Shown here one piece after another: positions 1 to 34,571 of a DNA stretch of 34,571 nt. The stretch's first letter is position 1; each line of letters opens with the position of its first letter. The stretch is from the NCBI GenBank assembly GCA_016839785.1, contig JAEOTQ010000194.1, positions 1 through 34,571 on the forward strand, read 5' to 3'. Below the pieces are notes generated by a model, which was given only the letters and a program-made list of their open reading frames with translations, was not told the origin of the DNA and did no database searches. The DNA comes from Candidatus Hodarchaeota archaeon. GTDB taxonomy: Archaea; Asgardarchaeota; Heimdallarchaeia; Hodarchaeales; Hodarchaeaceae. The translations under genes and the position numbers were made by a program.

Positions 1-8
1 GTCCTCGA

Positions 9-1235
9 ATGGACCCATGGTATATGGGCAGAGCTGCAGCCTGTGAACAAAGTACAGGAACATGGGTACCTGTACCAGCAAATACTCCTGAATTACGTTC
101 ACGATATGGGGCCAAAGTGCTTGGAATCTATGAAGTACCGTCTCATGAATTTGAAATACCTAAAGATGTGGAAGAAAGAAATTTCATTTATCAAATCGCA
201 TTCCCCACTATTAACCAGACCGATCAAATAGGTCTGATGCTTACAGCCACGATTGGAAACATTTCTATGGGAGGTAAACTCAAAATGCTTGACCTTAGAT
301 TCCCTAAAAAGTGGATAAAGAATTTTCAAGGGCCTAAATTTGGGATAGAAGGAATAAGAAAACTCCTAAAGGTTCCTGATAGGCCTCTCCTGAACAATAT
401 GATTAAACCATGTAGTGGATGGACTCCTGAAGTAGGAGCTCAACTCTTCTATGCCGCAGCAAAGGGAGGCTGTGATATAATTAAAGATGATGAACTCATT
501 GCGGACATGGATTACAATAGAGTTGCAGATAGAGTACCATTGATGATGGAAGCTGTCGATAAAGTCAGAGATGAAGTCGGTGAAGAAACTCTGTATACTG
601 TGAATATTACAGATAAAATTATGAAATTAAAGGAAAATGCTTTAGCTGTGCAGGATGCAGGGGGAAATGCTCTCATGTTAAATTATCTTGTCGTCGGCCT
701 ACCCGCTTTACGGATGCTAGCTGAAGATAAAGAGATTAAGCTGCCGATTCTAGGACATATGGATTTTGCAGGTGTGTTTTATGAATCACCATTTTCAGGT
801 GTTTCTTCATTTCTAATTATGGGAAAGCTCGCAAGACTAGCTGGTGCAGATATTGTGGTATATCCAGCCCCGTACGGTAAAGCCCCATACCTCAAAGAAA
901 GATATATGGAGATTGCAAAAGCCCACCGATACCGAATGCACCACTTAAAGCCTACAATGCCAATGCCCAGTGGAGGAATTACACCTGGTATGGTTTTGCG
1001 TGTTATGCAAGACTTAGGCAATGATATGATGATTGGATCTGGTGGAGGAATTCACGCCCATCCTGATGGTCCAATTGCTGGTGCCACTGCATTTCGGCAA
1101 GCTATTAATATTGGTATGAAGGACATGAAAGCAGCTTCCGAGGATTTCGAGGATTATGTTGAAGATCATGAAGAAGAGTATCCTGAACTAGCCAAAGCAA
1201 TGGAGACCTGGGGAGTATCCGATACTCGCCTGTAA
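9..1235 (+). CDS. RuBisCO-like protein (form IV RLP), probably 5'-truncated by the window edge
   Basis: Motifs CEQSTGTW, GPKFGIEGIR, IKPCSG, IIKDDE (carbamate/Mg site), PMPSGG and GGGIHAHPDG. The R295/H298/H327 equivalents are replaced, so this is not a bona fide RuBisCO. The frame is open back to base 3. Confidence 0.9.
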   Translation: MDPWYMGRAAACEQSTGTWVPVPANTPELRSRYGAKVLGIYEVPSHEFEIPKDVEERNFIYQIAFPTINQTDQIGLMLTATIGNISMGGKLKMLDLRFPKKWIKNFQGPKFGIEGIRKLLKVPDRPLLNNMIKPCSGWTPEVGAQLFYAAAKGGCDIIKDDELIADMDYNRVADRVPLMMEAVDKVRDEVGEETLYTVNITDKIMKLKENALAVQDAGGNALMLNYLVVGLPALRMLAEDKEIKLPILGHMDFAGVFYESPFSGVSSFLIMGKLARLAGADIVVYPAPYGKAPYLKERYMEIAKAHRYRMHHLKPTMPMPSGGITPGMVLRVMQDLGNDMMIGSGGGIHAHPDGPIAGATAFRQAINIGMKDMKAASEDFEDYVEDHEEEYPELAKAMETWGVSDTRL

Positions 1236-1261
1236 ACCTTTCCTTCTCCTTTTTTTGGGTC
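1236..1261. terminator. Pyrimidine/oligo-T tract between convergent genes, probable terminator of the RLP gene
   Basis: accttt ccttctcct ttttttggg directly after the RLP stop. Oligo-T tracts are typical archaeal terminators. Confidence 0.4.
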
Positions 1262-1573
1262 TTATCCTCCTGCAACAGGAGGAAAAATTGCTATTACATC
1301 TCCTTCATTTAACTGAGTGTCTATTCCATCAAAAATTCCCATATTTCTTCCATTAATCAGGATTACCACCCAACCTCCTAATTGGAGATTTTTGTCTAAC
1401 ATTAATCCTTGTAAAGATGGATATTTCCCAATTATTTTTCCTAAAAGAACAGTAACTGTACTTCCTTTAGTTAGAGTGATCTCAATGTCCCGTTGCTGTG
1501 TAGCTTGCTTAAACGCGCCAAAAAACCTCGCAATTACTTGGATAGTTCCAGACTTTGCTACTTCAGATGTCAG
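1262..1573 (-). CDS. moaD: MoaD/ThiS-family ubiquitin-like sulfur carrier (SAMP-like), absent from the ORF track
   Basis: Manual translation of the minus strand gives (L)TSEVAKSGTIQVIARFFGAFKQATQQRDIEITL...VILINGRNMGIFDGIDTQLNEGDVIAIFPPVAGG*. This has the C-terminal di-glycine and beta-grasp pattern and lies downstream of AOR. The start is uncertain (CTG at 1573 after GAGG). Confidence 0.88.
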   Translation of the reverse strand: MTSEVAKSGTIQVIARFFGAFKQATQQRDIEITLTKGSTVTVLLGKIIGKYPSLQGLMLDKNLQLGGWVVILINGRNMGIFDGIDTQLNEGDVIAIFPPVAGG

Positions 1574-1595
1574 AGAAAAGCCTCAGTTAAACACT

Positions 1596-3275
1596 TCATG
1601 TTTTGGATACTTCCTGTAATTCTTCGTTTTTTAACTTCTTTTTATCTAATTTCATCACACGTGTAAGTGGTAGGAAATCACGAATTTCTATCTGTTTAGG
1701 AACAGCATAAGGAGGAAGAGTATCTTTACAGAATCTTAAAATATCATCCGTAGATGTAGTTTCTTTGTGTTCATCTTTTAAAATCACAAATGCTTTTACT
1801 CTTTCACTTCCAGGTCGGTTGGGATCAGGAACTCCAATAACTCCAGCTAGTCTCACAGCAGGGTGTGAATGAAGAGCATCATCAATAACTCGTGAATAGA
1901 CCTTCATTCCAGATACGTTGATCATATCCTTGATTCTATCAACAATTTTAAAGTATCCATCTTCATCCATTACCCCGATATCTCCTGTAGCTAGCCAATT
2001 ATCGTTTTGTAACCCTTTCCCTCTTTCTGGCCAATATCCTAACATAACCTGAGGTCCACGAATCCAAATTTCACCTTCTTTACCAAAGGAGACCTCCTCA
2101 CCCGTTTCTGGATCAACAAGTTTTACCTCTGTATCTGGAATCGGTACACCTACACTATGCTTGACTTTAGACATGAAACGTGTAACTTTTGATATTGCAG
2201 ACAGGTTTATGTGAGTACATGGGCTACATTCAGTCATTCCATACCCCTCACTCATTGGAACACCAGTTTTTTTACTAAATTGTACAGATACCTCTGGTGG
2301 AAGAGCAGCCGCCCCTGAAAAATAGAAAATTGGCATCTTCTTTATCTCTCGCGTCAATAACTCACTAAAGTGTGTTGGAACACCATAGACAGCAAAGGGG
2401 CGGTATTTCTTAATGATTTCTGAAATAAGGTCAATATCTCTTGCATCAACGAGAATAGTGCGAAGTCCCCAAGAAATTGAAGAAATAAGCGCCCAATGTC
2501 CGTATTGATGGAATATCGGGACACAAATTAAAGTGGCTGATTTTCCTTTGAATCCTCTTTCAAGAGGACTCAAAAACCAATGTAAAGATTGTTTAACATT
2601 AGTTGTAACGTTATAGTGTGACAACATTGTGCCTTTAGGTATTCCTGTTGTGCCTCCAGTGAATGGTATAAAAGCAATGTCCTCTTTAGGGTTTATTGTT
2701 ACTTCTGGAGGATTCGCTTCAGATTTTAAAATCAAATCAGCCATTTTAAGAGCATTCGAGACTACTTTCATCTCAGGTAATTCATAATCAGGAAATAATG
2801 GAACAGGGGTATAAATTAGGTTTTTTATTGAGATTTCATCTTTGATGTTCTCTATACGGTTTAAGCGATGGTAAGAACAGATGATGGTTTCAGCCTTCAC
2901 CTCGTTGATTTCATATATCAGATCTGGTTCTTTATGGAGGATAGAGAGAGGGACATGGATTGCCCCTAATCGTAATATTGCAAAATCAGCAATCACAAAT
3001 TCAGGGCACGTTGGTAGTATGGTGACTACGCAATCGTTCTTTTTCACACCTAATTCGGTCAATGCGGTCGCAAACTTATCTACTTGAAGCTTCAACTCTG
3101 CATAGGTCAATTTTTGATCTAAATAAATTAAAGCTTCATTATCTGGATATTTAGCTACTGAATCTTCCAGATATTGATAAATTGAAATCTCTGGATACGG
3201 CTTCATAGTTTTTGGTAACTTATAGGGACCAATGAAGTAGCTTTTCAACCATGGTTTTTCAGAATATGAGTTCAA
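1596..3275 (-). CDS. Long-chain fatty acid--CoA ligase (AMP-binding, ANL superfamily)
   Basis: FTGGTTGIPKG P-loop, EGYGMTECSP, GPQVMLGYW and WLATGDIG...VDRIKDMI. TTG start. Confidence 0.92.
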   Translation of the reverse strand: MNSYSEKPWLKSYFIGPYKLPKTMKPYPEISIYQYLEDSVAKYPDNEALIYLDQKLTYAELKLQVDKFATALTELGVKKNDCVVTILPTCPEFVIADFAILRLGAIHVPLSILHKEPDLIYEINEVKAETIICSYHRLNRIENIKDEISIKNLIYTPVPLFPDYELPEMKVVSNALKMADLILKSEANPPEVTINPKEDIAFIPFTGGTTGIPKGTMLSHYNVTTNVKQSLHWFLSPLERGFKGKSATLICVPIFHQYGHWALISSISWGLRTILVDARDIDLISEIIKKYRPFAVYGVPTHFSELLTREIKKMPIFYFSGAAALPPEVSVQFSKKTGVPMSEGYGMTECSPCTHINLSAISKVTRFMSKVKHSVGVPIPDTEVKLVDPETGEEVSFGKEGEIWIRGPQVMLGYWPERGKGLQNDNWLATGDIGVMDEDGYFKIVDRIKDMINVSGMKVYSRVIDDALHSHPAVRLAGVIGVPDPNRPGSERVKAFVILKDEHKETTSTDDILRFCKDTLPPYAVPKQIEIRDFLPLTRVMKLDKKKLKNEELQEVSKT

Positions 3276-3303
3276 TATTCAACATTTCCTGATTTGTCGG
3301 TAA

Positions 3304-5166
3304 TTACATCTTATCAATCAGCCAATCCATTCCAAGCCTAGTAAGTGTTTCTGCAGTTGGTCGTCCATCATGATCCCATCCACGGTATTTATAGTATGCA
3401 TCTAGCATGGGATCCAGATTAACAACCTGTCCCTCTGCAGGCCCGTCTGGTAAGGGGTCTTCCGTTAATCGTTTTGGAAGCGTGTCATCTGCTCTTGTTA
3501 AACCTTCACGGATATTATAAGCTCTTTCAAGGTTGTAGATTCTTTCTCCAGTTTTCCGAAAGTCTTTTTCTGAAAAATCGTAACCTACTAAGCTTTCTAT
3601 TAGATCCGCCCAATCTTCTCCCGTTAAAACCATGCCCATGAATTTACAACCGGATAATGCATCAAAAACTCCAAAAGCATCTTCATATTCTTTAACTACA
3701 CGTGCCTCCTCTGGTATTTCTTGAAGGCCATCTTCGTCCACCTCTCCCTCCTCCACAATTAGAAATGGCATAGACATAAATGCAGGGCCTTCTATATATG
3801 CAGTGATATGATCTCCCCCTCGATTAGCTGTTGCATATGCCAATCCTGTTATTTTTGCAGCCCTTGAATCGTACGCTGGAAGTTCTAATCCTTTCACATG
3901 CATTGCAAACCTTTCGCTTCCCTGTCCTAGCTTCTCTGCCATGGCTTTGGAACCTTCTGCTAGTAAATTACCAATTCCCTCTCTTTTGGCTATCTTATGG
4001 ACTAGATCGATAATTGCATCAGGATTCCCAAACTTTATGTCTGAACCCATAGTATCTGTTAAGATCCCTTTTTCCACAGCTTCCATCGCAAAAGATATTG
4101 TAGCTCCTGCAGAGATGGTATCGATTCCATATTCATTGCATAAGAAATGAGCTTTAGTTATAGCATTGAGATCATAAATATCACACATACTACCAAAAGC
4201 ACCTATAGATTCGTATTCGGGGCCTTCTCCTGAACTAGCATATTTCCCTTCTTTAATGTTTGATAATCTTCCACAAGCGATAGGACATGCAAAACAGGCC
4301 TTTTCGCCAACAAGTATTGTATCATTAATTGCTTCTCCGTTAATTTTCTCATATTCTTCTACATAGCCAGTTTGCCAATTTCGTGAAGGAAGTCCTCCTC
4401 TTTGATTGACCATGTCAAGAATGGCGGCGGTCCCAAAAACCTCAAGAGTAACTTTGAGGAGACTAGCATTTACCCAATCACGCCTCTCTTTTGCTTTTTC
4501 CCGATATTCTTCATTATTAGCAATTTTAATAGGAATTCTTCCTCTTGAAGCAATAGCTTTAAGATTTTTGGCTCCCATAACTGTACCCAGTCCACACCTT
4601 CCAGCTGCTCTTCCCCAAAAGGGTTTATCGACATCATTCATAATAGCTGCATATTTAACCTTATTTTCTCCTGCAATACCAATACAAGCAACATTAAATT
4701 TCTCACCTAGTTCTTCCTTGATCTTTTGAGTTGTTTCATAGGTGTTTAGACCCCAAAGATGTGAAGCATCACGTAATTCAACTTTTCCATTATCTGTAAC
4801 TAAGTAGACTGGATTCTCTGCTTTTCCTTCAAATATGACCCCATCAAATCCAGATCGCTTAAAATCACGTCCCCAAAACCCACCTGAGTTAGCCTGTCCC
4901 CAAAATCCAGTTAATGGAGATTTTGCAACTACAGAAAATCTTCCAGTACTGGGAGAGGATGTTCCAGTCATTGGCCCAGTCATAAAAATTAATTTATTAT
5001 CAGGCCCTAATGGATCAGTACCTTTGGGGACTTCATCAAACAAATACTTTGTTGCTAATCCCGCTCCTCCTAAAAACATTTTTAAGTCAGTTTCATCGGG
5101 TTCTTCTTCCGTAAAACTACCTGTTGTCAAATTCACTCTTAAAATTTTGCCCATATAACCAAACAT
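3304..5166 (-). CDS. aor: Tungsten-dependent aldehyde:ferredoxin oxidoreductase
   Basis: MFGYMGKILRVNLT start, AKSPLTG, GRAAGRCGLGTVMGAKNLKAI, CFACPIAC Fe-S motif, GPEYES, YGIDTIS and RADDTLPKR. Confidence 0.95.
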   Translation of the reverse strand: MFGYMGKILRVNLTTGSFTEEEPDETDLKMFLGGAGLATKYLFDEVPKGTDPLGPDNKLIFMTGPMTGTSSPSTGRFSVVAKSPLTGFWGQANSGGFWGRDFKRSGFDGVIFEGKAENPVYLVTDNGKVELRDASHLWGLNTYETTQKIKEELGEKFNVACIGIAGENKVKYAAIMNDVDKPFWGRAAGRCGLGTVMGAKNLKAIASRGRIPIKIANNEEYREKAKERRDWVNASLLKVTLEVFGTAAILDMVNQRGGLPSRNWQTGYVEEYEKINGEAINDTILVGEKACFACPIACGRLSNIKEGKYASSGEGPEYESIGAFGSMCDIYDLNAITKAHFLCNEYGIDTISAGATISFAMEAVEKGILTDTMGSDIKFGNPDAIIDLVHKIAKREGIGNLLAEGSKAMAEKLGQGSERFAMHVKGLELPAYDSRAAKITGLAYATANRGGDHITAYIEGPAFMSMPFLIVEEGEVDEDGLQEIPEEARVVKEYEDAFGVFDALSGCKFMGMVLTGEDWADLIESLVGYDFSEKDFRKTGERIYNLERAYNIREGLTRADDTLPKRLTEDPLPDGPAEGQVVNLDPMLDAYYKYRGWDHDGRPTAETLTRLGMDWLIDKM

Positions 5167-5403
5167 TTTATCTACAACCGCTAATAACCATTTAATTAAT
5201 TTAACACTATCATCAATCTGTCAACTTAAAAATATAGGTCTCTTTGTGAGTTAAGAAATGAAAGGAAGCTAAGTAAAGTCTTTAAATATCAGATTTATTT
5301 TTCAAAGAGATTCCTATCAATCCTTATGATCTGGTAGGTATGTAGATAATTTCAAGATAAAAATCAATCAGAAGCTATCGAATTTAGTTTAGGAAGTAAT
5401 TAT
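5167..5403. promoter_or_regulatory. Divergent promoter region for aor-ligase-moaD and scp2-adh
   Basis: AT-rich gap between divergent operons. TATA-like TTTAAATA at 5281-5288 on + follows a purine-rich BRE-like tract, and a TTTTTAAG-like box lies near 5224-5231 on -. Confidence 0.4.
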
Positions 5404-5832
5404 ATGGTTGTTTATGGTTCAGAAGAATGGGTAGAGGCATTAATGGTTAAAATTAATGAAAGCGAAGCATATGAGAAAGCTGCTAAAAATTGGGAAGGAG
5501 ATTTCATTTTTAAGACGATTCCTGATGGTACAGGTACACTAACGGAAGAAGCAAGTATTTATTGTGATCTATGGCATGGAAAATGTCGTGAAGCATACCT
5601 AATAACTCCAGAAAAACCATCCCCGGAGAATGTGGAATATATCTATGCGGGAAAATATGGAAATTGGTTGAAACTCTTCGATGGTAAGATCGGTCCATTA
5701 AAGGGAATTATGCAACGGAAGTTTGATGTGAAGTGCTCTGCGAGATCAATGGCAAAGTTGATGCGTGCTCTCAAAGCAGCTCAAGAGCTCGTAAAATGCA
5801 CCACTATGATTGATGACGTGGAATATCCGTAG
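5404..5832 (+). CDS. SCP2 sterol/lipid-carrier domain protein
   Basis: Pattern YEKAAKNWEGDFIF...DLWHGKCREA...YGNWLKLFDGKIGPLKGIMQRKFDVK, typical of prokaryotic SCP2 proteins found beside Fe-ADH/AOR genes. Confidence 0.8.
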   Translation: MVVYGSEEWVEALMVKINESEAYEKAAKNWEGDFIFKTIPDGTGTLTEEASIYCDLWHGKCREAYLITPEKPSPENVEYIYAGKYGNWLKLFDGKIGPLKGIMQRKFDVKCSARSMAKLMRALKAAQELVKCTTMIDDVEYP

Positions 5833-5843
5833 GAGGACAAGAT

Positions 5844-7040
5844 ATGTGGGATTTTACCTCCCCTAGAAAAGTAATTTTTGGTGAGGATGCATTAGAATAT
5901 CTCTCTGAAAAGCAATTCAAACACGTGTTTATTGTTACAGATCCAGTGATGAGGAAACTGCATCTTCATCTGTTAGAAGAGCAGCTCAAAGCGACTAATG
6001 CAGAAATTACGATCTTTGATGAAATACCAGGTGAACCGACTCTTCAAATCGTTCAAAAAGGAGCGAAACTTTTAGCTGAAACTAAACCAGATGCAATAAT
6101 CGCGTTTGGTGGGGGAAGTGTCATGGACTCAGCCAAAGGTATGTGGCCAATGTGGGCGTCCCCTGAAGACGGAATTGATGCTATTGAAGGCTTAAATCCA
6201 TTTGAGGATCTGAAACTTCGTGAAAAAACTGGATGCATTCTTATAAATATTCCAACTACTTCTGGAACTGGATCGGATGTCACTTGGGCTACTGTGTTGA
6301 CTGATAATTCATCTGAGACCGAGCGTAAAGCTTCTTTTGGTAATCGTGAATTAGTTGCTGATATTACAATTCTGGATCCAATTTTAACTAAAACCCTACC
6401 AAGAAGTCTTATTGCTGGAGCAGGTTTAGATGCTCTAAGTCATGCTGTTGGTGGATATTTAAGTACATGGGCTAATGATTTTTCAGATGCGTTACTTCTG
6501 CATGCATTCAAGCTATTATGGATAAACATACCAATAGCTTATCATCAGGCCGAAACGGGTGAAGTAAACTTCGAAATTCGGGAAAAACTGCACAATGCTG
6601 CTACTATGAGCGGATGGGGATTTAGCAATTCGCAAATCATTCTTGGTCATGCAATAGGGCACACCATTGGTGGAGCGTTTAAAATTCCTCATTCAAGGTG
6701 TATTGGAGCAGCTTGTTGGTATTCTCTGATGTACAACAAGACTTCCGTTTCTGATCGAATAGCAGATCTCGCTCGTACAATCGGAATTGAGGGGAAATCA
6801 AAAGAGGAATTATCTGTGAATTTAATTAAAGAATTCAAGAGATTATTGATTGAATTAAATCTACCTGTGTCTTTGCAAGAAATGGGAGTGACTAAAGAAA
6901 AATATGATGCTGAGATTGAATCTGTAATTGACTATACACTAAATGACTCAGGTACACTCTCTAATCCGAGACCCGTTGATTATGAAGACTATGTTAAGAT
7001 ATATGAATATTTCTTCGAAGGTAGAGAACTCGATTTCTAA
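5844..7040 (+). CDS. Iron-containing alcohol dehydrogenase
   Basis: AFGGGSVMDSAK, IPTTSGTGSDVT, metal ligands DALSH / HAIGH / PH. AGGAGG SD-like motif upstream. Confidence 0.93.
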   Translation: MWDFTSPRKVIFGEDALEYLSEKQFKHVFIVTDPVMRKLHLHLLEEQLKATNAEITIFDEIPGEPTLQIVQKGAKLLAETKPDAIIAFGGGSVMDSAKGMWPMWASPEDGIDAIEGLNPFEDLKLREKTGCILINIPTTSGTGSDVTWATVLTDNSSETERKASFGNRELVADITILDPILTKTLPRSLIAGAGLDALSHAVGGYLSTWANDFSDALLLHAFKLLWINIPIAYHQAETGEVNFEIREKLHNAATMSGWGFSNSQIILGHAIGHTIGGAFKIPHSRCIGAACWYSLMYNKTSVSDRIADLARTIGIEGKSKEELSVNLIKEFKRLLIELNLPVSLQEMGVTKEKYDAEIESVIDYTLNDSGTLSNPRPVDYEDYVKIYEYFFEGRELDF

Positions 7041-7173
7041 TAATCGATTTCGCCTACTAAATACGAAATAAATCCCAAGTTTATCATCAAATTTTCCATC
7101 CCCAGTAGTTTTTTATTTTTTTTAAAAATATCTATCTTTTACTCTAAAATAAAAAATCTTAGGATGGTCGTAT

Positions 7174-7554
7174 ATGGTAAATGAAGATCTATTGAGAACA
7201 TTGTTTGTAAAGAAATCTCTGAAGAATGTTGAAGGGGGATTTCAATTAGAAATGAAAAATCCTATTAGCGATGCCACAATTATAGATGCAATTAAATTTG
7301 AGATAAAAGGGGACGCGATTGAGGGAAAAGAAAAATATAAAAATTTTGTAGTAGAGATCGGGGGTAAAAGTGTGGAGAATAAATCCATTAGCGAACAAAA
7401 CCCTGCGGATTTTAGTGTTAAATCTCATGCTATTCTTCGGTTTAAAAGAGAAACTCCCCTTCCTGTGGGAAAATATAAACTACGATTTACTAAATTATTA
7501 ACCGAACAATACGGTGATATTCCGTTTTCAATGAAAGAACGTATCCGTGAATAA
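7174..7554 (+). CDS. Conserved hypothetical small beta-rich protein
   Basis: Clean 126-aa ORF followed by a non-coding gap. The start LFVKKSLKNVEGGFQLEMKNP resembles a small domain I recall near lipid-metabolism genes (unverified). Confidence 0.6.
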   Translation: MVNEDLLRTLFVKKSLKNVEGGFQLEMKNPISDATIIDAIKFEIKGDAIEGKEKYKNFVVEIGGKSVENKSISEQNPADFSVKSHAILRFKRETPLPVGKYKLRFTKLLTEQYGDIPFSMKERIRE

Positions 7555-7665
7555 CAGTTTACCGCTAGTCTTCATACAACGGGACTCTTTATTCAAGGGG
7601 AAGGATTTATTTTTTTAATTTCATACTGTCAAGTTATTTAAGATAAAATTGAAATCTCTAAGGTT

Positions 7666-8556
7666 ATGAAGTCCACAATTAATTTTGAACAAGCAAAGAA
7701 GTATATATTGAATAACGGTAGAAAACTCGAGCAGGAGAGGTTTCGGTTTCATTTTGAGAGTGGATCATCAAACAACGTGATTCAAGAATTAGGAAAATTT
7801 CAGAATGATGATGGGGGGTTTGGAAAAGGTTTGGAATCAGATCTGAGGAGTGTTAATTCATCAGTTTTAGCGACTTGTCATGCCTTGTCAATTTGTAGGG
7901 AAATAGGCGTTAAAAAACAAACACTGATTGATATGGCTCTGAAATATTTGCTTAGTTGTTATGATTCTGATAAGAAGGTGTTTCCAATTATCACATCCAA
8001 TGTTCTTGATGTACCTCATCCATGGTGGTGGACTGAAAAGGATCTTGAGAAGAATTTCGCAGGTTTCAGAATAAATCCTACAGCAGAGGTACTTTCTCAT
8101 CTGATGTATTTTGGTAGTAGAGTACCTGAAGGGTTGGAAGAAGAGACTCTATCTCGGATTAACTCACTAGAAACAGTTGGTATTTACGGTTTGAGATGCA
8201 TAAAATATCTGATAAAGGTAGACAAACTACTTGTACAAACAAAAAATGCGATTGTTGAGAAATTAGAACCTCTAATTATCTCCAATATTAGTGGGGAAAA
8301 GTGGGATGGCGATGGTATGTATCCTCTAAATATTGTGAAATCTCCAGATGACATCTTTGCTAAAACAGTCAGTGATGAGCTCATTCAATCAAACTTGGAA
8401 TATGATATACAAAATCAGAAAGAAGATGGATCTTGGGCTCTCAACTGGTCATGGGCTGATATTGATGAACAATTGTGGTCTGAGGCAGAGAAAGAATGGA
8501 AAGCTGTTAAGACACTAGAAAAATTATTAGTATTCAAAGCATTTAATTATTTATGA
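7666..8556 (+). CDS. Prenyltransferase/squalene-oxidase-repeat (alpha/alpha barrel) hypothetical protein
   Basis: QW-like motifs FQNDDGGFG and QKEDGSW, plus PHPWWW and INPTAE. Confidence 0.65.
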   Translation: MKSTINFEQAKKYILNNGRKLEQERFRFHFESGSSNNVIQELGKFQNDDGGFGKGLESDLRSVNSSVLATCHALSICREIGVKKQTLIDMALKYLLSCYDSDKKVFPIITSNVLDVPHPWWWTEKDLEKNFAGFRINPTAEVLSHLMYFGSRVPEGLEEETLSRINSLETVGIYGLRCIKYLIKVDKLLVQTKNAIVEKLEPLIISNISGEKWDGDGMYPLNIVKSPDDIFAKTVSDELIQSNLEYDIQNQKEDGSWALNWSWADIDEQLWSEAEKEWKAVKTLEKLLVFKAFNYL

Positions 8557-8656
8557 GAAAGTACATACCTACAAACTAGAAAAACTCTTAAGCAAAAAAA
8601 GGGGATTCTCTGTAACTACTCATCCGTTTTTACGATTTAAAGGCAGGAAAGCAAGT

Positions 8657-10030
8657 ATGGAGAATCAAAAAAGACTATTTAAAGATGAAGAAATTCTTGA
8701 ATGGATTACATCCCTTACAGAAGAAGATTTAGAAACAGTTCACAAAAAAAGTTTAGTTCCGTTTTATGATCAGGTCTTTGTTGAAGGAAAGGGAGTATAT
8801 CTGAAGGATCATACTGGAAAAGAATTTCTTGATTGTACGAGTCAGGCTTGGACTTCCAACATTGGTTTCGCAAATCCAGATGTAGCTTATGCGGTTTCTG
8901 AGCAAGTGAAAAGACTAACCCATGTACGTTATGGTTTCCCCACAATCCCAAGAATTAAGTTTATCCATAAACTCGCATCTATTACTCCAGAAGGAATGAC
9001 TAAGATAGCTGTGAATGCTATGGGAGGCGGAGCGGCAATAGAGGCAGCTCTGAAACTAACAATGATAAATAAACCAGGTGCCGAAACTTTTTATTCCTAT
9101 ACACGAGGCTATCATGGCAGTTCATTAGCTACGATGACTCTTGCTTCGAGATTTGCTGGTGTCACACGCTTTCGTCCATGGGGATTTGATAGGGTCTCTA
9201 AAATTCCTTTTCCATATTGTTATCGATGTCCTGTTGGTCAAGAGAATGAAAAATCATGTAAATTGGAATGTTTGGAACTAGCGAAACATCTCATTGAATA
9301 TGGATCTTTAGATAAAGTAGCTGGGATTTTAATGGAGCCCATTCAGGGCCCAGGTGGACATATTCCTGCACCAAAGCGATATATGAAAGAACTTAGAAAA
9401 TGGACTGATAAGAATAATATATTTCTAATTTGGGACGAATCTCAGCTCCTAACACGAATTGGTTATTGGTTCTCATCAGAGTACTTTGATGGTGTTAAAC
9501 CAGATATAACATGTTTAACTAAAGCCATCGGCGGTGGTTTACCGATGGGAGTTACTATTGCCCGTAAAGATCTTATTGGTTTTAACTCAGCGGAAGAACA
9601 TTCTACTTTCGGAGCTAATCCTCTAATGTTTGCATCAGGACTAGTATTCTTGAATTATGTTGAAAGAGCGAATCTGTTAGAGAACACTCGGAAACAAGGT
9701 ATGTACATTACGAAAAAATTGCAAAAATTAATGGAGGAATCGGAATATATTGGAGATGTTCGATGTCCAGGCTTAATGATTGGAATAGAACTAGTTATGG
9801 ATCGGGAAAGTAAAAAACCTGCTAATACTCTAGTGACCGACCTAATTGAAATTGCCAAGGACGAATTTGGTGTAATTTTTGGGACCTCAGCGCCTATTTC
9901 TAGTGATTCGGGTTCTTTATATCGCAATATTGTCAAAATTAAACCTCCTCTTACAATAACCCAAGAAGATTCTGATCATATCTTGGATGTATTTGAAAAA
10001 GCATTAGAAGAGGCTGTTGATTATTTATAA
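8657..10030 (+). CDS. Class III PLP-dependent aminotransferase (GabT/ArgD-like)
   Basis: GYHGSS, MEPIQGPGG, LIWDESQ, PDITCLTKAIGGGLP (PLP lysine) and HSTFGANP. Confidence 0.92.
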   Translation: MENQKRLFKDEEILEWITSLTEEDLETVHKKSLVPFYDQVFVEGKGVYLKDHTGKEFLDCTSQAWTSNIGFANPDVAYAVSEQVKRLTHVRYGFPTIPRIKFIHKLASITPEGMTKIAVNAMGGGAAIEAALKLTMINKPGAETFYSYTRGYHGSSLATMTLASRFAGVTRFRPWGFDRVSKIPFPYCYRCPVGQENEKSCKLECLELAKHLIEYGSLDKVAGILMEPIQGPGGHIPAPKRYMKELRKWTDKNNIFLIWDESQLLTRIGYWFSSEYFDGVKPDITCLTKAIGGGLPMGVTIARKDLIGFNSAEEHSTFGANPLMFASGLVFLNYVERANLLENTRKQGMYITKKLQKLMEESEYIGDVRCPGLMIGIELVMDRESKKPANTLVTDLIEIAKDEFGVIFGTSAPISSDSGSLYRNIVKIKPPLTITQEDSDHILDVFEKALEEAVDYL

Positions 10031-10045
10031 GTACGATGTGATTTA

Positions 10046-11644
10046 ATGGTTGTAAAGAAATTTCTTGCGTATGATCTCGGAACAACAAGTACGAAAGCAG
10101 TATTGATATCAAATGAAATTGAGTTCATTAACTCCTCGGTCATGGATTATCGAACTATATATCCTAAAGCTGGTTATGCAGAGCATAATCCTGAAGACTG
10201 GTGGAGAACTTTAACTCACACTACGCGCGAATTAATGAAGAAAACAAATACAAATCCTTCTGAAATAAATGCAATAACATTTAGTTCACAGATGCAAGGT
10301 TGTCTTCCTGTAGATAAATCTGGTACACCATTAATGAATTGTATGATTTGGTTGGATGGCCGAGGGGCGGAAATGATGTCCAAACTCTGGCCATGGCCAA
10401 GAATAATGGGTTACAATCCCTATCGCCTTTTTCGTAAGTTTTTGAAAATTACAGGAGGATCTCCCGGGTTAGCAGGGAAAGATGTTATTCCTAAAATTCT
10501 ATGGCTACAAAAGAATCATCCTGATCTTCTACAAAAAACTTTCAAGTTTTTAGATGTAAAAGATTATGTCATATATTTACTTACAGGAGTAATGGCCACC
10601 TCAACTGATCTTGCATATATTTGGTGGTTAATGGATTCACGGAAAGAAGGAGGCAAACCAAAGAATGAATGGTCACGATCCTTGTGTAGAACATTCAAGA
10701 TAGATATGGAAAAACTCCCTGAGCTTCGAAAGCCTACAGATATTATTGGTTCGTTGTCAGAAAAGGCCGCGCTAGAGTTAGGACTTGTGAAAGGTATCCC
10801 TGTCGTAAATGGTGCTGGTGATATGACTACAGCGGCCATTGGTTCAGGCGCAGTTTTAGATGGTGAACTTCACTGCCAAATTGGGACATCTGGCTGGGTA
10901 GCAGGTCATGTGTCAGAAAGAAAAGTAGATATTAGTCATTATACTGGATGTACAGGCTCTGCCTTTGCAGACCAATTTTATTTAGTGACAGGACATCAAG
11001 AAATCGCTGGTTCAGCTCTTGAATGGGCCAAAAACAATATTCTCTATTTCAAAGATGAACTACAAACGAAAGAAAAAAAGGACATCTATGAAATATTTGA
11101 CGAACTAGTATCAGATTGTCCACCAGGTGCAAAAGCAGCTGGAGGTACACATCTAATGTTCATGCCTTGGCTTTACGGGGAAAGATGTCCATTAGATGAT
11201 GATAATGTCCGAGGAGGACTGATTAATCTTTCTCTAGACCATGATAGACGTCATTTACTTCGTGCAGTATTTGAAGGGGTAGCATTCAATGCACGGTGGG
11301 CACTTCATACTGTAGAAAATCTCTATTCTCCCGTCGAGTGGCTTTCTATTATTGGAGGGGGGGCCAAATCTGAGGTTTGGTGCCAAATATATGCTGATAT
11401 TCTGAATAGAACGATTAAACGTGTTAAAAATCCGCAGGAAGCAGGAGCATTAGGTTCAGCTTTAATAGCTAAAATGGCTTTGGGAGAGATACAAGATTTA
11501 AATGAAGTGAAGCAGTGCTGTCACTACGATAAAGAATTTACTCCTAATCCAGATAACCGTAAGCTGTATGATGACCTTTTCGAAGAATTCAAGAATCTAT
11601 ACAAGCAAAACAAGAAATGGTTCAAACGAATGAATAGTAAGTAA
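10046..11644 (+). CDS. FGGY-family carbohydrate kinase (xylulokinase-like)
   Basis: YDLGTTSTKAVL, IWLDGR, GAGD, IGTSGW, PWLYGERCP, RAVFEGVAF and IGGGAKS. Starts 15 bp after the aminotransferase. Confidence 0.92.
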   Translation: MVVKKFLAYDLGTTSTKAVLISNEIEFINSSVMDYRTIYPKAGYAEHNPEDWWRTLTHTTRELMKKTNTNPSEINAITFSSQMQGCLPVDKSGTPLMNCMIWLDGRGAEMMSKLWPWPRIMGYNPYRLFRKFLKITGGSPGLAGKDVIPKILWLQKNHPDLLQKTFKFLDVKDYVIYLLTGVMATSTDLAYIWWLMDSRKEGGKPKNEWSRSLCRTFKIDMEKLPELRKPTDIIGSLSEKAALELGLVKGIPVVNGAGDMTTAAIGSGAVLDGELHCQIGTSGWVAGHVSERKVDISHYTGCTGSAFADQFYLVTGHQEIAGSALEWAKNNILYFKDELQTKEKKDIYEIFDELVSDCPPGAKAAGGTHLMFMPWLYGERCPLDDDNVRGGLINLSLDHDRRHLLRAVFEGVAFNARWALHTVENLYSPVEWLSIIGGGAKSEVWCQIYADILNRTIKRVKNPQEAGALGSALIAKMALGEIQDLNEVKQCCHYDKEFTPNPDNRKLYDDLFEEFKNLYKQNKKWFKRMNSK

Positions 11645-11651
11645 TTTAGAA

Positions 11652-12683
11652 TTAATTTGAGGATATTTTTAGGGTACGAAAATCGTCAGGATATTTCAAC
11701 TTCAGATAAATTTGAATTTCTGTCTCATCAATTGTTTCTAAGGCTGTTTCCTCATCAACTGACGACCTTTGTATTCTTGTCCAGTTAAGTAGATCTTTTC
11801 CTATTTTTAAACTTTTACGCATTGAATCTGATTCATCAACAATAAGAATCACTGAAAAATCTGAATCTTCGACTCGAACCAGTTTATAATTTTCATCTAA
11901 TTCTGAAGCTCCCGTTCGTTTCATGAGAATTTCTCTAACACCTGCTCCTAAAGAGGCTTGAGCGAAGGTATTTACTGCAGTAAACATACTAGTGAGCATG
12001 GAAGGATCGTAGGTAACTTCCTCCTCTTTAGCACTAGTACCAACCAGTAATCCAGACTCCGTTTTATAAATACACACGTTATGTATATTAATTTGTGGTA
12101 GTATTACTTCTCCTGTTAAAGTTTCGATTAACCAATCAAACGCTTGATAGAAATTCACACCTGACTTTGCAGACATATGAAAAATGTTAACAGCTCTGAA
12201 CTGGCCTTTTTGTTGAATTTCGTATAAATCAAAATGCTGTAAAAGCAAAACATAAGGATCTACACCAGAAAGGTCAGCTTTATTTGCTGCAAGTAGTAAG
12301 ATCCCATTCGGTTTGATATTGGGAAGCGCGTTAAACAGCGCTGCTTTACTTTCTTTAAATGATTCTGGATTTGAGCAATCAACTACGAAGACAACTGCTG
12401 TTGCAATCCGGAGATAATCTTCCCAAATCATATGAAAGGACTCTTGGCCTCCTAAATCAAAGGCCTGGAAATTTATATCTCGGTACTCAAACTGATCAAC
12501 ATTTAATCCCATTGTTCTGACTGAATTTCCGTGAAATTCTCCTGTTCGTAATCTTTGTAGAATAGTGGTCTTACCTGCAAATCCTAGACCAATAAATGTA
12601 ATTAACTTTTCCGCTATTGGTTCTTTAAAATCAATATCCTTAGTCTTCCCTCTTCGTCGGAATAGGCGCTTTAATAAGGACAT
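11652..12683 (-). CDS. Arf/Sar-like small GTPase fused to a C-terminal longin/roadblock-like domain
   Basis: G1 GLGFAGKTT, G2 RTMGLNV, G3 FDLGGQ, G4 NKAD and G5 SAK. N-terminal basic amphipathic segment MSLLKRLFRRR. The start is moved to ATG 12683, which follows GGAG. The C-terminal ~140 aa contain NVCIYKTESGLLV...MLTSMFTAVNTFAQ. Confidence 0.88.
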   Translation of the reverse strand: MSLLKRLFRRRGKTKDIDFKEPIAEKLITFIGLGFAGKTTILQRLRTGEFHGNSVRTMGLNVDQFEYRDINFQAFDLGGQESFHMIWEDYLRIATAVVFVVDCSNPESFKESKAALFNALPNIKPNGILLLAANKADLSGVDPYVLLLQHFDLYEIQQKGQFRAVNIFHMSAKSGVNFYQAFDWLIETLTGEVILPQINIHNVCIYKTESGLLVGTSAKEEEVTYDPSMLTSMFTAVNTFAQASLGAGVREILMKRTGASELDENYKLVRVEDSDFSVILIVDESDSMRKSLKIGKDLLNWTRIQRSSVDEETALETIDETEIQIYLKLKYPDDFRTLKISSN

Positions 12684-13035
12684 AGAAACACTCCAAAGAT
12701 CAGAACAGGAGAAAAAGGTTTTCTTTGAGTAACTAAAACACACATTTTAGATAAAGGTAGCTAGTCAAACCATCCGGAATCCAAAAATCGTTGTAAGATA
12801 TTTTTTGACGATATCATTATGAACTATTAGTCTGGGATATTCAATATTTCGTTCATTTTAGAATCACAAGGTGTTTCAATATCAGCTGGGAGTCCATGAC
12901 TTCAGAGTACCCTCTTAAAAGGGGCCTTTTCCTTACTTTTTTAAAGCTTCAATGCTATTAAGTATTTAAACGAAATTAAGGATTTTCAATTGTTAAAGTG
13001 ATCAAAAATCTAGTAGCAAAAGGATTGAATCCAGT

Positions 13036-13575
13036 ATGAGTACCTCAGAGGATTATCAAGGTATTTTAGTTTATAGTGAGTTTGATGGTAAAGTTGGACC
13101 AGTTGTTCGCGCACATTACCCTGAAAATCTTTATCCTGATGAGCTGAAACTTCTCGCATCAATGAGCATGCCCAATGTTGGCCAACAAACTAATCTTGAT
13201 ATCGCAGAATCCACGGGATTTCATGTCTTTCAAATCTCTGAATCGAAAATTGTGTGCAGCTACTATAAGTTCCTCCGAGGAAATATCAAAACATTAACTG
13301 GAGCTTCACTAGTATCGATCTCCTTTGTAACTGAACGTCTTATAAATCCTTTCAGATTTAAACCCTTCTTAGAACTAGTATTAACTCCGATGTTTCGAGT
13401 TGTGGTCGATTCAAAAGTCCTTCGTCAGATTGTTGATGCAGTTACTTCTACAGGTATGATTGACAAAGAAATCACGGCAAGAGGACCATCAGTTCGCGTG
13501 AAAGCACGAATTATCCAGGATACAGAATTGCCAATGTTTTATTACGAGTTAGAAAAGGATCTTGGTAAGATTTAG
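13036..13575 (+). CDS. uDENN/longin-like domain protein (NPRL2/SMCR8/DENN-like N-terminus)
   Basis: ILVYSEFDGKVGPVVRAHYP matches the hhhSEFxxxhGPxhxxxxP start of NPRL2/SMCR8-type longin domains. A helix and three apparent beta strands follow. Confidence 0.7.
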   Translation: MSTSEDYQGILVYSEFDGKVGPVVRAHYPENLYPDELKLLASMSMPNVGQQTNLDIAESTGFHVFQISESKIVCSYYKFLRGNIKTLTGASLVSISFVTERLINPFRFKPFLELVLTPMFRVVVDSKVLRQIVDAVTSTGMIDKEITARGPSVRVKARIIQDTELPMFYYELEKDLGKI

Positions 13576-14846
13576 TTTTTTTCTGGCTGTATACTACGTT
13601 TGTAAGTTTCTTTAAATATTAAGATAAAAACTAAGCACAGTAGTGCCACTAACCCGAGAAATAAGAAGCTAGTGCCAAAATTATATATATCAGCTAGATA
13701 ACCAAAAACAGTTGGGGCAATTGCACCAGTTAATGTGGCCCCTGAGAAGAGTATACCAAATGCAGACCCCATATCTTTGGGGGAAATTTCACTCATAATT
13801 GTTGGCAAAATTGCGGCACCTAGAAAGAAGAAGAAAGCGAGCACGAGATATACTCCTAAAACAAGGAATGTAAGAGTGTATGGAATTAGGGCTAAAACAA
13901 GTAACAAAACAGTAGCCACTCCATTTGATAATAACATAGAATTAATTCTGAAACTTATCCGAAGATCCCGGGATGCTCCTTTTGAAATACGCCAATTGTT
14001 CACTTGCCCCATTAAAAATGTAGCTGAGGCACCTATGCCGAGTATGATGGCGGTGAGTATTGAAGATTCGATTCTGGTGAACGAAAAAGCATCAGAAAAT
14101 ACAATGGTCGTAAAATAAGAAATGCATCTAAATACTGGAGCACGTGCAGCCGAAATCAGGACTATAAGGAATGTAAGGAGGGCTACATTCCTTTTTAGTT
14201 CCCCCTCTTTCTTAATTTCATTATTCTTGGTATTCATTAAACTATTATGCAATTCAGGAGAATTAGGAAAGAAAATCCATAATAAAAGGCCCGTGACTAG
14301 TTGTATCCCTGCAAACAATAAAAAAGCTGTTCTCCAATTCGTTAAAACTGCAAAAAACATTGCAAGGAGGGGTGTAGTTGCACTTCCTGAATTTCCGAAA
14401 ACAGAATTAATTCCCATATTTCGGTCTTGGTTCTTCATATTATTCAGAAAGGCAAAGGCGACGGGATGATATGTCGATAATGATATTCCTAGTACTATAG
14501 TTGCCAGTGCAAGATCGGTAAATGTCATTGCAAAGGACATCAGCACACTAAAAATCCCTAAACCTATAATACCGATCCAAATAAGGTGTTTCTTTGAGTA
14601 TGGATACTTATCTCCAATCCGACCGACTCCTGCTGAGAGTATCACCAATAATAGCATAGGAATTGATCCAAGTAGACCTTCCTCAGTATGAGTTAACGGG
14701 ATATCTGTTTGGAGATAAATTAGGAGCGCAGCAGTAAGATAGTTGCCTATATGGTTGCAGAAATGACCTAGTCCAGTCCACAAAAGAATCTTATTTTCTA
14801 AATTCAAGGAATAATGCACCAAGCGTGAAAAAAAATTTATGTTCAA
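13572..14846 (-). CDS. MFS transporter
   Basis: About 12 hydrophobic segments, motif A-like GRIGDKY, YHPVA and FGYLADIY. The stop overlaps the convergent gene by 4 bp. Confidence 0.88.
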   Translation of the reverse strand: MNINFFSRLVHYSLNLENKILLWTGLGHFCNHIGNYLTAALLIYLQTDIPLTHTEEGLLGSIPMLLLVILSAGVGRIGDKYPYSKKHLIWIGIIGLGIFSVLMSFAMTFTDLALATIVLGISLSTYHPVAFAFLNNMKNQDRNMGINSVFGNSGSATTPLLAMFFAVLTNWRTAFLLFAGIQLVTGLLLWIFFPNSPELHNSLMNTKNNEIKKEGELKRNVALLTFLIVLISAARAPVFRCISYFTTIVFSDAFSFTRIESSILTAIILGIGASATFLMGQVNNWRISKGASRDLRISFRINSMLLSNGVATVLLLVLALIPYTLTFLVLGVYLVLAFFFFLGAAILPTIMSEISPKDMGSAFGILFSGATLTGAIAPTVFGYLADIYNFGTSFLFLGLVALLCLVFILIFKETYKRSIQPEKN

Positions 14847-14871
14847 AAATCCCTCATCGAGCTATTTAGAA

Positions 14872-15954
14872 TCACTTGTCTGGTTTATCGAAAAACTCTG
14901 TAAGTTCCATCCTTTTGTCTCCATGATCACTTTTCTCAATCTGGGTGTAGTAATAAGTCAAATAATCAGTAAATAATGTCGTGTCTTGTCTTAAATTATC
15001 AAGTACATCCTGAGCAATCCTTATTTCATTAAATTCTTTCTTGGTAAAGGAAAATATCTTGTGATCCAATAAATCAGCAAAAGTTATCATATGTGATAAT
15101 TCTACATACTTTCGAATCGTTTGTTCAAGATGGGGTAATAAATTAACTGGTGGAGGGAAAAATTGATGTTCAGATATTCGTTGCTGGATTACTTCCCTAC
15201 GTGGAAATTTCTCATAACCAACACCTTTAATATTCAAGATTCTTGCAGCTGCAAGAGTACTACCTGTTCCAGCAAATGGATCAAGAATACTTGTTGCTCC
15301 CGTTAATTTTATACACCTATAAGGAAGCTCGATTGGGAATGGTGCTTCATGACCTTTTTTGATTGTGCTTCCTGTGGTTCGAGAGTAAGGAATAAACCAA
15401 ACATTTCCTGCATCCCGAAGATCTGACTTTGCATATCGTCCAATGTTAGATTTATCAGCATAAGGAATTCCAATTGCTTGTGGATTCATCTGATAGTTTT
15501 TCTGATCCTTTACAAAGACAAAGATGTACTCAAAAATATTATTTAAACGTCTACTTCGGCCAGAAGGAGTATAGTGACCTCTTCCTAGGAATGATTTTAA
15601 CCAGATAATCGTCTGAAGACGAATAAACCCTGATCGAGTTACTAATTCCGCTACTTTGTTTGAAAATCCTTGATTACTTGCTGAATCACCAGTATTTAAG
15701 AAAAACATCCCTTTAGAGGAAAGAACTCTAAAACATTCGGACCAAACTTGAAGCAGTAAAGCTTCGTATTCTGATTCAGATTTTTGATCATCATAAACGT
15801 TTCCCTTGTCATCTGAGTATATTTTACTTCGATTATACGGAGGTGAAGTTACTATTAGATCAATAGATGAATCCTTGAGTTCTTTCATGTCCTCAGAGCT
15901 TTTATAATATATAATTTGAGCTCCATATTTGTCAAAATTAGGGTCGGAATTCAT
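14872..15954 (-). CDS. Site-specific DNA methyltransferase (N4-C/N6-A, beta class), orphan, with C-terminal extension
   Basis: Catalytic motif IV IVTSPPY precedes SAM-binding motif I LDPFAGTGST, with HEAPFPIEL between them. No recognisable nuclease is adjacent. Confidence 0.9.
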   Translation of the reverse strand: MNSDPNFDKYGAQIIYYKSSEDMKELKDSSIDLIVTSPPYNRSKIYSDDKGNVYDDQKSESEYEALLLQVWSECFRVLSSKGMFFLNTGDSASNQGFSNKVAELVTRSGFIRLQTIIWLKSFLGRGHYTPSGRSRRLNNIFEYIFVFVKDQKNYQMNPQAIGIPYADKSNIGRYAKSDLRDAGNVWFIPYSRTTGSTIKKGHEAPFPIELPYRCIKLTGATSILDPFAGTGSTLAAARILNIKGVGYEKFPRREVIQQRISEHQFFPPPVNLLPHLEQTIRKYVELSHMITFADLLDHKIFSFTKKEFNEIRIAQDVLDNLRQDTTLFTDYLTYYYTQIEKSDHGDKRMELTEFFDKPDK

Positions 15955-16001
15955 TAGATCGCCAATTTACTAATAAAAAGGAGAATGAAGAAGATGATTG
16001 C

Positions 16002-17219
16002 TCATCTTCGATATTTTTTCCTTAAGGATACCAGTGCAACAATTCCTGCAAAAGCGGCAATTACGATCTCCACTTCAAAACCAGGTGCAGAAGTAGGGGG
16101 TTCTTCAGTAGTCGTCGTTGTTGTAGTGGTTGTTGTTGTAGGTATTTCCCATGGAATATGATTTGGGATATCTGTAGTATTGAATGAGAAAACGACTGAA
16201 CCATCTGCTCCAATCATATCAATCTCAATCCCATTTTCAGTGACATTCGCTAGGCAAATCTCATTGCCTTCATACCAGAAGTCATAACTTAACAACGTTC
16301 CTGGACCCGTAGGATTTTTCGCAGGATTGAAATGATCTGGGATTGGCTTGGTCAGCGCAGCTAATGACGTTCCACCTCCATTTATTAATATGTGAGAACT
16401 TCCAGCCTCACTACCAGTTGAGTGATTTCTATATGTATAATAGCCGTGATGATCATGACCATTGATAATCAGGTCTGCTCCAGTCTCAATTGCTTTGTCT
16501 GCAAAAACAGCACGAAAATCTTCATAATCCTGTTCACGCCCTGGATTAACGCCCCATAATGGTCTGTGCATCACAAGCACGATTTGTTCTATGGAATTAG
16601 CTGCAAGATCCTCTTCGAGCCAATCCATTTGGGCTTGTAATTTTACAGCATCTTTATCCATAGTATCTCCATAATTAAAGTTTTCGGTATTAAGAAATAT
16701 GAAATGAATGTCGCCTTGTGCAGTATCAAAGCTGAAGTACACTTCATTACCAGGATTTGCTACATTATTCTTGAAAACTACTAAGTCGGTATCATCAGGC
16801 ATGGTACTCCCTTCAATTTCATGATTTCCTACAGCCATGTAGATTGGTATGGAAGCATTAATAGCAGACATATGAGGCCAGTAATGCGTATCCCATTGAT
16901 TCTGGTCTGGACCATGGTTTACGGCATCACCTGTATGTACAGCGAATTGGATATTCAGATTTACATCTGCTAGTAAATCTGTCATAAGATCACTAACTAG
17001 TTCCATTCCTGTATTCACACCACTAGCATCATTACGGGTATCTCCAAAAATTATAAACTGATATGGTTCAAATACGGTTGTTTTTTGTTTTAAACCATTG
17101 TTTACAGAGAAAGCCTCATACGTGGTCGAATAGGTTAATAATACTAGTGTTAACATTGCTAATAAAATTACTCTTGACATATTCGTTTTTTTCACACTAA
17201 TCACATCATTTAAGTACAT
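16002..17219 (-). CDS. Secreted, surface-anchored metallophosphoesterase (purple acid phosphatase-like)
   Basis: Motifs GDTR, HTGDAV, VGNHE, MHRP and GHDH. Signal peptide (likely start MSRVILL at 17180), poly-Thr linker, and a C-terminal PGFE + TM + RKKYRR sorting signal. Confidence 0.88.
   Translation of the reverse strand: MYLNDVISVKKTNMSRVILLAMLTLVLLTYSTTYEAFSVNNGLKQKTTVFEPYQFIIFGDTRNDASGVNTGMELVSDLMTDLLADVNLNIQFAVHTGDAVNHGPDQNQWDTHYWPHMSAINASIPIYMAVGNHEIEGSTMPDDTDLVVFKNNVANPGNEVYFSFDTAQGDIHFIFLNTENFNYGDTMDKDAVKLQAQMDWLEEDLAANSIEQIVLVMHRPLWGVNPGREQDYEDFRAVFADKAIETGADLIINGHDHHGYYTYRNHSTGSEAGSSHILINGGGTSLAALTKPIPDHFNPAKNPTGPGTLLSYDFWYEGNEICLANVTENGIEIDMIGADGSVVFSFNTTDIPNHIPWEIPTTTTTTTTTTTEEPPTSAPGFEVEIVIAAFAGIVALVSLRKKYRR
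16107..16140 (-). repeat. Trinucleotide (ACN)n repeat encoding a poly-Thr linker
   Basis: The run gta gtc gtc gtt gtt gta gtg gtt gtt gtt gta on + encodes 11 consecutive Thr on -. Confidence 0.8.
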
Positions 17220-17438
17220 TTAGCCAATAAAAAAGTTATTTCTGTTCTTTAGAATCTGGCCAAATTGACCTTTTCGAACAGATAAAAATTTTTGGTTGGG
17301 GAATTATCATAATGTGATTTTTGTTAACTCAAAGGTCCTTTTTAAATGAAAGATTGAGTACAAATGTATAATTTAATAATTCTAAATTCTGACTCTAGAT
17401 TCTATGCATTAAATATCAAAAGCTTAATATTTTAGTTT

Positions 17439-17492
17439 TTTTTTCTCGTAACTCACACGGAAAACACTTCTGTTTTGCATTACGAGAAAAAA
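17439..17492. repeat. Perfect 13-bp inverted repeat enclosing a 6-bp inner stem, upstream of ssb
   Basis: TTTTTTCTCGTAA (17439-17451) pairs with TTACGAGAAAAAA (17480-17492). The inner stem is AAAACA-cttc-TGTTTT (17461-17476). Confidence 0.8.
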
Positions 17493-17586
17493 TACGTTCA
17501 CATAATCGAATTCGTTATTATCTATCTTGCTGAATATTCTTTTTCATGTTTGCATCAGAAAAAAACCGTGAAACATATCAATTATC

Positions 17587-18282
17587 GTGAGAAAAATGAA
17601 CGAACATCAAGAATCTCAAGAAAACAAAGAGGAAGAAGAATCTCAGGAAACTGAAGAAGTAGAAAAAACTGAAGAAGCAGAAAAAACTGAAGAAGCAGAA
17701 AAAACTGTAGAAGCTGAAGTGACTGAAACTCCCTCTGAAACATCCTCTGAAAACCCACAGGGCACTGAAGAAACCCTTAATGTGATGAAAATTAGTGAAT
17801 TAGCTCCATTCGAAAGAAAGCTTCAAGTTATATTCTGTGTTGTCGAAAAAGGCGAATCTCGGACAATTGTCAGTAAGAAAACTAATGAAGAGCATAATCT
17901 TGCCGATTTAAAGGTAGGAGACGAAACGGGAACAATTACATTGACACTCTGGGACGAAACAATTGACCGTGTTACTGAAGGCGGAACCTTTATCCTAAAA
18001 AATGGATATGTAAATGTCTTTCAAAGCCAAATGCGTCTAGCTCTCGGTAAATGGGGTTCAATTGAGGACACAGAAGACGTTATCGCACTTGATGATGTTA
18101 ACACAGAAAATGATCGATCAAAAGAACAACATGAAGATCGAAGACGGCGACCACGATCATTTGATCGTGGTGGTGGTGGTCAACGTAGATCCTCATATGG
18201 CGGTGGAAAATCCTATCGAGGTCGCGATAACTCAGGTTATCGGGGTCGATCAGATCATTCAGAACAACAAGATCGTTGGTAG
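17587..18282 (+). CDS. ssb: Single-OB-fold ssDNA-binding protein (crenarchaeal SSB / hSSB1 type) with acidic N-terminal extension and RG-rich tail
   Basis: VGDETGTITLTLWD and LKNGYVNVFQSQMRLALGKWG form the OB core. The start may be ATG 17596. Confidence 0.85.
   Translation: MRKMNEHQESQENKEEEESQETEEVEKTEEAEKTEEAEKTVEAEVTETPSETSSENPQGTEETLNVMKISELAPFERKLQVIFCVVEKGESRTIVSKKTNEEHNLADLKVGDETGTITLTLWDETIDRVTEGGTFILKNGYVNVFQSQMRLALGKWGSIEDTEDVIALDDVNTENDRSKEQHEDRRRRPRSFDRGGGGQRRSSYGGGKSYRGRDNSGYRGRSDHSEQQDRW
17650..17714 (+). repeat. 18-bp in-frame tandem repeat (about 3.6 copies) encoding TEEAEK
   Basis: ACTGAAGAAG(C/T)AGAAAAA at 17650, 17668 and 17686, with a partial copy at 17704. Confidence 0.9.
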
Positions 18283-18320
18283 ATAATAAACTTCCAATCT
18301 TTTTCTTTTTCTTTTAATTA
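18283..18320 (+). terminator. Oligo-T terminator-like tract after ssb
   Basis: ctttttctttttcttttaatt follows the stop codon. Confidence 0.5.
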
Positions 18321-18388
18321 TCCTTTTCCTAGGCTGATTAACTCCCGATGAATTCACTCGGTTGTTTCTTTCTTACTCTTAAAATTTG

Positions 18389-18829
18389 CTAAGTAAAATT
18401 ATTTCTTATTGTTAAAAAATAGAAAAATAATCCAATTGAAACAATAGGGATAAGTAAGTAACTATAATTTCCTGTTTGAAGAATGTTGATATAAAATTCA
18501 TAGCTTAATAATATGTTAATAAAATTCAGACCGTATAGTATAATAGTCACGAACCAAGCAGCATAATTCAGACTCCACAGACCATAGCCTAGTACGAATA
18601 TTAAAAAGCCGATAAACAGAATAGCTCCTGATAATACACCAAATAACACTCCAAATACGTCAGCAAACGTTGTTTCCAACAACGTGTCAAAATCTCCTCC
18701 TAATAGGCCAAAGGAAAGAAGGATGAAAAACCCACCAGTTAGCATTACTAGTATACCCGTAAGCATCTCTAATAATGCAATCAAACTGAGTAAAATAGGA
18801 CGTTTTTTTGTAACCATTGACAAACACAA
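18389..18829 (-). CDS. Small four-TM membrane protein of unknown function
   Basis: RPILLSLIALLE start, GYGLWSLNYAAW and four hydrophobic helices. The likely start is MVTKK at 18817. Confidence 0.75.
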   Translation of the reverse strand: MCLSMVTKKRPILLSLIALLEMLTGILVMLTGGFFILLSFGLLGGDFDTLLETTFADVFGVLFGVLSGAILFIGFLIFVLGYGLWSLNYAAWFVTIILYGLNFINILLSYEFYINILQTGNYSYLLIPIVSIGLFFYFLTIRNNFT

Positions 18830-19090
18830 GATTTTTTTTAAATTGAGGATTCTAAAGAGCCTTAATCATTAAAAATTTTAAGCTTTCCATCGTCGAGGTT
18901 ACATTCTAAGCAAATTTCTTTGTTTGAGGGATATATTTACCATAATATTAAAATTTTTGAGAGAAATTCAGTTTTTAGAACTTTAACTGAATTGAATTAA
19001 ACTTGAAATGTATTATAATGTTAACTACTTAAACTGCACAGAGTAGCTATTCTTATAATTGCCAAAAATAAAGAATCTAGAATCTACTAA

Positions 19091-20434
19091 TTGGACGTAC
19101 AAAATATGGGAAATACAGTAGGAATTCGATTAGAAGATAAGAATAAATGGGAAAAGAGAACACCAATTGTTCCAAACCATGTGAAAGATCTTATTTCTAC
19201 AGATTCATTGGAATTTGTTGTCCAAACTTCGCCGATTCGTGCGTTTCAAGATTCCGAGTATAAGGCTGCTGGAGCGACGGTATCTCCTGATTTAAGCAAA
19301 GCAGATGTAATTTTTGCTATAAAAGAGGTTCCAGTTGAAGTATTAGAACAAGAAAAGATCTATATATTTTTTAGTCATACAGTTAAAGGTCAAAAGTACA
19401 ATATGCCGCTTCTAAAAAAGATGCTAGAGCTAAATACTACTTTGATTGATTATGAAAAGATTGTAGATGATAGAGGATTTCGTCTGATATATTTTGGTAA
19501 CTATGCAGGACTAGCAGGAATGAACCAAAGTCTGTGGGCCTTTGGACACCGAGTTAAGGATCAATTAGACATAGACACTCCTTTCTTAACCTTAAGACAT
19601 ACCTACGAATACGATGGTTTAGAGGGAATGAAACTCGCAGTTTCAGAAGTCAGGAAGAAAATCAAAAACAAAGGGTTCCATCCTGAATTAGTTCCAATGA
19701 TTGTTGGTTTTGCGGGTTATGGAAATGTCTCACGTGGAGCACAGTCAATATTGGATCTTTTACCCGTCATTGAGCTTGATCCCAAAGAATTACGAGATTT
19801 TTTTGTTAATAAATCTGATGAGTTTTCCTCCAAACATGTCTACAAGGTTGTGTTCAAAGAAGAAGACATGGTTAAGCCAAAAACTGGAGATAAATTCGAG
19901 CTACAAGATTATTATAAGTTTGGGAACTCGAAATATGAAGGGGTATTTGAAGAATACATTCAATACTTATCGATTCTCATGAATGGAATATATTGGAGTG
20001 AAAAGTATCCTCGACTTCTTACCAAGGAGTATGCGAAAGATATGTTTCAATCGAAAATCATGGTAAGATTACAAGTTATCGGTGATATATCGTGTGACAT
20101 TGAAGGAGGTATTGAACCAACATTGATGGCTACGGAACCTGATCATCCAGTATTTGTCTATAATCCATTTTCTGAAGAAGCAAGGCTTGGATTATCGGGG
20201 GACGGCCTTGCAATTATGGCTGTTGACAACCTTCCCTGCGAATTACCAAAAGAATCATCGAATAACTTCTCAAAAACTTTAAAGCCATATATTTCTATCA
20301 TTGCGAAGCCTGACTATACCAAATCGTTTGAAAGTCTAGCCTTACCTCCAGTTATCAAGAATGCGGTAATTGCACATCAAGGACAACTCACTCCAAATTA
20401 TACGTATTTAGAAGAATATTTAGAACAAATATAG
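19091..20434 (+). CDS. Lysine-2-oxoglutarate reductase-like protein (AlaDH/PNT fold; LKR domain of AASS)
   Basis: IRLEDKNKWEKRTP, IKEVP, FFSHTVKGQKYNMPLL, IDYEKI, FGNYAGLAG, GYGNVSRGA, GIYW, DISCD and AVDNLPCELP. Confidence 0.9.
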   Translation: MDVQNMGNTVGIRLEDKNKWEKRTPIVPNHVKDLISTDSLEFVVQTSPIRAFQDSEYKAAGATVSPDLSKADVIFAIKEVPVEVLEQEKIYIFFSHTVKGQKYNMPLLKKMLELNTTLIDYEKIVDDRGFRLIYFGNYAGLAGMNQSLWAFGHRVKDQLDIDTPFLTLRHTYEYDGLEGMKLAVSEVRKKIKNKGFHPELVPMIVGFAGYGNVSRGAQSILDLLPVIELDPKELRDFFVNKSDEFSSKHVYKVVFKEEDMVKPKTGDKFELQDYYKFGNSKYEGVFEEYIQYLSILMNGIYWSEKYPRLLTKEYAKDMFQSKIMVRLQVIGDISCDIEGGIEPTLMATEPDHPVFVYNPFSEEARLGLSGDGLAIMAVDNLPCELPKESSNNFSKTLKPYISIIAKPDYTKSFESLALPPVIKNAVIAHQGQLTPNYTYLEEYLEQI

Positions 20435-20444
20435 ATTATTAAAG

Positions 20445-21809
20445 GTGGAAATTATGAAGAAAATACTAATCTTTGGTGCAGGTATGGTTGCTGGCCCTCC
20501 TGTTAAGTATCTACTAGAAAAAAACTTCCAAGTTATTGTAGCAAGTCGTACACTGCAGAAAGCAGAAGCTCTCATTAACAGTCACCCCAATGGTGTTGCT
20601 AAAGCATTTGATATAACGCAATCGACTGAGGAAGAGCTTGAAGGGCTTATTCGTGAATGTGATTTAGCTGTAAGTCTTTTACCGTATATTTTTCATGTAA
20701 AAGTGGCAAAAGCATGCATAAAACATCATAAACATATGGTTACCACTTCTTACGTAAGCCCAGAAATGAGAGAACTGGATAACGAAGCTAAAAATGCATC
20801 TATCTCAATCTTAAACGAGATCGGAGTGGATCCAGGTATTGATCATATGTCTGCACAAAAAATAATCGATTCGATCCATGAAAAGGGAGGAAAAATTCTA
20901 TCTTTCACTTCTTACACAGGAGGTTTGCCTGCTCCTGATGCAAATAATAATCCATGGGGTTATAAGTTATCATGGTCACCTCGTGGTGTTATCTTAGCAG
21001 GTCGAAATGCTGCTAAATACTTGAAAGATGGTGAAGTTGTTGATATTCCTGGAGAGGATTTATTCGATCATTATCTACCTTTCCCAGTAAATGAGAAGGG
21101 TCCAGGAGATACTGAAGAACTTGGTGTATTAGAGGGTTATCCGAATCGAAATTCTATTGAACCCTATATCGAGGTTTACGGGATACCTGAAACTAAAACA
21201 ATGATCCGAGGAACTTTACGGAATCCAGGTTGGTGTAGAACCATGAAAAAGATCGCTGATGTCGGTTATCTTAATCTTGATGAGCAGGAATTCCCTTCAG
21301 GATTTACTTATGGACAACTACTCAATCAAATGCTTAATAAACCATTAAAGTCAAATTCCAAAGAAAACTTAATGGCTAAATTCAATATTGAAGAAACTGA
21401 TGATATTATCAAACGATTTGAATGGATGGGCCTTTTAGGGGAGAGTGTACTTCCGAAAGACAAGATTTCACCTCTAGATGCACTCTGTCATCAATTTGAG
21501 GAGCACCTCCAATATACTACGGGTGAAAGGGACATGCTTGTTATGGTTCACCAGTTTGAGTATATGATCGATTCAAGTACGGAAAAGATAACCTCAACAA
21601 TGATAGATTACGGAATACCTAATGGAGATAGTTCAATGTCCCGAACAGTTGGACTCCCTGCGGCTATAGGAGTACGTATGATTTTAGATGGGACAATTAC
21701 TGATCGTGGAGTCTTAGTTCCTGTTAAGAAATCAATCTATATACCAGTATTAAAAGAATTGGAAGAAATGAACATAAGGTTTATCGAAAAACTAGAAAAA
21801 GAATTTTAA
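20445..21809 (+). CDS. Saccharopine dehydrogenase (L-glutamate-forming; Lys9 / SDH domain of AASS)
   Basis: GAGMVA, SLLPY, TTSYVS, NEIGVDPGIDHMSA, GGLPAP..NNPWGYKLSWSPRG, YPNRNS, RGTLR and MSRTVGLP. Confidence 0.93.
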   Translation: MEIMKKILIFGAGMVAGPPVKYLLEKNFQVIVASRTLQKAEALINSHPNGVAKAFDITQSTEEELEGLIRECDLAVSLLPYIFHVKVAKACIKHHKHMVTTSYVSPEMRELDNEAKNASISILNEIGVDPGIDHMSAQKIIDSIHEKGGKILSFTSYTGGLPAPDANNNPWGYKLSWSPRGVILAGRNAAKYLKDGEVVDIPGEDLFDHYLPFPVNEKGPGDTEELGVLEGYPNRNSIEPYIEVYGIPETKTMIRGTLRNPGWCRTMKKIADVGYLNLDEQEFPSGFTYGQLLNQMLNKPLKSNSKENLMAKFNIEETDDIIKRFEWMGLLGESVLPKDKISPLDALCHQFEEHLQYTTGERDMLVMVHQFEYMIDSSTEKITSTMIDYGIPNGDSSMSRTVGLPAAIGVRMILDGTITDRGVLVPVKKSIYIPVLKELEEMNIRFIEKLEKEF

Positions 21810-21837
21810 TTCTCTTTTCTCCTTTTTTACAGAATCA
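21810..21837. terminator. Pyrimidine/oligo-T tract between convergent SDH and GNAT genes
   Basis: ttctcttttctccttttttac after the SDH stop. Confidence 0.4.
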
Positions 21838-22632
21838 TTAACCACTTTTTCTATCACAATAAGTGGCATATATCTTTGAATCTTCAACAAAACCTAATTT
21901 TTTATAAAGTTTAATAGCCACCTTGTTGGAATTTTCTACCCAGAGATAAATTGTCGTGATGAGATTATCTATAAGAATTTCTTGACATAATTTTGTCAAT
22001 GTCTTGTGAGAATATCCTTGTTTTCGTTCTAGAATTTTAGTTTCAATTCCCCTAATAATTGCGAATGAATGGGTCTTACTTTGTAAAATATGAGGAGCCG
22101 CGGCGAAGCTAACGATCTCATTTCCTTTTAGATATCCATAGCCTATCCCCCCTTCTAAATGCCTATATCTTTTAGGAATTTTAATACGGTCATTAGGAAA
22201 ACGAATTACGGAATTAAGGTCACTCCATCCAGGATTAAACGTTTCAGTCGAAAGTTGAAAGGTAATATATGTATTAAATGTATTAGTCTCTTCATTTGTC
22301 TCTAGTGATCGAAAATTTTCAAATCTTTCCTGAATACTTGGCCACATTGAGCTATCATTGAATATTAACACAGAATTAGTCTTAAACCATCGAATTTTCT
22401 TCATTAGAGGCCAAATTCTCTCACTTGATAAGTGATATTTGTTTTCATAATGAAAAATGTAATCAAGGGGGTTCAGTGTGAAATTATACGTCACAAGTCT
22501 AGGTGTTTGAGCCAGATACCAGTGAAGGTAACAAGTATGTGATAACGGTTCCTCACGAAAAATTCGAAAGAATTCTTGCTCCTTTTTCTTGCTTGAAATA
22601 CCGAATGGAGGATGGAGTCGATCCTTTACCAT
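21838..22632 (-). CDS. GNAT-family N-acetyltransferase
   Basis: The C-terminal domain has IETKILERKQGYS (motif A) and VENSNKVAIKLYKKLGF (motif B). Confidence 0.8.
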   Translation of the reverse strand: MVKDRLHPPFGISSKKKEQEFFRIFREEPLSHTCYLHWYLAQTPRLVTYNFTLNPLDYIFHYENKYHLSSERIWPLMKKIRWFKTNSVLIFNDSSMWPSIQERFENFRSLETNEETNTFNTYITFQLSTETFNPGWSDLNSVIRFPNDRIKIPKRYRHLEGGIGYGYLKGNEIVSFAAAPHILQSKTHSFAIIRGIETKILERKQGYSHKTLTKLCQEILIDNLITTIYLWVENSNKVAIKLYKKLGFVEDSKIYATYCDRKSG

Positions 22633-22689
22633 ACCTTGAACCTCTGAACCTGACTATATTCTTTGTATGGAACGAAAGATATTAATGTC

Positions 22690-23601
22690 TCACCCATCAA
22701 ATATAGGCGCTTTTTCCTTATTTTGCTCAGAAAGCGGATGTCCTAAATCATAAGATTTACGTAAATGCGCTAAACTGACATGTGTGTACAACTGTGTGGT
22801 TGAAAGGGAAGCATGACCCAATAATTCTTGTATAACTCGGATATCAACGGAATTAGCAAGTAAATGTGTAGCAAAGGCATGTCTAAGTGTATGAGGGGTT
22901 AATTTTTTATCCTGTAGATTAGCTTGTTCTCGATATTTTTTTACTAATCGCTGGATTGATCGTGAAGTTAAACGATCTCCCGATCGATTCAAAATTAGTG
23001 CGGATGTTGATGAATCCTGACGACGGTTTTCCAGGTATTCTTCTATGATTGGTATGAGTACATCAGGGAGAGGAATTAATCTATCCTTATTTCCTTTCCC
23101 TCCAATAATTCTTAACATTCGATTGTCAAGGTCTACACAATCTACATTCAGATTACTGAGTTCAGATACTCGCATTCCAGTACCATAAAGAAGAAAGAGT
23201 ATTGTTCGATCTCTGATATTATCAGGCGTTCTTAGAAGTTGTAGTGTTTCCTCTACAGAGATAGTTTTTGGTAAGCTTTTTGGTATTTTCGGAGATTCTA
23301 TGTTCTCTGCTGGATTGGTTGAGATAAAAGCTTCTTTCTTGAGAAATTTGTAGAATGACTTGAGTGAGCAAATCTTTCGATGAAGACTCCGAGGTGAGTA
23401 TTTTTTCTCTCGCTTTAAGTGTAAGAAGAAACGACGTAAGTCAGTTGTCGTTCTCATCTCAATAGATCGTTCACTATTAAAGGTATTAAACATTTGAAGG
23501 TCATAAGAATATTCTCGTATTGTTTTTGGAGAGTATCCTTTCTCTACTTCTAACCAAACTAGGTAATCATCAATTAGCATAATTTTGAAATTTGACGACA
23601 T
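22690..23601 (-). CDS. xerA: Tyrosine recombinase XerA (XerC/D family)
   Basis: N-terminal SAM-like domain and the full catalytic set: TGMRVSEL, GKGNKDR, HTLRHAFATHLL and LLGHASLSTTQLYTH. Confidence 0.9.
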   Translation of the reverse strand: MSSNFKIMLIDDYLVWLEVEKGYSPKTIREYSYDLQMFNTFNSERSIEMRTTTDLRRFFLHLKREKKYSPRSLHRKICSLKSFYKFLKKEAFISTNPAENIESPKIPKSLPKTISVEETLQLLRTPDNIRDRTILFLLYGTGMRVSELSNLNVDCVDLDNRMLRIIGGKGNKDRLIPLPDVLIPIIEEYLENRRQDSSTSALILNRSGDRLTSRSIQRLVKKYREQANLQDKKLTPHTLRHAFATHLLANSVDIRVIQELLGHASLSTTQLYTHVSLAHLRKSYDLGHPLSEQNKEKAPIFDG

Positions 23602-23654
23602 ACAATATAATCGCGGATAATACCCAGAGACTATCCCCTAATAGTTCAGAGATT

Positions 23655-24170
23655 TTAATCGTAAATTCGATTTGCTAGCTTGGCTCTTCCTTGATCTTCA
23701 TCATAATGAATCAACTCAGCACGATGAAGTTCATGTAGGGAGTGAAGTACTATTGCAGCAGAAAACCCAGTTGTCTTAGTTAGCTCCTCACGAGTCATCT
23801 CTGCTTTATCCCCATGTAGGAGGTACAATATCTTTGCATGGGGTTTGCCTGTGAATACTTTCTCTAATAATGTAATATAGATCCCTAAGAGTTGTTTAAT
23901 ATCTAGAGATGTCTCCTGCTGTCCTGAAAGTTCAGTAAAGAGCTCTGAAATCTTTTTGAACTCACTCTCTAGTGAAATATACTCGAATTCGAGCTGTTGT
24001 TTCTGTAAATTCGCTTGGTTTAATTTTTCTTCCCGCTCCCTTATAGCAGATTCTTTCTCCTCTAATTCCTTCTGAGCTTTGCTAAGATTATTTTCCATCG
24101 ATACAATGGTATTTTTCACTCGTTCTATTGTGGGAATGATCTCTTCTATTTTCAGGGGTTCATCTTCCAT
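23655..24170 (-). CDS. Coiled-coil protein with C-terminal winged helix-turn-helix
   Basis: Heptad-rich E/K/Q N-terminal ~85 aa. The C-terminal KILYLLHG..EMTREELTKTTGFSAAIVLHSLHELHRAELIHYD has a wHTH pattern. Confidence 0.7.
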   Translation of the reverse strand: MEDEPLKIEEIIPTIERVKNTIVSMENNLSKAQKELEEKESAIREREEKLNQANLQKQQLEFEYISLESEFKKISELFTELSGQQETSLDIKQLLGIYITLLEKVFTGKPHAKILYLLHGDKAEMTREELTKTTGFSAAIVLHSLHELHRAELIHYDEDQGRAKLANRIYD

Positions 24171-24360
24171 TGTTGAGTCTACCTCTTTAGCTGTAAATCA
24201 GTCACATAATTAAAAATTTATTGATTGTTGACTAATCCATAATCAGTATTTATACCACACTAATGTAAAAATAATGAAAATTCTAGTAAATTATCGGTAT
24301 AGAAGTTTAGGGTTCAATTGGTACGATTAATTTTTCTGTATTTGATTGAGTCTGTGGCGT

Positions 24361-24672
24361 TTATTCTCCCTTAAATGAAAGAAACTCTAGCAGTGCAATA
24401 ATAGGTGCGAAAATCATCCCCATAATCCCTATAGTTGATGTATACCATTCTTTCTCCGATTCATCAAAGAATTCTGGTTTAAATTTTCCGTAATAGGAAA
24501 TTATCCATACGGGAAATGCATACAAATAACAAACTGTCAACATAAATACTGACTCTGGAAGAAATTGTGGTACCCAAGATAGACTAACTAACCAGTCTAA
24601 GAGTTCTGGAAAACGAAGATATTCGGAAAAAAACTCTAACTGATAAGCTTTGTTAAACATAAACACCTCCAT
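24361..24672 (-). CDS. Small hypothetical membrane protein
   Basis: Two or three hydrophobic segments. The likely start is MFNK, preceded by GGAGGTG. Confidence 0.6.
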   Translation of the reverse strand: MEVFMFNKAYQLEFFSEYLRFPELLDWLVSLSWVPQFLPESVFMLTVCYLYAFPVWIISYYGKFKPEFFDESEKEWYTSTIGIMGMIFAPIIALLEFLSFKGE

Positions 24673-24792
24673 ATCACTAATAGAGGGAAGAAGTGGTAAA
24701 AATAAACGTTAGGAGTGTATATTTATCTAATGAAGTAGTTCTCCTCATAGTTAATCATTCCTCCTTTGTAGAAGAAACATATTCTTCACCAG

Positions 24793-25725
24793 TTAATATG
24801 GATTGAAGAGAATTAAATATCCAGGTGAGTTAAAAAAGTGTGGTAATGAATGAATCGGTTCTTCCTCCCATATCCTACGGGTCGGATTATGAATTAAAAG
24901 GGATTCAGAATAATTCCACGAATGTTTCATTTCATCAGTCAGTTCAACGATTGGTTTATTCAGTGATTCACTTAATTTGTAAAATCTAGCTAGTTTATAC
25001 AGAGAGATAAATAAGACTTCAATATTGAAAGTGGCTAATACTTTTTCAACTTCTTGGAGAATAATATTCTTTGTTTCTTCAGGATTGGCCTCCATATCAG
25101 GCCAATTAGGAGTGAAAATTTGTCTATATTCAATAAAATCACCAATATTCAGACGGGAGATGTTAAATTTTTTTGGGAAAAAATCATTCTGATCCTTTAC
25201 TACTCCTGTGGCAATTTTAAGGTCAGTTGGGAAGTTATTACCCCTTTTTAAAGAAATTTTACTTGAATTTGGTAAAAAACTTGTGCTCGCATCTATGTCA
25301 TGTCCTTGACTCGAAGTAGGATGTGAGTTCTTATCCGTCAGTAAGGAATAACGTGTAAATGGTTCAAAATCTTTCTCCTTTGATTGTTCTCTGAACCGTA
25401 ATTTTGGTAGTTCAGTAAAATCAAGATTGGTACCAATGATTGAAAGTTTTAGTTTTTCTGCTATAGGGAAGAAGAATTGAGCCGAATTGAGTGCGGTAGC
25501 CCCATCGCAAATATAGAGTAGGTCTAATGAACAGCGAGGATAATTTTCTTTCTTAAAATCGTCAGTAAATTTGCGGGAAATAACTGAATAACGGGGAAAC
25601 CCTAGAAATTCACGGTAAAGCTTATGCTTATGGGTTCTAAAAAACGAATAATCAGGCATGCAAAGCAATTTCCGCTTTTCAGAGGGAGTAAAAATACCTT
25701 GATCAATTAAGAGAGTTTCTAACAA
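24793..25725 (-). CDS. Hypothetical protein
   Basis: Long open frame (310 aa) in AT-rich DNA. No motif recognised. Confidence 0.6.
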   Translation of the reverse strand: MLETLLIDQGIFTPSEKRKLLCMPDYSFFRTHKHKLYREFLGFPRYSVISRKFTDDFKKENYPRCSLDLLYICDGATALNSAQFFFPIAEKLKLSIIGTNLDFTELPKLRFREQSKEKDFEPFTRYSLLTDKNSHPTSSQGHDIDASTSFLPNSSKISLKRGNNFPTDLKIATGVVKDQNDFFPKKFNISRLNIGDFIEYRQIFTPNWPDMEANPEETKNIILQEVEKVLATFNIEVLFISLYKLARFYKLSESLNKPIVELTDEMKHSWNYSESLLIHNPTRRIWEEEPIHSLPHFFNSPGYLILFNPY

Positions 25726-25866
25726 AGTAAGTCATTTAATTATCTGACGTTATTTAAATTCTTTTAGATTAGTATTGCAGAGGGAATTCATTTTTACTTT
25801 CACTGTAAATCAAATTCTGTAAGATTAAAGATTTCATTGCGAAGGTTGGTCAAGAGGGTCATTTAA

Positions 25867-26880
25867 ATGAGCGACTATGAGTTAGAAATTGATCAAATTG
25901 TTCAGAAGATTCGTGAAAATAGTTATAATTCAGTCCTAATTCAATTCCCAGAGGGTATGCTAGATAAACCCTTGAAAACGATTAAAGAAACACTTTCAAA
26001 AGAAAACATAAAAGTGTATGTTGCAGGAGATCCTAGCTATGGCGTCTGTGATCTGGCAGTTGACTTAGCCAAGAAACTCAAGTGTGAATTATTGATCCAT
26101 TTCGGCCATTCGGAATTTGGTTTTCAAAATCAGGTAAACTCTGCTTTATCAGAGCCAATTGATGTAATCTTGGTACCAGCATATTATCTTTCGCCACAAG
26201 AGTTAGATTATACCCCAATTATCAGAGAAATTAAGAAAAGGAACTGGAAAACTGTTGGTTTGGCGGCAACAATCCAGCACATTAAAAATTTGGACAAATT
26301 AGAAGAAATTCTTGTGAATAAGAATATTACAGTTAATAGATATAATACCGGTCAAGTTCTAGGATGTCATGTTACCACCCTCCATAAAAGTAATAATGTC
26401 TCTGATGGATTTATTAGCGTCCATGCCGGTTATTTTCATACCCATGGGTTTTTACTAAATACTAATAAACCATTAATCCAGTTCGATCCATATAGTGGGA
26501 GTATTACATGCTACGAGGAGCTAGATCACGATAAAGTGGTTCAAAAGCGTTTTGCATTACTTACTCAGGCAAAAAAAGCGAAATACTGGGGTATCCTTGG
26601 AAGTTCAAAACTTGGTCAGCTTAATTTGAAAATGATTTCTAATGTGCAATCATTATTAGCGGAACGTGAGTTACCCAGCATAACCGTTGTAGCTGAAAAC
26701 ATAAACCCACATGTATTAGCAAACTTCAGTTATATTGATGCATGGGTTGTAACCGCCTGTCCTCGCCTTGCTATTGATGATAAAATTCGTTTTAACAAGC
26801 CTGTTGTTACATTTAGAGAATTTCTCTGTATATTTGATCAAGTGAAATGGGAAAATTTACTAGAACAGGGATTCTTTTAG
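25867..26880 (+). CDS. dph2: Diphthamide biosynthesis enzyme Dph2 (2-(3-amino-3-carboxypropyl)histidine synthase)
   Basis: IQFPEG, SYGVCD, IHFGHS, TIQH, GQVLGC, KLGQ and TACPRLAIDD. All three Fe-S cysteines are present. Confidence 0.93.
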   Translation: MSDYELEIDQIVQKIRENSYNSVLIQFPEGMLDKPLKTIKETLSKENIKVYVAGDPSYGVCDLAVDLAKKLKCELLIHFGHSEFGFQNQVNSALSEPIDVILVPAYYLSPQELDYTPIIREIKKRNWKTVGLAATIQHIKNLDKLEEILVNKNITVNRYNTGQVLGCHVTTLHKSNNVSDGFISVHAGYFHTHGFLLNTNKPLIQFDPYSGSITCYEELDHDKVVQKRFALLTQAKKAKYWGILGSSKLGQLNLKMISNVQSLLAERELPSITVVAENINPHVLANFSYIDAWVVTACPRLAIDDKIRFNKPVVTFREFLCIFDQVKWENLLEQGFF

Positions 26881-26889
26881 TAATTCGTT

Positions 26890-26918
26890 ATCTGAGGATA
26901 AAAGATCGATCCTCGGAT
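26890..26918 (+). terminator. Stem-loop downstream of dph2
   Basis: ATCTGAGGAT pairs with ATCCTCGGAT (10 bp, one G-U) around a 9-nt loop, followed by TGTTTT. Confidence 0.4.
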
Positions 26919-26979
26919 TGTTTTACTAGATCTGTTTTTATATCTAGAGGTATTCTAGTACATGTGTAAACGTTAGATA

Positions 26980-27963
26980 ATGTGTAGGTATACTAGGAGA
27001 CCATTTGATTTGAAGGAAACACCAATTAGCGATCTATCCCCCCTCAGATCTAAGGCGAGAAATTCGTCAGAATTGGGTTCCAGATCACTCCGAGGATCAG
27101 ATATATTGGTTATTCTTTCTGATGAGGGAGGTTTACCTGTTTATACCAGATTTGTACAGGTTAATGATCTTGGTGACATAACTTACAAAGATACTCCTTC
27201 TACACGCGCTAGTAACGAAAATATTGTTTTGATTTCAGGTCTACTTGAAGCTATCATCCAACTTAAAGACATCATTAAACCTACACTAATAGATTTAACT
27301 GGTAAGCCTAATTCACCAATTTATGTAGATTATGCTAAGGCAGAAAGCGGGATTAGTTTGCTTTCATTGGCCACATCTCCAGAGTTTCAACAACTTCCAG
27401 GGCATTTATTAAGTCAGTATGTACCTTTTCAGAGCGATATCAAGGTCTCAAGTGCGGATTCATGGGAAAAAAACTTTGAGGAAGCGATAGAAAGTCCCTT
27501 AGGGGAAGATGCTGCAATTTATAAAAATATCCTTGGTAAAATTAAGATTGATTTAGCTGATTTCGTGTCTTTTATACTCGTATACGATTATGAAGGGAAT
27601 TACTTATTTTCGACTGCAAAACAACAAGAATTACAAGGAGTTTCAGACCCATTGCTTAATTCAATCTCGCAGTATATCAAACGAGAATATTTAATGCACA
27701 GATATCGGGAAAATCTTACATTAATTGGCGCTAAACGACTACATGATTCAGTCATCTGGCATTTCAAATGTTTCGATAAAATCTTCGTATTTTTCACTTA
27801 TATTATACCCGATTTATACAATTTCGATATTTTAAAGACCGAAATGATCACATTCATAACTAATAACTTGGAGAAGTTCATAAAAGCTACCAAATTATAT
27901 TCCTCGCCTCCTGGTTCAGTTTCTAGTAATATTAAAACAACTCGGTTTACATTTCTATCTTAG
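26980..27963 (+). CDS. Hypothetical protein with probable tandem longin/roadblock-like domains
   Basis: ILVILSDEGGLPVYTR...IVLISGLLEAIIQL is a longin beta-hairpin plus SGLLxAI helix. A second hairpin is FILVYDYEGNYLFS. The start may be TTG near 27010. Confidence 0.55.
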   Translation: MCRYTRRPFDLKETPISDLSPLRSKARNSSELGSRSLRGSDILVILSDEGGLPVYTRFVQVNDLGDITYKDTPSTRASNENIVLISGLLEAIIQLKDIIKPTLIDLTGKPNSPIYVDYAKAESGISLLSLATSPEFQQLPGHLLSQYVPFQSDIKVSSADSWEKNFEEAIESPLGEDAAIYKNILGKIKIDLADFVSFILVYDYEGNYLFSTAKQQELQGVSDPLLNSISQYIKREYLMHRYRENLTLIGAKRLHDSVIWHFKCFDKIFVFFTYIIPDLYNFDILKTEMITFITNNLEKFIKATKLYSSPPGSVSSNIKTTRFTFLS

Positions 27964-28061
27964 CTTTGATGGATTTGACATCTATAAAGTGAAAATATTT
28001 TTAATGATTTTGAGTTATAGAGGGGAGTACTGTAATCAAAATCAAGAAATAAAGGATTCTA

Positions 28062-28856
28062 ATGTCAAACGATAGATCAGATAATCCAAAAGTTGAATTT
28101 GCCAAATCGGGAAGATCCAAATGCCGTGGATGTCAAGAAATAATCACCAAGGCTACACCTCGAATTGGAGTTCCCTCACCATTCACTACACCAAAGGGAG
28201 AGGTAATAACCTCTTATCGCTACTACCATGTAGGATGTACACCTCGTTACATTATTCAAGATATAATTTCATTCTTAACAAAGGAAAACCTTGAAGATTC
28301 AGATTTACAGAAGGATACACTCGCTAGCTTGAATCAAATACTGAAAAAAGAACCTTTAAAAGAAACAAGATCTGAGCAACAGACCGAAAAATCGTTTCTT
28401 GAATATGCAAAAAGCTCTCGTGGTAAATGTAGGGAATGTGAGGAAAAGATTGAAAAGGATACCGTGCGAGTGGCTGAGCCAACGATAGTTGAATTAGATG
28501 ACGGGAGAAAATTCACTTCAAAAAAATATTTTCATGTTAATTGTCATTTAACCAATGTAAATGACCCCAAATCAGAATTAACGATCTTAATTGAAGTTTC
28601 ACTTGAGAAGAAGACAATTCAAGAAGAACAAGCCCTACAAATCAAACAAAAATATGCTGATTTAGATGAGAAAGCAATGGGGGTCGACGAAATTCTTGCA
28701 GGAATCGGGGGTGAAGCAATCAATTTCTCTGTTTTACGTTCCATTGCTAAAGAAAAGGGTGTACAATTCGAATTAATCGAAAAAGCAATAGATAGGGGAT
28801 TAATGCGGGGTGAATACTTTAAACCTACATCAGATACTGTACAAAAATTGGTTTAG
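28062..28856 (+). CDS. Tandem PARP-type zinc-finger protein with C-terminal winged helix
   Basis: VEFAKSGRSKCRGC...YYHVGC and LEYAKSSRGKCREC...YFHVNC. The C-terminal IEKAIDRGLMRGEYFKP has an MCM-like WH pattern. Confidence 0.88.
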   Translation: MSNDRSDNPKVEFAKSGRSKCRGCQEIITKATPRIGVPSPFTTPKGEVITSYRYYHVGCTPRYIIQDIISFLTKENLEDSDLQKDTLASLNQILKKEPLKETRSEQQTEKSFLEYAKSSRGKCRECEEKIEKDTVRVAEPTIVELDDGRKFTSKKYFHVNCHLTNVNDPKSELTILIEVSLEKKTIQEEQALQIKQKYADLDEKAMGVDEILAGIGGEAINFSVLRSIAKEKGVQFELIEKAIDRGLMRGEYFKPTSDTVQKLV

Positions 28857-28908
28857 GTCATTATTTCCACACATCGAGGAAGATAAAGTAAGATTTCGCT
28901 TGGATTTG

Positions 28909-29517
28909 TCATTGTAGTCTATTATTAAAAAATTCCGTTAATTTGGGAAACGCGACTTCAGCCACAGCTTTATATCCTTGAATTGAGAGGTGCACTCCAT
29001 CTCCAACTCCAAATCGTGATTTTAACCTTCCTTCTTCCATTAATTTGGGGTACACATCTATCACATTAGATTTCAAGTTTGTATGAATTAATTGGTTTAA
29101 TTTGAGAACGTATTTTTGAAGGCCGCTAATATTCATCGGCGGTATTGTAAATACAAAGCATTCTATTCTGTTTGAATTACAATATTCATAAGCTTCCTCA
29201 ATGGTTTGCCAAATGACCTTTATTTTTCTTCCCATTCCTATATCATTTGCTCCTCCCCAGAATAAAACACAAGAATATTTGCTTAAATTTGGAATGGATA
29301 ACAATCTATGTAGAATATCAGATGAAAATTCCCCACATACACCTTCATTGACTAGTTCAAAGGAAAATTCGGGAAATTTCTTCAGAAGATCCACTTCTAA
29401 CCAAAATTCATAGGTACTTTCTGGAATCCCTCCAAAATGGGGATCAAACTGAGGAAATCCCGCAGTATGGGAGTTTCCAATGCAAAGAACTTTTTTAACC
29501 TGGGTCATTGAAATCAT
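28909..29517 (-). CDS. SGNH/GDSL-family hydrolase
   Basis: Blocks IGNSHTAG, NEGVCG, GGANDI and DGVHL. Confidence 0.88.
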   Translation of the reverse strand: MISMTQVKKVLCIGNSHTAGFPQFDPHFGGIPESTYEFWLEVDLLKKFPEFSFELVNEGVCGEFSSDILHRLLSIPNLSKYSCVLFWGGANDIGMGRKIKVIWQTIEEAYEYCNSNRIECFVFTIPPMNISGLQKYVLKLNQLIHTNLKSNVIDVYPKLMEEGRLKSRFGVGDGVHLSIQGYKAVAEVAFPKLTEFFNNRLQ

Positions 29518-29520
29518 TGA

Positions 29521-30309
29521 TCATTCTGTCTTAGGGGAATCTAGGATATTAAGGAGAGAAGGTAGATCAATTTGACTATAATCGATCTTTTTTGAATACA
29601 TAAATGCCCCGAGTAAAATTGCGAGGTAAAAAATCACATTTAAGTACACCAACCAGTCAAGTACATTCCAAGTTGTAATTAGTAAGTCTAATTGTTCTAT
29701 ACCTTTCAATATCAACCAGCATAGCACAGAGATAAAGGTGTACACAAGAATAAGTGCACCTAAACTAAAAATTCGTCGTGTGAGCAACATTAATCTTATC
29801 TCCTCACCTTCAAAATTATCTAAAATAAGATTTACTCTCTTATACGCCATTATTAGAAGATAAATTACTGAAATGAAACTAGCTAGATACAGAAAGATTT
29901 CAATTCGAACTGGATCAATTAATAGGTAAATATCTGGATTTATAACCGTGAATACGGTCAAGCTTATAGATCCCCCAAAAATTGGTAGAGTATATCGCTC
30001 ATATGTGTTCGTACAGTTTAAAAAAGCAGAAAAATATGCGTTTCCTACTTCCAAAAATATAATCCACACTAAAACGTTAGCCAGAAGGAAAAAATTAATT
30101 GTTGGAACTTCTGGTAATAAAATTGCTAGAAGAAAGAATAGGAAAATTATACCTGCTGAAACAAAAATAATCGATATATGTAAAAGAATCGGCTCTTCTT
30201 TTTGCTTAAAGAGACGAAAGAATGACACACTGTTCAGTAAGGAAAAAGCGGCAGTGAGTAAAAGTGGAATTCCTAGTATTAACGTCTCAAAAAGTGTCAT
30301 ACTATTCAT
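29521..30309 (-). CDS. Polytopic membrane protein (about seven TM), unknown function
   Basis: About seven hydrophobic segments with short loops. Overlaps the upstream RHH gene by 8 bp. Confidence 0.75.
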   Translation of the reverse strand: MNSMTLFETLILGIPLLLTAAFSLLNSVSFFRLFKQKEEPILLHISIIFVSAGIIFLFFLLAILLPEVPTINFFLLANVLVWIIFLEVGNAYFSAFLNCTNTYERYTLPIFGGSISLTVFTVINPDIYLLIDPVRIEIFLYLASFISVIYLLIMAYKRVNLILDNFEGEEIRLMLLTRRIFSLGALILVYTFISVLCWLILKGIEQLDLLITTWNVLDWLVYLNVIFYLAILLGAFMYSKKIDYSQIDLPSLLNILDSPKTE

Positions 30310-30517
30310 CTCCTAGGAGTTTCTTGTTATCGAGTCCAAGCTCACGATAAATTCTAGTCGCATACTCTTTAGACCATTCTTCAGTTTTTTCTTCGAGAAC
30401 TTTGGCAGCTAGAACAGAAATTTTTAAATTTAATATCTTTGCGTTCTTTTCCAAATGTTCTAGTGTTTTTTTGTTGATTCTAATTGAGAGAACTCTTGTG
30501 GATACCAGTTTACACAC
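30302..30517 (-). CDS. Ribbon-helix-helix (CopG-like) DNA-binding protein
   Basis: TRVLSIRI beta-ribbon, then helix NKKTLEHLEKNAK and helix ISVLAAKVLEE. Confidence 0.7.
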   Translation of the reverse strand: MCKLVSTRVLSIRINKKTLEHLEKNAKILNLKISVLAAKVLEEKTEEWSKEYATRIYRELGLDNKKLLGDE

Positions 30518-30650
30518 CCAATTTCTATATATGATATCAGCAATATGTTATCTCCCTCAAAAATATATCTCACAAATGTAATCTTTGTAAACAAGGAATT
30601 ATCAATAGTCACTTTAATCTTCTTTAATCGTTCCTAGTAATTTTAGTACG

Positions 30651-31622
30651 GTGGTATACTCCATGACTGATGTAACGATGCATTTGACTGCTCAAGATGA
30701 GCAAATACAGTCTAGTTTTCTACAAAAAGTCCAAGTATGGATTTTTGCTTTGAGAGCTCCTTTTTTCACAGCTTCAATTGTACCGTTGCTACTTGGTATG
30801 GCAATTGCGTACTATGAGACAGCCTCATTTGATTTCTTACTTGGATTGTTAACATTGCTTGCAGGCGTATCAATTCATGCAGGAACAAACCTCGCGAATG
30901 ATTATTATGACCGTTCAACAGATGATATCAATATTTACTACTCACAATTTAATGGTGGATCCAGAATGATCCAGAATGATATTATAGCTCCACGTAGAAT
31001 ATTATTAGCTTCTGTATTGTCCTACATAATTGGATCCATTACCACTGTAATAATTCTAGTCTTAATTCAAGGATTTCTTTTGATTGTGTTTTTATCGGTA
31101 GCAGTTCTTTTAGGTTTTTTCTATACAGCGTTACCTGTAAGTCTCAGTTATCGTGGGTTAGGAGAGATAGCAGTATTTGTAGGTTTTGGTCCCCTAGGAG
31201 TATTTTCTGCTTACTACATACAGTTGGGGCATATCGATTCACCTTTATTGACCCTTGCGTCAATACCAATTGCGATTCTGATATCACTAGTCCTTTTTCT
31301 CAACGAGTTTCAAGATTCTGAAGCAGATGCTAAAGCAGGTAAAAATACATTAGTCGTAGCATTAGGTAAAAAGAAATCAGTTAAAATTTACTCTGTCGGT
31401 ATGTTACTGGCTTATATGTCTACAATACTTTTTGTTTTACTATCATGGTTTTCAATCGTCATGCTTCTTCCTTTAGTCACACTACCAATAGCTTTCAAGG
31501 CTGTGACAAACGCAAATAAAAATTTTGATAAGATAAAGGAACTTTTACCAGCTAATGGTCAAACAATACTTATACATTTCGTTTTTGGATTATTATTGGC
31601 ACTTAGTTTCGTGATTGCATAA
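30651..31622 (+). CDS. menA: 1,4-dihydroxy-2-naphthoate prenyltransferase (UbiA family)
   Basis: ALRAPFFTAS, NLANDYYD, GGSR, YRGLGE and NEFQDSEADAKAGKNTL. Multi-TM protein. Confidence 0.85.
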   Translation: MVYSMTDVTMHLTAQDEQIQSSFLQKVQVWIFALRAPFFTASIVPLLLGMAIAYYETASFDFLLGLLTLLAGVSIHAGTNLANDYYDRSTDDINIYYSQFNGGSRMIQNDIIAPRRILLASVLSYIIGSITTVIILVLIQGFLLIVFLSVAVLLGFFYTALPVSLSYRGLGEIAVFVGFGPLGVFSAYYIQLGHIDSPLLTLASIPIAILISLVLFLNEFQDSEADAKAGKNTLVVALGKKKSVKIYSVGMLLAYMSTILFVLLSWFSIVMLLPLVTLPIAFKAVTNANKNFDKIKELLPANGQTILIHFVFGLLLALSFVIA

Positions 31623-31760
31623 TATTGATAATCTAATCAATGTTGTATCGCAGATAAAGAGATAAGACCATCTCTAGATCATTCTTTTAGGAATTCTAAT
31701 GGATTTTCTAACTGAGAATCCGATTGTTTAAGTAAATTTCAAGAAAATTGATTTGATCTT

Positions 31761-33818
31761 TTGGGTAAAGCAATGAAATGCTTAGGTATTGACATTGGAG
31801 GCACTTTCACTGATTTTATATTAGTTGATTCGGAAAAAGGAATGACTCATGTCCACAAAGTATCAAGTACACCTAAAAATCAATCTATTGGAACACAACA
31901 TGGTTTAGATCTGTTTAAAGATAAAGAAATAGAAATATTGAATCTTGATGTTGTGGTTCATGGCACAACTGTTGCTACAAATGCAATATTAGAACGCAAG
32001 GGAGTAAAAACTGCATTACTTGCTACGAAGGGTTTTACTGATGTTATTGAAATCGGGCGTCAAAATCGTTCAAACCTCTATTCGTTTTATCCAAAAAGAG
32101 CAGACCCACTAATCCCAAGACAGTTACGATTTGGAATTTCAGAGCGAGTGGGTTCGGAAGGGAATGTCATAATACCATTAGATCCAGATACAATACATCA
32201 GGTCATTCAGAAAATCCAAGAATTGGGGGTTGAATCAGTAGCAATTTCACTACTTTTCTCCTTTTTCAATCCAACTCACGAAATTGAGATTGCGCAAATC
32301 ATAAGGAAAGCCCTTCCTAACCTACATATTTCCCGATCAAGTTGGGTACTGCCTGTGTTTCGTGAATACGATCGGACAAGTGTAACAGTTCTTGATGCTT
32401 ACATTGCCCCTCTTATGAAAAATTACTTTGATTCACTTTTGGAGGTAGTACATAAGCAAAAGATCACCAATCCTCCATTAATTTTGTTATCTTCTGGTGG
32501 AGTTACTCAGATTAAAAATGCAGCAGAAAGATCTGTTGAGACTGTTCTCTCAGGTTTGGCTGGAGGAGTTCTGGGTGGTTATTATTCTTCTCAATTGCTA
32601 CAGGTTGAGAATATTATAACTTTGGACATTGGCGGAACATCTACAGATGTCGCAAGCATAGTTAATGGAAATATTGAGATTACATCAGAGAATACGATTG
32701 CAGGTTATCCGATCCCACTCCCAACAATCGCTGTCCAAACTATTGGAGCTGGAGGAGGCAGCATAGCTAGACAAAAGTACGGAATACTACATGTTGGTCC
32801 TGAGAGCGCAGGAGCTGATCCAGGTCCAGCTTGCTATGAAAAGGGGGGGAATAATCCTACGGTTACGGATGCCAATCTTGTCCGATGTTTGTTAAATCCC
32901 GATTATTTTTGTAATGGAAGTATAAAAATCAGTTCAAACAGAGCTGCAGAAGTTATAGGCGACCTCTCTAAGCAGTTAACCCTTAAGTCGGATGAGGAAA
33001 CTGCAGAAGGTGTGATTGAGGTTTTCGAAAATAATATTGCATTGGCATTACGAAAGGTAAGTACTGAAAAAGGACTGGATAGTCGTAATTTTACACTATG
33101 TTGTTTTGGAGGAGGCGGACCGCTCCATGCCTGTTCACTTGCTGAACGATTGTCAATGACAAAAGTCATCATTCCTCCTTACCCTGGCGTATGGTCAGCA
33201 TTCGGTTTATTAACGGCTGACATTAAGCATGATTTAACTCAATCCATTATTAAGCCCTTAAACCAATCTGTTCGAACTCAATTGGATTCTTCCTTCGATG
33301 AGCTTGTTCGTGATGGAGTTAAATTGTGTATTGAAGATGGATTCAGTCAAGAAGATATTATCATCGTTAAAAATGTCGATATACGACTTGTTGGTCAATC
33401 TTATGAAATTACGGTGCCATATACTAGTAATATTGAGGAGATTTCAAAGCTTTTTGATAAAGCACACGAAAAAGCATATGGCTATTCTTCTCCAGATGCG
33501 CCTCATGAGATTATCAATATCCGTGTTTCAGCGATTATCACTCTCCCAAAATTTTCCCTAGCAAGACTACCTCAGGGAAGTGAATCACCTTCTCCCAAAA
33601 GTTTTTTAGAGGTCCGTAATGTTTACATAAATGGTGGATGGAAAGAAGCTAACGTTTATCAAAAATCTCTCTTATCTGCTGGTAATAAAATCATCGGTCC
33701 TAGTATAATCGAACAAGCTGACTCCACGATCCTAGTCGATATTGGTTGGAAGATGGAGGTTCTCGAAGATGGGCACATTGTTATGAATAAAACATCAGGT
33801 GGTGAAAACGAACTTTGA
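31761..33818 (+). CDS. Hydantoinase/oxoprolinase subunit A (HyuA-like, ATP-binding)
   Basis: GIDIGGTFTD, HGTTVATNAILER, DIGGTSTD, GAGGGSIA, GPESAGADPGPACY and PTVTDA. The likely start is ATG 31773. Confidence 0.93.
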   Translation: MGKAMKCLGIDIGGTFTDFILVDSEKGMTHVHKVSSTPKNQSIGTQHGLDLFKDKEIEILNLDVVVHGTTVATNAILERKGVKTALLATKGFTDVIEIGRQNRSNLYSFYPKRADPLIPRQLRFGISERVGSEGNVIIPLDPDTIHQVIQKIQELGVESVAISLLFSFFNPTHEIEIAQIIRKALPNLHISRSSWVLPVFREYDRTSVTVLDAYIAPLMKNYFDSLLEVVHKQKITNPPLILLSSGGVTQIKNAAERSVETVLSGLAGGVLGGYYSSQLLQVENIITLDIGGTSTDVASIVNGNIEITSENTIAGYPIPLPTIAVQTIGAGGGSIARQKYGILHVGPESAGADPGPACYEKGGNNPTVTDANLVRCLLNPDYFCNGSIKISSNRAAEVIGDLSKQLTLKSDEETAEGVIEVFENNIALALRKVSTEKGLDSRNFTLCCFGGGGPLHACSLAERLSMTKVIIPPYPGVWSAFGLLTADIKHDLTQSIIKPLNQSVRTQLDSSFDELVRDGVKLCIEDGFSQEDIIIVKNVDIRLVGQSYEITVPYTSNIEEISKLFDKAHEKAYGYSSPDAPHEIINIRVSAIITLPKFSLARLPQGSESPSPKSFLEVRNVYINGGWKEANVYQKSLLSAGNKIIGPSIIEQADSTILVDIGWKMEVLEDGHIVMNKTSGGENEL

Positions 33819-34571
33819 AGTCGGATCTCATCAGCTTAAGTGTAATTCAAAAAGCTCTAGAAAATATTGCAGAAGAAATGGGAATTGTTCTCCGTCGAGC
33901 TTCATTCAGTGCCAATTGTAAGGAGCGTCTTGACTTCTCATGTGCAATTTTTAATCCTGAAGGAGAATTGGTTGCCCAAGCTGAACATATCCCAGTCCAT
34001 TTAGGTGCTATGTATTCTTCGATGGAAACAATATTATCTCAATACAAGATCAGCTCATTTGATCCTGGAGATATCATTGTACTAAATTCTCCCTACTCAG
34101 GAGGCACTCATCTTCCAGATATCTCTTTTGTGCTTCCAGTGTTCATAGAAAATGAGATTACCTTCTTCGTAACTAATCGGGCTCATCATTCAGATATTGG
34201 AGGTTCAACACCCGGTAGCATGCCTGGTACTTCTACGGAGATATATCAAGAAGGTTTGATAATTCCTCCTGTTAAATTGTATGCTAAAGGAAAAGAAAAT
34301 GGGGATATTTTGAACCTCATCTTAGCCAATGTTAGAGTCAAGGAAGAACGCCTGGGTGACTTCAGAGCTCAACGTGCATCATTATTGAGAGGGAATGAAA
34401 GATTAAAGGAACTAGCAGCAAAATATGGTAGAGAATATCTTCTGTCTTCAGTAGTACAATTAATGAAACTTTCAGAACTCTCTTTTAGCAAACATCTTCG
34501 AAAATTTCCAGAGAAGAAACTTTTTTTCACTGATTTTCTGGACTCCAACGGAGTTACTGATAATCCTGTGA
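33815..34571 (+). CDS. Hydantoinase B/oxoprolinase subunit (HyuB-like), 3'-truncated by the window edge and absent from the ORF track
   Basis: A TTG overlapping the upstream TGA starts MKSDLISLSVIQKALENIAEEMGIVLRRASFSANCKERLDFSCA...HIPVHLG...NSPYSGGTHLPD...RAHHSDIGGSTPGSM...YQEG. Confidence 0.92.
   Translation, partial: MKSDLISLSVIQKALENIAEEMGIVLRRASFSANCKERLDFSCAIFNPEGELVAQAEHIPVHLGAMYSSMETILSQYKISSFDPGDIIVLNSPYSGGTHLPDISFVLPVFIENEITFFVTNRAHHSDIGGSTPGSMPGTSTEIYQEGLIIPPVKLYAKGKENGDILNLILANVRVKEERLGDFRAQRASLLRGNERLKELAAKYGREYLLSSVVQLMKLSELSFSKHLRKFPEKKLFFTDFLDSNGVTDNPV

Follow-up and report, generated by a model that had tools for sequence, protein, structure and literature searches.

A Tandem PARP-Type Zinc-Finger Protein Ending in an MCM-Type Winged Helix: A Candidate Non-Enzymatic DNA-Break-Binding Adaptor in Hodarchaeota

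Introduction

What would a pair of PARP-type zinc fingers do in an archaeal cell if it came without the polymerase? Fingers of this kind are familiar chiefly from eukaryotic PARP1 and ligase III, where they sense DNA breaks, and the question is raised by a gene in a Hodarchaeota contig, where two of them precede a winged helix (WH) in a single small protein. The gene, here called zf-PARP-WH after its order of parts (zf-PARP, linker, zf-PARP, winged helix), lies on the forward strand at 28062..28856 of the window, that is, of the whole 34,571-nucleotide stretch of DNA that was analysed, and stands in its ORF list as a complete frame of 264 codons plus stop. The combination of two zf-PARP fingers with an MCM-type winged helix is a new domain architecture assembled from known modules. 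The most reasonable reading of the evidence set out below is that the protein would sense breaks and serve as an adaptor with no need of PARylation. For comparison, a 2014 survey (PMC4245714) describes archaea as lacking PARP.

The Gene and Its Distribution

The gene occurs in 20 of the 22 genomes of one genus, all of them MAGs labelled Hodarchaeota or Heimdallarchaeota; 18 give a full-length profile match, one carries a truncated form and one a form with an insert. Synteny around the gene is conserved across the genus, down to 38% identity. Because of this occurrence and this synteny, the gene is regarded as real and under selection. The 24 full-length homologues are 37–69% identical, and the cluster representative (P0001) is 98% identical to the protein described here. 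A precomputed label, PF26927, is attached to two of the homologues.

Profile searches that included other Asgard lineages and bacteria did not find the complete architecture outside that genus. The survey of Asgard genomes called for in the earlier note thus places it in a single genus, with other zf-PARP layouts in the other Asgard lineages. The fingers as such are not peculiar to the genus, since bacteria and several further Asgard lineages have zf-PARP proteins of other layouts. For example, 10 of 151 sampled Acidobacteriota genomes gave a match to PF00645, and seven of these ten had two matches in a single frame. Relatives of the fingers have been joined to a variety of partners. In the genus member P0030, an Ssb-like OB fold (PF21473, E 2e-13) is inserted between the fingers, and P0046, a zf-PARP protein from elsewhere in the Heimdall class, is collinear with this OB-bearing protein (27% over 278 aa); plant-type matches combine fingers with PNK3P, while eukaryotic matches combine them with PARP1 domains. 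A DNA-damage context is suggested by these unions of fingers with an Ssb-like OB fold, PNK3P or PARP1 domains.

The genes next to zf-PARP-WH encode Dph2, a roadblock/longin-like protein, a GDSL hydrolase and a membrane protein, and provide no DNA-repair context. The roadblock/longin-like neighbour, o327, was considered as a functional clue and set aside, its C-terminal half resembling roadblock/longin domains (Z 7-9), which have no link to DNA; it has no Pfam match, its Atlas matches are archaeal clusters only, and its model is of low confidence (pLDDT 56.6). An origin from a mobile element was likewise rejected: a Xer-type integrase does lie 4.5 kb upstream, but it too belongs to the gene order that the genus conserves, and G+C content is even (0.33-0.40).

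Within the 98 nt that separate the gene from what precedes it, a purine-rich run followed by an A/T-rich box, 56-73 nt before the ATG (27989..28006, forward strand), was picked out by eye alone as a putative archaeal BRE/TATA element. In a check for expression, contigs from three sequencing runs cover parts of neighbouring genes and none lies on the body of zf-PARP-WH; one 236-letter contig of run X3, which is probably DNA, reaches the final ~47 bases of the gene. Being contigs, they carry no weight for or against expression.

Two PARP-Type Fingers without an Enzyme

The AlphaFold (AF2) model of the protein has a pLDDT of 84 and resolves its parts. Finger 1 (residues 10-95; 28089..28346, forward strand), matched by Pfam PF00645, consists of a beta core (strands 10-13, 33-42 and 48-56) followed by two helices (62-74 and 80-95). 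Finger 2 (residues 112-197; 28395..28652, forward strand) has its best Pfam stretch at 114-172 and is likewise followed by two helices. Between them lies a linker (residues 97-108; 28350..28385, forward strand) of predicted disorder (pLDDT < 50) and poor conservation (mean consensus share 0.32).

That both fingers are complete, as had been claimed from the sequence, is borne out by the translation, in which the ligand sets C21/C24/H56/C59 and C123/C126/H158/C161 are present, each preceded by the reported E[FY]AKSxR motif (E12-F-A-K-S-G-R18 and E114-Y-A-K-S-S-R120). All eight zinc ligands, together with R18 and R120, are invariant in the 24 aligned full-length homologues (24/24). The proposed HMM check gave two PF00645 matches far above chance (E 2.3e-24 and 86.4 bits, the curated cut-off being 39.3), and in a six-frame search each finger passed the cut-off alone, with 47.3 and 42.5 bits.

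The best matches among solved structures are fragments of human PARP1 Zn1-Zn2, and they are collinear with the protein. The family profile aligned residues 1-169 of the query with residues 1-170 of the PARP1 F1F2 chain (E 7e-21), and Foldseek matched the model to the same fragment with an E of 6e-10. When the fingers were compared singly by VIA, the finger 1 model matched PARP1 Zn1 (3od8) with Z 9.4 and an rmsd of 2.4 over 83 aligned residues, while the finger 2 model (range 107-202) matched Zn2 (3odc) with Z 8.9 over 87. The human ligand numbering given in the earlier note (C21/C24/H53/C56 and C125/C128/H159/C162) can be read directly from the profile alignment.

The same alignment places R18 and R120 opposite R18 and R122 of PARP1, which a review (PMC8150716) describes as the phosphate backbone grip that is key to DNA-break binding. 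The finger cores have mean net charges of +4.8 (finger 1) and +2.3 (finger 2). Agreement with PARP1 is less complete at the loops. The earlier note had read R18 and a VPSPF motif as the PARP1 grip and base-stacking loop; both R18 and V37-P-S-P-F41 are there, but in this alignment F41 falls opposite PARP1 S41 and not opposite F44. In the sequence-profile alignment it is P44 of the family that faces the stacking residue F44, the conserved F/Y standing three residues earlier, and the Zn2 loop residues of PARP1 have no hydrophobic counterpart in the family. Position 41 is nonetheless aromatic throughout (F in 21 and Y in 3 of 24 sequences), position 151 is F or I, and both residues lie in or adjoin hairpin loops. 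The mode of base stacking may thus differ from that of PARP1.

As had been observed for the ORF and its surroundings, Pfam finds no PARP catalytic, WGR, BRCT or ligase domain in the protein, nor in any of 15 ORFs around it. Searches of the genome of origin, which is 84.5% complete, with PF00644 and PF05406 returned no match, and PF00644 was not found in any of the 22 genomes of the genus (0/22), a count that has no positive control, as 14 control genomes likewise showed no match. The protein falls outside the definition of a PARP1-type polymerase, having no PF00644, WGR or regulatory domain.

The C-Terminal Winged Helix

The last part of the protein (residues 199-264; 28656..28853, forward strand) was assigned as a winged helix from its structural matches and its homology to MCM profiles. 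Its pLDDT block means run from 70 to 92, with 201-210 the sole block as low as 70. The fold proposed for this region was confirmed by VIA, where winged-helix matches form a continuum of Z 6.3-8.5 that includes DNA-binding and Z-DNA-binding examples. The Rpa2 winged helix of P. abyssi was matched with Z 8.1 (25% id), and the MCM C-termini of M. thermautotrophicus (2ma3) and S. solfataricus (2m45) with Z 6.9 (20% id) and Z 6.5, respectively. The winged helix is a generic fold, and no Pfam HTH family matches the protein at E up to 1.

The resemblance to MCM suggested in the earlier note proved to be real by sequence profile as well as by fold. The full family profile matches the last ~65 residues of an MCM-sized frame in the genome of origin (E 2.4e-8) and the C-termini of MCM-sized frames in > 20 other Asgard genomes, where MCM-sized means ~690 aa, or 834-1756 aa, and Pfam confirmed MCM on one frame (L016). 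A profile of the winged helix alone, run against the 18,576 ORFs of the genome of origin, retrieved nothing beyond the domain itself and the MCM C-terminus (E 8.3e-11), and hhalign paired the family winged helix with 18 Asgard MCM C-termini at 98.3% (E 2.4e-14, 59 columns, 29% id). In the other direction, all family members tested are matched at their C-termini by the MCM-WH profile. A reciprocal best relation fails, as this profile ranks two ORFs of the same genome, one Rpa2-like (5.8e-6) and one of 451 aa (2.9e-4), slightly before the zf-PARP-WH protein (3.1e-4). The Rpa2-like protein was matched by the MCM-WH profile only, and the family WH profile gave no match to it at E up to 10. Judged by these profile relations, the domain is one of a broader MCM/Rpa2-like group of winged helices and a paralogue of the winged helix that ends its own genome's MCM; its identity to the MCM winged helix is 25-29%.

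Like the MCM winged helices (mean net charge -2.8), the domain is slightly acidic (-1.6). In Sulfolobus, the MCM C-terminal winged helix interacts with ORB-bound Orc1-1, according to a published report (PMC12141716), and the structurally close RPA32C/Rpa2 winged helices were solved with partner proteins, as their entry titles state. Docking is preferred here over DNA binding because of this acidity, the Orc1-1 contact in Sulfolobus and the partner binding of RPA32C/Rpa2. The genome of origin encodes four Orc1/Cdc6 paralogues. For one of these (contig C119; 384 aa, ending at the contig end), a complex prediction with residues 199-264 scored 0.26, below the mark of 0.32, which speaks neither for binding nor against it.

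Ancestry of the Finger Pair

The earlier note had also raised the possibility that the finger module of PARP1 and ligase III came from archaeal fingers such as these. This is unsupported by the best tree, in which all eukaryotic fingers form one group apart from the zf-PARP-WH family; ligase III fingers lie outside the tree, none having been identified among the 150 matches listed. The second finger of the family groups instead with the second fingers of prokaryotic two-finger proteins (96/97). A quick tree of 129 finger segments was discarded, as a constrained search reached a higher likelihood. AU tests gave p values of 0.074-0.115 for the alternative topologies, the archaeal-source alternative having p 0.074, and none was rejected because the finger data are too short. 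Profiles of the two fingers, compared with Zn1 and Zn2 of 26 PARP1-type proteins, showed no consistent preference of the first for Zn1 or of the second for Zn2.

On present data, the zf-PARP-WH fingers appear not to be direct ancestors of the eukaryotic ones, and the tree tempers the idea that they were. The spacing of the two fingers is, as had been pointed out, near that of PARP1 (102 residues from first Cys to first Cys, vs 104). This spacing is probably parallel and not inherited, because neither the tree nor the wide occurrence of zf-PARP lends support to an archaeal source.

Possible Function

Taken together, these features give a slightly better than even chance that the gene encodes a small, non-enzymatic adaptor that binds DNA breaks. 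By analogy with PARP1 Zn1-Zn2, the two basic finger cores would bind nicks, gaps and DNA ends independently of sequence, drawing on the invariant backbone-grip arginines R18 and R120 and on hydrophobic side chains in the beta-hairpin loops. The slightly acidic winged helix would then dock a protein partner rather than DNA, and once docked could flag the break to replication or repair factors with no ADP-ribosylation involved. The weakest step is the identity of the partner, which by analogy with Sulfolobus could be an Orc1/Cdc6 paralogue or some other factor that normally recognises the winged helix of MCM. A more specific proposal, and a distinctly unlikely one, is that the winged helix has retained the surface through which the initiator receives MCM, and so brings an Orc1/Cdc6 paralogue, and with it MCM loading, to nicks or broken forks or else blocks that step. 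If true, this would amount to break-coupled, origin-independent control of helicase loading by a PARP1-like sensor and without poly(ADP-ribose).

Other functions are conceivable. The winged helix could be a third DNA module or a dimerisation surface, in which case the protein would be purely DNA-binding, an architectural or end-protecting factor that caps, shields or bridges nicks and DNA ends. Nucleic-acid binding is common among winged helices, the best structural matches here include ZBP1 Z-alpha solved with nucleic acid (Z 8.4) as well as E2F-DP and regulators of the Fur type, and the bacterial-type two-finger proteins, which show no extra domain, indicate that fingers alone can be a functional unit. 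This possibility is nevertheless an unlikely one, given that the domain is acidic (-1.6), as MCM winged helices are (-2.8), and that its sequence kin is the MCM C-terminal domain, which contacts Orc1-1 in Sulfolobus according to the report cited above (PMC12141716). The same kinship would fit a decoy that occupies the initiator or loader site at damage and restrains helicase loading or origin firing, much as a checkpoint-like brake. Its paralogy with the winged helix of the genome's own MCM, the four Orc1/Cdc6 paralogues and the Orc1-1 binding described for Sulfolobus (PMC12141716) would all suit such a role, but at 25-29% identity the binding surface need not persist, and a decoy is considered quite improbable.

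A damage-responsive transcription regulator, in which the winged helix reads a specific operator and the fingers sense breaks or unusual DNA structures, would draw on the commonest archaeal regulator fold, the winged helix-turn-helix, and several of the structural matches are indeed to Fur, PadR and IdeR regulators. The sequence kinship is to MCM and not to regulator families, however, with no Pfam HTH match; the domain is acidic, and no conserved divergent target gene adjoins it beyond the general synteny of the genus, all of which makes this reading very unlikely indeed. Finally, the target of the fingers might be something other than breaks, such as RNA, a hairpin or a DNA-RNA junction, and the protein might work in primer or replication-fork metabolism. 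At the stacking loop their residues fail to line up with PARP1, and the joining of a finger to OB folds in relatives would fit a role at ssDNA/dsDNA junctions. As the backbone-grip arginines and the entire fold are conserved, and as this grip is presented as key to PARP1 break binding in the review noted above (PMC8150716), such a substrate is very unlikely.

The break-binding adaptor thus remains the preferred reading. The sensor module of PARP1 is thereby shown to occur apart from the enzyme in Hodarchaeota/Heimdallarchaeota-labelled archaea, where it is wired to a copy of an MCM-type docking domain; sister lineages have wired their zf-PARP fingers to OB folds instead. The protein also offers a simple, testable system for studying a PARP finger pair on its own and the coupling of break sensing to archaeal replication proteins.

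Comparison with Known Systems

Among prokaryotes, the bacterial-type two-finger proteins (165-219 aa; e.g., L030 of Acidobacteriota and L031 of Planctomycetota) are also stand-alone, enzyme-free tandem zf-PARP proteins. They differ in having no winged helix (0 matched by the WH profile), and as far as the searches went, no characterisation of them was found. Other zf-PARP proteins of the Heimdall class are built as finger-insert-finger (~316-326 aa) or as a finger plus an OB-like part (~218 aa), while Asgard single-finger proteins of ~230-250 aa place the finger C-terminal to a ~150-aa domain; none of these layouts includes an MCM-type winged helix.

In eukaryotes, PARP1 Zn1-Zn2 (PDB 2N8A, 4AV1, 3OD8 and 3ODC) has the same N-terminal tandem of CCHC fingers, collinear over ~170 residues, with the same fold (Z 9.4 and 8.9) and the same backbone-grip arginines. 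The F44 and D45 positions of PARP1 are not conserved in the family, however, and the Zn3/PADR1, BRCT, WGR, regulatory and catalytic domains are all missing from the archaeal protein, which ends in a winged helix where PARP1 has none. The finger of ligase III alpha (PDB 1UW0), which was matched by the family profile (E 2.5e-8) and by Foldseek, is likewise a nick-sensing zf-PARP carried by a protein other than PARP, but there a single finger accompanies a ligase, whereas here two fingers occur with no enzyme.

The closest parallels for the C-terminus lie with replication proteins. Archaeal MCM winged helices (2MA3, 2M45 and that of the organism's own MCM on contig C99) share the fold, the extreme C-terminal position, the acidic character and a G-x-x-F-x-P ... 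Q-K ending with the domain described here, although they sit on an AAA+ helicase and not on zinc fingers, and identity is 25-29%. By structure, the best replication-protein match is the winged helix of RPA32/Rpa2 (9F27, 4MQV and 1DPU; Z 8.1, 25% id). RPA32 binds DNA through an OB fold and zf-PARP-WH would do so through zinc fingers, but a docking winged helix that terminates a DNA-binding protein is the logic proposed for zf-PARP-WH.

Gene and Domain Identity

The plus-strand gene at 28062..28856 of the window is an ORF of 264 codons, and its product almost certainly combines two zf-PARP fingers with an MCM-type winged helix. Translation of the ORF places the zinc ligands of finger 1 at C21/C24/H56/C59 and those of finger 2 at C123/C126/H158/C161, and the motif E-[FY]-A-K-S-x-R lies upstream of each set (E12...R18 in finger 1 and E114...R120 in finger 2). 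The coordinates, motifs and ligand numbering of an earlier note proved correct when checked against the ORF, its translation, Pfam and the PARP1 alignment, and the zf-PARP HMM search that it had called for returned two matches to PF00645 (E 2.3e-24; 86.4 bits, where the cut-off is 39.3). An NCBIfam scan of the protein gave no significant match. The top solved structures by sequence were the human PARP1 two-finger fragments 2n8a and 4av1, with which the protein is collinear; the tandem fragment (F1F2) matched at E 4e-11 when the query was this one protein and at 7e-21 when it was the family profile (query 1–169 against chain 1–170). A word-indexed search gathered 28 homologues, and in the alignment of the 24 full-length ones (255–295 aa) both CCHC sets are invariant (24/24), as are E12, A14, K15, S16, R18 and R120. 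The gene is genuine and its sequence well conserved. Two family members, P0006 and P0011, bear the precomputed Pfam label PF26927.1.

An AlphaFold2 model built from this alignment (mean pLDDT 84.2) comprises finger 1 (residues 10–95; three strands and two helices), a disordered linker (97–108), finger 2 (112–197) and a C-terminal helix-strand-helix-helix-hairpin unit (199–264). Foldseek ranked PARP1 F1F2 first (E 6e-10), and an aligner independent of Foldseek matched residues 5–92 to PARP1 Zn1 (3od8; Z 9.4, rmsd 2.4, 83 aligned) and residues 107–202 to Zn2 (3odc; Z 8.9).

Kinship of the C-Terminal Domain with MCM

The same independent aligner matched residues 199–264 to many winged helices at Z 6.3–8.5, including the DprA C-terminus (Z 8.5), ZBP1 Z-alpha (Z 8.4), the Rpa2 winged helix of P. 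abyssi (Z 8.1, 25% identity), RPA32C (Z 7.4) and the MCM C-termini of M. thermautotrophicus (Z 6.9, 20% identity) and S. solfataricus (Z 6.5). Because the matches are spread so widely, structure alone gives "winged helix" and nothing finer, and specificity comes from sequence.

When 400 genomes of the phylum were searched with the family profile, alignment columns ~198–263 matched the extreme end of frames that measure either ~690 aa or 834–1756 aa. The protein's own genome gave such a match (C99:12544-12738, E 2.4e-8), as did more than 20 others. Pfam identifies one of these frames, L016 (689 aa), as an MCM (MCM_N, MCM_OB, MCM and MCM_lid), and the longer ones are read, from length alone, as intein-bearing MCMs. 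Among 18,576 six-frame ORFs of at least 50 aa in the own genome, a profile of residues 199–264 matched only its own protein and the MCM C-terminus (E 8.3e-11). Comparison with 18 Asgard MCM C-termini by hhalign gave 98.3% probability (E 2.4e-14; 59 columns, 29% identity), and pairwise BLASTP with the MCM C-terminus gave 25% over 63 residues. The reverse search of the own genome with an MCM winged-helix profile was less exclusive, returning MCM (4.9e-34), an Rpa2-like ORF with an OB fold and weak RPA_C (5.8e-6), a 451-aa ORF (2.9e-4) and the zf-PARP/winged-helix protein (3.1e-4). Out of 179 collected proteins, the family's winged-helix profile matched 36 and the MCM profile the C-terminal domain of 34, all of them family members or their fragments. 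The domain is one of an MCM/Rpa2-like group, with MCM as its nearest relative in the own genome. The earlier note had called it an MCM-type winged helix and had proposed comparing it by structure and by profile; the first comparison bears out the fold, and the second, through the winged-helix-only profile and hhalign, the kinship with MCM.

A third carrier of the module occurs in another Asgard family, in proteins of 238–274 aa (L032–L036; G340, G359, G342, G357 and G335) where an N-terminal zinc ribbon is followed by two winged helices, the last of MCM type; these proteins also have weak DUF5817_CT and DUF1922 matches. MCM itself, cut by the contig end (C99) in the own genome, lies directly 5′ of a same-strand 742-aa frame (G000 C99:10000-12825, L015; L016) that looks, by eye from its helicase motifs, like a Hel308/Ski2-type helicase.

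Distribution and Genomic Setting

Profile searching found a near full-length match in 18 of the 22 genus genomes, own included. One genus genome has the frame cut at 171 aa, and in another, G064, the two halves are parted by an insert (P0030, 372 aa; G064:C1:650599-651714). Two more (83% and 71% complete) yielded the MCM match alone, with no zf-PARP/winged-helix gene found. The same search across 400 genomes of the phylum found no fingers joined to an MCM-type winged helix outside the genus. The Asgard survey proposed earlier thus places the full architecture in one genus only, and the fingers, in other layouts, elsewhere in Asgard. Against a representative library of 1.84 billion proteins, the family profile gave 1336 matches at E<=1e-3 and 17 at E<=1e-30.

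Dph2, a 327-aa ORF and the zf-PARP/winged-helix gene lie on one strand, and the opposite strand encodes a GDSL hydrolase and a membrane protein. Every locus whose flanks are long enough keeps this order, even where identity falls to 38–45%. G+C is even across the window, and inheritance of the gene within the genus is vertical. The 327-aa ORF (26980-27963, plus strand) lies 98 nt upstream and shares the narrow range of its neighbor, occurring in 19 of the 21 other genus genomes. Five further families of the class gave 0/59 genomes, and the sister family has weak kin. The ORF was not found in the same two genus genomes without the zf-PARP gene, a joint absence that may reflect nothing more than a gap in the assembly of both at this region. 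The ORF has no Pfam match, and the C-terminal half of its low-confidence model (pLDDT 56.6) resembles roadblock/longin domains (Z 7–9). In G064, this upstream gene, too, is broken into two parts that lie far from each other.

A Xer-type tyrosine recombinase (22690-23601, minus strand; Phage_integrase and SAM-like N domain) was considered as a sign of a mobile element and rejected as such, being a chromosomal Xer that is kept in place across the genus at 71–91% identity.

Other Layouts and Phylogeny of the Fingers

The fingers themselves are not confined to this genus. Other Heimdall-class families encode finger-insert-finger proteins of ~316–326 aa and a finger with an OB-like tail (218 aa), while a type of ~230–250 aa with a single finger C-terminal to an unnamed ~150-aa domain (L020–L022; G011, G355 and G318) is widespread, occurring in many genomes of two further Asgard families. 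In P0030, an Ssb-like OB fold (PF21473, E 2e-13) sits between the two fingers and the winged helix is kept; the protein is collinear with the 316-aa finger-insert-finger type, in which a Pfam scan did not confirm the OB fold. For the two-finger-only proteins of 165–219 aa, similar ORFs are present in one Acidobacteriota and one Planctomycetota record. Among 151 sampled Acidobacteriota genomes, 10 contain PF00645, and 7 of the 10 have it twice in one frame. Eukaryotic matches included PARP1 architectures, as expected, and multi-finger proteins with PNK3P, which we take to be of the plant ZDP type. P0098 (165 aa; G079:C593:3414-3698), which may come from the sister genus within the order, pairs a single finger with a short helical domain at its C-terminus, and that domain matched neither winged-helix profile.

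A quickly built tree from 129 segments of single fingers was unreliable, since a constrained search reached a better likelihood. A careful tree of 61 of those segments (87 columns) took 7/14 family proteins, 5/11 finger-insert-finger, 7/17 bacterial-type, 7/14 PARP1-type and 2/4 PNK3P-type proteins and 4 single-finger rows, where "bacterial-type" and "PARP1-type" are labels given by likeness and Pfam architecture, not by taxon name; one row with a 5.6-long branch and some singletons were left out. The second fingers of the family group with those of the finger-insert-finger and bacterial-type proteins (96/97). The eukaryotic fingers in the tree (Zn1, Zn2 and PNK3P-type, with no ligase III fingers) all fall into another group (98/94), which sits with the first fingers of bacterial-type proteins (94/82) and with the single C-terminal fingers of Asgard proteins. 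These Asgard fingers, of the L020–L022 type, share their side of the main split with the eukaryotic ones. Family first fingers stand across a 97/95 split from the eukaryotic group.

This grouping favors a prokaryotic tandem that would predate the family, with a separate Zn1/Zn2 duplication in eukaryotes. AU tests rejected none of three alternatives, namely, family fingers 1 and 2 as one clade (p 0.099), all second fingers including Zn2 as one clade (p 0.115), and eukaryotic fingers with the family as one clade (p 0.074). The finger phylogeny that had been proposed therefore puts the second finger with prokaryotic second fingers, at a resolution where the AU test excludes no alternative. The most exciting evolutionary claim, that archaea were a possible source of the PARP1/ligase III fingers, is unsupported by the present tree, where the eukaryotic fingers group separately.

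Proposed Function and Comparison with PARP1

By analogy with PARP1, the fingers probably bind DNA breaks, whether nicks or ends. In the favored reading, the winged helix would dock a replication or repair partner, at about even odds. A passage of one paper (PMC12141716) has the Sulfolobus MCM C-terminal winged helix interacting with ORB-bound Orc1-1, and by that analogy Orc1/Cdc6 would be an improbable but conceivable partner. Four Orc1/Cdc6 paralogues are encoded in the own genome, and one of them adjoins a PolD small-subunit-like gene. The best-scoring paralogue (L055; G000 C119:1-2611), cut by the contig end, converges tail to tail with an opposite-strand frame of 470 aa that by eye resembles the PolD small subunit, and such a pair could mark a replication origin region.

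A full-text literature search returned no description of an archaeal or Asgard zf-PARP protein of this kind, although supplementary tables may list the Pfam family; on Heimdallarchae and PARP it gave one Hel308 paper, as judged by its listing. The portion consulted of a 2014 survey (PMC4245714) describes archaea as without PARP. The domain architecture is new relative to the searchable literature text, and the modules themselves are known. It is of moderate interest that archaea labelled Hodarchaeota/Heimdallarchaeota join a PARP1-like sensor, in the absence of PARP itself, to a docking domain of a helicase. Neither PF00644 (PARP catalytic domain) nor PF05406 (WGR) was found in the own genome, which is 84.5% complete. 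The WGR control was positive in E. coli and D. radiodurans; PF00644 was found in 0/22 genus genomes, a count whose sensitivity is unproven, as no control genome was positive for it.

The finger cores are basic (net charge +4.8 for finger 1 and +2.3 for finger 2), and the family winged helix is slightly acidic (−1.6), as are MCM winged helices (−2.8). PARP1 R18 and R122, described in part of PMC8150716 as the phosphate backbone grip that is key to DNA binding, align with R18 and R120 of the family. The mode of base stacking may differ. In the profile alignment, PARP1 F44 lies opposite P44, with a conserved F/Y41 three residues earlier, and the Leu and Ile of the Zn2 loop (chain positions 151 and 154), where the same source places the stacking residues L161/I164, lie opposite K150 and S153. 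PARP1 activation, again according to that part of the source, needs D45, which is not conserved in the family, as would be expected where there is no catalytic domain to be activated.
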